Positions 1 through 64,000 of a stretch of 64,000 bases of DNA are shown here, one piece after another; positions within the stretch are counted from its first letter, which is position 1, and every line of letters begins with the position of its first letter. The stretch lies in the NCBI GenBank assembly GCA_963809895.1, contig CAWELD010000010.1, positions 32,001 through 96,000 of the forward strand, written 5' to 3'. The translations under genes and the position numbers were made by a program. Source of the stretch: an uncultured Gemmatimonadales bacterium. GTDB lineage: Bacteria; Gemmatimonadota; Gemmatimonadetes; Longimicrobiales; Gaopeijiaceae. The notes below the pieces were generated by a model. That model did no database searches. It was not told where the DNA came from and saw only the letters and a list, made by a program, of their open reading frames with translations.

Positions 1-1
1 C

Positions 2-136
2 GACCTGCTGAACCGCATCCTCTGGCACGACGCGCGTGGATGGGACACGCCGTTCCCCGGAGTGCGGCGCGCGCTGTTCTTTCCCATGTCGGTGGAGCTG
101 GCCGACGACGAGCGCGAGGAGCGGGAAGGAGGCTGA
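2..136 (+). CDS. C-terminal fragment of a CDS entering from the left edge, possibly a YncE/alkaline-phosphatase-family (phosphoesterase) protein
   Basis: Frame 2 reads DLLNRILWHDARGWDTPFPG...EEREGG*; the LNRILW..KG..TPxP tail resembles beta-propeller/phosphoesterase fusions. Confidence 0.5.
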   Translation, partial: DLLNRILWHDARGWDTPFPGVRRALFFPMSVELADDEREEREGG

Positions 137-175
137 GGGGAGCGGACGTCCTCTCAGCGCATCTGCGAAGTTGTG

Positions 176-289
176 TTTGGGATAAGTTTAATGCAGATTC
201 CTTATCTCAAATGGTTCCCGGCCTGTCGTCTCATGCGCTGCCTTATGGGAAGCTCGCTCTGAGATAAGATTTACGCAGTTTTCTTATCT
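176..289. promoter_or_regulatory. Two GATAAG-N14-CTTATC inverted-repeat operator-like sites upstream of the Fic gene
   Basis: gataag at 181-186 with cttatc at 201-206, and gataag at 263-268 with cttatc at 283-288, in an AT-rich patch. Confidence 0.6.
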
Positions 290-334
290 GACAGGCCACC
301 AGAGGTCCGATCCCGCATCCAGAAGACCCGTGCA

Positions 335-1495
335 ATGGCATCGACCGAGCCCCAGCGATCCGGTGTATTCCGGCGTCAACCGGCCGGCTACACCGCGTTC
401 ATTCCTGCCCGGTTCCCCCCGCTGGACCTGGACCTGACCAACCTTCAGGAAGGTCTGGAAAGGGCGACGCTTGCATTGGGCCGGTTGATCGGATCGGCGG
501 AGATCCTCCCCGATCCGGATCTGTTCGTCTACATGTACGTGCGTCGCGAGGCGGTTCTGTCGAGCCAGATCGAGGGTACGGAGGCCTCGCTCGTCGATCT
601 GCTCGAGTACGAGGCGCAGATGGAGGAAGGGGACCGGCGAGTCGATGTGCGAGAGGTCGCGAACTACGTGGGAGCACTGCGCTACGGGCTCGAGCGGGTC
701 CAGGAGTTGCCGCTCTCGCTTCGTCTGATCCAGGAGATCCACGACCGCTTGATGCGAGGAGTTCGCGGAGGAGAACCGGCGAAGACGCCCGGGGAGTTTC
801 GCCGTTCGCAAAACTGGATCGGCGGGCCCACTCCGGCCACGGCGCGCTACGTTCCGCCGCCGGTCGAGGACATGCTCCGCTCGCTGTACGAACTCGAAGC
901 CTTCATGCACGCGGAGTCGGAGCTGCCGATCCTCGTGCGGGTGGCCCTGGCGCATGCCCACTTCGAAACGGTCCACCCGTTTCTCGACGGGAACGGGAGG
1001 ATCGGGCGGCTGCTGATCACGTTCATGCTCGTGCACGAAGAGGTCCTCGGCGAACCGATCCTGTACCTCTCGATCTTCTTCAAGCGGCACCGACAGGAGT
1101 ACTACGACCGGCTCCAGGCGATTCGGGAGACGGGGGATTGGGAGGGTTGGCTCGCCTTCTTCCTCGAGGGTGTCGCCGCTGTCGCGACGGAAGCCACCGC
1201 CACGGCGCGCCAGATCGTGCATCTGCGCGAGGAAGAGCGCGTGCATGTCGCTCAGGCACTGGGTCGTCGGGCCGGCTCGGGGCTTCAGTTGCTGGAGCAT
1301 CTGTTCAGGAATCCCATGGTCAACGTGAAGCGGGTCAGCGAGGTCACGGGGCTCTCGCAACCCGCCGCGAACGCATTGACGAACGTGATGGAAGAGGTGG
1401 GGATTCTGCGGGAGGTCACGGGGAAGAAGACCTACCGGATGTTCGGCTTCGACCGGTATCTCCAGCTCTTCCAGGAGCGGGAGGAGCGCGGCTGA
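335..1495 (+). CDS. fic: Fic family protein (class II, N-terminal inhibitory motif, C-terminal HTH)
   Basis: Canonical HPFLDGNGRIGR Fic motif, SSQIEG inhibitory motif, HTH-like C-terminus. Confidence 0.93.
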   Translation: MASTEPQRSGVFRRQPAGYTAFIPARFPPLDLDLTNLQEGLERATLALGRLIGSAEILPDPDLFVYMYVRREAVLSSQIEGTEASLVDLLEYEAQMEEGDRRVDVREVANYVGALRYGLERVQELPLSLRLIQEIHDRLMRGVRGGEPAKTPGEFRRSQNWIGGPTPATARYVPPPVEDMLRSLYELEAFMHAESELPILVRVALAHAHFETVHPFLDGNGRIGRLLITFMLVHEEVLGEPILYLSIFFKRHRQEYYDRLQAIRETGDWEGWLAFFLEGVAAVATEATATARQIVHLREEERVHVAQALGRRAGSGLQLLEHLFRNPMVNVKRVSEVTGLSQPAANALTNVMEEVGILREVTGKKTYRMFGFDRYLQLFQEREERG

Positions 1496-1599
1496 GCTCA
1501 GGGAAGGAGGTCGGCCCAGCACGCGAGCCGGATATCCGAACGCCGTAGCGGAGATCTCCCCACTTGCTGCCCGCGCGTCCCCCGTCGCATCGTGGGCGC

Positions 1600-1767
1600 A
1601 TGGAGTTCCTCAACTTCCTGATCATCATGTGGGCCGGCTGGCTGGTGTGGCGGCGGCCCCAGCGGGAACGGCTCGCCTTCACGCTGTTGCTGGTGAGCTG
1701 CCTCCTGATGGCGCTCCTCTTCCTCGTGGGCACGCACACGTCGTTCGTCCCGAGGCTGAACCTGTGA
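1600..1767 (+). CDS. dba: 55-aa two-TM membrane protein, Dba-like (DsbI accessory protein)
   Basis: MEFLNFLIIMWAGWLVWRRPQRERLAFTLLLVSCLLMALLFLVG...RLNL; size and pattern match Campylobacter Dba as I recall it; GTGA overlap with the next gene. Confidence 0.7.
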   Translation: MEFLNFLIIMWAGWLVWRRPQRERLAFTLLLVSCLLMALLFLVGTHTSFVPRLNL

Positions 1768-3365
1768 GCGGCCTGTCGCGGGAGCGCATGCGCGGGGTGC
1801 TGGCGTGGCTGGCGATCCTGCTCCTGGTCGTGCCCGTGGGCGGAGCGCTGTGGCTCGGCGTGGTCCAGGGCGAGTCCCCCTGCATCCTGTGCTGGGCGCA
1901 GCGGACCTCCATGCTCCTCATCGCCCTGGTCGTCCTGTTCGTGGTCCGCTACGGCATGCGCCCGCGCTACCTGGGACTGCTGGTGCTGCTGGGCGCGTGG
2001 GGCACCTTCATGGGCATCCGCCATTCGTCGCTCCACGTGGCGCGCGACGTGGGGCAGGGCTTCGCCGGGAGCATCCTGGGCGCGCACACCTACGTGTGGG
2101 CGTGGGTGATCCACTGGCTGGTGCTCATGGTCGGGGGAGCGCTGCTCCTGGTGCTGGAGCCGTGGTCCGACAAGCCGGTGAGCAAGCCGGGGCGCGTGGG
2201 GCGCTTCGCCATGGGACTCCTGGTGTTCATGGCCGCCGGCAACGCGCTGCAGGCGTTCGTGTCCACGGGTCCGCCGCCCTTCATCGGCCAGGCGGATCCC
2301 GTGCGCATCTCGCTGAATCCCCGCTACTGGGTGTGGTCCTTCGAGGAGATCCGGGGTTCCCTGGGATGGCGCGGATCGTGGAACATCCCCGAGCCCGACG
2401 CCTCGAGCGTGGATCCGGATCCCGCGCACGGGCCGTTGGCGGGGATTCCGGCGCTGACCATGGTGCGCGAGGAGCGGGTGACGGCGCCGGTGGAGGGCGC
2501 GATCACCGGGTTCGCGCTGGCTCCGGAGGGTGGGGGGATGGCGGCGAGCCAGGCGGCCGGGGCGCCAGCGGGCCAGGAGGCGCAGGAGGCGCAGGGGGCG
2601 CAGGAGGAGCGGGCGGCGCAGGAGGAGCGGGCGGCGCAGGAGATGCAGGCGCTGCGGGAGGCGCAGGCGCTGGTGATAACCGAAGGGTATGGCGTATATG
2701 TGCTCGACGGGTCGTTCGCTCGCGTGCTGCATCGCGTGGTGCTGGATCCCCAGTTCAGCGTGGACCTGACACCGCTGGCCGGCGCCGCGGTCCTCGAGGG
2801 AGACACCCTGGCCGTGCTCTCCAACAACAAGAGCTACGTGCTGCTGGCCCCGGACGCCGAGGCGGATCCCGTGCTGGCGTGGCGTCACTTCCTGGAGACC
2901 GACGGCACGGTGAGCGAGCTCACGCGCTCGCGCTTCAGCACCATGCGCGCGCGCCAGATGTACGCCAGCGCCCTGGCCTACGACGCCGAGGCCCGGGAGC
3001 TCATCACGGTGGGCGTGCCCTCACCGGGTCACGAGCAGCTCGTGGTGTCGCGCTTCGATCGGGGGGATTTCGGGCTGTCGTCGGAGTTCCTGCCGGGGCT
3101 GGGTGCCGGGCTGACCCTGGCCGATGCGGAGCGCGGGCCGGAGGAGTACTACGTGACCGGCGCGGCCGCGGCCGACGGGCTTCTCTACGCCGTGAGCGCG
3201 GCGTATTCGACGCTGCTGGTCATCGACCTGCGGGCCAGGACGCTGACCGCGGCCTATGCGCTCCCGGGGGTGTCGGATCCCGTGGGGGTGGCGGTGCGGG
3301 GCGGGGAGCTCCTGGTGGCGCAGGGCGACGGGCGGGTCGCGGTGTTCGAGCGACCGGGGCGGTAG
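1764..3365 (+). CDS. dsbI: DsbI-type disulfide bond formation protein (DsbB domain plus C-terminal beta-propeller)
   Basis: GESPCILCWAQR CxxC, five hydrophobic segments, GPPPFIGQADPVR motif, propeller-like C-terminus; GTG start overlaps the dba stop. Confidence 0.8.
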   Translation: MSGLSRERMRGVLAWLAILLLVVPVGGALWLGVVQGESPCILCWAQRTSMLLIALVVLFVVRYGMRPRYLGLLVLLGAWGTFMGIRHSSLHVARDVGQGFAGSILGAHTYVWAWVIHWLVLMVGGALLLVLEPWSDKPVSKPGRVGRFAMGLLVFMAAGNALQAFVSTGPPPFIGQADPVRISLNPRYWVWSFEEIRGSLGWRGSWNIPEPDASSVDPDPAHGPLAGIPALTMVREERVTAPVEGAITGFALAPEGGGMAASQAAGAPAGQEAQEAQGAQEERAAQEERAAQEMQALREAQALVITEGYGVYVLDGSFARVLHRVVLDPQFSVDLTPLAGAAVLEGDTLAVLSNNKSYVLLAPDAEADPVLAWRHFLETDGTVSELTRSRFSTMRARQMYASALAYDAEARELITVGVPSPGHEQLVVSRFDRGDFGLSSEFLPGLGAGLTLADAERGPEEYYVTGAAAADGLLYAVSAAYSTLLVIDLRARTLTAAYALPGVSDPVGVAVRGGELLVAQGDGRVAVFERPGR

Positions 3366-3393
3366 GGAGGCGGGCGGGCGCGTCGGCGGGCGA

Positions 3394-3458
3394 GCGGGGG
3401 CGAAGGTGGGCGTGCGGGGGCGAAGGTGGGCGTGCGGGGGCGAAGGTGGGCGTGCGGG
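3394..3458. repeat. 20-bp tandem repeat, about 3 copies (cgaaggtgggcgtgcggggg)
   Basis: Units start at 3401, 3421 and 3441. Confidence 0.9.
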
Positions 3459-3509
3459 CTGCGGGCCGCCGCGCCGGGCGTCGGGCGCTGCCCGCTGTCG
3501 CTACCGGGT

Positions 3510-3690
3510 GACTGGAGCCCCCATTTTCGGCGTTTGGACGATTTGACTCGCTGAGCGAGTCGAAATCGTCGAAGGGCCGTTGGCGCCGATAGCGGTTTGT
3601 TCAATTCAACTCGCTGAGCGAGTCGAATTGGCGAATCGTCGCTGCGGGGCCCTCCAGTGGAACGTTGTCGACAGACTGGCAAGCTGCGAC
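3510..3690. repeat. Dispersed about 180-bp palindromic element, family 1, copy A
   Basis: About 91% identical (16 differences in 181 nt, hand count) to 5319-5498; two internal ACTCGCTGAGCGAGT palindromes. Confidence 0.9.
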
Positions 3691-3696
3691 CGCGCG

Positions 3697-5121
3697 TCAG
3701 GGCGCCACGTTCTGATTCAGCCGGAACCGGTTGTCGGGATCGTACGTCCGCTTCACCTCGCGCAGCCGGTCCCATTGCTCGCCCAGTGCCGCCTCGACGA
3801 AACCGGGCTCATTGCCCGTGCCGGGAAAGTTCAGATTCGTCTTGCCGGTGCTGAAGGGCGCCATGGCGTCGAAGAATCCCCGGGCCCAGGCGATGTTGGC
3901 CTCGGCCTGGGCCGGATCGGCCCAGTTGGCCAGGATCTCCAGCAGATATGGCGCACCGCGGCCGCCGGCGGCGGTGGCATCGGCGGGGACCCGGTCCATG
4001 GCGCCGCCCAGGGCCCACAGCGCAGCCATGGACATGGCCGACGGCCGCCCGGCGACGTGCTCTTTCACGGTCTGCACCGCATCGTCGCCGAGCCCGGCGA
4101 GGTAGATGGACTTCCAGTAGTACTGGAGCTCTCCAGCGGGGAAGAAGGGATCGAACATGGTCTGCAGTCCGACCCAGGGGATCGTTCCCGACAGGTCGAG
4201 GAGCGGCTGCTCGATCTCGCGCAGCGGCTCGAGAATCTGCCGGCCCTCGTCCGGGTCTCCCGCGTAGGTCGCGCCCACGACGATCACCGCCCGGCCGTGA
4301 AGCTCGGCGGGGAACGCAGGGATCGACGGGATCGTCCACCAGGTGGAGGAGACGTTCACCTCGTCGGGTGCGTCGGCGGCGAAGTCCCGCATCGCCGCCA
4401 TGACCTTCGCGGCGCTCTCCAGCGGATAGCCGGGTCCGGCGAAGGCGATCATGGGGCCCACGGGATACGCCCGGAACTCGAACGACGTCACCACGCCGAA
4501 GTTGCCGCCGCCGCCGCGGAGGGCCCAGAAGAGGTCGGCGTTCTCCGTCTCGCTGGCGGTGACGACGTCACCGGACGCCGTGACCACGTCGGCCGACAGC
4601 AGGCTGTCCGAGGTCATGCCGTAGGTGCGGCGGAGCCAGCCCTGGCCGCCGCCCAGGGTGAGGCCGGCCACGCCCGTGGTGGAGACGATCCCCCCGGGCA
4701 CGGCCAGACCGAACACCTGCGACTCCCGGTCCAGGTCGCCCAGCGTGGCGCCCCCGGCGACCCGCACGGTGCGGGCTGCCGCATCGACGCGCACGCTCCG
4801 CATGGGCGAGAGGTCGATCACCAGGCCGCCGTCGCAGGTTCCGTAACCGGCCACGTTGTGACCGCCACCGCGCACGGCCACGAGCAGGTCGTGATCCGCC
4901 GCGAACCGGATCGCGGCCTGTACGTCGGCCACGCCACGGCAGCGAACGACCATGGCCGGGCGCCGGTCGATCATCCCGTTCCAGACGCGTCGGGCTTGGT
5001 CGTACGCAGGGTCGCCGGCCAGGATGAGCTGGGCACCCACCGAGGCCCTCAGGCCGTCGATGGCCTCCTGATCGAGAACGGTGCTCTCGCCGTCGAGTCG
5101 TCGGGCGTGGACGTCGGCCAT
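3697..5121 (-). CDS. FAD-binding oxidoreductase (BBE/6-hydroxy-D-nicotine oxidase-like)
   Basis: RGGGHNV covalent-FAD motif, LFWALRGGGGNFGVVT, C-terminal KRTYDPDNRFRLNQN; GGAGGA RBS before ATG 5121. Confidence 0.92.
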   Translation of the reverse strand: MADVHARRLDGESTVLDQEAIDGLRASVGAQLILAGDPAYDQARRVWNGMIDRRPAMVVRCRGVADVQAAIRFAADHDLLVAVRGGGHNVAGYGTCDGGLVIDLSPMRSVRVDAAARTVRVAGGATLGDLDRESQVFGLAVPGGIVSTTGVAGLTLGGGQGWLRRTYGMTSDSLLSADVVTASGDVVTASETENADLFWALRGGGGNFGVVTSFEFRAYPVGPMIAFAGPGYPLESAAKVMAAMRDFAADAPDEVNVSSTWWTIPSIPAFPAELHGRAVIVVGATYAGDPDEGRQILEPLREIEQPLLDLSGTIPWVGLQTMFDPFFPAGELQYYWKSIYLAGLGDDAVQTVKEHVAGRPSAMSMAALWALGGAMDRVPADATAAGGRGAPYLLEILANWADPAQAEANIAWARGFFDAMAPFSTGKTNLNFPGTGNEPGFVEAALGEQWDRLREVKRTYDPDNRFRLNQNVAP

Positions 5122-5318
5122 CGGTCCTCCTTCGGCTCCCAAGAAGCGCACGTCGGGGGGGTACGTGCAGGCGTCGGGACACCGCCGCCGACTACACGTC
5201 GTGCGGCTCGCGAGGCGCCTACTCTTCGTCGTGCGATAATACTACGAAGCACGTCAATCGCATATGAAGACGTGGGGCGTCCGTCCCCGAAGGCGCCGAG
5301 ACGCCGTCGCTAGGTGGC

Positions 5319-5498
5319 GACTGGAGCCCCCTTTTTCGGCGTTTGGACGATTTGACTCGCTGAGCGAGTCGAAATCGCCAGAGGACCGGTGGCGCCGATC
5401 ACGGTCTGTTCAATTCAACTCGCTGAGCGAGTCGAATCGACGAATCGTCGCTGCGGAGGCCTCCAGTGGAACGTTGGCGACGGCTGGCAAGCTGCGAC
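5319..5498. repeat. Dispersed about 180-bp palindromic element, family 1, copy B
   Basis: Direct repeat of 3510-3690. Confidence 0.9.
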
Positions 5499-5717
5499 AC
5501 CACCTGCCCGTGCCGCCGGTCCGCGTCGCCTGCCCTCGACGCGGCCCGCGACGCCTGCCCGCCCCGCCCGCCCGCCGCGCGACGCCGCCCGCGCGCGCGC
5601 CGTCTCACCCTCGACGCGGCCCGCGCCGCGCCCGCCCGCGACGTCTGCCCTCGGTGCCGCCCCCCCGCCGCAGCGCCCCCAATCCCACCATCCGCCCACC
5701 CCCAGGGAACCGTCGAA

Positions 5718-5746
5718 TTGACGTAAGTGTATCATCCGTATATATT
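5718..5746 (+). promoter_or_regulatory. sigma70-type promoter
   Basis: TTGACG-N17-TATATT in an AT-rich patch upstream of the 5799 ORF. Confidence 0.6.
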
Positions 5747-5798
5747 TAGCGTCTAGCTGCCTCGCCGTGCTCCGACGGCGGGCCAGCAAACAGGGCCA

Positions 5799-6875
5799 TT
5801 GGCGAGCCCTTTTCCTTCGGCCGATGCGCGTCCAGGCGTCCCGTCGCCGCCGCTCGGCTGGCAACGACAGGATCGTGTTGTTTTGACCCCGACGACGACC
5901 TTCGGCGCATCGAACAAGTCCACCGAGCTCGAGCTCGACGACCCGAACCTCTACAAGCACGTGAAGCGCCCCGAGTGGGGCTTCGGGATCCTGGTGAGAG
6001 AAGGTGAGGAGTCGCGCTCGTATCAGTTCGAGGACGGCCGTCTCCGCAAGATCCGGAAGGGCTACTACAAGCTCCTGAAGCCCATGAAGGAGCTCGACGC
6101 GCGGGGCGAGCACATTCGCGAGAACCTGCGTCGGGTGGCCGAGGTCGCGACCGACGACTCGGACCGGAGCGTGGTGGACGCGGTGGCGCCCTTCTCGGCC
6201 CAGATCGATCTGTTCACGCGCCTGTATCCCGGGGGATTCGAGGATCCCGAGTGGATCGAGGATCACCGGACCACCGAGGGGTCCCCGCTCAAGCGGCATC
6301 GCGAGCCGGTGTCGGCCGAGGCCCGGGATGCCCTCACCAAGGTGCGCTTCGAAGAGGCGCTGGCCGCCGACGAGCACGAGGAGCTGTGCGAGGTCATCGC
6401 GGACCTGCTGGCGCGCACCGATCTCGTGCAGGTATCCCACGCCAAGGCGCTCCGCGGGCTCGAGCCCGACGAGAAGAAGGAGTACGTGGAGGCGGTGGCG
6501 AATCTCCTGCACGGCGAGGGCGAGTACGAGCCGCGCTTCCGGGCGTACCTGAAGACGCTCGAGGAGCTCTTCGACGAGCGGCCGAGCTGGCGGGTGGCCA
6601 CGACCCTTCCGGGGCTGTTCTTTCCGCAGACCCAGGTGGTGGTGCGCCGCTCGGCCTTCATCCGGCAGGCGGGATCCATCGCACCCACGGCTCCCTACAG
6701 CCGCAAAGCGAAGGTGGGGCCGTACCGGAACTTCCGGCGGGTGGCGGTGGGCGTGCGCGAGCGGCTGAACGCCGCGGGCCACGAGCCCCGCGACCTGCTG
6801 GACGTCTACGACTTCATCTGGACGACGCTCCGGACCTCGGCGCTGGATCACCTGGGTCAGGACACCACGCCGTAG
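5799..6875 (+). CDS. Hypothetical protein with an N-terminal SH3-like (DUF3553-like) domain; true start probably downstream (about 5883)
   Basis: Typical codon usage from about 5890; YKHVKRPEWGFG motif; C-terminal PRDLLDVYDFIW. Confidence 0.7.
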   Translation: MASPFPSADARPGVPSPPLGWQRQDRVVLTPTTTFGASNKSTELELDDPNLYKHVKRPEWGFGILVREGEESRSYQFEDGRLRKIRKGYYKLLKPMKELDARGEHIRENLRRVAEVATDDSDRSVVDAVAPFSAQIDLFTRLYPGGFEDPEWIEDHRTTEGSPLKRHREPVSAEARDALTKVRFEEALAADEHEELCEVIADLLARTDLVQVSHAKALRGLEPDEKKEYVEAVANLLHGEGEYEPRFRAYLKTLEELFDERPSWRVATTLPGLFFPQTQVVVRRSAFIRQAGSIAPTAPYSRKAKVGPYRNFRRVAVGVRERLNAAGHEPRDLLDVYDFIWTTLRTSALDHLGQDTTP

Positions 6876-6947
6876 CAGCGGCCGCTGTAGCAGCCCGGCA
6901 CCCGCGCTCCGGGCGAGCATCGCCGGGCGCGGGCGCCGGGTGCCGGC

Positions 6948-8350
6948 TCACCGGATGCGCGTGAGCGTGTAGTCCGACTCCACCACGAACGAGAACCCGG
7001 TGAAGTCGGTCTGCTTCACGTAGGTGCCCTCGATGGTGGTGCCGTCGGCCGAGACGTCCCCCAGTCACTGCCTCGCATGTCGAGCCAGTAGTTCAGGGCT
7101 CGCTGGTCCTGCGTGCTCGGATCATTTCCGCAATCCACCGAGACGGTCACGAACGGGCCGAAGGTGAAGATGTAGCCCTGGTACCGAGCCGGAGTCGTCG
7201 AGGTGTCGAACTCCAGGTACGAGGTACCGGAGACCTCGTCGGTCACGTCGAAGGTGATCTCCGGGCCCGTGAAGACGCAGTCGTAATAGGTGTGACTGTA
7301 ATCCCACGTCACCGAGCCCCCCGTCACGACGTATCTGGGATTCGTCGATCAGGTCGTTCCCGTCGGGGCTCGGTCTGAAGGTGAGCTCGGGGACCTCGCC
7401 CACCTGGGCCGCCGTGCCCGCGCGGAGCTCCCCGAGCTTCTCCCAAGCCACCTGCGCCGGGTACCCCTGTTCCGAGAGCATCTCGAAGAAGGAGGTCGAC
7501 GCGGCGATGGCATCGTCGGCATAGACGGCCTGGCTCCATCCCAGGACGACGCTCGTCCCTCCCCGGAGGGCCTCCGCCAGGTCCAGCGCCTGGTCGCCCA
7601 CCGTCTGACACCCGTTCAGGAAGACCAGCGTCTGATCCAGGCCCTCGGGGTAGGCGTCGCGGAAGAAGTCGGCGGCCACCAGCACGTACTTGTTGCCGGT
7701 CTCCTCGCCGATGGCGAGCTCCAGCCCCATCTCGTCGAGCTGCAGGATCTTGGCGGCTTCCGAGTCCCCGCTGGTGATCACCGTCGACAGGACGCCGATC
7801 TCGAGGCCGGCGCGGCAGCCCGAAAGATCACAGACCCGACGCCCGTGCCCCGTGTAATACACCACGTCGAAGTCGTTCCAGTCCGTGAACGCCGCGGGTC
7901 CGACCTCCGTCGAAGTCTCCGCCTCGTTCTTCCTGTAGGCCACGTTCCCCTCGTAGCCACGCGTCGACTCCAGGACAGCCTTGATCTCGGCGCCATCGTC
8001 CCACTGCGGCGTGAATTGCCAGAGTGCGGGGGAGAGCACGAGAGCCTTCTTGTCCGGGCCTTCGTCGCCCACGATCTCGCGCGCTGGAGGTGGCGGGTTG
8101 GCCGGAGCGGGCGCGGCCTGCGGAGAGGGGCCACTCAGGTGGGCTCCCGGACGGTAGATCCACATGCCCCGACCCCCGTCCACGCGGAAGCGGATGGCCA
8201 GCTCGTCGCCCTGCACCTCGGCGACGTCGCTCTCGGCCTCCAGCCAGCTCTGCACCTCGGCGCTGGTCGATCCTCCGCCGAGCCTCGTGACCCCTTCGTC
8301 CGCCAGCGCCAGCGTGCGCTCGACGACGTCCGACGCGACATCGGACCATG
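6948..8350 (-). pseudogene. Disrupted protein with a caspase/gingipain-like (clan CD) His-Cys domain; 5' truncated and split over three frames
   Basis: VVYYTGHG and LVFLNGCQT motifs; frame break near 7345 and at the C5 run 7058-7062; no convincing start. Confidence 0.6.
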
Positions 8351-8442
8351 GCCGGCTTGTCCCGACCCGCCGATCCGCCGTAACGTGCGGCCCCCGCTCT
8401 GCCCGGAGCGGGGGCCTTCGTTCCTTGTGACAGGAACCGTCC

Positions 8443-11400
8443 GTGAGCACGTTCGCACGCCGCCGGCCCGCCCGCTTCGCCGCCGCCCTCGCCATCACGC
8501 TCCTGGGCCTGCCCGCCCTCACGCCGCTTCCAGCCCACGCCCAGGTCGACTCGACGCTCTTCCAGTCCATGCGCTACCGGAACATCGGACCGTTCCGGGG
8601 CGGGCGCGTGACCACGGTGACGGGCGTGCGGGGCGAGCCCTTCACCTTCTACATGGGCGCCACCGGCGGCGGCGTGTGGAAGACCACCGATGCGGGCACG
8701 AGCTGGCACAACCTCTCCGACGGGTACTTCACCACCACGGGCATCGGTGACATCCGGGTCGCGCCCTCGGACCACAACGTGATCTACGTGGGCACGGGCG
8801 AATCGCCGGTACGCGGGGTCAAGACCTCGCACGGCGACGGGGTCTACAAGTCCACCGACGCCGGCGAGACCTGGACGCACCTGGGGCTGGAAGCCACGCG
8901 CCACATCGCCAAGATCCAGGTGGATCCGCGGGATCCGGACCGGGTGTGGTTGGCGGCCCTCGGGAATCCCTGGGGACCCAACGAGGAACGGGGCATCTAC
9001 CGCTCCACCGACGGTGGCGCCACCTGGGACAAGATCCTGTTCGTCAACGACTCGTCGGGCTTCGTGGATCTGAGCATGGACGCCCACAATCCCGACCACA
9101 TGATGGCCACCTCGTGGGAGTTCCGGCGCTTTCCCTGGGCCGTGAAGAGCGGCGGGCCGGGGAGCCGCGTGTGGAAGACCACCGACGGGGGGGATCACTG
9201 GCGCGAGATCAGCGCGGGGCTGCCGGCGCTCAAGGGCAAGATGGGCGTGGCCATCTCGCCGGCGGATCCGGACGTGGTCTACCTGGCGGTGGAGGCCAGG
9301 GACACGCTGGGCGGCGTGTACCGCTCCGACGATGCCGGCGAGACGTTCCGGCAGGTGAGCAACGATCCCACGACCTTCGCCCGGGCGTGGTACTACATGC
9401 AGATCATCGCCGACCCACAGGACGCCGATCAGGTCTGGGTCATGAACAGCGGGCCCATGAAGTCCATCGACGGAGGCCGCACCTACCGGCGCATGCCCGA
9501 CGCCCACGTGGATCACCACGCGCTGTGGATCAATCCCGACGATACGGACATCATGATCGACGGCGACGACGGGGGCGCCACGGTCACGCTCAACGGCGGC
9601 CAGACCTGGTCCACGCAGCTCAACCAGTCCACCGCCCAGATGTACCGGGTCGAGACCGACAACGGATATCCCTACAAGGTTTATTCGGGCCAGCAGGACG
9701 CCAGCGGAATCGTCATCGCCAGCCAGACGCTGGGCGACGGCATCGGTGAGCACGACTGGCAGACCATCCGCTCCGGCGAGTCGGCCACGGTGGCGCTGGA
9801 TCCCGAGAACCCGCGCTACGTCTACACGACCTTCTTCGCCGGCTTCCTGGGCGAGTGGGACGCCGAGACGTGGAACTACCGCATGATCCGGCCCTACGCC
9901 GAGCGCGTGTCGGGCGAGCAGCCCAAGAACCTCAAGTACCGCGCCAACTGGAACGGGCCGGTGGAGGTCTCACCCCACGATCCCGACGTGATCTACTACG
10001 GATCCCAGTACCTGATGAAGTCCACGGACCGGGGCACGACCTGGGCGGTCATCAGCCCCGACCTGACCCGCGACGACGAGGCGCATCAGGGCAAGGGCGG
10101 CTATCCCATCTCCAACGAGCAGATCACCGCCGAGAGCTACAACGACGTCTTCAACATCGAGGAATCGCCGCTGCTGGAGGGCGTCATCTGGGTGGGCTCC
10201 GACGACGGCCTGGTGCACCTGACCCGCGACGGCGGCGACACCTGGACCGACGTCACGCCGCCGGAGCTTCCCGAGAGCATCATCAACGTCATCGAGCCCT
10301 CGCCGCATGATCCGGCCAAGGCCTACTTCGCCGCCGCCGGCTACAAGCTCAACGACTTCACGCCCTACATCTACAGGACCGAGGACTACGGCCAGACCTG
10401 GACGAAGATCGTCGAGGGAATCCCCGGAAACACCTTCGCGCGCTCGGTGCGCGAGGACCCGGATCGCGAAGGGCTCCTGTACGCCGGGACCGAGACCGGG
10501 CTCTTCGTCTCGTTCGACGACGGGGACATGTGGCAGCCGCTCCAGCTCGACCTGCCCGAGGTGCCCGTCACCGACATGCGCATCCGGCAGAAGGACCTGG
10601 TGGTGTCGACCCAGGGACGGGGGCTCTGGATCCTGGACGACCTGACGCCGCTGCATCAGATCGAGGACGCGGCGGCGGCCGCCGACCTGTGGCTCTACCG
10701 GCCCCGGGACACCTACCGCAACATCGGCGGCGGCTACTACGCCGAGGGCGGCCCCGGAGAGAATCCCCCCAGCGGCGTGCAGGTGAACTACGTGCTGAAG
10801 CAGGCCGTGCCCGCCGACACGCCCATGGCCATGGAGATCCTGGACGAGGCGGGCCAGGTGATCTTCGCCGAGCGCACCGACGATCCGACGCCCGACTGTG
10901 CCGATGCGCCCCGCCAGAAGCTGCTCAGGCGCACCGCCGGCGCGCACCGCTGGAGCTGGAACATGAACGTGGGCCGCTTTCCGTGCTTCGTGGAGATCAC
11001 CGCCACCTCGCGCGACCTGAGCGCGTACGCGGTGAAGCCCGGCCGCTATCAGGTGCGACTGACGGTGGGGGACGCCTCGCAGACGCAGGACTTCCGCATC
11101 CTCGTCGATCCGCGCCTGGACGGCATCGTGGCCGATCCGGTGGCCGAGTACGCGGAGCTGGACCGGCTGTCGAAGTCGCTCTACGACGCGGCCACGCAGA
11201 TGGCCGACGGCGTGAGCGATCTCCGCCAGGTGAAGGATCAGCTCGACGTCATCCTGGAGTTGTCGTCGGCCAGCGAGGTGCAGTCGGGCGGCGCCGAGCT
11301 GAACGGGACCCTGAACGCCTGGATCGCCGACATCCTCCAGAAGGATTTGAAGACGGGCCAGCACGCGTATCAGTTCGAGGCGCGCCTCATGATGAAGTAC

Positions 11401-11601
11401 AAGGACCTGCTGGGGCGCATGAGCGGCGCCAACATCCCCGTGACCCAGGGCGTGCGCGATGTCACCGGCGATTATCTGAGCGAGTGGACCGACCTACAGG
11501 AGCAGCTCCAGCTCATCAAGAGTCGTGACATTCCCGCCTTCAACCGGGTGCTGGAAGAGGCGGGACTGCCGCTCATCTATCTTCCGCGGCCCATCAGTTG
11601 A
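8443..11601 (+). CDS. VPS10/BNR-repeat secreted glycosyl hydrolase-like protein
   Basis: Signal peptide ending AHAQ, RYRNIGPFRGGR, many SxDxGxTW Asp-boxes, C-terminal helical domain. Confidence 0.9.
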   Translation: MSTFARRRPARFAAALAITLLGLPALTPLPAHAQVDSTLFQSMRYRNIGPFRGGRVTTVTGVRGEPFTFYMGATGGGVWKTTDAGTSWHNLSDGYFTTTGIGDIRVAPSDHNVIYVGTGESPVRGVKTSHGDGVYKSTDAGETWTHLGLEATRHIAKIQVDPRDPDRVWLAALGNPWGPNEERGIYRSTDGGATWDKILFVNDSSGFVDLSMDAHNPDHMMATSWEFRRFPWAVKSGGPGSRVWKTTDGGDHWREISAGLPALKGKMGVAISPADPDVVYLAVEARDTLGGVYRSDDAGETFRQVSNDPTTFARAWYYMQIIADPQDADQVWVMNSGPMKSIDGGRTYRRMPDAHVDHHALWINPDDTDIMIDGDDGGATVTLNGGQTWSTQLNQSTAQMYRVETDNGYPYKVYSGQQDASGIVIASQTLGDGIGEHDWQTIRSGESATVALDPENPRYVYTTFFAGFLGEWDAETWNYRMIRPYAERVSGEQPKNLKYRANWNGPVEVSPHDPDVIYYGSQYLMKSTDRGTTWAVISPDLTRDDEAHQGKGGYPISNEQITAESYNDVFNIEESPLLEGVIWVGSDDGLVHLTRDGGDTWTDVTPPELPESIINVIEPSPHDPAKAYFAAAGYKLNDFTPYIYRTEDYGQTWTKIVEGIPGNTFARSVREDPDREGLLYAGTETGLFVSFDDGDMWQPLQLDLPEVPVTDMRIRQKDLVVSTQGRGLWILDDLTPLHQIEDAAAAADLWLYRPRDTYRNIGGGYYAEGGPGENPPSGVQVNYVLKQAVPADTPMAMEILDEAGQVIFAERTDDPTPDCADAPRQKLLRRTAGAHRWSWNMNVGRFPCFVEITATSRDLSAYAVKPGRYQVRLTVGDASQTQDFRILVDPRLDGIVADPVAEYAELDRLSKSLYDAATQMADGVSDLRQVKDQLDVILELSSASEVQSGGAELNGTLNAWIADILQKDLKTGQHAYQFEARLMMKYKDLLGRMSGANIPVTQGVRDVTGDYLSEWTDLQEQLQLIKSRDIPAFNRVLEEAGLPLIYLPRPIS

Positions 11602-11643
11602 AGGGGGGGATGGCGGGCGCAGGCCGAACGCGGACGCGCGCGC

Positions 11644-14339
11644 TCACCGCCGGAGCTGCGGCTTCACCTCCTGGAGCCAGTTCTCCGCGACGATCAGCGT
11701 GCGGGGGCCCGCGTCCGTGTCGACGGCCCGGATCATGATGAAGCGGCCGTCGGCTGCGACGTCCCAGGGCGTGTAGTAGTCGGCCGAGAGCACGTCGATC
11801 CGGGTCGCCTGGGCCAGCTTGAACAGCGCCGTGGTCTCGCCCACCTCCGGTGTGCCGTCCTCGGCGACCGGCACGGCCATCATGGTCTTGTCGCCCCGCA
11901 GGTAGTAGAGCTCGCGCCCGTCGCGCGCCCACAGGGGCCCGGTCCCTCCGGCGCTCGACACCTGCACCTTGCCGGCACCCACGTCGGGGAAGGGGCGCAC
12001 GAAGACTTCCAGTCGGCCGGTTTCGTTCGACTGGTACGCCAGCGAGCGCCCGTCGGGCGACAGGGCGATGGCCATCTCGTCGTACGGTTGTGCCAGGAGC
12101 GGCTGCGGCACGCTGTCTTCGCCGACGTGGAGCGCGTAGACGTCGCGCCCTCCCATGGCCGCCGATGCGGCGCCCCGGCGCAACAGGATCCACTGGCCGT
12201 CGGGAGAGAGAAGGCCCTCGTCGGCTTTGCCCTTCCACAGGATGGAATCGGTGCCGGTGCCGTCGGCCCGCCGCATGGCGAAGGTGGTGTCGGTCAGGAA
12301 CGTCACCCAGCGCCCATCGGGCGTCCATCTCGGCCTTCGGTCCGGACTGGCGCCGTGGGTGAGCAGCGATGCGGGACCACGGGGGAGCGATTTGATCCAG
12401 ACGTCGTCTCCCGACGGCGTGTTGAGGCCGATGGCGAGCCGGTCGCCGCCGGGCGACAGGGCCCATCCGTAGTCACCGGCGAACTGGGTCACCCGGAAGG
12501 TGAAGGCCGAATCCACCCGTTCCGGACGGCCGGTGCGGTCGACCCAGATCAGCTCCTGTATGGTGGTCACGTCCAGGCCACCGGACCCGATCACGAGCGT
12601 GCCGGACGCCGACAACGCGACGGTCGGCTGTCCCGCCGGGGCCTGGACCTGATACGGGAGCGGGAGGGGCTCTCCCCGCATTTCGAGCTCATCGGGATCG
12701 AAGGACGCCGCGAACACGTCGTGACTGGTCCGCACGAAGACCAGGACCCCATCCGCGTAGAATCCTGCAACCGCGCCCTCCGCCACTGCCCGCGCTTCGC
12801 CGCTTCGGGGATCCAGCGCCATGAGGGTGCCGCTGTGGCAGGGCGGCGGGCACGCCATGAACAGCGCACGGCCTCCCGGCAGCGGGGTCAGGTTCTGGGC
12901 GAAGAGTGAATCGGAAGCCCACGCGGACGTCGCATCTCCTCCACCCGCCGGCAGGGCCAGGATCTCGACGCCGCGGCTCTGGTCTCCCGCGTACCGCGCG
13001 GTCACGAAGACGATGGTCCCGTCGTCCAGCCAGGCCAGGCTGCCCAGGGCTCCCGAGGCCCCGGTCGCCAGCTCCGTGGAGGCCGAGCCGTCCATGCCCA
13101 GCTTGCGGAGCGTCCCGTCCTGAATCACGGCCAGCGAGCCGCCATCGGGCGAGACCGCCATGGAGGTGACGCTCGCGCGTGCCCGGCAGCGGGTCCGGCT
13201 CGAGCTGGTCGCGGCGCTTCACCCACAGCTCCCAATCCTCCGAATCTGCCGTCAGCTCGGGATAGATGATGCGGTGATCCGTCTGGGCTCAGGGTGGCGA
13301 AGGCGCCCCCGAGGATCGATGCCTCGCCGCTGGCGAGGTCGAGTCGGTAGCGGGTGACGGGGAGCGGCGGGGCGGGGCGGGTCAGGGCCCAGACCGCGAC
13401 GCCGGTGGCGACCACGGCGACTGTCGCCAGCGCCGCCATCCCCAGAGAACGCCGCCGCCGGGCTTCCGGCGTGGCCGCGAAGCCGGCCACCGCCGAGGCG
13501 CCGAAGGAGGGATCGCTCAACGCCTCGGCGAACGCCCTGGAGCTCTCGAAGCGGTCGGCGGGGAGCTTCTCCAGCGCCTTGTCGAGGGCCGCCGCCACGT
13601 TGGGCGGGGCCGTGTGCCGCAGCTCGGTCACCGGCCTCGGTCGGTCGGCGATGATCTTCATGATCACCTGCTGCGCCGAGTTGGCCGTGTGGGGCGGCTC
13701 GCCGGCGAGCATCTCGTACAGCACGCTGGCCAGAGAGTACTGGTCCGCGCGGCCGGTGATCTCCTTGTCGGCCGTGGCCTGCTCGGGTGCCATGTAGTGC
13801 GGCGTGCCGATGCTGGTGCCCGTCTCCGTCATGCGGCCACCGGCCGCCGCGCTCACCGCCAGGGCGATGCCGAAGTCGGCCACCATGGGGCGGCCGTCGT
13901 GCAGCAGGATGTTCTCGGGCTTGATGTCCCGGTGGATGACGCCGTTGCGGTGCGCGTAGTCCAGCGCGTCAGCGACCTCGCGCGTGATGCGGATGGACTC
14001 CTCGACGCCGAGCTGCGTCTCGCGGTCGAGCTTCTGGCGGAGCGTCTCGCCCTCGATGTAGGGCATGACGTAGAAGAGGAAGCCGTCGGCCGAGCCCGAA
14101 TCGAAGAGCGGGAGGATGTGCGGGTGCTGGAGCTGGGCCGTGGTGGTGATCTCCTGCACGAAGCGCTCGGCGCCGAGCACCGCCGCGAGCTCCGGCTTGA
14201 GCACCTTGATCGCCACCTGGCGGTGGTGCTTGATGTCCTCGGCGAGATAGACCGTGGCCATGCCGCCGGCCCCGATCTGGCGCACGATGCGGTAGCGATC
14301 CGCCAGGGCGGCGGAGAGTCGCTCCGTGGTATTGGCCAT
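11644..14339 (-). CDS. Ser/Thr protein kinase with TM and C-terminal PD40/TolB propeller; two frameshifts near 13274 and 13175
   Basis: GAGGMATVY, VAIK, HRDIKPEN, DFG, GTPHYMAPE; continuous protein when ORFs 13125-14354, 12689-13222 and 11644-13161 are joined. Confidence 0.88.
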
Positions 14340-14436
14340 GGGCTGCGTGGACACCGTGAGAGGGGGGGCGCGTCCAGCCGGTCAAGGGACAGGTATGCGC
14401 GTCTGGACGCGACAAATCAAGCGGACGCCTCCCCGC

Positions 14437-14742
14437 TCAGTCCGGGATCGCCGCCAGGATCTCCCGCATGGTCGACTTGTAGTCGCGCAGTGCGCGCAGC
14501 CCCTCTGTGGTGAGCGCGTACGCCGTGCGGAGGCGGCCGTCCACCTCCCGCTTCGAGGCCTCCACCAGGCCTGCGGATTCCAGGCGCTTCATCTGCACCG
14601 ACAGGTTACCCCGGGTGAGGCCCGTCTGGCGCAGCAGGTACATGAAGTCCGCGGCATCCACCATGGCCAGGAAGACGAGCACGCGGAGTCGGGCGGGCTC
14701 ATGCAGAAAGCCGTCTACCTCCGGGACCACCGAGGTCGCCAT
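14437..14742 (-). CDS. Winged-helix transcriptional regulator (HTH_34, ArsR/MarR-like)
   Basis: HEPARLRVL...DFMYL...GLTRGNLSV...LE.AG motif. Confidence 0.88.
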   Translation of the reverse strand: MATSVVPEVDGFLHEPARLRVLVFLAMVDAADFMYLLRQTGLTRGNLSVQMKRLESAGLVEASKREVDGRLRTAYALTTEGLRALRDYKSTMREILAAIPD

Positions 14743-14745
14743 CGC

Positions 14746-15354
14746 CTACCCCACCTCCTCGAAGCGCCGGCTCTCCACCAGGAAGCGACCGAGCAGCACG
14801 GCGCCCGTGCACCACACCACGAAGCCTCCGGCCACAGGGGAAGCGCGGGACCGTCGTGGATGGCGAGGGTCCCGACGCCGGCCGCGGCGAGCACGCCGGC
14901 GTAGACCAGGAACCTCGGCGCGCGCGTCAGGGCTGCCGTGACCAGGGCGGCCAGCGCGACGAGCAGGGCCGGGAAGCGCCGCCACGGAATCGGCGAGGCC
15001 CGCCGTGCCGCCGCGTAACCCGAACGCCACTGCGGCCACCAACAGCAGGAGCCCGATGCCCAGCCCGGCCGTGCCAGTGAGCTCGCGGGTCGAGCGCTCG
15101 CGCCGCCGGCGCGAGAACTCCACGTATCCCATGCGGGGCTCCACGACCCACTTTCGCAGTGCCATCCACGTAACGAGGGCCATGGGCACCACGATGGCCT
15201 CCACGGGGAATCCGCCCAGGGGGAGTCCGTCGAGCAGATATCCCGCACCGATCAGGATGACCGCCGCACCGGCCACCAGGTCGAGGGTGCCATCGGCCCA
15301 GAATGCGCCGAAGAGTCGGGTTTCGGGGGATGTGCGCACGGGAGCCTCCTGCAT
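14746..15354 (-). CDS. Multi-pass membrane protein upstream of the HTH gene, with compensating frameshifts
   Basis: DGTLDL and VEPRMGYVEFS motifs, hydrophobic helices; the TM segment PALLVALAALVTAAL...LAIHDGP lies in the alternative frame between about 14972 and 14835. Confidence 0.75.
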   Translation of the reverse strand: MQEAPVRTSPETRLFGAFWADGTLDLVAGAAVILIGAGYLLDGLPLGGFPVEAIVVPMALVTWMALRKWVVEPRMGYVEFSRRRRERSTRELTGTAGLGIGLLLLVAAVAFGLRGGTAGLADSVAALPGPARRAGRPGHGSPDARAEVPGLRRRARRGRRRDPRHPRRSRASPVAGGFVVWCTGAVLLGRFLVESRRFEEVG

Positions 15355-15358
15355 CTAT

Positions 15359-15393
15359 GGTTCATGACGTGAACTAAGTTTATGTCATAAACT
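15359..15393. promoter_or_regulatory. Tandem 17-bp palindromic operators
   Basis: ggttcatgacgtgaact and agtttatgtcataaact, immediately 5' of the 15354 start. Confidence 0.7.
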
Positions 15394-15438
15394 CACCGGA
15401 CGCAAGGCGTCTTCGCGGAGCATGACTCCTGCGGCTCC

Positions 15439-16860
15439 CTACTTCAGTTCCCGCGCCAGCGCCTTCTGCGCGGCCCACCATCCGCACATCCCATGCACGC
15501 CGACGCCGGGGGGCGTGGACGACGAGCACAGGTACACGCCGTCCATGGCCGTGCGATACGGATTCAGCGACAGCACGGGCCGGGCGAAGATCTGTCGGAA
15601 ATCCCCCGAGCCTCCGCCGATGTCGCCACCGATGAGGTTGGCGTTGCCGCGCTCCAGATCGGCGGGCGCCAGGGCGCTTCGGGACAGAATGCAGTCCTTG
15701 AAGCCGGGTGCGAATCGCTCGATCTGGGTCTCGATCCCGTCCTGCATGTTCTCGGTGGAGCCGTTGGGGACGTGGCAGTACGCCCACAGCGTGTGGCGGC
15801 CCGCCGGAGCGCGGGAGTCGTCGAAGAGCGACGGCTGGACGACGATGGCGTAGGGGCGATGGGCGACACGGCCTTCGCCCACCTCCGCCTCGGCGGCGGT
15901 GATCTCGTCCAGGGTGCCGCCGATGTGGACGGTGCCGGCCCGGCGGCACGCCTCGGCGGTCCAGGGCACGGGCTCCGTGAGCGCCCAATCCATCTTGAAG
16001 ACGCCCCAGCCGTAGCGGTAACCGTCCAACCTGCGGCGATAACCCGAAGGCATGCGGTCGCCGGCCATGGCGATGAGCTGCCTGGGCGTCACGTCGCACA
16101 GGACGGCGCGTGCCGGGGGGAGCGCGTCCAGGGATTCCACGGGATGATCGGTGACGATCTCGCCGCCGAGCTCCCGGAGATATGCGCCCATGGCTTCGCT
16201 CAAATTCTGGGAGCCTCCCCGGGCGACCGGCCATCCCACGGCGTGCGCCGACACCACGAGACCCAGCCCGTAGCCGGCGGTGGCCAGCGAATCCAGGGGG
16301 ACCATGGCGTGGGCGGCGGCGCCGGCCAGCAGCGCGCGTCCGGCCTCGCTGTCGAAGGTCGCGCGGGCGAGCCCACGGGCGGAGCGGATGCCCCGGAGCC
16401 CGAAGCGCGCCATGAGCAGGGGATGGCGGGGGCCCGGGGGGCCGAGCAGCGCCTCCATGAGGTCCTCGGCCCGCTCCACGAAGGGACCCATGAGCTTCCG
16501 GTACGCGCGGCCGTCCTTGACCGGCAGGCCGGCGGCGGTCTCCTCGACGGAGCGATGGGCGACCGCCGCTTCGCCCCCGTCCAGCGGATGGGCGAACGGC
16601 AGTTCGGGATGCACGTACTCCAGCCCGAAATCCCCCAGGGGCAGATCGCTGAGAAACGGCGAGGCCAGCACCAGCGTGTGCACCGCCGAGCAGACGTCGT
16701 GCACGAAGCCGGGCTCGGTGAGCTCGGCGGAGCGAGTGGCGCCCCCGATGGTGGGCTGGGCCTCGTAGACCCGCACGGAGCGGCCGGCCCGGGCCAGGGT
16801 CAGGGCCGCGGACAGCCCGTTGGGGCCGGCGCCGACGACGATGGCGTCGGGCGTCGTCAC
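15439..16860 (-). CDS. Phytoene desaturase family NAD(P)/FAD-dependent oxidoreductase
   Basis: VVGAGPNGL, HDVCSAVH, CSSSTPPGVGVHGMCG; GTG start overlaps the upstream stop. Confidence 0.9.
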   Translation of the reverse strand: MTTPDAIVVGAGPNGLSAALTLARAGRSVRVYEAQPTIGGATRSAELTEPGFVHDVCSAVHTLVLASPFLSDLPLGDFGLEYVHPELPFAHPLDGGEAAVAHRSVEETAAGLPVKDGRAYRKLMGPFVERAEDLMEALLGPPGPRHPLLMARFGLRGIRSARGLARATFDSEAGRALLAGAAAHAMVPLDSLATAGYGLGLVVSAHAVGWPVARGGSQNLSEAMGAYLRELGGEIVTDHPVESLDALPPARAVLCDVTPRQLIAMAGDRMPSGYRRRLDGYRYGWGVFKMDWALTEPVPWTAEACRRAGTVHIGGTLDEITAAEAEVGEGRVAHRPYAIVVQPSLFDDSRAPAGRHTLWAYCHVPNGSTENMQDGIETQIERFAPGFKDCILSRSALAPADLERGNANLIGGDIGGGSGDFRQIFARPVLSLNPYRTAMDGVYLCSSSTPPGVGVHGMCGWWAAQKALARELK

Positions 16861-18011
16861 CCCAGCGCTGCCAGCACGCGCTCGGCCACGGCCTTGCCCA
16901 CGGCGGAGCAGGGCGCGGCATGGGCCACGCCCACCATGTCGTAGGTCAGGGGCTCGCCCGCCTTCAGCAGGTCGATCACGGCGGCCTCGACGGCGTCGGC
17001 TCCCTTCTGGAGCTCCTCGTCGCCGGTCTGCGTGGCGAGCCACGCCAGGCCCTCGCGGGTGGCCAGGATCATGGCCAACGGATTCGCCTTGTCCTTGCCG
17101 GCGTGCTTGGGCGCGGAGCCGTGGATGGGTTCGAACATCCCGTGCTCGTCGCCGATGTTGGCGCCCACGGCCAATCCCATCCCCCCCTGCAGCACGCTGG
17201 CGAGATCGGTGACGATGTCGCCGAACATGTTGGTGGTGACGCCCACGTCGTACCACTCGGGCTTCTGGATCAGCCACTGGGTGAAGGCGTCGACGATGGC
17301 CGTATCCTTCTCGATGTCGGGATATTCCTCACCGATCTCGTGGAAGATGCGAACGAACATTCGGCAACCGTCGAGCACGTTGTCCTTGGCGATGCAGGTG
17401 ACGCGCTGAACCCCGTCGCCGGGCGCTCCGTGGCGGCGGCGGGCCAGCTCGAAGGCCCTCCGGATGACGCGCTCCGAGCCCTTGCGGGTGATGACCCGGC
17501 TGTCCACGGCGACCTCTTCCGAGCCACCCCGGGCGAGAATCCCCCCGACGCCGGCGTAGAGCCCCTCGGTGTTCTCACGCACCAGTACCATGTCGACCTT
17601 GTCGGCGTCCCACACGCGCGTCGGCTGCCCGTGGATCTTGTGGTTCACGCCCTCGTAGAGCTTCACCGGACGCACGTTGGCGTACAGGTCCAGGGCGGCG
17701 CGGGTGCCGATGACGGGACCCCATCCGGCCATCTTGCCGTTCGCCATGGTCACGGGCCGTCCGTTGCCCTCCGGGTCCGGCCAACCCACGGCGCCCAGGA
17801 GCACGAGATCCGCCGCGGCGACCTCCGCTTCGGCGCCCTCGGGCCAGTCCCGCGAGCCGTGCTTCAGGTAGAACTCGCCGCCACAGGGGATCTCCTCGAC
17901 GTCGAAGTCGATCCCGAGCGCCGACCCCACCGCTTCCAGCACCCGCCGGCCCTCGCGCGCGACCTCCACCCCGATCCCGTCGCCGGGCAGGACTACGACT
18001 CGATATGCCAT
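16857..18011 (-). CDS. Isocitrate/isopropylmalate (beta-decarboxylating) dehydrogenase family protein
   Basis: PGDGIG, DLYANVRP, RENTEGLY, NMFGDIVTD, EPIHGSAP...ANP. Confidence 0.93.
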   Translation of the reverse strand: MAYRVVVLPGDGIGVEVAREGRRVLEAVGSALGIDFDVEEIPCGGEFYLKHGSRDWPEGAEAEVAAADLVLLGAVGWPDPEGNGRPVTMANGKMAGWGPVIGTRAALDLYANVRPVKLYEGVNHKIHGQPTRVWDADKVDMVLVRENTEGLYAGVGGILARGGSEEVAVDSRVITRKGSERVIRRAFELARRRHGAPGDGVQRVTCIAKDNVLDGCRMFVRIFHEIGEEYPDIEKDTAIVDAFTQWLIQKPEWYDVGVTTNMFGDIVTDLASVLQGGMGLAVGANIGDEHGMFEPIHGSAPKHAGKDKANPLAMILATREGLAWLATQTGDEELQKGADAVEAAVIDLLKAGEPLTYDMVGVAHAAPCSAVGKAVAERVLAALG

Positions 18012-18282
18012 CTCTGCTCCATTGGTGTCCGTGGGCGTGCCGGCCAACGATAAGGCGGGCGGGCGGTGGTTGGTAGGTCGTGTGGGTGCGGGTGGCGGTC
18101 GTGGGGTGGGGTTTGGCGTGGGGATGGCGGGGTGGTGGGGCGAACGGTGGCGGTGTGGTCGCGGCGGGGTGGCGGGTGTGGCGTGGCGGCGGTGGCGGGT
18201 TGCCGGGCGGCGGCCGTGGTGGGCGGTGTGGCGCGTGCCGCGCGGGCGTGTGCCTGGCGGGCCGGGGCGGGCCTGCGCGAGA

Positions 18283-18460
18283 CATGACGAAGGGACCGTG
18301 CGTGCGATGATCCGGGACGCGGGGGCAGATTCGGCGCGCAGGCGTGGTCGAACGGGTGCCTCCGCCGTCCACGACCTGGGCCCGCGGTAGGTTGGGCACC
18401 TCGAGCGTGCTCAAAGCCCTCGAGCGTGGGGAAACGGGCCGCGTTTGGTCCTTCGGCCAC
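18283..18460. repeat. Dispersed about 180-bp element, family 2, copy A (imperfect terminal inverted repeats)
   Basis: Collinear with 20875-21053, one gap, about 69% identity by hand count. Confidence 0.75.
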
Positions 18461-18495
18461 TCATCGGCGGGCCTCTGCGGCGGCCGCGCGCCATG

Positions 18496-18549
18496 ATCAC
18501 CGCGCTTTGGCGGCGCCACACTGGATATCACCGCGCTTCGGCGGCGCCA
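18496..18549. repeat. 23-bp direct repeat pair with 31-bp period
   Basis: atcaccgcgcttYggcggcgcca at 18496 and 18527. Confidence 0.8.
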
Positions 18550-18708
18550 TCCGCGAGACCACCGACACCCCTCCTGGCGCGCGTCCGCGGATCCCCGCGC
18601 CCGCCTGCACCCTCACGCACCGCGGCCGAAACCCCCTCCCGCCGCAGAGGACCCCCGCGCCGCCGCCATCGTGGTGCCCAACCCTCCGGTGCCTTATCCT
18701 CCGTCGCC

Positions 18709-20781
18709 ATGAGCGAACGCCCGTCCTTCATCGAAGAGCTGAAACGCCGCAAGGTGGTGCGGGTGGCCATCGTGTACGCGGCGGTGTCGTGGGCCGTGCT
18801 CCAGGTGGCGGACATCGTGGTGCCGGCGCTGGGCCTGTCGGAGAAGATGATGACGGGGCTGGTGGTGCTGCTGGTGCTGGGATTCCCGGTCACGCTGGCG
18901 CTGGCGTGGGCCTTCGACGTGACACCGGAGGGCGTGAAGCGGGCGCCGAAGGCCGAGGCCGCGACGGACGACGAGGGGCACGGCTGGGTGTCCGCGCGCA
19001 CCGTGATCGCTGCCGTGGTCCTGCTCGCCGCGGGTTGGGCCGGTGGCCGCTTCCTGCATCCCGCGGGAGGCGACGACGGCGGTGGTGCCGGCTCGGCGAA
19101 CCTCGCGTCGGTGGCGGTGCTCCCCTTCCGGGACCTGGGCAGCACTACCGACTCCACGCACCTGGCCGACGGCATCCAGGACGACATCCTCACGCAGCTC
19201 GGTCGCATCGACGCGCTCCGGGTCACGTCGCGCACCTCGGTGGAGCGCTACCGGGACACGGACAAGGACATCCCCACCATCGCCGACGAGCTCAAGGTGC
19301 GGGCGGTGCTGGAGGGCGGCGTGCAGCGCACCCCCAACCGGGTGCGCATCAACGTGCAGCTCATCGACGGCGGCACCGACAAGCACCTGTGGGCAGAGAG
19401 CTACGACCGGGCGCTCAATGCCGACAATGTGTTCGCTATCCAGTCGGAGATCGCGCGGGCGGTGGCCGACGCGCTGGAGGCCGCGCTCACGCCAGAAGAC
19501 GAGCGCTCGCTGGCGCAGGTCCCCACGCACGATCTGCGGGCGCTCGACCTCTATCATCGCGGCCGCAGCCTGCTGGACTCGGAGGCCGATGAGGATCAGG
19601 TGGCTGCGATCCCGGTCCTGGAAGAAGCCGTCCGCCGCGACTCGACCTACGTTCGGGCCTGGGCCGCGCTGACGCGGGCGCGGAGTTGGCAGATCCGGCA
19701 GGGCAGGGACTGGGACACGCTTCCGGCGCGCGCGGCGCTGGACCGGACGCTGGCCTTGGCTCCCGGCAGCGCCGAAGCCGCCTTCGCCGAAGGGAATTAT
19801 CTGTACTACGCCCGCGGGGACTACGTCGGCGCCCTCGAGGCGTTCGGCCGCCTGTCCGGCGCCGAGGCGAGCAGCGCCGACGTGACCTTCTTCACGGCCA
19901 ACGTCCTGCGCCGGCTGGGGCGCTGGGACGAGACCGTCGACCGCTATGCCCGGGTGACCCGCCTCGAGCCCGAGAACACCCGGGCCTTCTACGAGCTCGG
20001 GTTCACCTACGAGTCTCTGAGGCGCTTCGGTGAAGCGGATTCGGCCCTGGAGCGGGCGTACGAGGTGGCGCCGGACGTGCCCGAGATCATCCACCAGCAG
20101 ATCGACGTGGCGTTGTGGGGGCGGGGGGACACGGCTCGTGCGCGCACCCTGTTGTCGCGTATGCGACGGGTTACGGGGGATCCCAGGCCGGATCTGGTGG
20201 CGGCCGATCTGGCGTACGTCCAACGTGACCCGCGGGCGCTGGAGATCGCGGCCGGCGTGGACCTGCCCACGGCCGTGTTCGATGCCTACACCCTGGGTCC
20301 GGGCGGTCCGGTGGAGCTCTGGCGCGCGCGCATGGCGTGGGCGTTGGGTGACGCCGCCGAGGCGCGGGCACTCTCCGCGAGGTTCGAGCCGGCCTTCGCG
20401 GCGGCGCGTGCGGGCATGGTAGACGGAGCGCGGCATCCGGGCGTCGGCGCCGACTTCTTCGGCACCCTGGGTGGCCTGCACGCCATCCGGGGGTGGGTCG
20501 CGGCCTTCCAGGGACGCCGGGACGCCGCCCTGGCCGAGGCCGACAGTGCCGTCGCGTTGAACCCGGTGGAGGCCGACGCCCTGGAGGGCGTGGTTCTGCT
20601 GCGACAGCGGGCGCTTATCCGCATCGTGGTGGGGGATGCCGAGGGGGCGGTCGAGGACCTGCGGAGGGTGCTGGAGCTACCGGGACTGACCACCGTCCAG
20701 GAGCTGCGGCTGGTGCCGTTCTACGACTCGTTGCGGGACCGGCCGGATTTCCAGGCGCTGATCGCCAGCGGCGAGCGTTGA
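18709..20781 (+). CDS. Membrane-anchored TolB-N/FlgO-like plus TPR protein
   Basis: ELKRRKVVRVAIVY...W three-TM head, SVAVLPF...ADGIQDDILTQL...VTSRTS, TPR repeats, PFYDSLRDRPDFQAL tail. Confidence 0.85.
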   Translation: MSERPSFIEELKRRKVVRVAIVYAAVSWAVLQVADIVVPALGLSEKMMTGLVVLLVLGFPVTLALAWAFDVTPEGVKRAPKAEAATDDEGHGWVSARTVIAAVVLLAAGWAGGRFLHPAGGDDGGGAGSANLASVAVLPFRDLGSTTDSTHLADGIQDDILTQLGRIDALRVTSRTSVERYRDTDKDIPTIADELKVRAVLEGGVQRTPNRVRINVQLIDGGTDKHLWAESYDRALNADNVFAIQSEIARAVADALEAALTPEDERSLAQVPTHDLRALDLYHRGRSLLDSEADEDQVAAIPVLEEAVRRDSTYVRAWAALTRARSWQIRQGRDWDTLPARAALDRTLALAPGSAEAAFAEGNYLYYARGDYVGALEAFGRLSGAEASSADVTFFTANVLRRLGRWDETVDRYARVTRLEPENTRAFYELGFTYESLRRFGEADSALERAYEVAPDVPEIIHQQIDVALWGRGDTARARTLLSRMRRVTGDPRPDLVAADLAYVQRDPRALEIAAGVDLPTAVFDAYTLGPGGPVELWRARMAWALGDAAEARALSARFEPAFAAARAGMVDGARHPGVGADFFGTLGGLHAIRGWVAAFQGRRDAALAEADSAVALNPVEADALEGVVLLRQRALIRIVVGDAEGAVEDLRRVLELPGLTTVQELRLVPFYDSLRDRPDFQALIASGER

Positions 20782-20874
20782 CCGGCGGCGGCTGGCGGGG
20801 CGGGTGCGGTCCGGAGGGGCAGGTAGTTCGACGGGCGTGTGGCACGACGGGCCGGCGCCTCAAGCGCCTGCCGC

Positions 20875-21053
20875 CATGATCAAAGGGACCACGCGTGCGG
20901 CGATCTGAGGCGCGGGGGTGGATTTGGCACGCGGGGGCTGTCGAATCTGGCCGGTCGCCCTCCTCGACCGCGGCCCGCGGTGGATCGGGCGCCTCCAGTG
21001 CGCTCAAACCGCACCATCGTCAGCGCGGCAGCCACGATTGGTCCGTTGGTCAT
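20875..21053. repeat. Dispersed about 180-bp element, family 2, copy B
   Basis: Direct repeat of 18283-18460; ends atgatcaaagggacca and tggtccgttggtcat. Confidence 0.75.
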
Positions 21054-21170
21054 CCCGCTCCGGCGCCCGATGTGAGCGCCGTGCCTCCGCCGCTGTCGAG
21101 GCGTCCCCAGGTCGCTCGCGCCGAGTACCCCGGCACCGCCGCGTAGCGATCCCCCGGGACTACCGGGTGA

Positions 21171-22535
21171 TCACCGGTTGAACGGGAACTGCTGCACCCA
21201 GTTGAATCCCCGGCTCCGGAGCAGGAACGACTCGGGATCCACGTAGGCCATCTCCAGCCGCACCTGGTGTCCCCCCAGCGGACCCTCGAGCACCAGACGC
21301 TCCGGCGAGGGACGCTGGTAGGTCAGCGTGCGCTCGGTGCGGGCGGAGTCGGGCTCGGTGATGACGACGGTACCGGAGACGGTGTCGACGGCCACCGGAT
21401 ATCCGACGAAGGTGTCGGTCATCCGCTGGAACGAGACGACGGTGGGGCGGTCGAAGACGACGCGGCGCCAGCGGGTGGTGTCGCTGATGAGGGCGGGACG
21501 AGGCTCGCCGTCCACCGTCATCCGCTCCACGTCCCAGATGCCGTACAGGGGTGAGCGGGGGGCCCCGCCGCCGTACGCGGTCCAGGCCTGCATCCCGCTG
21601 CGGAGCGCCATCCCCACGGCCCAGATCCCGAACACCACCTGGGCGATGAGCCAGCCTCGTCGCGCCCGCGGTGTGCGACCCAGCGGCGGCTCGGGAAGGA
21701 CGCGGGTGGTGCGCTGCGCTAGGAACAGCTCCGCGAGCCGGGGCAGGTTGGGCGCCAGCAGGAAGAGCGCCATGAGGACCAGGTGGAACGAGAACAGCTT
21801 CACCGGGACGTCGTAGGTCATGTTCAGCACGAACACGGCGATGCCGTCCATGAGCGCCACGACCGCGCCCAGCAGCGCCGTGCGCGGCACGAACAGCAAG
21901 ATACCCGCCCCCATCTCCGCCAACCCGACGAAGCGCTCGTAGCTGTGCGCCGCGCCGATGGAATACCAGAGCACGCCCATGGGCGAGAAGTGGCCGTACG
22001 GCTCCAGCAGGCGGGTGAGCCCGGGCGCCGGCATCTGCAGCGGAATGAACTTCACGCTGCCGTACAGGAGGAACGTCGTGCCGAGCCCGAAGCGCACGAA
22101 GAGGCGGAACCAGCGGTAGAGGCGCGGGTGGCCGCGCGTTCCTGGCGCACCGGGCGTCCCGGGTGTAGCCGGCGTTACCGACGTCGATCGCTTCCGCCGC
22201 TCGAGCGCGGACCACACGGCGGTGGCCAGCGTCGCGATCAGGAGCAGCGTGAAGACGTGCACCCAGTCGAAGAGGGTGTCGCCGCTGCCGGTGGGGACCA
22301 GGGGGATCTCCTCGATCCCCAGGATGTGGTGCCCGACCCACAAGACCACCGGACGCAGGGGCGGCACCGCGTTCAGCGACGGCACGTTGAGCCCGGGAAT
22401 GGGCAGCAGCCCGCCCAGCATCTGCGTCGTGAGCGTGTAGAGCCCGAAGTAGACGAAGAGGAAGCGGAAGGCCAGGGTGGTGCCGAAGGGCCACGGGCGC
22501 GGAGGCTCGGCCGCGGGAATGTCCGGGTTCGTCAC
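21171..22535 (-). CDS. DoxX-like membrane protein
   Basis: GSGDTLFDW, YGSVKFIPLQM, SPMGVLW, NMTYDVPVKLFS, LRSRGFNWVQ..PFNR. Confidence 0.8.
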   Translation of the reverse strand: MTNPDIPAAEPPRPWPFGTTLAFRFLFVYFGLYTLTTQMLGGLLPIPGLNVPSLNAVPPLRPVVLWVGHHILGIEEIPLVPTGSGDTLFDWVHVFTLLLIATLATAVWSALERRKRSTSVTPATPGTPGAPGTRGHPRLYRWFRLFVRFGLGTTFLLYGSVKFIPLQMPAPGLTRLLEPYGHFSPMGVLWYSIGAAHSYERFVGLAEMGAGILLFVPRTALLGAVVALMDGIAVFVLNMTYDVPVKLFSFHLVLMALFLLAPNLPRLAELFLAQRTTRVLPEPPLGRTPRARRGWLIAQVVFGIWAVGMALRSGMQAWTAYGGGAPRSPLYGIWDVERMTVDGEPRPALISDTTRWRRVVFDRPTVVSFQRMTDTFVGYPVAVDTVSGTVVITEPDSARTERTLTYQRPSPERLVLEGPLGGHQVRLEMAYVDPESFLLRSRGFNWVQQFPFNR

Positions 22536-22656
22536 GGGGCACGCCTCGATGGGGAGGGGAGCTGGCGCGTTCTTGGCACTCGCAGACGGGCGCAAGGATG
22601 CGTGGCGGGAGGGCGGGGGGTCAAGAAAGCGCCCATCGATCACCTGATACCGCCCC

Positions 22657-22794
22657 GACGTTTCAGCTGAAACGTCCCGGGGCGCCCCATCGCGGGACCT
22701 CCAGCCCGGACGTGGCGGTGGCGACCCGTCGGCTGCGTTTGGTCAGTCAGAACCTCGAGCCCACCGGTGGCAGCTGGCGTTTCCGCTGAAACGC
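22657..22794. promoter_or_regulatory. Pair of CGTTTC(A/C)GCTGAAACG palindromes in a divergent intergenic region
   Basis: Perfect 20-bp palindrome at 22657-22676; 18-bp copy with one mismatch at 22777-22794. Confidence 0.6.
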
Positions 22795-22916
22795 TTCGGT
22801 GCGCGACGCGCGACGTAGGGGATGAGGACACGCCGCCGCGACGGGCGCACGCCGGCGCGCGCACGCGCGATACCATCGATGATCGATCGGATGACCCCTC
22901 CTCGCAGGAACAGGAC

Positions 22917-25900
22917 ATGAAGCTCACCATTCTCGGTGCCGGCCTGACCCTCATCCTGGCGGCGGGCGTCGCTCCGACCCCGACGCTCCCCGACGACATC
23001 ACGTTGCTGGGCGACAACGAGGGCTCCGAGGGCGACATCCTCTCGTTCAGCGCCTTCGTCGACGCCGAAGGGTCCGAGCCGGTCACCTACACGTGGGACT
23101 TCGGCGACGGCGAAGGAGGGCCTTCGGGGGCGGAAGAGAGCGCGGTCATGCACCGCTACACCAAGGACGGCAGCTACACGGTCACCGTGCGGGCCGGCGC
23201 CCTCGAGGCCAGCCTGGAGGTCGAGGTCAAGCCCGAGCCGCCGGTCATCGACGTCCTGTCCGACGAGCCCGACGGCGCCACGGTGCGCTTCGAGGCCGAG
23301 GCCCACGATCCCGGCGACGACGAGCTGACCTACGTCTGGGACTTCGGAGACGGCAGCCAGCCCAGCGAGGGCGTGGATCTGACCGAAACGAGCCATCGCT
23401 ACGCCGAGGCCGGCGACTACACGGTCACCCTCACCGTGCGCGACGAGGACGGGCTCGAGGCCGTACGGGTGTTGGGCGTGGCCGCCAACCGCGGCTTCAA
23501 GGGAGCTTTCGCCGGCGAGGTGCAGCTTCCCTTCGACGGCACCTCGGGCAAGGCCTCGCTCTCCAACGCGCTTCCGGGATCCCGCGCCATCCCCCTGGGC
23601 AATCTGCCCATCTTCACGGGGGCGGCGCCCATGGGTGGCGGCGTCGTGGACCTGAGCGACGCCTTCGGGATCTGCCTGGTGAACGCGGGATTCTGGGACG
23701 ACGAGCACAAGGCCCACATCAACTTCCAGTGGACGCCCAACGCGGACAGCGTCTTCGTCCCGCGCATGTACGTGGTCGGTTGGAAAGGAGCCGAGGACGA
23801 CCGCATCCCCCCGGATCAGCTCCTGGTGAACGCCCTCATTCTGGGCATCGATCCGTCGTACGAGGACACCAAGAACGGCGCCGAAAACATGGAGATCTTC
23901 GCCGGCGGAGGCGGGCTTTCCGGCGCCATCAACACGCTGAAGAGCATGCTGGGCGGGCTGACGGGGGGCGGGGGGCAGGCCGCCGTGGGCCCGGGCCGGA
24001 ACTGGCAGCTGACGTCGTACGCGGGCTTCATCCGGATCACCGGCATCACGTACGAGCGTGTCATGGGCACCATGGACGTCCGCCTGCGGGGTGCCTACAT
24101 GGGCCGCGAGGGCTCGGGCACGGCCAGCTACGTCGAGTTGAAGGGGGATTTCGCCTGGGAGATGGACGAGAACTCACGGGCGAGCATGGCGGCGTGCGGC
24201 GGCCGCGAGTTCGGCATCGACACGCACACGCCGTGGGTCGAGGAGGAGAACGTCGACTTCCGGGAGCCGGACATCAGCCTGACGCTCACCTTCCCCTACC
24301 GGCGCGCCACGGTGACGGATCAGACCTTGCAGGTCGGGTGGCTGGGCAGCGGCGGCGGCTTCAATCCCATCCAGGGACGCCTGGTCCACGACGACGACGA
24401 GGTGACGGTCCACTTCGTGCCCGACGACAAGCTCGAGGACGCGGTGTTCTACAAAGTCCGGGTGAAGGGAGGGCAGGCCGGCATCAAGAGCCGGTCCGGC
24501 GAGACGCTGTCCTCGGACTACGAGTGGCGCTTCTCCACCTATCCGGACTTCGTCATCGAGGGATCGGGTGGAGGCGGGGCCCCCTCGGGAGCGGGTCAGC
24601 AGGAGCAGGAGAGCGACGGGCCGGAGCTCGCGGCCTCGCCGTGGGATGCCTCGGGCGGGAATCCCCCGGAACAGACCCGGCGCGCGGGGCCGTTCGCTAC
24701 CGGGCTCGCCGGCGAGGGAGGTGCGGTGTCGGCGGCGGAAGCGGAATCCCCCCAGCTCGTGCAGAAGCTCTGCGACCGCACCGACCCGAGCGAGTGGAGC
24801 GAGACGCCCACGGTGGACCTGCTGGTCTACCAATCCTCGTGCAACCAGAAGCTGGTCCCCGGCAAGCCGGCCATGGCGCGGGTCTATCTGAACTGGGCCT
24901 ACCCCGCTGGCAAGAAGGGCATCGACAAGTACACGGCGCAGGTTCGCTTCGAGGGTGCGGGGGGGCCGGCGGCGCGCACGGTCACCGTGAAGCGTCAGGA
25001 GCTCTACAGCGACGCGGACCGCAGGGACGCCCGGAACAGCGTGAACTTTCCCTTCACGCCCAGCGGTGGCGGGGTGCAGAAGGTCGCGGCTTCGGTGCAC
25101 GCCTACGGGACCGGCTCGCAGGGGCCGATCAAGGAGCTCGCCGGCCAGGTGCGCACCCTCCAGAGCATGAGCAAGGCGGTCTCCGTCGAGATCCCCATCA
25201 TCTTTCCACAGGTGGGTTCGTGGCGCGACGGCGTCCCCCGAGACGTCATCGATCGGTGGACCGGGCGGCTGAACATCGCCGGTGACGGCGTGGCCTTCGC
25301 GCAGCAGAACTACCCGGTGGTGTCGATCCGCCCGAAGATCGACCCCAAGCCCCTGGTGCTCCAGGGCGAGCCCGAGTCGCGCAGGACCGAGGCGTGTGGT
25401 CCAGGCAACACGCGGCAGTGCATGAACTACCGGCAGTACAGTGTCCTGACCCTCGACGCCGACGACTGGCTCCAGAGCGCGCTCATCACGCATTACACGA
25501 AGAACGGGGGCAAGCGTCCGCCGGTGGTGCTGGCCGTGGTGCCCGAGGACTTCGGCGGTGACTGGGGCGGGATCACGAAGCACGACATCGGGCTCCTGGA
25601 CAGCTTCTCCGACGTACGGCCGCGCACGCCGGCGGTGATCTTCATCAAGGCCGACATGAACACGCGCACGGTGGCCCACGAGATCGGGCACGCGCTGGGG
25701 CTCCCGCACAAGGACACCCGCGACGACGCCGACCGTGATCCGGGCATCGAGGGATTCCGCATCGAGCCGAGTGGCGCCGCGAACAAGTCCTACGCCGAGG
25801 GCAACGCCGCCGCGAGCCAGCTCATCTCGCTCATGGAAGCCGGCGACGCGGACAAGGTCGAGGACAACAACTTCATCCTGAACGACCAGTACCATGCCCT

Positions 25901-27338
25901 GCTCGAGCACCTGGAGAAGAACCCGTTGTGGGTGGCGTCGGCCGAGGGTGACGCCTGGTTCCGACGGGGGGATTCTCCGCTGGACTTCCGCGCGCAGGGG
26001 CAGGCGCTCGGGGGATGGGGTCCCGAGGCCGGGCAACGCTCGGGGCCGTGGGCGCCTCCCGCGCCATCCGAGCCTCCGCAGGCCGGGCCCACGCTCTACG
26101 TGACGGGCTGGGCGCCGCTCGAGGGTGAGGGCGAGGGCTATCTGGATCCCCTGGTGACGCTGGACGCCGCGCCGGAGCCGCCCACGCCCGGCGAGTATCG
26201 GCTCCGGCTCGAGGGCGCCGACGGGAGCGTGCTGGACGAGGTGCCCTTCGAGCCCGAGCGGGAGTACTGGTCCGAGGGCGAGGTGAAGGAGCTCACGCTC
26301 TATCCGTTCCGGTTGCGCTTGCCGTACCGGGACGGGGTGGTGGCTGCGAAGGTCGTGGATCCCTCGGGCACCGTGGTGGCCGAGCGCAGCGCCGGTGCGG
26401 GCGTGCCCGAGGTGCGTTTCCGGGAGGACGGCGGCCGGGTGTGGCGGAGCGGGGGCGCCGTGCGCTGGCAGGGGAGCGATCCCGACGGCGACGCGCTTTC
26501 CTACACGCTGGCGTACCGGCCCGACGACGGCGCCGACTGGCAGACCGTGGTGGCCGACGTGCCGACCACCGAGGTGACGCCGGAGCCCGGCCTCCTCGAG
26601 CCCGGTGACTCGCCCCGCTTCCGCCTCACCGCGTCCGACGGCGTCCACTCGGCCACCGTGGAGTCCGGCAAGGTGGAGCCGGCGCTGGTCGTGGTGGAGC
26701 GCCGTCCGTCGGGCGCCCGTCCGGCGCCGGTCACGACGGTGGTGCAGGTGCGCTTCAACGCTCCGGTGGGCGACGGCGCGCCGGCCGACGCCCTCGTCCT
26801 CACCGGGGGCGACGGCGCCGTGGTGGAGGGCGACGTGCGCGCCTTCGACGAGGGACGCGTGCTGGAGCTCCGCCCCAGGGAGCCGCTGCTGGCGGGGACC
26901 GAGTACGCCGTGGAGCTGAAGGACGGGCTGCGGAGCGTCTCCGGCGCCCGGGGCGACGGGGAGCGTTGGAGCTTCACCACCGAGGCCGACACGACCCCGC
27001 CCGCGGTGATCCGCACATCTCCCCGCCAGGGATCCATCTCCATCCCCGTCGGTGACCGCATCCTGATCCAGTTCTCCGAGGCGATGGACGAGTCGTCGCT
27101 GTCGGGCGCCGTGGTGGTGCGGGACGCCGCGGGCGCGGCGGTGGCCGGGCGGGTCGCCTACGACGGCAAGACGTACGCGGCCTTCGTCCCGGACGCCCCG
27201 TTCGAGCCCGGAACCACCTACGAGGTGAGGGTGACGGGCGCGGCGTTGGACCGTTCCGGCAACGGGGTGGCCGACGAGTACACGTGGACCTTCACGACGG
27301 CGGGCGAGGGCGGTCCGCTCCGGAGGTCCGGGGGATAG
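22917..27338 (+). CDS. Large secreted multidomain protein: 2 PKD, Big_5 Ig-like, metzincin zinc-peptidase, 2 C-terminal Big_5
   Basis: Two WDFGDG motifs, HEIGHALGLPH followed by an SLM Met-turn, repeated W.FTT Ig ends, N-terminal signal. Confidence 0.82.
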   Translation: MKLTILGAGLTLILAAGVAPTPTLPDDITLLGDNEGSEGDILSFSAFVDAEGSEPVTYTWDFGDGEGGPSGAEESAVMHRYTKDGSYTVTVRAGALEASLEVEVKPEPPVIDVLSDEPDGATVRFEAEAHDPGDDELTYVWDFGDGSQPSEGVDLTETSHRYAEAGDYTVTLTVRDEDGLEAVRVLGVAANRGFKGAFAGEVQLPFDGTSGKASLSNALPGSRAIPLGNLPIFTGAAPMGGGVVDLSDAFGICLVNAGFWDDEHKAHINFQWTPNADSVFVPRMYVVGWKGAEDDRIPPDQLLVNALILGIDPSYEDTKNGAENMEIFAGGGGLSGAINTLKSMLGGLTGGGGQAAVGPGRNWQLTSYAGFIRITGITYERVMGTMDVRLRGAYMGREGSGTASYVELKGDFAWEMDENSRASMAACGGREFGIDTHTPWVEEENVDFREPDISLTLTFPYRRATVTDQTLQVGWLGSGGGFNPIQGRLVHDDDEVTVHFVPDDKLEDAVFYKVRVKGGQAGIKSRSGETLSSDYEWRFSTYPDFVIEGSGGGGAPSGAGQQEQESDGPELAASPWDASGGNPPEQTRRAGPFATGLAGEGGAVSAAEAESPQLVQKLCDRTDPSEWSETPTVDLLVYQSSCNQKLVPGKPAMARVYLNWAYPAGKKGIDKYTAQVRFEGAGGPAARTVTVKRQELYSDADRRDARNSVNFPFTPSGGGVQKVAASVHAYGTGSQGPIKELAGQVRTLQSMSKAVSVEIPIIFPQVGSWRDGVPRDVIDRWTGRLNIAGDGVAFAQQNYPVVSIRPKIDPKPLVLQGEPESRRTEACGPGNTRQCMNYRQYSVLTLDADDWLQSALITHYTKNGGKRPPVVLAVVPEDFGGDWGGITKHDIGLLDSFSDVRPRTPAVIFIKADMNTRTVAHEIGHALGLPHKDTRDDADRDPGIEGFRIEPSGAANKSYAEGNAAASQLISLMEAGDADKVEDNNFILNDQYHALLEHLEKNPLWVASAEGDAWFRRGDSPLDFRAQGQALGGWGPEAGQRSGPWAPPAPSEPPQAGPTLYVTGWAPLEGEGEGYLDPLVTLDAAPEPPTPGEYRLRLEGADGSVLDEVPFEPEREYWSEGEVKELTLYPFRLRLPYRDGVVAAKVVDPSGTVVAERSAGAGVPEVRFREDGGRVWRSGGAVRWQGSDPDGDALSYTLAYRPDDGADWQTVVADVPTTEVTPEPGLLEPGDSPRFRLTASDGVHSATVESGKVEPALVVVERRPSGARPAPVTTVVQVRFNAPVGDGAPADALVLTGGDGAVVEGDVRAFDEGRVLELRPREPLLAGTEYAVELKDGLRSVSGARGDGERWSFTTEADTTPPAVIRTSPRQGSISIPVGDRILIQFSEAMDESSLSGAVVVRDAAGAAVAGRVAYDGKTYAAFVPDAPFEPGTTYEVRVTGAALDRSGNGVADEYTWTFTTAGEGGPLRRSGG

Positions 27339-27490
27339 CCTCGCGGGCTGCTGACGGGGGATGTCGTTGCCGTGTCGCAGGTTGCACGCGGGGTCGTCGG
27401 CGTCGCTCCGCGGGCGGCCCATCGGACCATGGCGCTGGCCGGCGGCACCCCCTATCATCGCGCGTGTCCGTCCCCCCGCCATACTGATTC

Positions 27491-29077
27491 ATGAGCCACG
27501 ACCCGAGCCCGGAATCACCCGCGCCCGAGCACCCGGAAGAGGCGTCCACCGCCGATTCCCGGGCGCAGACCGGGTCGTCCTTCGACCGCTACCGGCAGAT
27601 CTACGAAGGCGTGGCGTTGCCGGTCCTGCTGATCGACGCCGACAGCTGGCGCATCCTGGCCGCCAACGAGGCTGCCCTGACCCAGTATGGCTATTCCCAC
27701 GACGAGTTCGTGGGGATGTCGGTGCTCGAGGTGCGCCCACCCAAGGGCCGGGACGAGGCGCGCCGGGTGCTCGGCCAGATGCCCCAGGGCCTGTGGAAGG
27801 CGTCGGGCGTGAAGCACGTGCGCAAAGACGGCTCCGTGTTCCACGCCGACGTCTGGTCGCGGGACACCGTCGTGGAAGGCCGGGCGGTCCGCGTGGCCAC
27901 CGTCAGCGACGTCACCGAGCGCGTGGCACTCCAGAACGAGGTGCAGCAGGCGCAGAAGATGGAGGCCGTGGGCCAGCTCGCCGGGGGCATCGCGCACGAC
28001 TTCAACAACATGCTCACGGCCATCATCGCCGGAACCGACCTGCTCCGGGAGCACGTGGAGGACGATGCGGACGCCGCGCTGGAGGTGCGCGAGATCCGCC
28101 GGGTGGCGCAGCACGCCGCCGCGCTCACGCGCCAGTTGCTGGCGTTCAGCCGCCAGCAGGTCATGCGGGTGGAGGTGGTGCCGCTGAACGACGTGGTCAT
28201 GCGCGTCGAGGCCCTGTTGCAGCGCGTGCTGGGGCCCCACGTCGAGCTGACCACGCAGATGGATCCCGACGCCTGGATGGCGCGCGTGGATCCCCAGCAG
28301 TTGGAGCAGGTGATCGTGAACATGGCGGTGAACGCACAGGACGCCATGCCCGGTGGGGGCGTCCTGGAGATCGCGACCCGCAATCTCACGCTCGCGTCCG
28401 GGGCCAGCTTCGAGGGGGTCAGCATTCCCGCGGGCGAGTACGCCGAGCTCGCCGTGCGGGACACCGGCGTGGGCATGGACCCCCTCACCCGGGCCCGGAT
28501 CTTCGAGCCCTTCTTCACCACCAAGCCGCCGCCCGAGGGCACCGGGCTCGGGCTGTCCATGGCCTACGGCACGGTACGCCAGAGCGGGGGATTCATCGTC
28601 GTGGAGTCCGCGGAGGGCGAGGGTACGACCTTCCGCATCCTGCTGCCGCGCGCCGGCGCGGTGACGGCCGGCGAGGTGGCCGCCCCGTCCGGGGCCGAGG
28701 CCAGGGACGGACGCGCGGTGCTGGTGGTCGAGGACGAGGACTCGGTGCGCCGCATCATCGGCCGCGTCCTCGAGCGCATGGGCTTCGCCGTCACCGCGGT
28801 GGCCAACGGCGAGGAAGCGCTGGCAGTGGTGGAAGCCGGCGGCGTGACACCCGAGCTTCTCGTGACGGGTCTCGTCATGCCGCGCATGAGCGGCGGGGAG
28901 TTGGCGGCGCAACTGTCGGCGGCGCTCCCCGACCTCCGCGTGCTCTTCATCTCGGGATACACCGACGAGGCCGTCGGCCACCTGGGCAAGCTCGGCGACG
29001 GCCGGACCTTCCTGCAGAAGCCCTTCTCGGTGGACTCGCTCAGCCAGGCGGTGCGCGAGGTGCTGCGGGGGGATTGA
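27491..29077 (+). CDS. PAS-domain hybrid sensor histidine kinase (CckA-like) with a degenerate receiver domain
   Basis: AGGIAHDFNN H-box, N/G1/F/G2 boxes (FEPFFTTK...GTGLGL), receiver VLVVEDE...KPF. Confidence 0.92.
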   Translation: MSHDPSPESPAPEHPEEASTADSRAQTGSSFDRYRQIYEGVALPVLLIDADSWRILAANEAALTQYGYSHDEFVGMSVLEVRPPKGRDEARRVLGQMPQGLWKASGVKHVRKDGSVFHADVWSRDTVVEGRAVRVATVSDVTERVALQNEVQQAQKMEAVGQLAGGIAHDFNNMLTAIIAGTDLLREHVEDDADAALEVREIRRVAQHAAALTRQLLAFSRQQVMRVEVVPLNDVVMRVEALLQRVLGPHVELTTQMDPDAWMARVDPQQLEQVIVNMAVNAQDAMPGGGVLEIATRNLTLASGASFEGVSIPAGEYAELAVRDTGVGMDPLTRARIFEPFFTTKPPPEGTGLGLSMAYGTVRQSGGFIVVESAEGEGTTFRILLPRAGAVTAGEVAAPSGAEARDGRAVLVVEDEDSVRRIIGRVLERMGFAVTAVANGEEALAVVEAGGVTPELLVTGLVMPRMSGGELAAQLSAALPDLRVLFISGYTDEAVGHLGKLGDGRTFLQKPFSVDSLSQAVREVLRGD

Positions 29078-29111
29078 GGGCGGGGGGATGTCGGTCAGCC
29101 GCGGCCGCTCC

Positions 29112-29447
29112 TCATCCCACGTTCCCGAGAAGGTCCGTCAGGTCGCCGATCATGGCCCGGATGGCGCCAGTGGTGGCGCGGACCGCGTCGACGCCGGCCG
29201 GCTCCACGGTGACCAGCCTCGGCGGCCGTCCACCGCGTTCGGGACGGGGCTCGCCCAGCCGGGAGCTGAGCAGGCCCTTCTCTTCCAGGCGCTGCAGCGT
29301 CGTGTAGACGTTCGCGCGCCGCACCGAGCGGCCGGTGCGGGCCGCGATGTCCTCGGCGATGGAGACCGTGTAGGCCTGGTCGGGCCCCAGGCGCAGCGCG
29401 GCCAGCATCACCAGGAGCTCGAACTCGGCGAGGGAATCGGAAGGCAT
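29112..29447 (-). CDS. PadR family transcriptional regulator
   Basis: LAEFELLVM...VYTTLQRLEEKG...PERGGRP. Confidence 0.88.
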   Translation of the reverse strand: MPSDSLAEFELLVMLAALRLGPDQAYTVSIAEDIAARTGRSVRRANVYTTLQRLEEKGLLSSRLGEPRPERGGRPPRLVTVEPAGVDAVRATTGAIRAMIGDLTDLLGNVG

Positions 29448-29678
29448 GGCGGTGGGCTCGGAGCCGGGCGGCCGTCGGGCGCGTCGTGATGCCGGGAGCG
29501 GATCGCCGGCGCGTGGGCGGCGAATAGAGTCAGGATGTGACTGAATACGCCTGCCATGGGGGTGCCGTCAAGCCTGCCTTCGGGGGGGACGCAGGGCTGC
29601 CGTCGCGACGCGGACGCGCGCTTGCCCCGGACGACGAGCGGGACCGGGCCCCGTCGGACCCGGTCCCTGGCGCCGGCT

Positions 29679-30332
29679 TCAGTTCGTCAGTGCCGCCACC
29701 ACCGAGGGCGGCACGATCACCTGGTTGACGAGGTGGATGATGCCGTTGCTGGCCGGGAGGTTGGGCTCGACGATCGACGCATCGTCCCGCACGCCCAGCG
29801 CCGTGAGGCCGTCTTCGATGGTGCCGTCGGGTCGCACGGCGAAGGACTCACCCAGGAGCGTCGGCATGGTGCGCATACCGTTCGACGGAAGGACGCTGTT
29901 CGCCGCCCGCCGGCCGGGGCTCACGTGGTAGAGGAGCACGTCGAGCACCACCTGCGGGGGCAGGTCCGTGATCTCGTCGATCGGCTGGCCGAGCACGACC
30001 GTGAGCAGGCCGTAGAGATCCTCGAAGGCCGCGTCGGTGGGCGCGAACACGGTGTGCTGGTTGGTGCCGTTCATGAAGAGGTCCACCAGCTCGGTGCCGA
30101 GCTCGCTGTCCACGTAGCTCAGGGCTCCCACCAACTCGGTGAGTCCGCGGTCGATGGCGATCTGCGCGATGGGGTCGGATCCCTTCTTCGGCGACGCCTT
30201 GGGATTCCGGACGTCGGGTGCGGCGGCCAGTTCGGTAGCGGGTGCGGTTTCGGGCGCGGCGGGCAGGTCCGAGCAGCCGGCGAGCGCGACGGCTCCCAAC
30301 AAGCTCAATGAGAAGAGGCTCGGGCGGGTCAT
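29679..30332 (-). CDS. Fasciclin (FAS1) domain lipoprotein
   Basis: LAGC lipobox, TVFAPTDAAF, LLYHV, ASNGIIHLVNQVI. Confidence 0.9.
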   Translation of the reverse strand: MTRPSLFSLSLLGAVALAGCSDLPAAPETAPATELAAAPDVRNPKASPKKGSDPIAQIAIDRGLTELVGALSYVDSELGTELVDLFMNGTNQHTVFAPTDAAFEDLYGLLTVVLGQPIDEITDLPPQVVLDVLLYHVSPGRRAANSVLPSNGMRTMPTLLGESFAVRPDGTIEDGLTALGVRDDASIVEPNLPASNGIIHLVNQVIVPPSVVAALTN

Positions 30333-30606
30333 ACGTCCTCCTTGCGTCGATGTGAGGGCGGAGAGGTGCGTACAGGCGATGTCCAACATTTTGGCGGTAT
30401 GTCGAGGATTTGTCAAGCATGAACTTCGACAACAGTTGGACGACCTTTCGCCCACATCGCACGCCGAGGGGCCGGACGGCGTTTCCTCGTCGAGCGTTGG
30501 AACGTCCGGAAGTGTTTCATGGAACTGACCCGCGCGACGCCCGCAGAGGCTCGTGAAGCGCTCTCCGGCCCGTGGTTATGCGCCATCCAGGGCGGGTATG
30601 CGCCTA

Positions 30607-30621
30607 CGGCACGCGCGTTGC
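30607..30621 (+). promoter_or_regulatory. sigma54 (-24/-12) promoter
   Basis: CGGCACGCGCGTTGC = GG-N10-GC, 48 nt before ATG 30669, with a GGAGGAGG RBS. Confidence 0.65.
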
Positions 30622-30668
30622 CCCTATCTCGCATGCGTTCCAACCAGACTCATGGAGGAGGTAGTCGC

Positions 30669-32435
30669 ATGCGTTTCGATGTCCGACGAGTGTTCGTGGG
30701 CTTGCTCGCCGTCACCGCGCTGGCCGCGTGTAACGACGACGACGGCATGATGCCCGAGATGCCCCTGAACCCGAGCACGGCTCCCAGGGCGACCATCGAC
30801 CGTTTCAGTGACGATGCCGCGACGCTCTTCAAGCGGAGCGCCATGGCGTCGCTGCCGGCGGCCGGCGTGGCCATCGACTTCGACCAGGAGCCCTTCATCA
30901 GCCACGGGCTGGGTCCGGCCGGTCAGCCGGTCCACTACTACAACTTCGATGTCATGCCCACGGCGCCGGCGCCCATTTTCGTGTTGTTCCGCGAAGGCGA
31001 GTCCATGCCGGTGAGCGGTCAGCTGAACCTCGTGAGCGTGATCCCCGGTGATGCCGGCTACAGCGATTTCTGGCAGGTGATGAAGGTCACCGTGCCGGCC
31101 GACTATGTCGCGAACACCATCACGAGCGTCGACGAGCTCGTGGCGGCGGGATACGACACCGAGACCACCGACATGATCGTGAACTGCCCCATCGTGCCGG
31201 AGGGCTCCACGGCCAGCGAGGGTCCGGGCGCCAACGGCCTGACCCAGGGCTGGTACGAGGACCAGGTGGTCTTCTACTTCAACTTCAACGAGGCGCCCAT
31301 CACGGCGACCGCGGCGGGCGAAGTGCCCACCAGCGACATCTTCGTGAGCTTCAACGTGAACCCCGACGAGACCGGTGGCGGCCCCGCCTCGGGCTTCATG
31401 ACCCAGGGCACGTCTGCTCAAACCCACAACGTGGTGGAGACCCTTCCCGGCGACGCCGCCTATTCGCCGCTCTGGGACGTGATGCCCTACGACAACGCCG
31501 CCTTCGACATGGTCCACGATCTGTCGTCGGCACAGGCTGCGGACAACTTCGGCCTCGCCGCCGTGGTGAACTGCCCGATCGTGTTCGTGGGCGAGACGCC
31601 CGGCAATGCGGAGACGGCCACCGAGGCCGTCATCGATCGATTCAGCGACGACGCGGGTGCCCTCTTCCGGCGGAGCGCCAACGCGGGCCTCCCGGGTGCG
31701 GGTGAGCCCATCGACTTCGACATGGCGCCCTTCATCACCCAGGGCCTGGGTCCGAGCGGGCAGGTCGTCCGCTACTACAACTTCGACGTGATGCCCACGG
31801 CTCCGGCGCCCATCTTCGCCCTCTTCTACGAGAGCGGCGGGCCCGTGCCCGGCCAGCACAACATCGTCGACGTGATTCCCGGCGAGGCGGGCTACAACGA
31901 CTTCTGGCAGGTCGTGAAGGTGACCGTGCCGGACAGCTACATCGCCAACTCCGCCACCAGCGTGCAGGACCTGGTGGACGCCGGCTACGACATGGAGTAC
32001 ACGGACATGCTGGTGAACTGCCCCATCGTGCCCGACGGCTCCACCGCCGAGCTCCGTCTGGGAGGCGAAGACAACGGCCTCACCACCGGATGGCACGACG
32101 GCGAGGTCATCTACTACTTCAACTTCTTCGAGGCGCCCCTGTCGGTCACCGGTGACGGGATGGTGCCCACCAGCGACATCTTCGTCGCCTTCAACATCAA
32201 CCCGGACCAGCCGGGCGGCGGACCGGCCTCGGGCTTCATGGTCGAGACCGGCACCATGCAGACGCACAACGTCGTCGAGACCGTCCCGGGCGATGCGCTC
32301 TATTCGCCGCTGTGGGACGTGATGCCCTACGACAACGCGGCATTCAACACAGTGACGAACCTGGCGACCGCGCAGGCGGCCATGAACTTCGGCCTCGCCG
32401 CGACGGTGAACTGCCCGATCGTCTCCATGCAGTAG
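30669..32435 (+). CDS. Lipoprotein with a tandem duplication, each half holding two Y(S/N)x(F/L)W...VNCPIV sub-repeats (DUF7482-like)
   Basis: LAAC lipobox; two about 275-aa halves both beginning IDRFSDDA; four VNCPIV motifs. Confidence 0.85.
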   Translation: MRFDVRRVFVGLLAVTALAACNDDDGMMPEMPLNPSTAPRATIDRFSDDAATLFKRSAMASLPAAGVAIDFDQEPFISHGLGPAGQPVHYYNFDVMPTAPAPIFVLFREGESMPVSGQLNLVSVIPGDAGYSDFWQVMKVTVPADYVANTITSVDELVAAGYDTETTDMIVNCPIVPEGSTASEGPGANGLTQGWYEDQVVFYFNFNEAPITATAAGEVPTSDIFVSFNVNPDETGGGPASGFMTQGTSAQTHNVVETLPGDAAYSPLWDVMPYDNAAFDMVHDLSSAQAADNFGLAAVVNCPIVFVGETPGNAETATEAVIDRFSDDAGALFRRSANAGLPGAGEPIDFDMAPFITQGLGPSGQVVRYYNFDVMPTAPAPIFALFYESGGPVPGQHNIVDVIPGEAGYNDFWQVVKVTVPDSYIANSATSVQDLVDAGYDMEYTDMLVNCPIVPDGSTAELRLGGEDNGLTTGWHDGEVIYYFNFFEAPLSVTGDGMVPTSDIFVAFNINPDQPGGGPASGFMVETGTMQTHNVVETVPGDALYSPLWDVMPYDNAAFNTVTNLATAQAAMNFGLAATVNCPIVSMQ

Positions 32436-32463
32436 ACCCCGACCACAACCAACAGGTGGACCG

Positions 32464-32492
32464 GCCGGGGGCGGGAACGTCCCGCCCCCGGC
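32464..32492. terminator. GC-rich intergenic hairpin (terminator or mRNA-stabilising stem)
   Basis: 13-bp stem gccgggggcggga/tcccgcccccggc with no U-tract. Confidence 0.5.
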
Positions 32493-32518
32493 ATGGGCCC
32501 CCTGCACCCTGACGAATC

Positions 32519-33704
32519 ATGATCAGACGACTCACGCTGGCCCTGGCGTTGACGATGCTCGGGGGATGGAGTCCCGCAGCTGGGGCCCAGAGCGTCGTGG
32601 CCCGCTCCCCGAACATCGCGGGGGGCTGGACGGCCGCGCCCGGTGTCATCCAGCTCAACTTCCTGCACCGGTTCAGCATCAGCGATCCCCCACTCCGCAA
32701 GATCACCAACACCCCCACCTTCAACGTGGGCACCGGCGTCACCGGCAACGTCATGGTGGGATTCGTCTACGGATCCAACTCGAGGCTGGTGCCCGCGTAT
32801 CCGAACGAATGGGAGTTCTACGCCCGCGCGCTCCCCGTGGCCCAGGCCCGGGGTGCCCCGCTGGATGTGGCCGTGCAGGGTGGCTACAACCTGGCCTCCG
32901 AGAGCATCGACGGAGAGCTGCTCCTGGCCCGGGGTCTGGGGAGGGTGCGGCTGTTGGCTGCAGGGCCGCGCCTTCTCGGAGGCCTACGCCGGTGACGAGA
33001 GCCGCTTCGCCGTGACCGGAGGGGCGGCGCTCAGCCTCACGCCCCGCGTGGCGCTGGCCGGCGACTACGGCGTGCTGCTCGACCGGTCCGAGGACGAGCG
33101 TCCGGCGTGGAGCGCCGGTCTGCAGGTGGGCGTGCCCTACACGCCCCACAGCTTCTCCATCCACGCCACCAACGTGGGGACGGCTTCGCTCGAGGGAACG
33201 TCCCGCGGGCTCCGCACCCGCTGGGGCTTCGAGTACACCATCCCCATCACCGTGCGGCGCTACGTGCCGTCGGGTGGGGACGGCGACGACAGCGAGGACA
33301 TGGCGGGGGCCGCGGCTGGTGGGATGGAGGCCGCTGCCGCCATGGACATGACCGATTCCGCCGCGGCCAGCGGGGCGATGGGCGAGTCGATGGGCGAGTC
33401 CATGGCCGCGGCGGACACGGTGTTCGTGGACATCAAGAACCTCGCCTACGGCAAGGAGCGCATCGAGATCACCCCGGGGACCACCGTGGTGTGGCGCAAC
33501 ATGGACCCCATCCAGCACTCCGTGACGAATCCCGATTCCATCTTCGACTCCGGGCTCATCGATCCCGGCAAGTCCTTCACCTGGACCTTCGCCGACCAGG
33601 GCACGTTCCCGTTCCACTGCGTCCCTCATCCCTTCATGAAGGGCACCGTCGTGGTGTCGGGCATGCGCGAGTCCAGTTCACCCAGTGAGGGAGGTGCGCC
33701 ATGA
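32519..33704 (+). CDS. Secreted beta-barrel-like (DUF5777-like) domain plus Met-rich linker plus cupredoxin; one frameshift at about 32965
   Basis: Signal peptide, FLHRF motif and amphipathic strands in ORF 32519; C-terminal HSV...CVPHPFM type-1 copper site in ORF 32643-33704; joined by removing one base in gggcc. Confidence 0.75.
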
Positions 33705-34066
33705 GCAGGAGTCGTGGATGGATTCTGGGGCTGGCGCTGGCCACGGCGCTGACGATCCCGCTGGCCTGCAGCCAGCACACGGATCCCATGGAGCCCAGCG
33801 GCGGCGACGTGGTGGAGATCGAGATCCGCAACTACGAGTTCTCGCAGCCCGAGCTCCACATCGAGCCGGGGACCACCGTGCGGTGGAAGAACACGACGAA
33901 CACCTACCACACCGTCACCCCCGACGGCCACGACGCCTGGACGCAGTGGCAGACGGCCAGCGAGGGGCAGACCTTCGAGGTCACCTTCAACGTCGCCGGG
34001 GAATATCCGTACTACTGCATCCCCCACCGCTCGCTGGGCATGATGGGGACGATCATCGTGGAGTGA
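33701..34066 (+). CDS. Plastocyanin/halocyanin-like blue copper lipoprotein
   Basis: PLAC lipobox, HTVT...YYCIPHRSLGM; ATGA overlap with the upstream gene. Confidence 0.9.
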   Translation: MSRSRGWILGLALATALTIPLACSQHTDPMEPSGGDVVEIEIRNYEFSQPELHIEPGTTVRWKNTTNTYHTVTPDGHDAWTQWQTASEGQTFEVTFNVAGEYPYYCIPHRSLGMMGTIIVE

Positions 34067-34086
34067 GTGGTTCCAGCCGGGACAAC

Positions 34087-34270
34087 GCAGCCCGCGTCGG
34101 TGCCGAGTCGGGGCGCGGGCTGCAAAGTCCTCGATTATCATGGGGAATGCAGCCCGCGGCACCGGCGCCATCGTCGGGGGCTGCAAAGCCCTGGATAATC
34201 ATGGGGATCGCAGCCCGCGCTCCCGGGCGCCCGCGTCGCGGGCTGCAAAGACCATGATCGTGATGCGGGG
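34087..34270. repeat. Tandem array of about 45-bp palindromic-ended units with 16-17-bp variable linkers (REP/BIME-like)
   Basis: cgcgggctgcaaag.cc..gat.atcatgggga..gcagcccgcg at 34114 and 34175; partial copies at 34087 and 34237. Confidence 0.8.
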
Positions 34271-34314
34271 AACGTGTCGGCGGGCGGCGCTGAACCGGGT
34301 CGCCACGGCCACTT

Positions 34315-34363
34315 GTGTTGACTTTCGACACAACCAGAGCCATGATGTGTCGAAAGTCGACAC
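34315..34363 (+). promoter_or_regulatory. PadR operator inverted repeat overlapping a sigma70 promoter
   Basis: 18-bp arms gtgttgactttcgacaca and tgtgtcgaaagtcgacac (1 mismatch); TTGACT-N17-CATGAT. Confidence 0.75.
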
Positions 34364-34390
34364 CAGCCGTCCGCCCAGCCCGTCCACCCC

Positions 34391-34726
34391 ATGGCTCCTG
34401 ACCGCTCGTCCGAGGTCCTGCGCGGCACCCTGGACCTTCTGATCCTCAAGACGCTGGCCGTGGAGGCCATGCACGGGTGGGGCATCAGCCAGCGCATCCA
34501 GCAGCTGTCCGACGGCCTGCTGGACGTCAATCAGGGCTCGCTCTATCCGGCGCTGCAGCGGCTGGAGGAGCGGGGTTGGGTGAAGGGGAAGTGGGGACGC
34601 ACGCCGGAGAAGCGGCGGGCGCGCTACTACCATCTCACCCCGGTGGGGCGCCGTGCCCTGGGAGAGGAGACCGCGAACTGGCGGCTCTACGTGGGTGCGG
34701 TGGAACAGATCCTGGGTGCGAGCTGA
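34391..34726 (+). CDS. PadR family regulator (Acidobacterial type)
   Basis: LRGTLDLLILKTL...HGWGI...QGSLYPALQRLE...RARYY.LT. Confidence 0.93.
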   Translation: MAPDRSSEVLRGTLDLLILKTLAVEAMHGWGISQRIQQLSDGLLDVNQGSLYPALQRLEERGWVKGKWGRTPEKRRARYYHLTPVGRRALGEETANWRLYVGAVEQILGAS

Positions 34727-34735
34727 GGCGGGGGG

Positions 34736-37366
34736 ATGAACGTCTTCATCCGGCTGCTGCGGCGGGCGCTCTATCTCCTGCGTCGCCGCTCCATGGACGA
34801 GACCATGGACGAGGAGATGCGTTTCCACATCGACATGGAGACGGAGAAGAATCTCCGCGCCGGGATGGGCCCTGCCGAGGCACGGCGGGCGGCGCTGGTG
34901 GCGTTCGGGGGTGTGGAGCGGCACCGCGAGGCGACCCGCGAAGCGCGTGGAACCGCGCTGGTGGAGAGCGTCGTGCGCGACGGCGCGCGGGCCTTTCGCA
35001 ACATGCGCCGGGCGCCGATCTCGACCTTCACCGCGGTGACGTCGCTGGCTCTGGGCCTCGCGGCGACGGCGTTGGTTCTGGTCTTCGCCGAGGCCTTCCT
35101 GCTTCGCCCCCTGGACGCGCCGGATCCGGATCGCCTGGTCTCGTACGAGGAGGACCACGTCGGGCCGGGCGGCAACTCGCAGAGCGGCCACAGCGGGGTG
35201 GCGTACGCCCGCTACCGGCAGATGGCTGCGGCCGCGGCCCCGGTGGCGGACCTCGCCGCGTACACCTACGACGGCGTGTCGCTCGTGGCCGACGGGCAGG
35301 CCTCGGCCGGCATCGGCACGCGCGTGAGCCGGAACTACTTTCGCGCTCTGGGCCTGCGGCCTGCCGTCGGGCGGTTCTTCGAGCCGTCGGACGAGGGCGA
35401 AGGGGGGCCGCCGGAGGTGGTGCTGAGCGCGCACTACTGGCGCACGGCGCTGGGCGGGGACCCGGACGTGGTGGGACAGTCGATCCGGGTGGACGGGCGC
35501 CCGCACACCGTGGTGGGCGTCGCGCCCGAGGGCTTCAATGGCGTGCTTCTCGGGCTGGCCTCCGAGGTGTGGGTGCCCGCGGACCTGTGGGTGTACAGCG
35601 CCGACGGATCGCGCCGTCCCCATCTGGCGGTCTTCGGCCGGCTCACTCCCGGAACCACGTCCACGGCAGCGACGACGGCCATCGACCGCGTCGCCCGGTC
35701 CCTTCCACCGGAGGTCGAGGGGTCCGAGATCCGTCGCGCGTGGCTGGATCCCCTGACGCCCGTGCCTGAGGCCTTCCGCGGCTCGGCCGTGAGCCTTCTG
35801 GGGATCCTGCTGGCCATGGCGGGACTGGTTCTCGCCGTGGCCGCCGCCAACGTGGGAGGCATCCTCCTGGTGAGGGCCGCCGGCCGCCGCCGTGAGGCCA
35901 CCATGCGCATGGCGCTCGGCGCACCCCGGGGGCGGCTGATCCGCACGTTGGCGACGGAGACGCTGGTCCTCTTCCTGGCCGGAGCGGCCGCCGGTCTCGT
36001 CCTGGCGTTCTGGCTGGCAGGGGTGGTCGAGGCCTATCACCTGCCGGTGGCGGTGCGGGTGGCCGTCGACCTGTCGCTGGACCTCCGGGTCGCCCTGGTC
36101 GCCGTGGGCATCATGCTCCTGGTGGGCCTGACGCTGGGATGCGTCACCGGCGTGCAGGCCACCGCCCGGCTCGATGCCAACGCCTTGCGCGGGGGGTGGG
36201 CCGGCGAGCCTCCACGGTCCATTCGCTTGCGTCGGATCTTCGGGGTCGCGCAGCTCGCCGTGACCGCGGTACTGCTCTTCTCGGGAGGCCTCTTCGTCCG
36301 GACGGTCCAGCGGGCGCTGGCCGTGGACCCCGGCCTCGATCCCGCGGGCCTGGTCATGGCGCCGGTATCGCCCGGCGCCGCGGGCTACGGACCCGAGGAG
36401 TCCGAAGCGTTCATCGCTCGGCTGCTGGAGCGGCTGCGCGCGCGGCCGGATCTGGAGGCCGCCGTGGCGCGGACGGCTCCGCTGTCCGGGGGCGTGAACT
36501 CGGACGACATCGAGCTCGCCGACGGCCGCACCGTGCCGACCCACTACGGGTGGGCCGAGGGCGCTTGGTTCCAGACCGCCGGGGCCCGCATCGTGCGCGG
36601 GCGCGCCTTCGGACCGGACGAGGCACGGGACGGGACGGCCCCCGCGGTCATCAACGAGAGTCTGGCCGCGAGGCTGTGGCCCGGGGAGTCCCCTCTGGGG
36701 CGGACGTTCAGGTTGCGAGGCGTGGATCGCACGGTGGTCGGGGTGGTGGCCGACGGCCGCTACCGCGACATGGCCGAGGTGGGTGCGCACTATGCCTTCC
36801 TCCCGTTCCCGGGGCGGTTCGGCTCACCGATTACGGTCTTTCTCCGGAGCAGCGACCGGTCGACGGCGACGGCCGTGGGCGCGTTGCGTGAGGAGTTGGC
36901 CGCCCTGGACCCCGACGTGACGCCCCGCGTCGTGACGCCCATGGAGGATCAGATCGCCTACTTCCTCGCTCCCCAGCGGGCGGCGGGCTGGCTGATCGGG
37001 GTGTTCGGGCTCGTGGGGCTGACCCTGGCCTGCGTGGGGCTCTTCGGAATCACCGCGTTCCAGGTCGCGCAACGCGTGCGGGAGATCGGCATCCGGGTGG
37101 CGCTGGGCGCTCCGCGGGGCCGCGTCGCCAGGGCCGTGGTCTCCTCCGCGCTCCGCATGACGGCGGTGGGATTGATCCTGGGTGTGGTGGGCGGGCTGGT
37201 GGTGAGTCGCCTGGCCTCGCGCTTCCTGTTCGGGGTCGGTCTGGCGGATCCCTGGCTCCTCCTGACGATCCCCACGATCCTGGTGGCGGCGACGCTGCTG
37301 GCGAGCTGGGTACCGGCCCGTCGCGCCACCCGCGTGGATCCGGCGAAGCTGCTGAGGGACGCCTAG
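34736..37366 (+). CDS. ADOP family duplicated MacB/FtsX-type ABC permease
   Basis: permease prefix EEMRFHIDME, two MacB repeats, REIGIRVALGA, PARRATRVDP. Confidence 0.9.
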   Translation: MNVFIRLLRRALYLLRRRSMDETMDEEMRFHIDMETEKNLRAGMGPAEARRAALVAFGGVERHREATREARGTALVESVVRDGARAFRNMRRAPISTFTAVTSLALGLAATALVLVFAEAFLLRPLDAPDPDRLVSYEEDHVGPGGNSQSGHSGVAYARYRQMAAAAAPVADLAAYTYDGVSLVADGQASAGIGTRVSRNYFRALGLRPAVGRFFEPSDEGEGGPPEVVLSAHYWRTALGGDPDVVGQSIRVDGRPHTVVGVAPEGFNGVLLGLASEVWVPADLWVYSADGSRRPHLAVFGRLTPGTTSTAATTAIDRVARSLPPEVEGSEIRRAWLDPLTPVPEAFRGSAVSLLGILLAMAGLVLAVAAANVGGILLVRAAGRRREATMRMALGAPRGRLIRTLATETLVLFLAGAAAGLVLAFWLAGVVEAYHLPVAVRVAVDLSLDLRVALVAVGIMLLVGLTLGCVTGVQATARLDANALRGGWAGEPPRSIRLRRIFGVAQLAVTAVLLFSGGLFVRTVQRALAVDPGLDPAGLVMAPVSPGAAGYGPEESEAFIARLLERLRARPDLEAAVARTAPLSGGVNSDDIELADGRTVPTHYGWAEGAWFQTAGARIVRGRAFGPDEARDGTAPAVINESLAARLWPGESPLGRTFRLRGVDRTVVGVVADGRYRDMAEVGAHYAFLPFPGRFGSPITVFLRSSDRSTATAVGALREELAALDPDVTPRVVTPMEDQIAYFLAPQRAAGWLIGVFGLVGLTLACVGLFGITAFQVAQRVREIGIRVALGAPRGRVARAVVSSALRMTAVGLILGVVGGLVVSRLASRFLFGVGLADPWLLLTIPTILVAATLLASWVPARRATRVDPAKLLRDA

Positions 37367-37423
37367 CAGGTCGCAAGTGGTAGGCCCGCCCGGGCGCAAA
37401 CCGGGGCTTGTGATGCGCGGGCC

Positions 37424-38545
37424 GTGAGACCTTTCTCCATCCATGTCTCTCGCGCATCTCCTGGCACGGTTCCTCTCGTGATCGCGTCTCCCGTGGACTG
37501 GGACGGGCTGGCGGTCCTCCAGAGCCACCACGCCCCCACCGGCTCCCGGGTCTTCCTGGCCCTTCACGACGACACCCTGGGTCCCTTCACCGGGGGCACC
37601 CGGCTGCGCTGCTATCGGGATCCCGTCGACGGGCTTCGCGACGCTACCGCACTGGCCCGCGCCATGACCTTCAAGTGGGCCCTTCTGGACGCCGAAGCCG
37701 GTGGAGCCAAGGCCGTGCTCGCCACCACACGGCGCTTGCGGGCCGATGAGCGCCAGGCGCTGCTGGACCACTTCGGGACCACCCTCCGACGCGTAGGCGT
37801 GCAGTTCCACACGGGGGTCGATTTCGGCACCCGTCCCGCCGACATTGCGCGTGTGATCACCGCGGCGGGCGGCGATCCCACCTTCGCCCGCGACACGAAC
37901 TTCGGCCTCCTGACGGCACTGGGGGTGCGCTCGGCCATGCGGGCCGCGGCGCGGTCCCGGCTCGGAGCCGACAGCCTCGCCGGCCTGCGGATCGTGGTGC
38001 AGGGCGCGGGCCAGGTCGGCGCTGCGCTGGTTCCACTCCTGGTCGGCGACGGTGCCGAGGTCCTGGTTGCCGAGACGCGCACCGAGCGGCTCCGGCCCCT
38101 GATCGAAGCGTTGGGTGAGGCCGTGGGGGCGGTGCCTCCATCCGAGGCGCTGGCCGTTCCGTGCGACATCGTCGCGCCCTGTGCCCTGGGGGGAGTCCTG
38201 TCGCCGGACGCGGTGGCTGCGATGCGCTGCGCCATCGTCGCGGGCGCAGCGAACAATCAACTCAGCCAGCCGTCCGTTGCCGAGCAGCTGCACCACCGAA
38301 ACATCCTCTACGTGCCCGACTTCCTGGCCGGCGGAGGTGCGGCGCTGGGCCACGTCCTCAGCGCCGGCGGACGGTCTCCCGTGGCGCTGGAAGGGGGCAT
38401 GGAGCGCATCGGGGCGTTGGTGACCGAGGTCCTTGCCGATGCGGAGTCTCGCCACGAATCCCCCGTGCGCAGTGCGGAACGCCGGGCGCGGGAGCGCATC
38501 GAGGCGGCGGCGGGGGACTCCCGTCCGGCTCGCCTGCTTCAGTAG
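37424..38545 (+). CDS. Leu/Phe/Val (Glu/Leu/Phe/Val family) dehydrogenase
   Basis: GGTR, LARAMTFK, GGAKAV, QGAGQVG, PCALG, GAANNQL, YVPDF. Confidence 0.88.
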   Translation: MRPFSIHVSRASPGTVPLVIASPVDWDGLAVLQSHHAPTGSRVFLALHDDTLGPFTGGTRLRCYRDPVDGLRDATALARAMTFKWALLDAEAGGAKAVLATTRRLRADERQALLDHFGTTLRRVGVQFHTGVDFGTRPADIARVITAAGGDPTFARDTNFGLLTALGVRSAMRAAARSRLGADSLAGLRIVVQGAGQVGAALVPLLVGDGAEVLVAETRTERLRPLIEALGEAVGAVPPSEALAVPCDIVAPCALGGVLSPDAVAAMRCAIVAGAANNQLSQPSVAEQLHHRNILYVPDFLAGGGAALGHVLSAGGRSPVALEGGMERIGALVTEVLADAESRHESPVRSAERRARERIEAAAGDSRPARLLQ

Positions 38546-38702
38546 ACGACGGCAGAGTGGTATGCTTGTGCGGGGGAAATCTGGAGCTACCGACAAGACC
38601 GCTCGTGCGCTTCCTTGAAGCCGCGCACAGGTCGGCGCAGGGGGGTAGGCGCCGGGGGGCTGGCGCAGGCAACGGTGATCGCACCGCGGGAGGATTCCAC
38701 AC

Positions 38703-40250
38703 ATGGCGAGGCGCGCCGCGGGCCTGATCCCGTTCATCCATCTGGATCCCGGGCGTCGCATGCCTCTCTACCGGCAGCTCGACGAGGGACTCAGGTCCGC
38801 CATCCTGTCCGGACGCCTCGAGCCCGGCGCCCGTCTGCCGTCGTCCCGCTCTCTGGCCGACGACCTCGACATCTCCCGCTCCACGGTGCTGGGCGCGTAC
38901 GATCAGCTACTGGCCGAGGGATACCTGGAGGCTCGGGAAGGCTCGGGGACCTTCGTCGCCGCCAGCATTCCCGAGCACGTGGGGCGCTTCGGGTCGCGCC
39001 GCGCCGCACGCCGTGACCCCCAGGAGCGCATCGCACCCGCCGTCTCGGAACTGTCCCGCCGCGGCCTGACGCTGTCCCGGGCCGGCGGCGACTTCGACAC
39101 GCACCTGAACCCGGCGCGGCCCTTCCAGCCGGGGCTGCCGTCGTCGGCGGACTTTCCCCGGCGGGCATGGACCCGGATCGCCCGCGGCATCGAGCCCGCC
39201 AGCGCTGGACTGGAGCACGACGTGCGGGGCGACGCGGAGCTCCGGGCGGCCATCGCCGAGTACCTCAAGACCACCCGAGGCACGGCGTGCACACCGGAGC
39301 AGGTCCTCATCACCACCGGCGCCCAGCAGGCGTTGGCTCTGGCGGTACAGGCCTTTCTCGATCCCGGAGACGAGGTGTGGCTCGAGGATCCGGGCTACCT
39401 GAGTGCGCGCCATGCCTTTCAGGGCGCGGGTGTGCGCGTGGTGCCGGTCCCGGTGGACCAGGATGGACTGGACGTGGCCGCGGGGCTCGCCCGGGCTCCC
39501 CAGGCCCGCCTCGCCTACGTGTCGCCCTCGCATCAGTTCCCCCTGGGGGTCTCCATGTCGCTGCCGCGGCGGTTGGCCCTCCTGGAGTGGGCCTACGAGA
39601 ACGACGCCTGGATCATCGAAGACGACTACGACAGCGAGTACCGCTTCCAGGGCCGGCCCCTGCAGGCGCTCCAGGGTCTGGACCGGCGGGGGCGGGTGAT
39701 CTACCTCGGCACCTTCTCCAACGCGTGCTTTCCCGTCGCCCGAGTCGGATACCTCGTGGCCGCGGAGCCCCTGGCCGAGGCGCTCATGACCACGCGCATC
39801 GTGCTGGAGGGCAGGATTCTGTTCGAGGGCCAGCCTCCACTCCTGGTGCAGCGCACCCTGGCCCGCTTCATCCGGGACGGTCACCTCGCGCGCTACCTGC
39901 GCGTGCAGCGTGCCCGCACCGAGGAGAGCCGTGAAGCACTGGCCCAGGCGCTCCAGGACGAGCTTCCGGACCTGCTGCGCATCGAGCCGGCGGACGCCGG
40001 CGTGCACCTGGTCGCATGGCTCCCGCCCGAGCTCGACGATCACCAGGTCGTGGCGTGGGCCCGTGCGGCGGGCGTGCAGGTGTTCCCGCTGTCGGGCTTC
40101 TTCCTCGAACGAGAGGCCCGATCGGGGCTCATCTTCGGCTTCGCCTCGTTCACCCCCGACGAGATCCGGCCGGCGGTGGCCGCCCTGGCCGAGGCGATCC
40201 GTGACGCGCTCGCCAGGGCGGCATCTCTGCCGTCATCGACCGACCCGTAG
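38703..40250 (+). CDS. MocR/GabR family regulator (GntR HTH plus aminotransferase-like domain)
   Basis: PLYRQL...RLPSSR...AYDQL.AEGYL, EDPGY, SPSHQFPLG, IIEDDYDSEY. Confidence 0.93.
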   Translation: MARRAAGLIPFIHLDPGRRMPLYRQLDEGLRSAILSGRLEPGARLPSSRSLADDLDISRSTVLGAYDQLLAEGYLEAREGSGTFVAASIPEHVGRFGSRRAARRDPQERIAPAVSELSRRGLTLSRAGGDFDTHLNPARPFQPGLPSSADFPRRAWTRIARGIEPASAGLEHDVRGDAELRAAIAEYLKTTRGTACTPEQVLITTGAQQALALAVQAFLDPGDEVWLEDPGYLSARHAFQGAGVRVVPVPVDQDGLDVAAGLARAPQARLAYVSPSHQFPLGVSMSLPRRLALLEWAYENDAWIIEDDYDSEYRFQGRPLQALQGLDRRGRVIYLGTFSNACFPVARVGYLVAAEPLAEALMTTRIVLEGRILFEGQPPLLVQRTLARFIRDGHLARYLRVQRARTEESREALAQALQDELPDLLRIEPADAGVHLVAWLPPELDDHQVVAWARAAGVQVFPLSGFFLEREARSGLIFGFASFTPDEIRPAVAALAEAIRDALARAASLPSSTDP

Positions 40251-40265
40251 GCCGGTCGGCCGACC

Positions 40266-41372
40266 TCAGCTCGCGATTCGACTCAGCGTGATCCGGGTGA
40301 GCGGCTCCCAGGACGTGCCGCCGTCGGGGGACTCCTCCCAGACCTGCTGAAACTGGTCGGGGGATACCTCGGACCAGGTCGTGCGCACGGGGCGGCCCTG
40401 TCGACTCGTGGGCGCCAGTTCGCCCTCCAACGCCAGCCCGCTGGAGCCCAGATCGCCGTCCATCTCGAAGACGGTGCCGGTGTTGTCGGCGTGCACCATG
40501 AAGAAGTGTCCGACGATGCGATCGAAGGTCAGATACCGGCGCGACGCGTAGCCGCGTTGGCCCTGGAAGTCCTCCACCAGCAGACAGGCACCGACTTGCG
40601 AGGTGAAGGTCGTCGTGCCCAGCACCGAGCCGTCGGAATCCGTGACCTCCCAGGTGCCCACGAGATCGTCCAGGGCTCGGATCGCCGTGAAGACGTTCAC
40701 GCACGTGCCCGGCGCCGGAGGTGGCGCAGACCCGTCCGCCACGGCCTGATACACGCCGTCGAAGATGTTGGAGTAGGTCTGACCTCCGTCGGTGCTGAGG
40801 AACCACTTCTGGCGCACGGTGCCGTCATCCTGGGGAATCCAGCCCACGACGCTCTTGTACGAGGTGCCCGAGACCACCGAGGTGCGCTCGGCGTCCCGCA
40901 TCACCATGGTGCCGTCCTCCAGTCCTCCGCGAAGTCGGAGCGTGAACCCCGTGGCATCCACGTAGGTCTGCGTCCAGCGGTTCAGGCGGCGGTCGTAGAC
41001 GTTGAGGCTGCGGCCCCAGCCCCCGGCGTAGTTCTCCATCACGACGCAGCCGTTCAGCTCCGAGGTGATACGGCTCGGTGTGCCCGGCAGGGTGCCACCC
41101 GGCGGAGTGATGTTCCAGTCCCCGACCCAGAACGAAAAGTCGTCGTAGACGTCGGCCTGGCAGGCGCTGCCGTTCACCACGCCGCGCGTGGCCAGGCCGT
41201 AGATGCCGGCGAGCCCCGGATCCACGGGACCCGCGGACATGCTCTCGGCTCGCTCGGGCTCGGGCGCCAGAGACAGGTCGCCGTCGGAGCAGCCGGTGAG
41301 CCAGCCGAGCATGGCCACGGTAGATGCCACCAGGGCGAGGCGGTACGAGCGGTCGGTAGCGGAAGAGTGCAT
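40266..41372 (-). CDS. Lipoprotein with two tandem DUF1579-like beta-barrel domains
   Basis: LTGC lipobox; C..DFSFWVGDW...GC..ENY...GRSLN.YD domain followed by a diverged second copy. Confidence 0.75.
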   Translation of the reverse strand: MHSSATDRSYRLALVASTVAMLGWLTGCSDGDLSLAPEPERAESMSAGPVDPGLAGIYGLATRGVVNGSACQADVYDDFSFWVGDWNITPPGGTLPGTPSRITSELNGCVVMENYAGGWGRSLNVYDRRLNRWTQTYVDATGFTLRLRGGLEDGTMVMRDAERTSVVSGTSYKSVVGWIPQDDGTVRQKWFLSTDGGQTYSNIFDGVYQAVADGSAPPPAPGTCVNVFTAIRALDDLVGTWEVTDSDGSVLGTTTFTSQVGACLLVEDFQGQRGYASRRYLTFDRIVGHFFMVHADNTGTVFEMDGDLGSSGLALEGELAPTSRQGRPVRTTWSEVSPDQFQQVWEESPDGGTSWEPLTRITLSRIAS

Positions 41373-41558
41373 GGGACCTCCGGGGGTGGAGTGGGTGAGG
41401 ACCCCCGGGGCCGGTGCCACCGACGTCGGCGGACGGTCGGGGAGGCCACTGGGGGGTGGACACAGGGGGGCGCGCGTCCCAGGCGCTCGCCTCGCATGAC
41501 CACTCCGACCATGCCAGCGTCGAGGGCCGCGCCCAAGGGCCGGAATTCGCGCCCCGGC

Positions 41559-41612
41559 CATACCAGAACCCGCCCCCGGAACTGGTATGCCGCGTCGCCT
41601 CGGAGTGGACCT
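41559..41612. promoter_or_regulatory. Putative MocR operator in the divergent promoter
   Basis: cataccag-N15-ctggtatg inverted repeat plus downstream tggacct. Confidence 0.6.
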
Positions 41613-41675
41613 GTACGCCGGTGCGCGTGCGGCCTAGTGTCCGGGATCCAGGCTTCCCTCCGACACGCGGTATCC

Positions 41676-42620
41676 ATGTCCTCTCCGGCTTCCCGGTTCG
41701 CAGCGCTGACCCTGGCGCTGACCGTCCTCGTCGCTAGCGCTCCCGTCGCCGCCCAGGAGACCGCGAATCTCGACTCCCTCCGCGCCGAGGCCGTGCAGCT
41801 TCTGCAGCAGCAGGAGTGGGGTGCGGCGGCGGCGCGCTTCCGCCGCGTGGTGCAGGCCGACTCCACGTCGGGCATCGACTGGTTCCGACTCGGCTATGCG
41901 CTCCACCAGGGCGGGAACGATGCCGATTTCCCCGAGGCCATCCGGGCCATGGAGAAGGCGGCCGTCATGGGGGCGCAGGTCCCGTCGGCCAACTTCCGCC
42001 GGGCCCGCATGCTGGCGGCCACGGGCCATGAAGGCCAGGCCGTGGCGGTGCTGGACACCATGGTCCAGGGCGGTTTCGCGCAGGCCGGCGTCATCGAGGC
42101 CCAGCCCGAGTTCGAGGCCCTCGCCGCGCGAGACGACTTCGAGGCGGTGCTTGCGGGCGCCAGGAAGAACGAGGCGCCCTGCATGCAATCCCCCGAGGCT
42201 CGCCAGTTCGACTTCTGGGTGGGGGACTGGGACGTGTACGCGCCCGCTGGCCCCCAGGTGGGCAGCAATCACGTGGAGCGCATCCTGCGCGGCTGCGCAC
42301 TCCTGGAGAACTGGTCCAACGTCGGGGGGCGCGAAGGAAAGAGCCTGAACCTCTACGATCCCACTGCGGGCACCTGGAAGCAGTTCTGGACCGACGACTC
42401 CGGCTGGATCGTCTACTACGAGGGTGGTCATTTCGCCGACGATGCCATGCACCTGAAGGGCATCACCTACGGCCCCGACGGGGACACGATCCAGATCCGC
42501 ATGGACATGATCCACGAAAGCCCGGACACGGTACGTCAGATCATCGAGACGTCGCCGAAGGGCGAGACGTGGACGCGCACTTTCGAGGGGATCTACGTGC
42601 GCAAGGGGAGCGGGTCGTGA
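41676..42620 (+). CDS. Secreted TPR plus DUF1579-like domain protein
   Basis: Signal ending VAAQ, TPR helices, PC..PEARQFDFWVGDWDV...GCALLENW...GKSLNLYD. Confidence 0.78.
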   Translation: MSSPASRFAALTLALTVLVASAPVAAQETANLDSLRAEAVQLLQQQEWGAAAARFRRVVQADSTSGIDWFRLGYALHQGGNDADFPEAIRAMEKAAVMGAQVPSANFRRARMLAATGHEGQAVAVLDTMVQGGFAQAGVIEAQPEFEALAARDDFEAVLAGARKNEAPCMQSPEARQFDFWVGDWDVYAPAGPQVGSNHVERILRGCALLENWSNVGGREGKSLNLYDPTAGTWKQFWTDDSGWIVYYEGGHFADDAMHLKGITYGPDGDTIQIRMDMIHESPDTVRQIIETSPKGETWTRTFEGIYVRKGSGS

Positions 42621-42626
42621 GAGGCA

Positions 42627-43565
42627 TTATCGCAGAATGAGGCGTCGCACCACGGTGGGATGCAACGTCATCCCGTCGTCCTCGACGAAGGCGCCATCGT
42701 CGCCCCGGCCCACGTCGTTGAAGTAGAGCACGGATCCGTCGGGGCTCAACGCGACATCGTTGGTCAGAGACAGCGTCGCCTGGAGCGCCGGTCCATCGTC
42801 GAGCCCTCGCTCTCCGGTTCCGGCCAGGGTGAGCGTGTCACCGTCCAGGGTGACCTGATAGATGCGGTTGGCGCTGCGCGCGACGACGTAGAGCACGCCG
42901 TTGCCGAACAGGATGTGGCCGTTGTTGTCACCGGGAAGGGTGACGAAGGGCTGGACGGTTCCGTCGGGGGTGATGCGCACCACGTCGCCGTTGCCGAAGT
43001 TGGCGACGTAGAAGTTGCGGTCGGACGCGCGGACGATGCCGTTGGGACATTGAAGCAGGCTGTCCGCGGCGAAGTCACTGACTACGCCCTCCGGAGAGAT
43101 GCGGCTCACCACGTTGGTATTGCAGTTCACCACGTAGGCCGTGTCGCCCTCGACGACCTCGATACCCACCGGAGCCTTCAGGCCTGACGCGTACGGCTCC
43201 ACGGTGCCGTCGGGCAGGATTCTGCGCACCTCACCGGTGCCGATGTTGGACTGCAGCAGGCGACCCTCGGAATCGAAGTCGTTTCCCGAGGCTCCGGCGA
43301 GTCCCTGAGCGAAGACGCTCGTCTCGCCCGACGGCGTGATGCGCCAGACCGCCGTGCCCGGCGGACCCTGCAGGGTCTCGCCGAAGTCGGCCGTGTAGAC
43401 GTTGCCTGCCGCGTCCACGTCCATCCCTCCCGAACCGGCGTCGATGGGACCCGCCAGTGTCTCCACCCGGGGGATGGGCAGGCCCGCGTGGGCCCCCTCG
43501 TCGGTGTCCCCACAACCTGCGGTAAGCGCGGCGGCCAGCAGCATGCAGAACGCAAGAGGCTTCAT
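42627..43565 (-). CDS. SMP-30/NHL-like beta-propeller lipoprotein
   Basis: TAGC lipobox, repeated propeller blades, AGTGERGLDDGPA. Confidence 0.75.
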   Translation of the reverse strand: MKPLAFCMLLAAALTAGCGDTDEGAHAGLPIPRVETLAGPIDAGSGGMDVDAAGNVYTADFGETLQGPPGTAVWRITPSGETSVFAQGLAGASGNDFDSEGRLLQSNIGTGEVRRILPDGTVEPYASGLKAPVGIEVVEGDTAYVVNCNTNVVSRISPEGVVSDFAADSLLQCPNGIVRASDRNFYVANFGNGDVVRITPDGTVQPFVTLPGDNNGHILFGNGVLYVVARSANRIYQVTLDGDTLTLAGTGERGLDDGPALQATLSLTNDVALSPDGSVLYFNDVGRGDDGAFVEDDGMTLHPTVVRRLILR

Positions 43566-43768
43566 CGGACGACGCTCCCTGGTGATCGCGGTGTCGTATT
43601 CCTGTCCCGGAACACGCTCATCTCGTCATCGCCGCGGCCCGACCCGTCAATTGCGTGTCCAGGTGGACCGCCCTTCCAACCCTCGACTCCAACCTCATGT
43701 CCAACACCTCGGACAGCAACCCTACAATGTGTGTATTGTGCCTGGCCAACCGCAACCGAGGTGTTCCG

Positions 43769-45079
43769 ATGAAGTGGAATCGATGGACCATGTTCGCCCT
43801 GTTCGTCGTCATGTTCCTGCCGGTCGGAGCGGCCTGCCAGGACGATGTGGACCCGCTGCAGGATTGGTTTGGTGCGTTTCGCACGGTGGACGGTGGTGTC
43901 CTGACCCTCCTGAAGCTCGGTCGGGGTCACGACGCCGGCATCCTCTTCACGGACTTCGCGCGCGGGTACCGTGGGATCGTGGACCGCTCCGGGGATCGGC
44001 GCCTGACCCTGCGTCTGGAATCACCCTCGCCGTTCGAGAAGGAGGTCGTGCTTTCACTCCGGCTCGACGGGAGCGATCCGACCCTGGACCTCTCGGTCGA
44101 CGGAGAACCCCGGTCGAGCGCTCGGAAGGTGCCACTGGACGTCACGGACGTACGGTTCGAACAGGCGGATCACGAGCTGGCTGGAACCGTGGTGAGCCCG
44201 ACGGGAGGGAGCGGTCGACCCGGCGTGGTCTTCATTCACGGGAGCGGCCCCGCGACGCGTCACGACTACTACGAATGGTCGTATTTCTTCGCGGCCCACG
44301 GGATCGCGAGCCTCATGTACGACAAGCAGGGGGCCGGTGAGTCGACGGGTGACTGGGAGAACGCCCTCTTCGCGGAGCTCGCGGCGGACGCGGCGGCGGC
44401 GGTCCGCTTTCTCAGGACGTTTCCGGGGGTCGATCCCGGCAAGGTGGGTCTTTCGGGGGGGAGCCAGGGAGGGTGGGTGGCCCCCATGGCCGCTCGGGTG
44501 CCCGAGGAACCGATCGCATTCCTCGAGGTCACGGGCGGAGGCCCGGTGACCCCGCGCGAGCAGGAGCGGTTCCGACGGCTGGCGCTCGTCCGGGCGCGCG
44601 ACCTTCCCGCCACCACCCTCGAAACGGCCGGCACGGTGCTCGACTGCTACCTGGACTTCGTCGGCTCGCTCGGCGTGGAGTGCGCGGGCGACCTGCGACG
44701 CTACGTGCTCGAGTACGGGGAGGAGGATTGGTACCTCGAGGACGTCGGAGGACCCCGCAGGGATCCTCTCGCCTACCCCTGGCCGACGGGCCGGAAGCGC
44801 TTCGCGCGCGAGCTCGACTTCGATCCCCGCCCTCTCTACGAGTCGCTCGCGATTCCGGTCCTCGTGGTCCTGGGCCGGGCGGAACAGACATTCCCCATCG
44901 ACCTGACCCTGGAGCGGGTCCAACGCCTGGTGCCCGGCGAACTCCTGTCGGTTGAGCTCATCGACGACGCCGACCACGGGCTGTTCGTCGACGCGTCGTC
45001 GGCGTCCCCGCGACACCAATCCGCGGTGGCCATGAGCCGCCTCGCCGACTGGATTCTCACGGTCACCGGGAGTCGGTAG
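43769..45079 (+). CDS. Secreted alpha/beta hydrolase (S9/S15-like peptidase)
   Basis: IHGSGP, YDKQGAGESTG, GGSQGGW nucleophile elbow, ADH. Confidence 0.85.
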   Translation: MKWNRWTMFALFVVMFLPVGAACQDDVDPLQDWFGAFRTVDGGVLTLLKLGRGHDAGILFTDFARGYRGIVDRSGDRRLTLRLESPSPFEKEVVLSLRLDGSDPTLDLSVDGEPRSSARKVPLDVTDVRFEQADHELAGTVVSPTGGSGRPGVVFIHGSGPATRHDYYEWSYFFAAHGIASLMYDKQGAGESTGDWENALFAELAADAAAAVRFLRTFPGVDPGKVGLSGGSQGGWVAPMAARVPEEPIAFLEVTGGGPVTPREQERFRRLALVRARDLPATTLETAGTVLDCYLDFVGSLGVECAGDLRRYVLEYGEEDWYLEDVGGPRRDPLAYPWPTGRKRFARELDFDPRPLYESLAIPVLVVLGRAEQTFPIDLTLERVQRLVPGELLSVELIDDADHGLFVDASSASPRHQSAVAMSRLADWILTVTGSR

Positions 45080-45134
45080 GGGTGGAGGGGACGACCGGCG
45101 CACCGGCGCACGCTGCGCCCCGGGCTGGATCACC

Positions 45135-46187
45135 TCACTCGGGAATCCACGCCAGGTCGAAGCCGGGTCCTGCCAGGCCGAGCGCGTGCGGGGTGCCGCC
45201 GTCCAACGCCCTGACCCAGAGGTCCCCGTCCTTGGCGACCACCATGTAACTTCCGTCCGGTGACAGCGCCACGTCCCCCGCACCCGTGAGCAACAACTCG
45301 GTCTCGGAGCCGTCGGAGCGCATGCGATAGAGGCCGTCGAACGCCGCCCCTGACCCCGGGTGCGTACGGAAGAAGATCGTGTCGTCGCCGAGCCACTGAG
45401 GCTCGTACAGGCCCGACAGCCCGTCGATGGAAGGAATGATCTCCTGGAGATTGCTTCCGTCGGCGTCCACGAGGTAGAGCCTCCCTGGTGCGGTAGGGGT
45501 GTCCCGGCCCGAGAAGAGGAGCGCGGCGCCGTCGGCGGTCCAGGCCGGCCTGCCTGCCAGGATGAGGTCGTCCACTAGCGTCGGGTTCCCTCCGTCGGCG
45601 TCCATGATCACGAGCTTCGCGTCCTCGTTGCTGAAGGCGATGCGGTCTCCCCGTGGCGACCAGGAGGGGAAGCGTTCAGCGGCGTCGTCTGCGGGGGTGA
45701 GCGGCGTGACCACGCCTTCCTGCGAGAGTGCGGCGATGTAGGGAACGCCCGGCGAGAAGTCGGCGAAGGCCAGGCGGTCGCCGGTGGGGCTCCAGCTGAC
45801 TTCCTCACCCTTGAAGGCATCCAGGGCGGCCGTCAGGTCGGCCTGATCCGCCCCGTCCGGATCCATGGTGACGATGTGGGTACGGAAGGGCTCATCGTCG
45901 ATGCCAACCGCCGCGAGGCGCCCGTGGTCGGGACGGAATTCGAGCTCGGTCACGAGCCGGTAGTCCTCGCCGAAAAGGCGCTCCTCACCTGTCCCGTCCG
46001 GATGTATCCGATACAGGTCGACGCGGGGCGTACCATCGACGACGCGTTCGGAGAGATAGTAGATCCAGCCGCCGGGAGGCCCTTCGGGCTCCGGCTCGGT
46101 GGGGGAGTCCCCGCCGCAGGCCAGGGTCAGGGCCGACAGCAGGGCTGCCGTGATCGCCGTCCGAAGTCGCTCGCCGCGCAGCTCCAT
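45135..46187 (-). CDS. TolB/PD40 repeat lipoprotein
   Basis: TLAC lipobox, WSPTGDRLAF and PSWSPRGDRIAF repeats. Confidence 0.82.
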   Translation of the reverse strand: MELRGERLRTAITAALLSALTLACGGDSPTEPEPEGPPGGWIYYLSERVVDGTPRVDLYRIHPDGTGEERLFGEDYRLVTELEFRPDHGRLAAVGIDDEPFRTHIVTMDPDGADQADLTAALDAFKGEEVSWSPTGDRLAFADFSPGVPYIAALSQEGVVTPLTPADDAAERFPSWSPRGDRIAFSNEDAKLVIMDADGGNPTLVDDLILAGRPAWTADGAALLFSGRDTPTAPGRLYLVDADGSNLQEIIPSIDGLSGLYEPQWLGDDTIFFRTHPGSGAAFDGLYRMRSDGSETELLLTGAGDVALSPDGSYMVVAKDGDLWVRALDGGTPHALGLAGPGFDLAWIPE

Positions 46188-46280
46188 CCCGCATCCTCCT
46201 CCCGTCGCGATCCGTGGTCACGCCTCGTCGAGCGTGCGTTCAAGAACTGAGACGACTGGAGGTGGGGATTTCTGCCCGCC

Positions 46281-48764
46281 CTACTCCGTGCGCAGCACCC
46301 GCTGTGGCTCCACCCGCGCCGAGGCCAGCGCCGGCAGCAGCGAGGCGGCCAGCGCGCTCAGCAGCAGGAGCACCGCCACGCCGGCGAAGGTCGTGGGATC
46401 GCGGGCGGGCACTTCGAAGAGCAGGTCCTGGACGCTCGCCCCGGTGAGCCAGGCCAGCGTCAGCCCCAGCGCAACGCCCAGCGCCGCCACCCCCACACCC
46501 TTCCGGAGCACCAGCGTCACCAGGTCCCAGCCGCGGGCACCCACGGCCATGCGGATGCCGAACTCGCGCGTGCGCTGTGAGACGTCGTAGGCCACCACGC
46601 TGAACATGCCCAGCGTGGCGAGCAGAAGCGCCAGCGAGCCGAAGATCCCCAGCACGCGGGCTCCCACGGTCCAGGTGCGGGTCTGCAGCGATACCCGGTC
46701 CAGGAGCGCCTGGCTCCGGATCCAGGCCCCGGTGCCTACGGCCTGCTGGAGCTGGGCACGCACCGGCTCGACCATGTCGGCCGCGCGTCCGTCGGTGCGC
46801 AGCATGAGCACGCCGGGCATCCCGTAGTAGAACTGCGTCCACGGCACGTAGAACTGCAGCCCCTCGGCGGCCTCGAAGTCACCCCGGCGGATGTCCTGGG
46901 CGACGCCCACCACCTCGCGGCACGGGAGCGTGTCGGCGCCGACCCTCAGGCACTGGCCCAGCGCGTTCCCGTCGGGCCACGCCGCGCGCGCCAGCGACTC
47001 GCTCACCACCATGACGGGGGCCGCGCCCTCGTCGTCGCTGGGGCGCAGCGCCCGACCCCGGACGATGCGGGTGCCCATGGTCTCGAAGTAGGTGCCCGAC
47101 ACCGCGTGCGTGGCGACGGTGCCCCGGGGGGCCACGGGCTCTCCGTCGGGCCGGAGCACGGCGTCGAAGGAGTTGCGCCAGAAGGGGATGGTCGCGCTGA
47201 GTGCCACGGAGCGCACGCCGGGGATCCCCTGGGCCGCGGTCACGAGCGTCTCCATGGTGCGCTGCCTGTCCTCGGTGGTGGAGGAGATCCCGCCTGCCTC
47301 CGCCAGCGGGCTCCGGGCTTCGGGGCTCACCAGGACGATGCGGTCGGGCTGGTAGCCCAGGTCCAGCGCCGATACCCGCGCCACGCTTCTGAGGAACAGG
47401 CCGGCCCCCACCAGCAGCACGGTGGACAGCGTCGCCTGGGCCACGAGCAGGCCGGTCTGGGCCGGGGTGCGTGCCGCTCCCCCCTGCGCGCCGCCGCCGC
47501 GGAGTGCCGACTGGAGATCCCCCCTGTGCCGCTGCAGCGCGGGGGCCAGCGCCGCCAGCAGGCCGGCCAGCGTCATCACCACCAACCCCACGAGCAGCGA
47601 GCGCCCGTTCAGGCCGGCGAGCTCCGCCGACTCGGGGGGCAGGAGCAGCCGCGCCATCACGCGCACCGCCCCGTACGCCATGGGGAGCGCCACCGCCCCG
47701 GCGGCCACCGCCAGCACGGCGCTCTCCATGAGTACGCCCCCCACCAGCCGGCCACGGCCGATCCCCAGCGCGCGGCGCACGGCGTTCTCGCGACGCCTGC
47801 GCAGGGCCCGACCCAGCATGAGGGTGGAGACGTTGGCGCAGGCGACCAGGAGCACGATCCAGCTCATGGCGAAGAGCCAGAGCGAGATACGCGCTGCGTC
47901 GCTCCGGTACGGGCCCCGGTCGCGGAGCACCGGCGTCAGCAGCACCTGCGGGTCCATGGTGGCCACCGCGTCGGCGTCGCGGGCGGCCGTGAAGTGCCGT
48001 CGGTAGGCCCGCTCCAGGTCCGAGGCGAGCTGCGCCTCGCTGGCGCCCTCGCGGCTCCGGGCCACGAGCTCGATCCAGGTGGTGAAGGGACGGGACGCGA
48101 AGGTGGCGCTGGCGATGTCGGCGCCTGCCGCGGTGATGGGCACCCACGCCACCGGATTGCGGCCGTCCACGCCGTGGAAGTCTTCGGGCGCGACGCCCAC
48201 GATGGTGTAGGTGCGCGTGCCGATACGGATGTCGCGGCCCAGGGCCGCGCGGTCGCCCCCATAGGCGGATTGCCAGTAGCCGTGAGACAGCACGGCCACC
48301 GGCTCGCCGGAGGGGAGTTGGTCCTCGTCGGCACCGAAGAAGCGGCCCAGTGCCGGGCTCATGTCGAAGAGCGACCAGTAGCTGGCGCTGACCGCGTCCA
48401 CCGCCGTGGGCTTCGCGTCGTCGTCGGGTGCCACGAAGAGGGTGGTGGCGGAGATCCCGGCCACCGCGGCCGCCGAGGGCGTGTGCGCTGCCAGGTCCTG
48501 GAGGGCCGGATAGCTGAAGGATCCGTCCTGCACCCGGCGGTCGCGCAGGGCCCGGTCGATGTAGACCCGGTGGGCCGACCCGGGGTCGGCGAGGTGGGCC
48601 GGCGGCCGGATCAGCATGCGGTCCACCAGCTCGAACATGGCCGCGTTGGCGCCGATGCCCAGCCCCAGTGCCAGCACGATGGCCGCCGAGAATCCCGGGC
48701 TCCGTGCCAACGACCGCACGGTTTGCTTGAGCTCCGCCCCCCATCCGTCGATCCAACCACCCAT
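46281..48764 (-). CDS. ADOP family duplicated ABC permease
   Basis: SPGFS...LGLGIGAN, LLVACANV, REFGIRMAVGA. Confidence 0.9.
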   Translation of the reverse strand: MGGWIDGWGAELKQTVRSLARSPGFSAAIVLALGLGIGANAAMFELVDRMLIRPPAHLADPGSAHRVYIDRALRDRRVQDGSFSYPALQDLAAHTPSAAAVAGISATTLFVAPDDDAKPTAVDAVSASYWSLFDMSPALGRFFGADEDQLPSGEPVAVLSHGYWQSAYGGDRAALGRDIRIGTRTYTIVGVAPEDFHGVDGRNPVAWVPITAAGADIASATFASRPFTTWIELVARSREGASEAQLASDLERAYRRHFTAARDADAVATMDPQVLLTPVLRDRGPYRSDAARISLWLFAMSWIVLLVACANVSTLMLGRALRRRRENAVRRALGIGRGRLVGGVLMESAVLAVAAGAVALPMAYGAVRVMARLLLPPESAELAGLNGRSLLVGLVVMTLAGLLAALAPALQRHRGDLQSALRGGGAQGGAARTPAQTGLLVAQATLSTVLLVGAGLFLRSVARVSALDLGYQPDRIVLVSPEARSPLAEAGGISSTTEDRQRTMETLVTAAQGIPGVRSVALSATIPFWRNSFDAVLRPDGEPVAPRGTVATHAVSGTYFETMGTRIVRGRALRPSDDEGAAPVMVVSESLARAAWPDGNALGQCLRVGADTLPCREVVGVAQDIRRGDFEAAEGLQFYVPWTQFYYGMPGVLMLRTDGRAADMVEPVRAQLQQAVGTGAWIRSQALLDRVSLQTRTWTVGARVLGIFGSLALLLATLGMFSVVAYDVSQRTREFGIRMAVGARGWDLVTLVLRKGVGVAALGVALGLTLAWLTGASVQDLLFEVPARDPTTFAGVAVLLLLSALAASLLPALASARVEPQRVLRTE

Positions 48765-48968
48765 GCCGCCCCCTCGTCCGTTGGAGTACGCCCGGTGGGA
48801 CAGGAGCGCGGGTGGAAGCGTTGCGCGGGGTGCCCCTGCCGGGTCGCCGTCGGTCCGGCACCCGCGCCTGGCATGCCCTCGTCCCGGCCATGCGACCCCA
48901 GCGCGATGGTAGGAATTCAGCGGTTGCGACGTTGATAGGATGGAGCGGACCCACGACGGAGCACGGCG

Positions 48969-49559
48969 GTGGAGCTGGACCGGATCAGAGCGGGTGACGA
49001 AGAGGCGCTGGCGCTTCTCCTCGAGGAGTGCTGGGCTCCCCTCGTCCGCTATCTGTGGGGGATCACGGCGTCCAGCGCGGAAGCCGAGGACGCGGCGCAG
49101 GAGGCCTTCGTCCGACTGTGGGAGCGACGGGAGGAGTGGACCGCCGGCTCGCCGCGCGGCCTGGTCTTCCGTATCGCCCGGAATGTGGCGCTCGATGCCG
49201 AGCGCAGGCGGCGCACCCGGAGTCGGCTGCAACCGGAGGCCGCCGGCGCGACCTCGGCGGGTCCCCCCACGCCCGAGCAGGAGCTCCGGGACGCCCGAGT
49301 GTCGGCTCGCGTCCAGGCGGCGGTGGCGGCGCTGCCCGCGCGCCGCCGGGAGACCTTCGAGCTGGTGCGCTTTCACGGGCTCAGCTACCGCCAGGCCGCC
49401 GAAGCGCTGGAGGTATCCGAACAGACCGTCGCCAACCAGATGAGCCGGGCCATGCGGGAGCTGCGGGCCTCGCTGCAGGACCTGCTGGCCGGGGAGCGCG
49501 GCGCCGCTCCCGACGCCTCGACGAGCGCTTCCACCCACGAGGAGATGGAGCATGGATGA
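48969..49559 (+). CDS. ECF RNA polymerase sigma-70 factor (FecI-like)
   Basis: AEDAAQEAFVRLW region 2; GLSYRQAAEAL..SEQTV region 4; adjacent to FecR. Confidence 0.9.
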   Translation: MELDRIRAGDEEALALLLEECWAPLVRYLWGITASSAEAEDAAQEAFVRLWERREEWTAGSPRGLVFRIARNVALDAERRRRTRSRLQPEAAGATSAGPPTPEQELRDARVSARVQAAVAALPARRRETFELVRFHGLSYRQAAEALEVSEQTVANQMSRAMRELRASLQDLLAGERGAAPDASTSASTHEEMEHG

Positions 49560-50532
49560 GCACCTGGTGGCCGTGGTGGGGGTGGTGGCTGGCGAGGCCG
49601 ACGAGCTCAGTCGTCACAAAGTGGCGCGCTGGCGGCAGGCCTCGGGCGAGAACGCACGGACGCTCCGGGAGCTGGAGCGGCTGTGGGCGCTCGTGGGCGA
49701 GGTGGAGGCGAGGGCGGTGCCTCGGGCCCCCGAGGCCGCGACGATCCTGGCCGAGGCGCGGGCGCGGCGGCGACGAGCTCAGGGTCGCGCCGCCCGTCGC
49801 GCGCTCGTGCGCGGGCCGTGGGTCCGGTACGGGCTGGCCGTGGCCGTCGTGGCGGCGCTGGTCCTGGGTGTCGTGTGGACCCGTGGCCGCCCGGCGGCCG
49901 GCTCGCCCGGGCTCACGTCGGTGGCGTCGTCCACGGGCACGGGCGAGGTGGTCACCATGACGCTCTCCGACGGCAGCGTGGTGCGGGTGGCGCCGGCGTC
50001 GAGGGTGGAGTTCCCGCCCACCCGGGGCCCGCGCGAGGTGGTGCTCGACGGTAAGGCCTTCTTCGCGGTGGCCCACGCCGAGACCCCGTTCGTCGTGCGC
50101 ACCCGGGCCGGCACGCTGACCGTGACCGGCACCCGCTTCGAAGCCCGCACCGACGGCGACGCCACCCGCGTCGTCACGGTGGAGGGCACGGTACGACTCA
50201 CCAGCCCCGCGGGCGACGCCGACGTGCACGCGGGCCAGGTCGGATTTCTGAACCCCGACGGTCCGCCCCGCGTGGTGGCCCGCGACGACGTGTGGTCTCT
50301 GCTGGACTGGGCGGGGGGGCTCCTGGTCTTCCAGGCCACCCCGCTCGGCGAGGTCGGGAGCGAGATCGAGCGCCACTTCGGCAGACCCGTGCGGGTAGCC
50401 GACAGGGTGGCCCAGCGGCGCGTGACGGCCTGGTTCGAGGACGAGTCTCTCGACGAGGTCCTGTCGTCGGTGTGCGTGGTGGCGGACGTGGCGTGCCGCG
50501 TGGGCGCCGACACGGTCGTGGTGGGACGGTGA
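49552..50532 (+). CDS. FecR family anti-sigma factor
   Basis: TM segment, LSDGSVV, REVVLDGKAFF.V, V.GT.F, W..G.L.F..TPL. Confidence 0.9.
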   Translation: MDEHLVAVVGVVAGEADELSRHKVARWRQASGENARTLRELERLWALVGEVEARAVPRAPEAATILAEARARRRRAQGRAARRALVRGPWVRYGLAVAVVAALVLGVVWTRGRPAAGSPGLTSVASSTGTGEVVTMTLSDGSVVRVAPASRVEFPPTRGPREVVLDGKAFFAVAHAETPFVVRTRAGTLTVTGTRFEARTDGDATRVVTVEGTVRLTSPAGDADVHAGQVGFLNPDGPPRVVARDDVWSLLDWAGGLLVFQATPLGEVGSEIERHFGRPVRVADRVAQRRVTAWFEDESLDEVLSSVCVVADVACRVGADTVVVGR

Positions 50533-53141
50533 GGAGGGCGTGGGCGGCCGCGCTGGCCACGGGGGCGGTCGTCGCGGCGCCTCCGGTGGGAGCGCAGCAA
50601 CCGTCGTCCCTGCTGGAGCGCCCCGCACGGCTCACGCTCGCGTCGGCCTCGCTGGAGGAAGCGCTGGGCTCGCTGCAGAGAAGCTCGGGCGTGAGCCTGG
50701 CCTACAGTCCGGACCTGCTGCCCGGCGACCGGCGGGTGGCGTGCCCCTGCGCGGATGCCACGGTAGCTGCGGCGTTGGACCGCCTCCTGGCTGGGACCGG
50801 GCTCGGATACCAGGCCCGTGGAAGGCGCATCCTCATCGCACCCGCCCCCGCATCGGCATCCCCCCGAGGCGAGGACGGGCTGGCGCTCACGGGGCTCGTG
50901 GTGGACGCCGAGGGTGGCCGGCCCGTGGCGGCGGCCGATGTCGTGCTCACCCCGGGCGACCGCCGTGGGCTCACCACCGGTGACGGCCGCTTCGTCTTGG
51001 CGGGACTGACTCCGGGACGGTACGAGGTGCAGGTGTCGGCGTTGGGGTTCCAGGCCGCGACCGTGTCGGTGGAGCTCGGGTCGAGCGCGGAGCCGGTACC
51101 CATCGCCCTGGAGCGGGCGCCCCTCGAGTTGGACGAGATCGTCATCTCGCCCGGGAGCTTCGGCGTGCTGGAGGTGAATCCCGCAGCCAGCGGAGTGGCG
51201 GTGAGCCGCGAGGACATCGAAGCCATTCCCCAGCTCGGCGACGACGCGTTTCGTACCCTCAAGCGCATGCCCGGCGTGTCCACGGACGACGTGTCGGCGC
51301 GCCTGAACGTGCGCGGTGCGTCGGACCGCGACCTGGTGGTGCGCCTGGACGGCATCGAGCTGTACGAGCCGTACCACCTGCGCGACGTGGACGGCGCGCT
51401 GGGCATCGTCGACGTGCAGTCGCTGGGCAGCGTGAACCTGGTCACCGGGGGATTCCCGGCGGACTACGGCGGGGGCATGGCGGGCGTGTTCGACATGCGC
51501 ACGCGCACCCCGCCGCCCACGGGCTCACGCACCACGGTGAGCCTCAGCCTGAGCTCGCTCTCCTACAACGGCCAGGGCCGCTTCGCCGGCGACCGGGGCC
51601 AGTGGCTGGCCTCGCTCCGTCGTGGGTTCCTTCAGTACGTGCTGTCGGTCTCGGGCGTGGACGACGACCTGAGGCCCACCTACTGGGACGCGCTGGGCAA
51701 GGTGCGCTACCTGCTCTCCGACCGTCATGCCCTGTCGGCCGAGGTGCTGTGGGCCGGCGACGGGCTCACCTGGCGGAACGAGGACAGCGATGCGGCCATC
51801 GGCAGTGATTGGACCAACGGCTACGGCTGGCTCACCTGGGAGGGCGACCTGACGCCGAGGCTGCGAGCCGACGCCACGGTGTCGGTCGGACACATGAGCC
51901 GGCACCGGCTCGGAGACGTGACCGATGCGGGCCGGGAGGCCTTCAGCCCGGTTTCGGCGCACATCGACGACCGGGCCTCCTTCGACTTCGCCGGGGTGCG
52001 GCAGGGCTGGGAGGCCGACATCGCCGGAGCGCTCCTCCTGCGGGCCGGGTGGGAGTACCGCGCCAGCTCCGGCCAATACGCGTACAGCTCGCGGGCGGGC
52101 TACTACGACGTGGACACCGACGGACACATCGTGGTGCGACCGGTGGCCGAAGACCACGTGTTGACGCCCGATGGCAACGAGCTGGGTGCGTGGACGGCGC
52201 TCCGCGGCCGGGCGCCCGGTGGGGTCACCTGGGAGGGCGGCCTCCGCTTCGATCGCCAGTCCCTGACCGGCGAACACCAGCTCTCGCCCCGTCTGCTGAT
52301 GCGCTGGGATCTGGACGGGTCTACGACGCTGCGAGGCACCTGGGGTCGTTACGGCCAGGCACAGGAGCTTCACGAGCTCTCCATCGAGGACGGTGAGATC
52401 CGATACAGTGACGCGGAGACCGCGGACCAGGTGGCTCTCGGGCTGGAGCGCTCCTTCGGCGCGGGCGTCACGGCGCGGGTGGAGGTCTACCGTCGTGGGG
52501 TCCCCCGGCCTCGCCCCGTGTTCGTGAATCTCTCGCGAGCGGTGAATCCCCTGTACGAGGTGCAGGCGGACCGACGGCGTCTGGATCCGGACCGGGCCCG
52601 GGCGCGCGGGCTGGAGGTGTTCGTGTCGCGCGAAGGGACGGGGCGGTGGAGCTGGTCCGCCAGCTACGCGCTGGCGAGCTCGGAGATGCGCGTCGAGGAC
52701 GCGTGGATTCCCCGGACGCTGGACCAGCGGCACACGCTGGGGTTGTTCGCGGCCTACAGGCTGGGGGATCGTTGGCAGGTGAGCGGAACCTGGCAGCTCC
52801 ACACCGGTTGGCCCTACACCGCGCAGTATCTCGACCTCGTGGTGGACGAAGGAGGCGAAGGCGAGCCGACGGTGGAGCTGGTGCGGCGGGAGTTCGGCCC
52901 ACTGAACGCCCAGCGGCTACCGCCGTACCACCGGCTGGATGTGCGGGTCACGCGGGGGTTCGTCGTGCGCCGCAGCCGGCTCGAAGTGTTCCTGGACGTA
53001 TTCAACGCCTACAACCGCACGAACCTGCGAGGCTACGAGTGGACGCTCCGGAAGCGAGGCGATCTCTACTCCGTCCGTCGGGAGACCGGAGAGGAGCAGC
53101 TGCCGATTCTCCCGACGCTGGGATTTCGCTGGGTGTTCTGA
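50529..53141 (+). CDS. TonB-dependent receptor with N-terminal STN signalling and CarboxypepD_reg-like domains
   Basis: STN-like N-terminus, plug NVRG...DG..YEPYH, GGFPADYGG, RLPPYHRLD, terminal F. Confidence 0.9.
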   Translation: MRRAWAAALATGAVVAAPPVGAQQPSSLLERPARLTLASASLEEALGSLQRSSGVSLAYSPDLLPGDRRVACPCADATVAAALDRLLAGTGLGYQARGRRILIAPAPASASPRGEDGLALTGLVVDAEGGRPVAAADVVLTPGDRRGLTTGDGRFVLAGLTPGRYEVQVSALGFQAATVSVELGSSAEPVPIALERAPLELDEIVISPGSFGVLEVNPAASGVAVSREDIEAIPQLGDDAFRTLKRMPGVSTDDVSARLNVRGASDRDLVVRLDGIELYEPYHLRDVDGALGIVDVQSLGSVNLVTGGFPADYGGGMAGVFDMRTRTPPPTGSRTTVSLSLSSLSYNGQGRFAGDRGQWLASLRRGFLQYVLSVSGVDDDLRPTYWDALGKVRYLLSDRHALSAEVLWAGDGLTWRNEDSDAAIGSDWTNGYGWLTWEGDLTPRLRADATVSVGHMSRHRLGDVTDAGREAFSPVSAHIDDRASFDFAGVRQGWEADIAGALLLRAGWEYRASSGQYAYSSRAGYYDVDTDGHIVVRPVAEDHVLTPDGNELGAWTALRGRAPGGVTWEGGLRFDRQSLTGEHQLSPRLLMRWDLDGSTTLRGTWGRYGQAQELHELSIEDGEIRYSDAETADQVALGLERSFGAGVTARVEVYRRGVPRPRPVFVNLSRAVNPLYEVQADRRRLDPDRARARGLEVFVSREGTGRWSWSASYALASSEMRVEDAWIPRTLDQRHTLGLFAAYRLGDRWQVSGTWQLHTGWPYTAQYLDLVVDEGGEGEPTVELVRREFGPLNAQRLPPYHRLDVRVTRGFVVRRSRLEVFLDVFNAYNRTNLRGYEWTLRKRGDLYSVRRETGEEQLPILPTLGFRWVF

Positions 53142-53269
53142 CGCCCCCCATGGCGGACCCAGGCCCGAGTTCCCGTTTCATGACGTAGATCCTTCCGGGT
53201 CGCGGGGGCGGGCACGTGGCCTGGCCCGACCGGGAGGCGAGCGCCGTGGAGGGTGCTGCCGTGGACGTC

Positions 53270-53815
53270 ATGAACGGGCGCGGGATCAGTTGCTTCGGGC
53301 CGAGGGCGTCGGCCCTTCTCCTGGCATTGGCCGTGGCAGTCGGCTGCGGAAGCGGTGATGCGGACGCGGCTCGAGCCGAACAGGCGCCAGCCGCCGATCG
53401 CCAGGAGGCCGGCCCACCGGTCGCCACCCTGACCCTGGGCGATGCGTCGTACAGCTTTCCCACCGCCTCGTGTGATCTCGCCGACAGTCAGGGCACCGGC
53501 ATGCTGGTGCGCGCCCGGGGCAAGGCCCCGGACGGTCGGAGTACCACCCTGGAGGTCGAACGGCTGAAGCGGGGGGACACCGTGCACGAGACGGTGGGTC
53601 TCACGGTGGGGAACCGCATGACCGGGGAGTACTGGACCGCGCGCGCCGACGGATGGCCCGACGGGCGCTGGGTCGTTCCGGGCCCGGGGGGAGCGACGCT
53701 GGAGGGTCGCCTGATCGTGGTGTCCGGCACGACCGTGACGGCCGAGGGCGCCTTCAGCCAGGAGAAGACCGAGGGCTCCAGGTCGGGATCGCTACGCGTG
53801 GACTGCGGAGGGTAG
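53270..53815 (+). CDS. Hypothetical lipoprotein
   Basis: AVGC lipobox, beta-rich mature part with two further Cys. Confidence 0.65.
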   Translation: MNGRGISCFGPRASALLLALAVAVGCGSGDADAARAEQAPAADRQEAGPPVATLTLGDASYSFPTASCDLADSQGTGMLVRARGKAPDGRSTTLEVERLKRGDTVHETVGLTVGNRMTGEYWTARADGWPDGRWVVPGPGGATLEGRLIVVSGTTVTAEGAFSQEKTEGSRSGSLRVDCGG

Positions 53816-53838
53816 CCGGCGACGCCGTGGACGAGGCC

Positions 53839-55704
53839 TCACGGCCCGCCCTCCACGAAGAGCGCGTGCCACATATGCATGCCCACCACCGCGGCGAGGA
53901 TGGGCCCCAGGCCCTCGGACGCGTTCCGGAGCTCCCGCACCGCCCTGGGGTCGAAGTAGCCGCAGGCGCGTACGCGCTCCTCGGATAGCAGTTCATGGAC
54001 GAAGTCGGGAGGATCGCCCCACTCGGCCTGCCATACGGGATCGGGGGTGCGAATGCCCTTCTTGCGTCGCCACGTGATCTCAGCCGGCAGGTAGGGCTCG
54101 ACGGCCTTCCGCAGCATGTGCTTTTCACGGGTGCGCGCCCGGAGTCGCGGTGGGATGCGCGTGCACAGCTCCACGAGCTCGTGGTCGAGGAAGGGAAGGC
54201 GAGGCTCGATGGATTCCGCCATGCTGCCCGCGTCCAGGCCCAGGTTGATGAAGCTGGGCATGCGGGTCTTGTGCTCGATGTAGAGGAGTTGCTGGAAGCG
54301 GTCCCAGCTCCCGAATCCCTCCGGCGGCATCCAGCCGTCGTCGCCTTCGTATGCCGCCTCAATGGCCGTACGGAGCTCCGGGAGCAGGAGCGGGCGCAGC
54401 CCGGGCCATCCCGACCACTGAAGTGCCGCGAAGCGCCGAGGCGTGAGCTCCGTGGCCGTGCCGATGGCCCGGCGATCGGGAGGTGAGATGCGGGGGAGCC
54501 GGCGCGCCAGGAATCGGCGGACGGGTGCCGGCAGTCCGTAGAGGGCCTGCCAGCGCCGCTCGCGGCGATACCAGGGATAGCCCCCGAAAATCTCGTCGGA
54601 GCCCTGCCCCGTGAGCGCCACCTTGTAGCGCCCCCTCATGGCGGCCCCGAGCACGTGATACGAGAAGTGCAGCACCGCGGGCTGCTCCCGATGCCACACG
54701 CCCTCGCGGAGCCTGTCCAGGAACGTATCTCCGAAGAGGATGCGCTCTCCGGAGAGTCGGAACCCGGGAAAGAGGTCCAACGTCTTCTGGTCGCGGAGCT
54801 CGTCGTAGCGCGCGTCCTCGAACCCCAGCGAGAAGGTGGGCAGCCCGCCCTGCTCCTCGGCGGCCAGCCAGGCCACGGTGCTGGAGTCGATGCCCGGGCT
54901 CAACCATCCGGCCACGGGCACGTCGCCCCGCAGGTGGATGCGCACCGACTCGCGGAGCTTGGCCAGGATGGCCTCGGCCCACTCCCCCTCGCCGCGGGGA
55001 AGGTCGCCGGCGCGCGCCTCGCCGAAGTCCAGGTCCCACCAGAGCTCCCGGCGGGCCTCCCCGTCCTCGAACACGAGCCGCTCGCCGGGGCGCACCTGTC
55101 TGATCCCCTTCCAGAGGCTCCGGTCGAAGACGGCACCCCCGAAGTAGAGCAGGCCCGAGAGTCCTGCGGGGTCCAGGGTGCGGTCCACGGCGCCGCCGGC
55201 GAGGATGGATTTGGCCTCGGAGGCGAAGAAGAGGGATCCGTCGGCACCGATGCCGTAGTAGAGGGGCTTGATGCCCATGCGGTCGCGCGCCAGCAGGAGC
55301 CGACGGCGCCGAGCGTCCCAGAGCGCGAGGGCGAACATCCCCCGGAGCCGGGAGAGGCACCGGGCGCCCATCTCCTCGTAGAGGTGCACGATCACCTCGA
55401 CGTCGGAGTGCCCGCGAAACTCGTGGCCGCCGGCCTCCAGCTCCCGCTGCAACTCGGGAGCGTTGTAGATCTCGCCGTTGCATACGACGACGACGGAGCC
55501 GTCTTCGTTGCCAATGGGCTGATCGCCCGTCTCTGCGAGGTCCACGATGCTGAGGCGGCGCATCCCGAGGCCGATCCCCGGCGCCGTGTGAAAGCCCTCG
55601 CCATCGGGTCCGCGGTGCGCGAGGAGCCCGGTCATGCGCGCCAGGAGTGCGCGGTCCACGGCAGCCGACGGGTCTGCCGGCACGATCCCGCAGATTCCGC
55701 ACAT
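53839..55704 (-). CDS. asnB: Asparagine synthase (glutamine-hydrolysing) family amidotransferase
   Basis: MCGICG, HRGPD, NGEIYN, ARDRMGIKPLY, TGQGSDEIFGGY, R.PFLD. Confidence 0.9.
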   Translation of the reverse strand: MCGICGIVPADPSAAVDRALLARMTGLLAHRGPDGEGFHTAPGIGLGMRRLSIVDLAETGDQPIGNEDGSVVVVCNGEIYNAPELQRELEAGGHEFRGHSDVEVIVHLYEEMGARCLSRLRGMFALALWDARRRRLLLARDRMGIKPLYYGIGADGSLFFASEAKSILAGGAVDRTLDPAGLSGLLYFGGAVFDRSLWKGIRQVRPGERLVFEDGEARRELWWDLDFGEARAGDLPRGEGEWAEAILAKLRESVRIHLRGDVPVAGWLSPGIDSSTVAWLAAEEQGGLPTFSLGFEDARYDELRDQKTLDLFPGFRLSGERILFGDTFLDRLREGVWHREQPAVLHFSYHVLGAAMRGRYKVALTGQGSDEIFGGYPWYRRERRWQALYGLPAPVRRFLARRLPRISPPDRRAIGTATELTPRRFAALQWSGWPGLRPLLLPELRTAIEAAYEGDDGWMPPEGFGSWDRFQQLLYIEHKTRMPSFINLGLDAGSMAESIEPRLPFLDHELVELCTRIPPRLRARTREKHMLRKAVEPYLPAEITWRRKKGIRTPDPVWQAEWGDPPDFVHELLSEERVRACGYFDPRAVRELRNASEGLGPILAAVVGMHMWHALFVEGGP

Positions 55705-55957
55705 GAAAGGTCCTGGCTGATGGGCCCGGAGTGGAGTTGGATCCGGGGTCGCCGCGTCCGGGAAGGGGGAAGGGCGACCGGCTCAATTCACCGTCACCGG
55801 CGGCGAAAGTCAACGGCGGGAGCGCGAAAACCGGGTTCGTGAAGCACGCATCGTCGGCCCTTGGCCACGTCGCAGGCAAGGGGCGGAATCGTGTGGGTCA
55901 CGAGGCTTGACAGGTGCCTCGGGTTGAAGGATTCTTCATCCCCCCCAGGCCCCCTGC

Positions 55958-57829
55958 ATGCAACTATTCAAACAGTTTCGCGAGCGCAGGATCGTTCAGA
56001 TCCTGTTGTCGTACGCCGCCGCCGGCTGGGTCGCGCTGGAGGCGGTTTCGCAGTTCGTGGAGAGGGGGGTCCTGCCGGATCTGTTCTATCTGGTCCTCCT
56101 CGTCTGGGTGATAGGCGGCGGAGCTGCGACAGCGGTCCTGGGCTGGTACCACGGCGAGAAGGGACACCAGTCCGTGACCCGGCTGGAGATCGTCCTGCTC
56201 GTGCTCGTGGGGCTGTTCACGGTTGCTGGGACCGCCAACACGATCTCGCGTGTCCGCGCGGGGCAGGCCGTGGCCTCGGCCATCGACGCCGCGTCGGGTC
56301 TCGACCCGCGGAGGCTGGCCGTGCTGTACTTCGACGACCGCTCGGCGGCCGGCGACCTCGGCTTCCTGGCCGACGGCCTCACCGAAGAGCTCATCGCCGG
56401 CCTCACCGGCGTGGGCGGCATCGACGTCGTCTCCAGCAATGGCACGGCGCAATACCGGGGCTCGGGCCTGGCGGGGGACAGCATCGCGACCCTTCTCGGG
56501 GCCGGGACCTTCGCCCGGGGCGAGATCGACCAGCGTGGCGACGAGGTCGAGGTGGATATCGCGCTGGTGGACGCGGAGAGCGGTGCCACCATCGAGCGGG
56601 GCGCCTTCACGGGTCCCATGGCGGAAGCGTCGGCTCTTCAGGCCCAACTCGCCGGCCAGATGTCGCGCCTGCTCAGGACGTGGCTGGGCGAAGAGGTCCG
56701 CCTCCGGGAGCGGCGCCTCGGCCAGGTGAACGACGCCGCCTGGATCCTGGTCCAGCGTGGGGCCCGCGCCCGGGAAGAGGCGGATGCGCTCTTCATGGAC
56801 GATGACGTCACGGGCGCGAACGGGCTCTGGGACCGGGCCGATTCACTGTACGCGTCGGCCGCCGAACAGGCCCCCCAATGGGCCGAGCCGGTGGTACGCC
56901 GGGCACGACTCGTCTACGATCGCTCGCGCTACGAGTCGGACGTGCAGGACGCGGACGACATGATGCGCGAGGCCGACGGGTTCGTCGCCGCGGCGCTGAA
57001 GCTCGAGCCCCGCAACGCCGACGCGCTGGAGATCCGGGGGACCATCAGCTATCTGCGGTGGCTCCTTTCGCTCGAACCGGATCACGACGCGGCCGAGCGA
57101 CTGCTCGAGTCCGCGGAGCAGGACCTGCGGACCGCCACGGACATCGAGCCGCTCCAGGCCAATGCGTGGAATGTCCTGGGACACCTCTACTACCAGCGCG
57201 ACGACATCGTGGAGGCCAATCTCGCGGCGCGGCGGGCCTACGAGGCCGACGCGTATCTGCGGGCCGCTCCGGACATCCTGTGGCGTCTCTGGAGCACGTC
57301 GTACGATCTCGAGAATCGGCCCCAGTCACGGCAGTGGTGCGAGGAGGGACGCCGCCGTTTTCCGGACAATTCCCGGTTCTACCAGTGCCAGATCTGGAAC
57401 ATGACGCTGGGATCGGAAGAGCCGGATGTCCAACGTGCCTGGGCGCTGGCGGACACCGCCGTGTCCCTGACTCCCGGGCCGGCGCGGCCAATGACGACCC
57501 TGGAGATGCGCGTGTTGGTCGCCGGCGCCATGGCTCGTGCGTCCGTCGACCGCGACGCGCCTCCCGCTCAACGGGACATGTTGGCCGACAGCGCCCGGGC
57601 CGTGCTCGACGGAACCCAGGCGAACAGCGAGATGGACCCCGCCGGTGATCTCCTCATGACGAAGGCATTCGTGCTGGCGTTGCTGGGAGATCACCAGGGT
57701 GCAGTGGGCCTTCTGCAGCGGTTCCTGACTTTCAATCCCGAGCGTAGAGAAGGGTTCGCCCAGCACAATCACTGGTGGTGGCGTGACCTTCGAAGTGACC
57801 CCGCGTTCCAGCGCATGATCGGAACGTAG
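55958..57829 (+). CDS. Membrane-anchored TolB-N/FlgO-like plus TPR protein (same architecture as 18709-20781)
   Basis: FRERRIVQI..Y...W three-TM head, LAVLYF...LADGLTEELI, TPRs, WRDLRSDPAFQ tail. Confidence 0.82.
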   Translation: MQLFKQFRERRIVQILLSYAAAGWVALEAVSQFVERGVLPDLFYLVLLVWVIGGGAATAVLGWYHGEKGHQSVTRLEIVLLVLVGLFTVAGTANTISRVRAGQAVASAIDAASGLDPRRLAVLYFDDRSAAGDLGFLADGLTEELIAGLTGVGGIDVVSSNGTAQYRGSGLAGDSIATLLGAGTFARGEIDQRGDEVEVDIALVDAESGATIERGAFTGPMAEASALQAQLAGQMSRLLRTWLGEEVRLRERRLGQVNDAAWILVQRGARAREEADALFMDDDVTGANGLWDRADSLYASAAEQAPQWAEPVVRRARLVYDRSRYESDVQDADDMMREADGFVAAALKLEPRNADALEIRGTISYLRWLLSLEPDHDAAERLLESAEQDLRTATDIEPLQANAWNVLGHLYYQRDDIVEANLAARRAYEADAYLRAAPDILWRLWSTSYDLENRPQSRQWCEEGRRRFPDNSRFYQCQIWNMTLGSEEPDVQRAWALADTAVSLTPGPARPMTTLEMRVLVAGAMARASVDRDAPPAQRDMLADSARAVLDGTQANSEMDPAGDLLMTKAFVLALLGDHQGAVGLLQRFLTFNPERREGFAQHNHWWWRDLRSDPAFQRMIGT

Positions 57830-57898
57830 CACACCGGAGCATCTCTGCTCCTTCGCGCCTGGATCGACCGATCCAGGGCGCCCCCCGCGGAGAACAAC

Positions 57899-59773
57899 AT
57901 GAGACGTAGTACACTGAAGCGGCCGGCAAGGCTGGCCGCACTCGCCGTTGTGGGCATTGCCGGATACGGCTGCCAGGATGGTCCGGAGCCCGTGGCACCG
58001 GCTGATTGGCAGACGGATTTTCCCATCGCGGCCACGGTGATCAACGAACTGGAGGTGCCGCAGTTTCTCTGGCTCTCCCCGCTGCTGGACGGAAAGCCGG
58101 ACACCCCGTTGGCTACGGGCCTCGCCATCGACGTCGAGATCTGCAACGTGTCCGACGGGACGCCCTGCAGCCTGGAGCGCGCCAGCGAGGAGGGCAGCTT
58201 CTATGGCGCCCATTGGGACACCAGCAAGGGTGAGGACGCCAACAAGGAGTTCCGTATCACGGCCTACATGGGCGACTCCCGGATCCCCCTCGGCCAGATG
58301 AAGGTGATCCTGGACGGTGGCTCGGAGCGGGACGGCCGCACCTTTCCCATCCGTTTCTTCGCGGGCTCGGGCCTCCTGAGCGGCCAGGGCGCCGCGCTTC
58401 GGGAGTGCGTGGGGTCGGACCGTTGCGACGCCACCGGCGTGCCGTCGGGCAACGGCGGGCCCCCGGTGGTCATCCAGGCCAAGCAGAGCGACGGGAGCGT
58501 GTTGGGCCAGCTCACCATCGATCCGGCCATCGTGCCCGAGCCTCTCATCGTCATGCTGGACTGCCGCCGGCGACTGACGGGATTCGCGGCCGGAGAGGGA
58601 CCCCTTCCCACGGACCTGAGCCAGTATCCCGTCTTCTGCCACGTGGATGCGCTCAAGGAGGACGGCACGTCCTTCTCGGGCTCCCTGTCGGGTAACGCCC
58701 GCATCGACGTGTGCACGATCGACGAGACCTACGTCGACGAAGCCTACCACCCGCAGCTCGAGACGCGTCTGGGCAAGTCCAGCGGCCCCGGCAACTTCGA
58801 GATTCTGGCGGCGGTACCCTCCACGCTCACCGATTGCACGGGCGTGACCGTGCTGGCCGCCGCCGAGCCAGGACTGCTGGATGCCCTGGGATCGCGCTTC
58901 GCGTCGCTCGTGGGCGCAGTGCTTCCGCAGAAGCTCTACGCGAGCATGTTCCGCGACGGCGGAGCGGGCGGGCTTCTGAGCTCGTTCAGTGACATCAATA
59001 TCGTCGAGCCCGCGTTCATCTCGGGCTCCGTGACCGGGGCCGGCTTCGGGCTGTCCGGGGTGACGGTACAGCTCAGCGGGGGTGGGTTGCCGTCGCCGCT
59101 GTCGGCGACCACCAATGGCTCCGGTCAGTATGCGTTCACCACGCCCCTCAACGCGGCGGACGGCGGAGGGACCACCTACACCGTCACCGTGACGGGTGGC
59201 AGCATTCTGCCGGCGCAGGTGGCCGATCCGGACCAGGACGTCGTCGTCACCGGCTCCGGCGTCTATACCGCCGACTTCGCGGCGTCGGGCGTGCTCTTCG
59301 GCGGCGCTTCGCTGGCCGGCGGCTCGGGCACCGTGTTCGACTGGAGCACGGACGGAACCTCGGGGACGTCCGCGGCGCCGTTCGCCACCCCGGGCTACCC
59401 GTACTGTGGCGTGCTGGGCGACATCGTCGCGGCACCCGTGGGGACCGACGACGTCTGGCCGCTCAACACCACCATCACCCTCACGAAGCAGTTCTACGTT
59501 CCGACCGGGGTGTCGAGCCTGACCCTCACCGGTTGGGTGGACAACGACGCCAAGGTGTCCATCTACGATGCCAACCAGACCGAGACGAACATCACCGGAT
59601 CGCCGGTGGACGGCGACGGATGGAAGGTCCACGAGAACTGTGCGGACACGAATCCCCTCGTCTTCACGGCGGCGAGCGGGACCTTCACGCCCGGAGCGTT
59701 GAACACCCTGGTCATCCAGGTGCGCGACCGTGGCACGGTGGGCTACGCCGATTTCGAGTTGACGGCGAACTGA
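57899..59773 (+). CDS. Cys-rich multidomain lipoprotein with a prealbumin/SdrB-like domain and C-terminal jelly-roll
   Basis: GYGC lipobox; ISGSVTG..GLSGVTVQL...TT..SG.Y.F; VDND...N.L.I.V.D. Confidence 0.72.
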   Translation: MRRSTLKRPARLAALAVVGIAGYGCQDGPEPVAPADWQTDFPIAATVINELEVPQFLWLSPLLDGKPDTPLATGLAIDVEICNVSDGTPCSLERASEEGSFYGAHWDTSKGEDANKEFRITAYMGDSRIPLGQMKVILDGGSERDGRTFPIRFFAGSGLLSGQGAALRECVGSDRCDATGVPSGNGGPPVVIQAKQSDGSVLGQLTIDPAIVPEPLIVMLDCRRRLTGFAAGEGPLPTDLSQYPVFCHVDALKEDGTSFSGSLSGNARIDVCTIDETYVDEAYHPQLETRLGKSSGPGNFEILAAVPSTLTDCTGVTVLAAAEPGLLDALGSRFASLVGAVLPQKLYASMFRDGGAGGLLSSFSDINIVEPAFISGSVTGAGFGLSGVTVQLSGGGLPSPLSATTNGSGQYAFTTPLNAADGGGTTYTVTVTGGSILPAQVADPDQDVVVTGSGVYTADFAASGVLFGGASLAGGSGTVFDWSTDGTSGTSAAPFATPGYPYCGVLGDIVAAPVGTDDVWPLNTTITLTKQFYVPTGVSSLTLTGWVDNDAKVSIYDANQTETNITGSPVDGDGWKVHENCADTNPLVFTAASGTFTPGALNTLVIQVRDRGTVGYADFELTAN

Positions 59774-59798
59774 CGGCCTGATCCAGGCCCGAGGGCTC

Positions 59799-59838
59799 GA
59801 AGCGGCCCGCCCGGCAATCCAGCCGGGCGGGCCGCTTC
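59799..59838. terminator. Hairpin between convergent genes (likely bidirectional terminator)
   Basis: Perfect 17-bp stem gaagcggcccgcccggc/gccgggcgggccgcttc, 6-nt loop. Confidence 0.75.
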
Positions 59839-59852
59839 TCGTCGTGTGCCGC

Positions 59853-62522
59853 CTACTCCGCCTTCAGCACCTCGATGGGATCCACGCGCGCCGCGCGCAG
59901 CGCCGGCAGCACCGACGCCGCCAGGGCCGTGAGTGCCAGCACCGACGCCGCCAGGCCCAGGGTAGCCGGATCGCCGGGCTCCACGCCGAAGAGGAATCCC
60001 CGGAGCAGGCGCGTGAGGGACAGGGCGCCCAGAAGGCCCATGGTCATTCCCGCCGCCGTGAGGCGCATCCCGCGACCGAGCACCAGGGCCAGGAGGCCGG
60101 CGGGCTCGGCGCCCAGCGCCGTGCGGATCCCCAACTCCCGTTTGCGCCGGGCCACGGTGTGGGCCATGGAGCCGTAGAGTCCAGCGGCGGCCAGGAGCAG
60201 CGCCAGGAGGGCGAAGGCCGTCAGCAGCAGCGTCTGGAAGCGCGGCGTGGCCCGGGTGGCGGCCATGCGTGCCTGCATGGTGCGCACGTCGAGTGCCGGC
60301 ACGTACGGGCTGAAGCGCGCCACCGCCTTCCGCAGTTCGGGGATGAGCACCTCCGCCGGCAGGTCCGAGCGCACCACGACCTCGACGATGGGCCAGTCCG
60401 CCTGGGTGTAGGGGATGTAGACCGCCGGGCGCATGCCGTCCTCGGTCCGGGTCTGCACCGCATTGTCCACGACGCCCACGATGCGCCACTCCGTCTCCGT
60501 GTCACCGTCCACGTTGCGTAGGGTCTGGCCGAGGGGGTCGCGGCCGCCGAGCTCCTGCGCCACGAAGGCCTGGTTCACCAACGCCACCCGCGGATCGTCG
60601 GGCCCGTCGGAGGCTCTGATGTCGCGTCCGGCGAGTAGGCTCGTGCCTACGGTGGAGAGGTAGCTCGGCGTGATGACGTAGCCCGCGATTCCCGAGCGCT
60701 CCGTCGTCTCGGGCTCACCGGGAAAGAGGATTCTCGGGGCCCAGTTGGGATCCTGGAAGGGCACGTTGCTCGCGCCCGCCCACGACGTCACGCCGGGTAC
60801 GGGCGCCACTTCGCCCAGCAGTCGGTCCCATTCCCTCCAGGTCGGCTCGGTCGGATCCGCGCCGGGACGCTTGATGCCCATGCGCAGGGTCACCAACCCG
60901 GGAGCGCGGAAGCCCGGGTCCACGGTCCGCAGCCGGACGAGAGAGTTCATGAGGAGCCCCGCTCCCGCGACCAGGACCACGGCGAGGGCCATCTGGCCCG
61001 CGACCATGACACTCCTCAAGCGGTTGTCGGACGCTGCCACGCTCCGGCTGGCACCGGCGCGCAGACCGCTCGCAGGAAGCGTCCGGGCGTAGCGGGCCGC
61101 GGGAATCAAGCCGGCCAGGATGCCCGCTCCCACCGACACCAGCGAGGCGACCACGAGCACGCCCGCGTCTACCGAAACGTCGGCGGCCCGGGGCATCGAG
61201 GTCGGCGCGAAGCGGACGAAGAGGGCGACGCCACCGAAAGCCAGGGCGACGCCTGCGCCTCCGCCGGCCAGCGACAGGAGAACGCTCTCGGACAGCAGGT
61301 CGGCGAACACGCGGGCGCGGCTCGCCCCCAGCGCCCTGCGCACGCCCAGCTCCCGCGCGCGGTCCAGGGTGCGGGTCAGGAGCATGGTGGCCGCGTTGAG
61401 GGCGGACAGGAGGAGCAGGAGCGCCGATGCTCCCAGGAAGAGAATCAGGGCCCGGCGGGTGCCACCCACCGTCTGGTCGCGCAGGCCGTTGACGCCCGCG
61501 CCGAAGTGGGTGCCGTCGGGATAGACGTTGCCCTCGGGATGGTCGGCGGCGACCTGGTCGGCGATGCGATGCATCTCGTCGCGGGCCTGGGCCACCGTGA
61601 TGCCGCGTTGCAGCCGACCCAGGAGCACCAGGCTGCGGCGCCCCCGGTCCTTGTAGCGTACGTCTCCGGTCTGGAGGGGGAGCCAGAATTCCGGCGGGCG
61701 GCCGAACATGGCCTCGGGGGGCTGGAAATCCCCTGGCAGCACGCCGACGACGGTCAGGCCCCCGCCCACACCCGCCACGGTGTTGCCGACGACGCCGGGA
61801 TCGCCTCCGAAGCGACGCATCCAGGTGCCGTGGCTGATCAACGCTACCTGCGAGCCGGACGCCTCGTACTCGTCAGACGTGAAGTTGCGACCCAGGGAGG
61901 GTGAGGTGCGGAGCACGTCGAGGAAGTCGTCCGAGATGCGGGCCGCGGTGGCGAGCTCGGGGCCGCTTCCCTCGTCGGGCAGCAGCACGGAGGTGGTCTC
62001 CACCGCGGCGAGCTCTTCGAACGACGTGGCTCGCGCATCGAAGTCCAGGTAGTTGAGCACGGAGGTGCCGGCGAGGTGTTGCAGGTCCGGGCTCGTGGTG
62101 GACCACTCCCTACCGGGAAAGGTGGTGCCCACCATCACGAGGGCCTCGGAGTCCGGGAAGGGAAGAGGTCGCAGGAGCACTCCGTCCACGACGCTGTAGA
62201 TGGTGGTGGTGGCGCCGATGCCGAGGCCCAGGGTGAGCGCCGCGGATGCGGTGAACCCAGGCCGGCGGCGCAGGCCCCTGGCCGCCAGACGCAGGTCGGC
62301 GATGGGCCCCATGCGACGCAGGATCGCCGTCGGCTTCCACCAGCTCAGGACCGAGCCGACCACCTGACGCCGCAGACGCCGGCGGGCTTCTCCAGGCGAC
62401 ACCCCCAGGGCGAGGTCGTCGGCCCACCGTTCCACGATGTCCCCTCGCACGTGCTCGCTGCCGGCGCCGCGCACGAACACCGTGAGCACCAGGGCCCACA
62501 AGCGCGGGAGTCGGCGCTTCAC
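59853..62522 (-). CDS. ADOP family duplicated ABC permease
   Basis: PGF...TLGLGIGATT.I.SVVDGVLLRPLPF, RELGIRTALGA, RAARVDP. Confidence 0.92.
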   Translation of the reverse strand: MKRRLPRLWALVLTVFVRGAGSEHVRGDIVERWADDLALGVSPGEARRRLRRQVVGSVLSWWKPTAILRRMGPIADLRLAARGLRRRPGFTASAALTLGLGIGATTTIYSVVDGVLLRPLPFPDSEALVMVGTTFPGREWSTTSPDLQHLAGTSVLNYLDFDARATSFEELAAVETTSVLLPDEGSGPELATAARISDDFLDVLRTSPSLGRNFTSDEYEASGSQVALISHGTWMRRFGGDPGVVGNTVAGVGGGLTVVGVLPGDFQPPEAMFGRPPEFWLPLQTGDVRYKDRGRRSLVLLGRLQRGITVAQARDEMHRIADQVAADHPEGNVYPDGTHFGAGVNGLRDQTVGGTRRALILFLGASALLLLLSALNAATMLLTRTLDRARELGVRRALGASRARVFADLLSESVLLSLAGGGAGVALAFGGVALFVRFAPTSMPRAADVSVDAGVLVVASLVSVGAGILAGLIPAARYARTLPASGLRAGASRSVAASDNRLRSVMVAGQMALAVVLVAGAGLLMNSLVRLRTVDPGFRAPGLVTLRMGIKRPGADPTEPTWREWDRLLGEVAPVPGVTSWAGASNVPFQDPNWAPRILFPGEPETTERSGIAGYVITPSYLSTVGTSLLAGRDIRASDGPDDPRVALVNQAFVAQELGGRDPLGQTLRNVDGDTETEWRIVGVVDNAVQTRTEDGMRPAVYIPYTQADWPIVEVVVRSDLPAEVLIPELRKAVARFSPYVPALDVRTMQARMAATRATPRFQTLLLTAFALLALLLAAAGLYGSMAHTVARRKRELGIRTALGAEPAGLLALVLGRGMRLTAAGMTMGLLGALSLTRLLRGFLFGVEPGDPATLGLAASVLALTALAASVLPALRAARVDPIEVLKAE

Positions 62523-62860
62523 GAGTGCTCCTCGGCCAGCCGATCCACCTTCGGCATCAGGCCCTCGGCCATGGACTGCAACCGGCGCACGCTCTGCTGC
62601 AGCTCGTACGCGCCTTCGGGGGTCACGGTGTAGTGCTTCCGGCGCCGGCCTCCGCGCTCGCCGGTGGGCGCGCCGATCCGTGAGGTGACCATGCCGCGGC
62701 CCTCCAGACGGTCCAGCGCGGTGTAGATGGCGCCGGACGACACGGTCCGACCCGTGCGCTCTTCCATGCTGCGGCCGATGGACGCGCCGTAGGCGTCCTC
62801 CTCGAGCTCCACCACCGCCAGCAGGATGGCCTGCTCCAGCTCTCCCAACGCTCGTCCCAT
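62519..62860 (-). CDS. PadR family regulator
   Basis: LGELEQ...AYG.SI...GAIYTALDRLE...ERGGRRRK.Y; GTGA overlap with the permease gene. Confidence 0.92.
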   Translation of the reverse strand: MGRALGELEQAILLAVVELEEDAYGASIGRSMEERTGRTVSSGAIYTALDRLEGRGMVTSRIGAPTGERGGRRRKHYTVTPEGAYELQQSVRRLQSMAEGLMPKVDRLAEEHS

Positions 62861-62873
62861 GTTACCCCGTCAC

Positions 62874-62970
62874 TGTAGTGGAAATGATGTCCATTACTAC
62901 TACACTGCATGGGATAAGACAACAGCACCCGGTCCCGGGGTTGCAAACTATATTTATCGTTTACATAGTT
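62874..62970. promoter_or_regulatory. AT-rich divergent promoter with inverted repeats
   Basis: tgtagtggaaatg-N5-cattactactaca and aactat-N13-atagtt. Confidence 0.5.
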
Positions 62971-63087
62971 CGTGCCCGCGGGGGGTGCAACGACGTGCCT
63001 GCCGAGCGCGGCATGGGCACCCCGTGGTAGCGCGCTGTGCGACTGGGCGGGAGCGTCGGTGGTCCTCAGAGGGAGGAGCGGATCGTG

Positions 63088-64000
63088 ATGGGTGCGATGA
63101 TCGTCGTGCTGGCGCTGGCAACGTCTGCCGGTGCCCCCGAGGCGGCGGATACGGTGGTGATCGAGGGACCCCCACGCATCGAGATCGGGGTCTCGACGTC
63201 GGACGCCCACGACCAGCTCTTCGACGTGGGCCGGGTCCTGCGAACCTCCGACGGGGGATTGGTGGTGGTGGAGACCACGGCCGGACGGCTGCGCCGCTAC
63301 GGCGCCGACGGCCGCTTCGTTCGTGATCTGGGGGGACGGGGTGAGGGACCAGGGGAGTTCCCGGACATCACCGACGCGGTGCTTCGTGGGGACACCCTGC
63401 TGGTGTTGGCCAGCGATGGGCGCATCACCCGCCTCACCCTCGACGACGAGGTGGTCGACACCTGGCGACCGTCGTTGGACGGACTCGTGGACGAGGCCTA
63501 CAACCCGGTGCCGGCCGGCATCCTTGGTGACGGCCGCATGCTGGTGCGCGCCAACGAGCGGGTGTTCGGCCGGCCCGACGGCGATTACGTGCAGCACGTC
63601 CTGTGGCTCACCGTGACGCGCCGGGGTGACGCGGACACCCTGGCCCTGGTGCCGTCGCATCGTGTGCATTCCGAGCAGGGCCTGCCCCGGCCGTACCGGC
63701 CCTGGGTGGAGGCGGCCTGGTCCGCTGGCGGGGGCGCGTTGTGGCTGACGGTGCCCGCCGCAGCGCGTGTGCGGAGGGCCGGCTCCGATGTCCGGGTCGA
63801 TGTGGCGGTCCCCGACCGGGCTCCGTCCGACGACGACCTGGCGCGGTTTCGCGGTCGCTACCTCGCCCGGGGGCGAACCGCAAACGATCGGCGCGTCATC
63901 GCCGAGTGGGTAGACGAGAGCCCGTTGGCCGAGCACGTGCCGGCCTTCCGCCGGATCACCGCCGACCAGCTGGGCCGAGTGTGGGTGGAGCGTTGGCCCG
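63088..64000 (+). CDS. Secreted 6-bladed beta-propeller protein, truncated at the right edge
   Basis: MGAMIVVLALA signal, GGRGEGPGEF motif, D..GRVWV; open to the window end and so absent from the ORF track. Confidence 0.82.
   Translation, partial: MGAMIVVLALATSAGAPEAADTVVIEGPPRIEIGVSTSDAHDQLFDVGRVLRTSDGGLVVVETTAGRLRRYGADGRFVRDLGGRGEGPGEFPDITDAVLRGDTLLVLASDGRITRLTLDDEVVDTWRPSLDGLVDEAYNPVPAGILGDGRMLVRANERVFGRPDGDYVQHVLWLTVTRRGDADTLALVPSHRVHSEQGLPRPYRPWVEAAWSAGGGALWLTVPAAARVRRAGSDVRVDVAVPDRAPSDDDLARFRGRYLARGRTANDRRVIAEWVDESPLAEHVPAFRRITADQLGRVWVERWP

Follow-up and report, generated by a model that had tools for sequence, protein, structure and literature searches.

A DUF7482-related lipoprotein and a barrel–cupredoxin fusion in a predicted sigma-54 operon with a possible role in methionine-oxidation stress

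A three-gene operon from an uncultured Gemmatimonadales bacterium quite likely belongs to a shared regulon, and the regulatory evidence points to methionine-oxidation stress instead of copper trafficking. The operon lies in a 64,000-nucleotide stretch of contig CAWELD010000010.1 (hereafter the window) and encodes a DUF7482-related lipoprotein (gene 1), an outer-membrane barrel joined to a cupredoxin (gene 2) and a plastocyanin-like lipoprotein (gene 3). We give about even weight to the proposal that this trio belongs to an envelope regulon, not described before, that protects against methionine-oxidizing stress and has thiols and type-1 copper sites among its redox components. On balance, the main signal is probably an oxidant, not copper. 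The proposal provides a testable role for several widespread proteins of unknown function, namely DUF7482, bacterial spondin, RskA_C-like and lactonase-fold lipoproteins, and the porin–cupredoxin fusion. A further prediction is a pair of new sensor kinases, each with a Met-His motif in its periplasmic part.

Results

The operon and its products

The three genes share one orientation, and tool-based gene calls give all of them the exported architecture (signal peptide or lipobox) that the first-pass annotation had described (Table 1). That annotation placed the system at 30340..34066; the end holds, but gene 1 starts 329 bases past the beginning of this interval.

Table 1. Features of the operon and its surroundings, in window coordinates
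Feature	Position	Strand	Remarks
Fasciclin-domain lipoprotein, divergent	29679..30332	-	own sigma-70-like promoter 30416-30388
Predicted upstream activator sequence	30481..30525	+	two boxes 33 bases apart; precedes gene 1
Weak box	30481-30492	+	
Strong box	30514-30525	+	GTTTCATGGAAC
Predicted sigma-54 (-24/-12) promoter	30607..30621	+	CGGCAC-N5-TTGC
Gene 1, DUF7482-related lipoprotein	30669..32435	+	588 aa; RBS at 30654
Gene 1 units	30783-31592 and 31617-32432	+	two units, four NCP modules in total
Gene 1 module Cys codons	31185, 31572, 32019, 32412	+	NCP motifs
Hairpin, 13-bp perfect, GC-rich	32464..32492	+	gene 1–gene 2 gap; no U-run after it; read by eye
Gene 2	32519..33704	+	signal peptide, 12-strand barrel, linker, cupredoxin; one spurious extra base at ~32963
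Gene 2 outer-membrane barrel, 12-strand predicted	about 32645-33254	+	
Gene 2 variable linker	33264-33413	+	
Gene 2 amicyanin-like cupredoxin	33414-33656	+	
Gene 2 type-1 ligands	His 33516; C-x2-H-x2-M 33618-33638	+	
Gene 3, plastocyanin-like type-1 copper lipoprotein	33701..34066	+	121 aa; lipobox Cys23

Gene 1 is, as first read, a lipoprotein with four VNCPIV repeats and one anchor Cys: the repeats occur at residues 171, 300, 449 and 580, the lipobox Cys is residue 21, and these five Cys are the only ones. The protein consists of two ~270-aa units that are 68% identical to each other. Each unit comprises two modules of ~110 aa (n = 4), which align within a unit at 28–34% identity (E about 1e-9). 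Gene 1 passes the DUF7482 (PF24298) gathering cutoff (54.6 vs. 27.5 bits), with partial coverage of the model only. Its predicted structure is confident (pLDDT 93); the whole 588-aa model found no match in the PDB by sequence, Foldseek or VIA-align, and the ESM Atlas gave no usable match. The module may be a new fold. Met content is low (3.7%), and the Cys is the sole conserved soft ligand of the module, kept in 183 of 272 modules and missing from one third of them. In adjacent modules the Cys has been lost independently (CC 47, xC 23, Cx 15, xx 13), which counts against an obligate two-thiolate site; an obligate inter-module disulfide was rejected on the same grounds. The suspected redox character of the module is supported by its fusions to redox domains, which include cupredoxins, PQQ propellers and DOMON-ferric reductases, the last of these in protists.

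Gene 2 had been assembled on paper by repairing a single frameshift. Homologues read through ~32963 in one uninterrupted frame, and the repair is confirmed by near-identical contigs from four of four runs, all lacking one base at this site; because these runs lack the base, the frameshift is an assembly error. The N-terminal domain, proposed to be a membrane barrel, has 12 strands in the predicted structure and matches the amyloid-secretion channel FapF best (Z 18.5, rmsd 3.1 over 197 residues). In the model of an intact homologue (P0127), 12 predicted strands after the signal peptide form a closed barrel, and a type-1 cupredoxin fold is seen. A weak resemblance to DUF5777 (PF19089) appears in 22 of 111 barrel members at E up to 0.01, and P0127 scores 18 bits against a cutoff of 23.1. 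Compared with FapF, KdgM, NanC, COG4313 and DUF5777, the gene 2 barrel shows 8–14% identity and carries a cupredoxin.

The type-1 copper site ascribed to gene 2 is complete (His plus C-x2-H-x2-M), and both gene 2 and gene 3 exceed the PF00127 cutoff. Since the cupredoxin comes after the final barrel strand, it is expected in the periplasm, and the membrane-spanning conduit suggested earlier is not supported. The linker is indeed Met-rich in the window (7 Met in 50 aa), but this richness is not conserved: of 110 homologues whose linker could be read, 79 contain no more than one Met there, and a conserved Met-rich Cu(I) linker was rejected accordingly. No longer barrel fusions, of 521–2000 aa, were found, which is weak evidence.

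Gene 3 proved to be lipid-anchored, plastocyanin-like and coupled to gene 2 by an ATGA overlap, with copper ligands H70 and C106-x2-H109-x4-M114. Both domains resemble amicyanin, plastocyanin and pseudoazurin in their cupredoxin fold and full His/Cys/His/Met ligands, and amicyanin is the best match of the gene 2 domain among single-domain proteins. They differ in being fused to a barrel or lipid-anchored, and in falling under the NCBIfam cutoffs (42.9 and 59.6 vs. 110.2 bits for amicyanin TIGR02657). Amicyanin also differs in its partner: no amine dehydrogenase gene was seen nearby here, and a TTQ/CTQ amine dehydrogenase was rejected as a partner for want of such genes in the neighborhoods.

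Of the 15 DUF7482 loci in Gemmatimonadota, 10 contain all three genes, in line with the predicted co-occurrence, but a conserved unit phylum-wide is not supported. The barrel is present in 114 of 401 Gemmatimonadota genomes and a DUF7482 match in 4, and the window's genome is the only one of the 401 with both. A search of 60 close relatives turned up no DUF7482. A small cupredoxin accompanies the barrel in 32 of 40 barrel loci. The core of the system does not lie in the trio; the pair of barrel and small cupredoxin is widespread in the phylum, and DUF7482 is rare. The divergent fasciclin-domain lipoprotein, which has no homologue in 52 related loci, was rejected as a system member and is probably incidental to the operon.

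A predicted enhancer and its other targets

The strong box of the activator sequence lies upstream of DUF7482 in 14 of 15 Gemmatimonadota regions (the window included), a count to be read with the fact that the motif was derived partly from these same regions. Sigma-54 promoters share a -24/-12 consensus, and a predicted one lies 89–102 bases downstream of the strong box in 12 of the 15 upstream regions; alone this match is weak, as 16 of 100 shuffles also contain it. Judged from sequence, the operon appears to have the parts of a sigma-54 system: promoter, enhancer, rpoN (present in the window's genome) and an NtrC-type activator. None of 40 other barrel loci has the strong box, and the barrel pair is therefore usually outside the regulon.

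One box by itself occurs no more often than expected by chance (4 in C3 vs. 1, 2, 0, 0 and 7 in shuffles). The two-box pattern, which in its strict form matched just 1 of 10 genomes and was loosened afterwards, occurs at four places in the window's genome (control 0) and in 25 of 251 genomes across the order (control 6). One of the four places is the trio operon. Another holds an 87-aa lipopeptide with 21% Met, together with cytochrome b561, a molybdo-oxidoreductase and a second Met-rich lipoprotein; another, a lactonase-fold lipoprotein; and another, the orthologue of a kinase/regulator pair located next to DUF7482 in L003, L007, L010, L012 and L048. The same cargo adjoins 20 of 28 further enhancer sites examined, the other 8 being near unrelated genes or none. 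It consists of spondin (5 sites), RskA_C-like (4), lactonase (3), the kinase alone (4), and one site each for msrP-msrQ, a Met-rich peptide with molybdo-oxidoreductase, DsbD-like and DUF7482. Met-rich peptide operons stand behind the shared motif in the window's genome (G000) and in L185, and canonical msrPQ does so in L186 (449 bits vs. a cutoff of 207). The co-regulated molybdo-enzyme stays under the MsrP cutoff (97.7 vs. 207), and the canonical msrP and msrA/B matches of the window's genome lack the box.

Two sensor kinases

In the window's genome, a kinase and its NtrC-family partner are encoded at G000 C3:1171628-1174683, and the periplasmic part of this membrane kinase contains an invariant Met-His-Ala motif. 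Outside Gemmatimonadota, 22 of 37 DUF7482 loci lie beside a kinase of the OmpR type that carries the motif HSMMxxNP; this kinase was not found in the window's genome. Across 40 regions, the neighbors of this HSMM kinase include spondin (11), RskA_C-like (5), DM13 (5), MsrAB/MsrB (4) and bufferin-type clusters (4). The sensor domains of the two kinases cannot be aligned with each other (probability 1%). Cu(I), too, is bound by Met-His motifs.

Discussion

The regulon outlined here would respond to agents that oxidize methionine (oxidants of the hypochlorite type), perhaps in combination with copper. The Met-His-Ala kinase and its NtrC-family partner, presumed to bind the motif, would drive transcription from the two-box enhancer. 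At the cell surface, the four single cysteines of gene 1 could serve as sacrificial or recyclable thiols. The type-1 copper domains encoded by genes 2 and 3 would buffer single electrons and act as sinks for copper, and that of gene 2 is presumably anchored where a pore for small solutes opens into the periplasm.

Precedents are MrpX-YedYZ (PMC4436054) and the YedV Met switch that senses HOCl (10.1101/2021.09.09.459708). The predicted regulon resembles SigF/NrsF-MrpX-YedYZ of Azospira suillum in its Met-rich periplasmic peptide (21% Met here vs. 20% in MrpX). It resembles both that system and HprSR(YedVW)-MsrPQ of Escherichia coli in combining MsrP or an MsrP-like molybdo-enzyme with a b-type cytochrome and in having a sensor with periplasmic Met. 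It differs from them in its regulator, a predicted sigma-54/NtrC-type pair, and in its extra cargo of DUF7482, barrel–cupredoxin, spondin, RskA_C-like and lactonase lipoproteins, which was not seen in the accounts of those systems examined. A search that reached few subscription papers found no publication on DUF7482, DUF5777, the Gemmatimonad barrel–cupredoxin, diplonemid DOMON-ferric reductase fusions or a spondin–kinase–methionine link.

E. coli msrPQ is also copper-induced (PMC9302797) and bufferins are copper defenses (PMC11626156); therefore, copper could be the signal. It is nonetheless rather unlikely that the system buffers or traffics copper, with the regulon sensing Cu(I) by Met/His motifs, the barrel handing copper to both cupredoxins and gene 1 thiolates binding Cu(I). 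Such a role would suit the two type-1 sites at the locus, the multi-cupredoxin/Ig lipoprotein that 6 of 40 barrel loci encode (5 of them immediately upstream of the barrel), the bufferin-type clusters beside the HSMM kinase, the Met-His motifs of both kinases and the appearance of PcoB, though low (Z 11.3), among the barrel matches. However, the copper-trafficking context once envisaged is not supported, nor is a Cop/Pco/Cus linkage: a scan of 40 barrel loci for two motifs turned up that of P1B ATPases in one locus and that of multicopper oxidases in none. No box lies within 600 bases of the P1B ATPases of the window's genome, and HSMM kinases score at most 202 against the heavy-metal kinase cutoff of 292.55 (TIGR01386; the L012 sigma-54-type kinase scores 87.5). 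The unconserved Met linker and the independent loss of neighboring Cys argue the same way. OprC/NosA and PcoB/CopB (PMC7558416) are likewise outer-membrane barrels in a copper-related setting, but the gene 2 barrel is too small for a TonB-dependent transporter and lacks a CxxxM-HxM site; it also matches unrelated porins better than PcoB, and no cop/pco genes lie nearby.

A haem-free counterpart of Cyc2 seems improbable; in it, a small reductant or metal ion would enter the pore and trade an electron with the amicyanin-like domain at the periplasmic mouth, and genes 3 and 1 would relay electrons. As in the layout proposed for Cyc2 (10.1101/228056), a single polypeptide combines an outer-membrane porin with a one-electron carrier expected on its periplasmic side. 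The cupredoxin is nearly always on the barrel (110 of the best 120 homologues carry C-x2-H-x2-M), ferric-reductase fusions of the gene 1 module occur, and, in the window's genome, a Cyc2-like gene is preceded at 168 bases by one enhancer site. Yet no canonical sigma-54 promoter was found before that gene, no respiratory genes recur in the 40 barrel loci, barrel-only forms exist (L014, P0170), and the linker is low-confidence (residues 260–271, pLDDT <50) and of variable length. The carrier of gene 2 is a C-terminal type-1 copper domain, whereas that of Cyc2 is an N-terminal haem c, identified in the same source by CxxCH with an upstream PXFAR[Q/K][T/Y]; gene 2 has neither motif. We regard as very improbable that the barrel serves as a channel to export or anchor the adjoining lipoproteins, which would explain why the genes are grouped. 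FapF is its top fold match and its neighbors do encode lipoproteins, but the solute porins KdgM, COG4313 and NanC share the 12-strand fold nearly as well (Z 16.5–17.9), the barrel is absent from all 37 DUF7482 loci outside Gemmatimonadota, and a pore of such size would be small for folded domains.

Methionine-oxidation stress could also be set in a broader scheme, which we consider unlikely as a whole. There, the NCP module would be a new-fold surface thiol redox domain at the outer end of trans-envelope electron chains in bacteria, archaea and euglenozoan protists; a ferric-reductase/DOMON wire would feed it in the protists, and a porin–cupredoxin relay here. With spondin, RskA_C-like and lactonase lipoproteins, it would form a cross-phylum anti-methionine-oxidation kit under two non-alignable kinases. 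DUF7482 adjoins the HSMM kinase in two named species, Maribellus maritimus (L016) and Mariniphaga sediminis (L021), so the signal is probably open to direct test.

Genes and co-occurrence

The three genes are not the core of a system; of greater interest is a predicted stress regulon in which several uncharacterised envelope proteins come together, one with a possibly new fold. The first-pass annotation had the anatomy right: the cysteines of gene 1 are five, lipobox Cys21 and four within VNCPIV; gene 2 joins a barrel to a cupredoxin; and gene 3 is a cupredoxin lipoprotein. The best named homologues are Gemmatimonadota, several of them Longimicrobiales, which points to this lineage for the window's genome. 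A single extra base at about 32963 splits gene 2. Since the contigs of all four runs lack this base (they differ elsewhere at 1 to 6 positions) and the homologues are unbroken frames of 360–380 aa, the frameshift is, on these comparisons, evidently an assembly error.

Features in the window and at related loci (L, locus; G000, the window's own genome; C3 and C4, its contigs)
Feature	Location	Orientation	Description
Second PadR-like gene	window 29112-29447		upstream of trio; usual in lineage
Two-box site 1 (predicted)	window 30481-30492 (weak), 30514-30525 (strong)		upstream of trio operon
Sigma-54-type promoter (predicted)	window 30607-30621		5' of gene 1
Gene 1	window 30669-32435	co-oriented with genes 2, 3	588-aa lipoprotein
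Gene 2	window 32519-33704	co-oriented with genes 1, 3	barrel + cupredoxin, one extra base
Gene 3	window 33701-34066	co-oriented with genes 1, 2	H70, C106, H109, M114
Short palindromic repeat	window 34105-34265		three imperfect copies 3' of gene 3 (by eye)
PadR + ADOP-family permease	window 34391-37366		downstream of trio; usual in lineage
Two-box site 2	G000		upstream of 87-aa lipopeptide (18 Met), cytochrome b561, molybdopterin oxidoreductase, 97-aa lipoprotein (11 Met)
Met-rich operon	L174:13028-14925 (G000 C4:221027-222924)		Met-rich lipopeptide (21% Met), cytochrome b561, molybdopterin oxidoreductase, second Met-rich lipoprotein
Two-box site 3	G000		upstream of lactonase-fold lipoprotein
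Two-box site 4	G000		between Cyc2-like gene and sigma-54-type kinase/regulator pair
Cyc2-like cytochrome-porin	L175:11016-12437 (G000 C3:1175015-1176436)	divergent from sigma-54 kinase/regulator	168 bases to two-box site
DUF542, COX1/NnrS-like small protein, FeS_assembly_P, DUF2249	L175:3385-7008		directly downstream of sigma-54 regulator
Multihaem c7/c3-type cytochromes	L003:10843-13515; L127:1643-3112		near barrel operon in few genomes

The proposal that the gene 2 N-domain is a membrane barrel is supported by the model of P0127, an intact homologue, in which a disordered linker separates 12 strands from the cupredoxin. Structure matches to this barrel are FapF (Z 18.5), a Vibrio oligogalacturonate porin (17.9), KdgM (17.6), COG4313 (16.9) and NanC (16.5); PcoB reaches only Z 11.3. 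Known copper outer-membrane proteins, as far as the excerpted text of PMC7558416 describes them, differ from gene 2 in size, motifs and gene context. Because both termini of porins are periplasmic (10.1101/228056, in excerpt), the copper domain should be periplasmic; this cupredoxin is closest to amicyanin and to a domain at the C-terminus of a multicopper protein from Nitrosopumilus. Invariant in the barrel are Asn48, His51, Arg52, a PNEWE stretch and His211 (alignment A3; P0127 residues 48–52 and 210–216). The Met-rich linker emphasized earlier is not conserved, 79 of 110 homologues having at most one Met there.

Co-occurrence of the trio was confined to Gemmatimonadota. Among 52 loci with DUF7482, the family of gene 1, 15 are Gemmatimonadota by title, with a barrel in 10 and a cupredoxin in 11, whereas the other 37 have neither. 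Across 401 genomes of the phylum, a tally that takes in four flagged unpublished (G213, G116, G234, G037), there are 114 with the barrel and 4 with DUF7482, the window's genome being the sole one to combine them. The idea of a fixed three-part copper conduit is not supported. In 40 of the 114 barrel loci, selected for long contigs, a small cupredoxin is present in 32 and a lipoprotein made of Ig and cupredoxin repeats in 6, five of which have it immediately 5' of the barrel; motif scans found a P1B ATPase in one and a multicopper oxidase in none. Lipoproteins in which Big_2 and cupredoxin domains are repeated, with up to four C-x2-H-x2-M-type sites, lie upstream of the barrel in L092, L094, L097, L098, L110 and L114; those of L092, L097, L098 and L114 follow MarR, glyoxalase-fold and hydrolase genes.

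A predicted regulon and its possible function

Judged by the sigma-54 promoter consensus and enhancer logic, gene 1 has a predicted promoter with a palindromic box 94 bases before it. When the upstream region of the window is taken together with those of 14 Gemmatimonadota loci (L038 omitted), the box recurs in 14/15 and the promoter in 12/15, 89–102 bases apart, counts that are partly circular because nine of these 15 regions are where the motif was originally noticed. The lone box is not above chance genome-wide, and 16 of 100 shuffled versions of the window also gave the lone promoter. The two-box pattern (boxes 33 bases apart at gene 1), a predicted activator site, is specific in the window's genome, with four places against none for a control pattern; in the order, 25 of 251 genomes carry it against 6 for the control. 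The genome carries rpoN. Orthologues of its kinase/regulator pair adjoin DUF7482 in other genomes (46–49%, 64% identity), and Met-His-Ala is invariant in all ten aligned sensors of this sigma-54-type kinase. The Cyc2-like protein of L175 has one CxxCH, and its upstream motif fits the PXFAR signature in all but a single position.

We examined 28 further sites; the window's genome, a duplicate, a repeat array and those sites that returned no locus were set aside. Spondins stand at five (one by eye), RskA_C-like lipoproteins at four, lactonases at three and the kinase alone at four; canonical msrP-msrQ, a Met-rich peptide operon, a DsbD-like gene and DUF7482 occur once each, and eight sites have unrelated genes or none.

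The regulon has an even chance of serving oxidant defence. In Azospira, MrpX (20% Met) with YedYZ scavenges hypochlorite (PMC4436054, in part), and YedV senses HOCl through periplasmic Met (available text of 10.1101/2021.09.09.459708); these precedents support an oxidant signal. The L174 operon is like MrpX-YedYZ in kind, although its parts differ. Several results speak against oxidant defence: the canonical msrP and msrA/B matches in the window's genome lack the box, the co-regulated molybdo-enzyme scores below the MsrP cut-off, and 40 other barrel loci have no strong box.

Copper buffering is a less probable function. Set against the oxidant precedents, copper also induces msrPQ through CusSR (PMC9302797), bufferins give protection from copper (PMC11626156), and HOCl and Cu(II) are toxic in combination (PMC7464077), each as stated in the excerpted sources. 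A Cyc2-like pore oxidoreductase is improbable, and the barrel as an export channel more improbable still. Within the library searched, we did not find the trio's features studied.

A second regulator

An OmpR-type pair whose kinase bears a periplasmic HSMMxxNP motif lies beside 22 of the 37 non-Gemmatimonadota DUF7482 loci. This kinase scores below the heavy-metal kinase cut-off, and its sensor does not align with that of the sigma-54-type kinase. The kinase is present in 48 of 251 genomes from the phylum to which G441 belongs and in 33 of 201 from the class that includes G442. Forty regions were fetched, the kinase being recovered in 39; they hold spondin (11), DM13 (5), RskA_C-like proteins (5), MsrAB or MsrB (4) and bufferin-type DUF692/DUF2063 clusters (4), more rarely cupredoxin, redoxin and DUF7482 modules (2 each), a lactonase and a 22%-Met peptide (1 each). 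The overlap indicates that two different regulators sit with much the same cargo, and the HSMM line is independent of the two-box line. The HSMM kinases (L134–L173) form an uncharacterised HAMP family, common in two large lineages, that has spondin, DM13, Msr and bufferin-type genes as neighbors.

The NCP module

Gene 1 is built from a ~110-aa module, GWY...YYxF...PIY...GQxNI..PGDxGYSDxW.V...VNCP. A PDB search with the confident AlphaFold model of gene 1 (pLDDT 93.2, pTM 0.83) gave no match, with the caveat that single-domain matches may be masked in models longer than 400 residues. Pfam assigns gene 1 to DUF7482, above cut-off with partial model coverage. The modeled fold is possibly new. Among 8000 candidates 984 proteins scored, and a one-unit profile matched 964 clusters (50% identity); named carriers, mostly at 48–78% identity, include Bacteroidota, Gammaproteobacteria, Myxococcales and haloarchaea.

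Of the 272 modules that have a residue in the Cys column, 183 retain the Cys; conservation of His or Met nowhere exceeds 55%. Since Cys is lost independently in adjacent modules (CC 47, xC 23, Cx 15, xx 13), single thiols, or else a non-essential residue, would fit better than an obligate disulfide between neighbors, which is disfavored.

Among 47 listed representatives picked as likely fusions or repeats, modules are joined to cupredoxins (2), PQQ propellers (2), Kelch repeats (1), rhodanese (1) and Lipoprotein_15 (3); surface-sorting domains (T9SS tail, FlgD_ig, PKD) occur in several. DOMON is present in four, three of which also have ferric-reductase and NAD-binding domains. The records of these four name Sulcionema, Papus, Rhynchopus and Diplonema, which we take to be euglenozoan protists. 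The protist proteins P0334, P0345, P0369 and P0372 span 2900–3400 aa with many NCP modules and DOMON, and three of the four have the ferric-reductase membrane domain.
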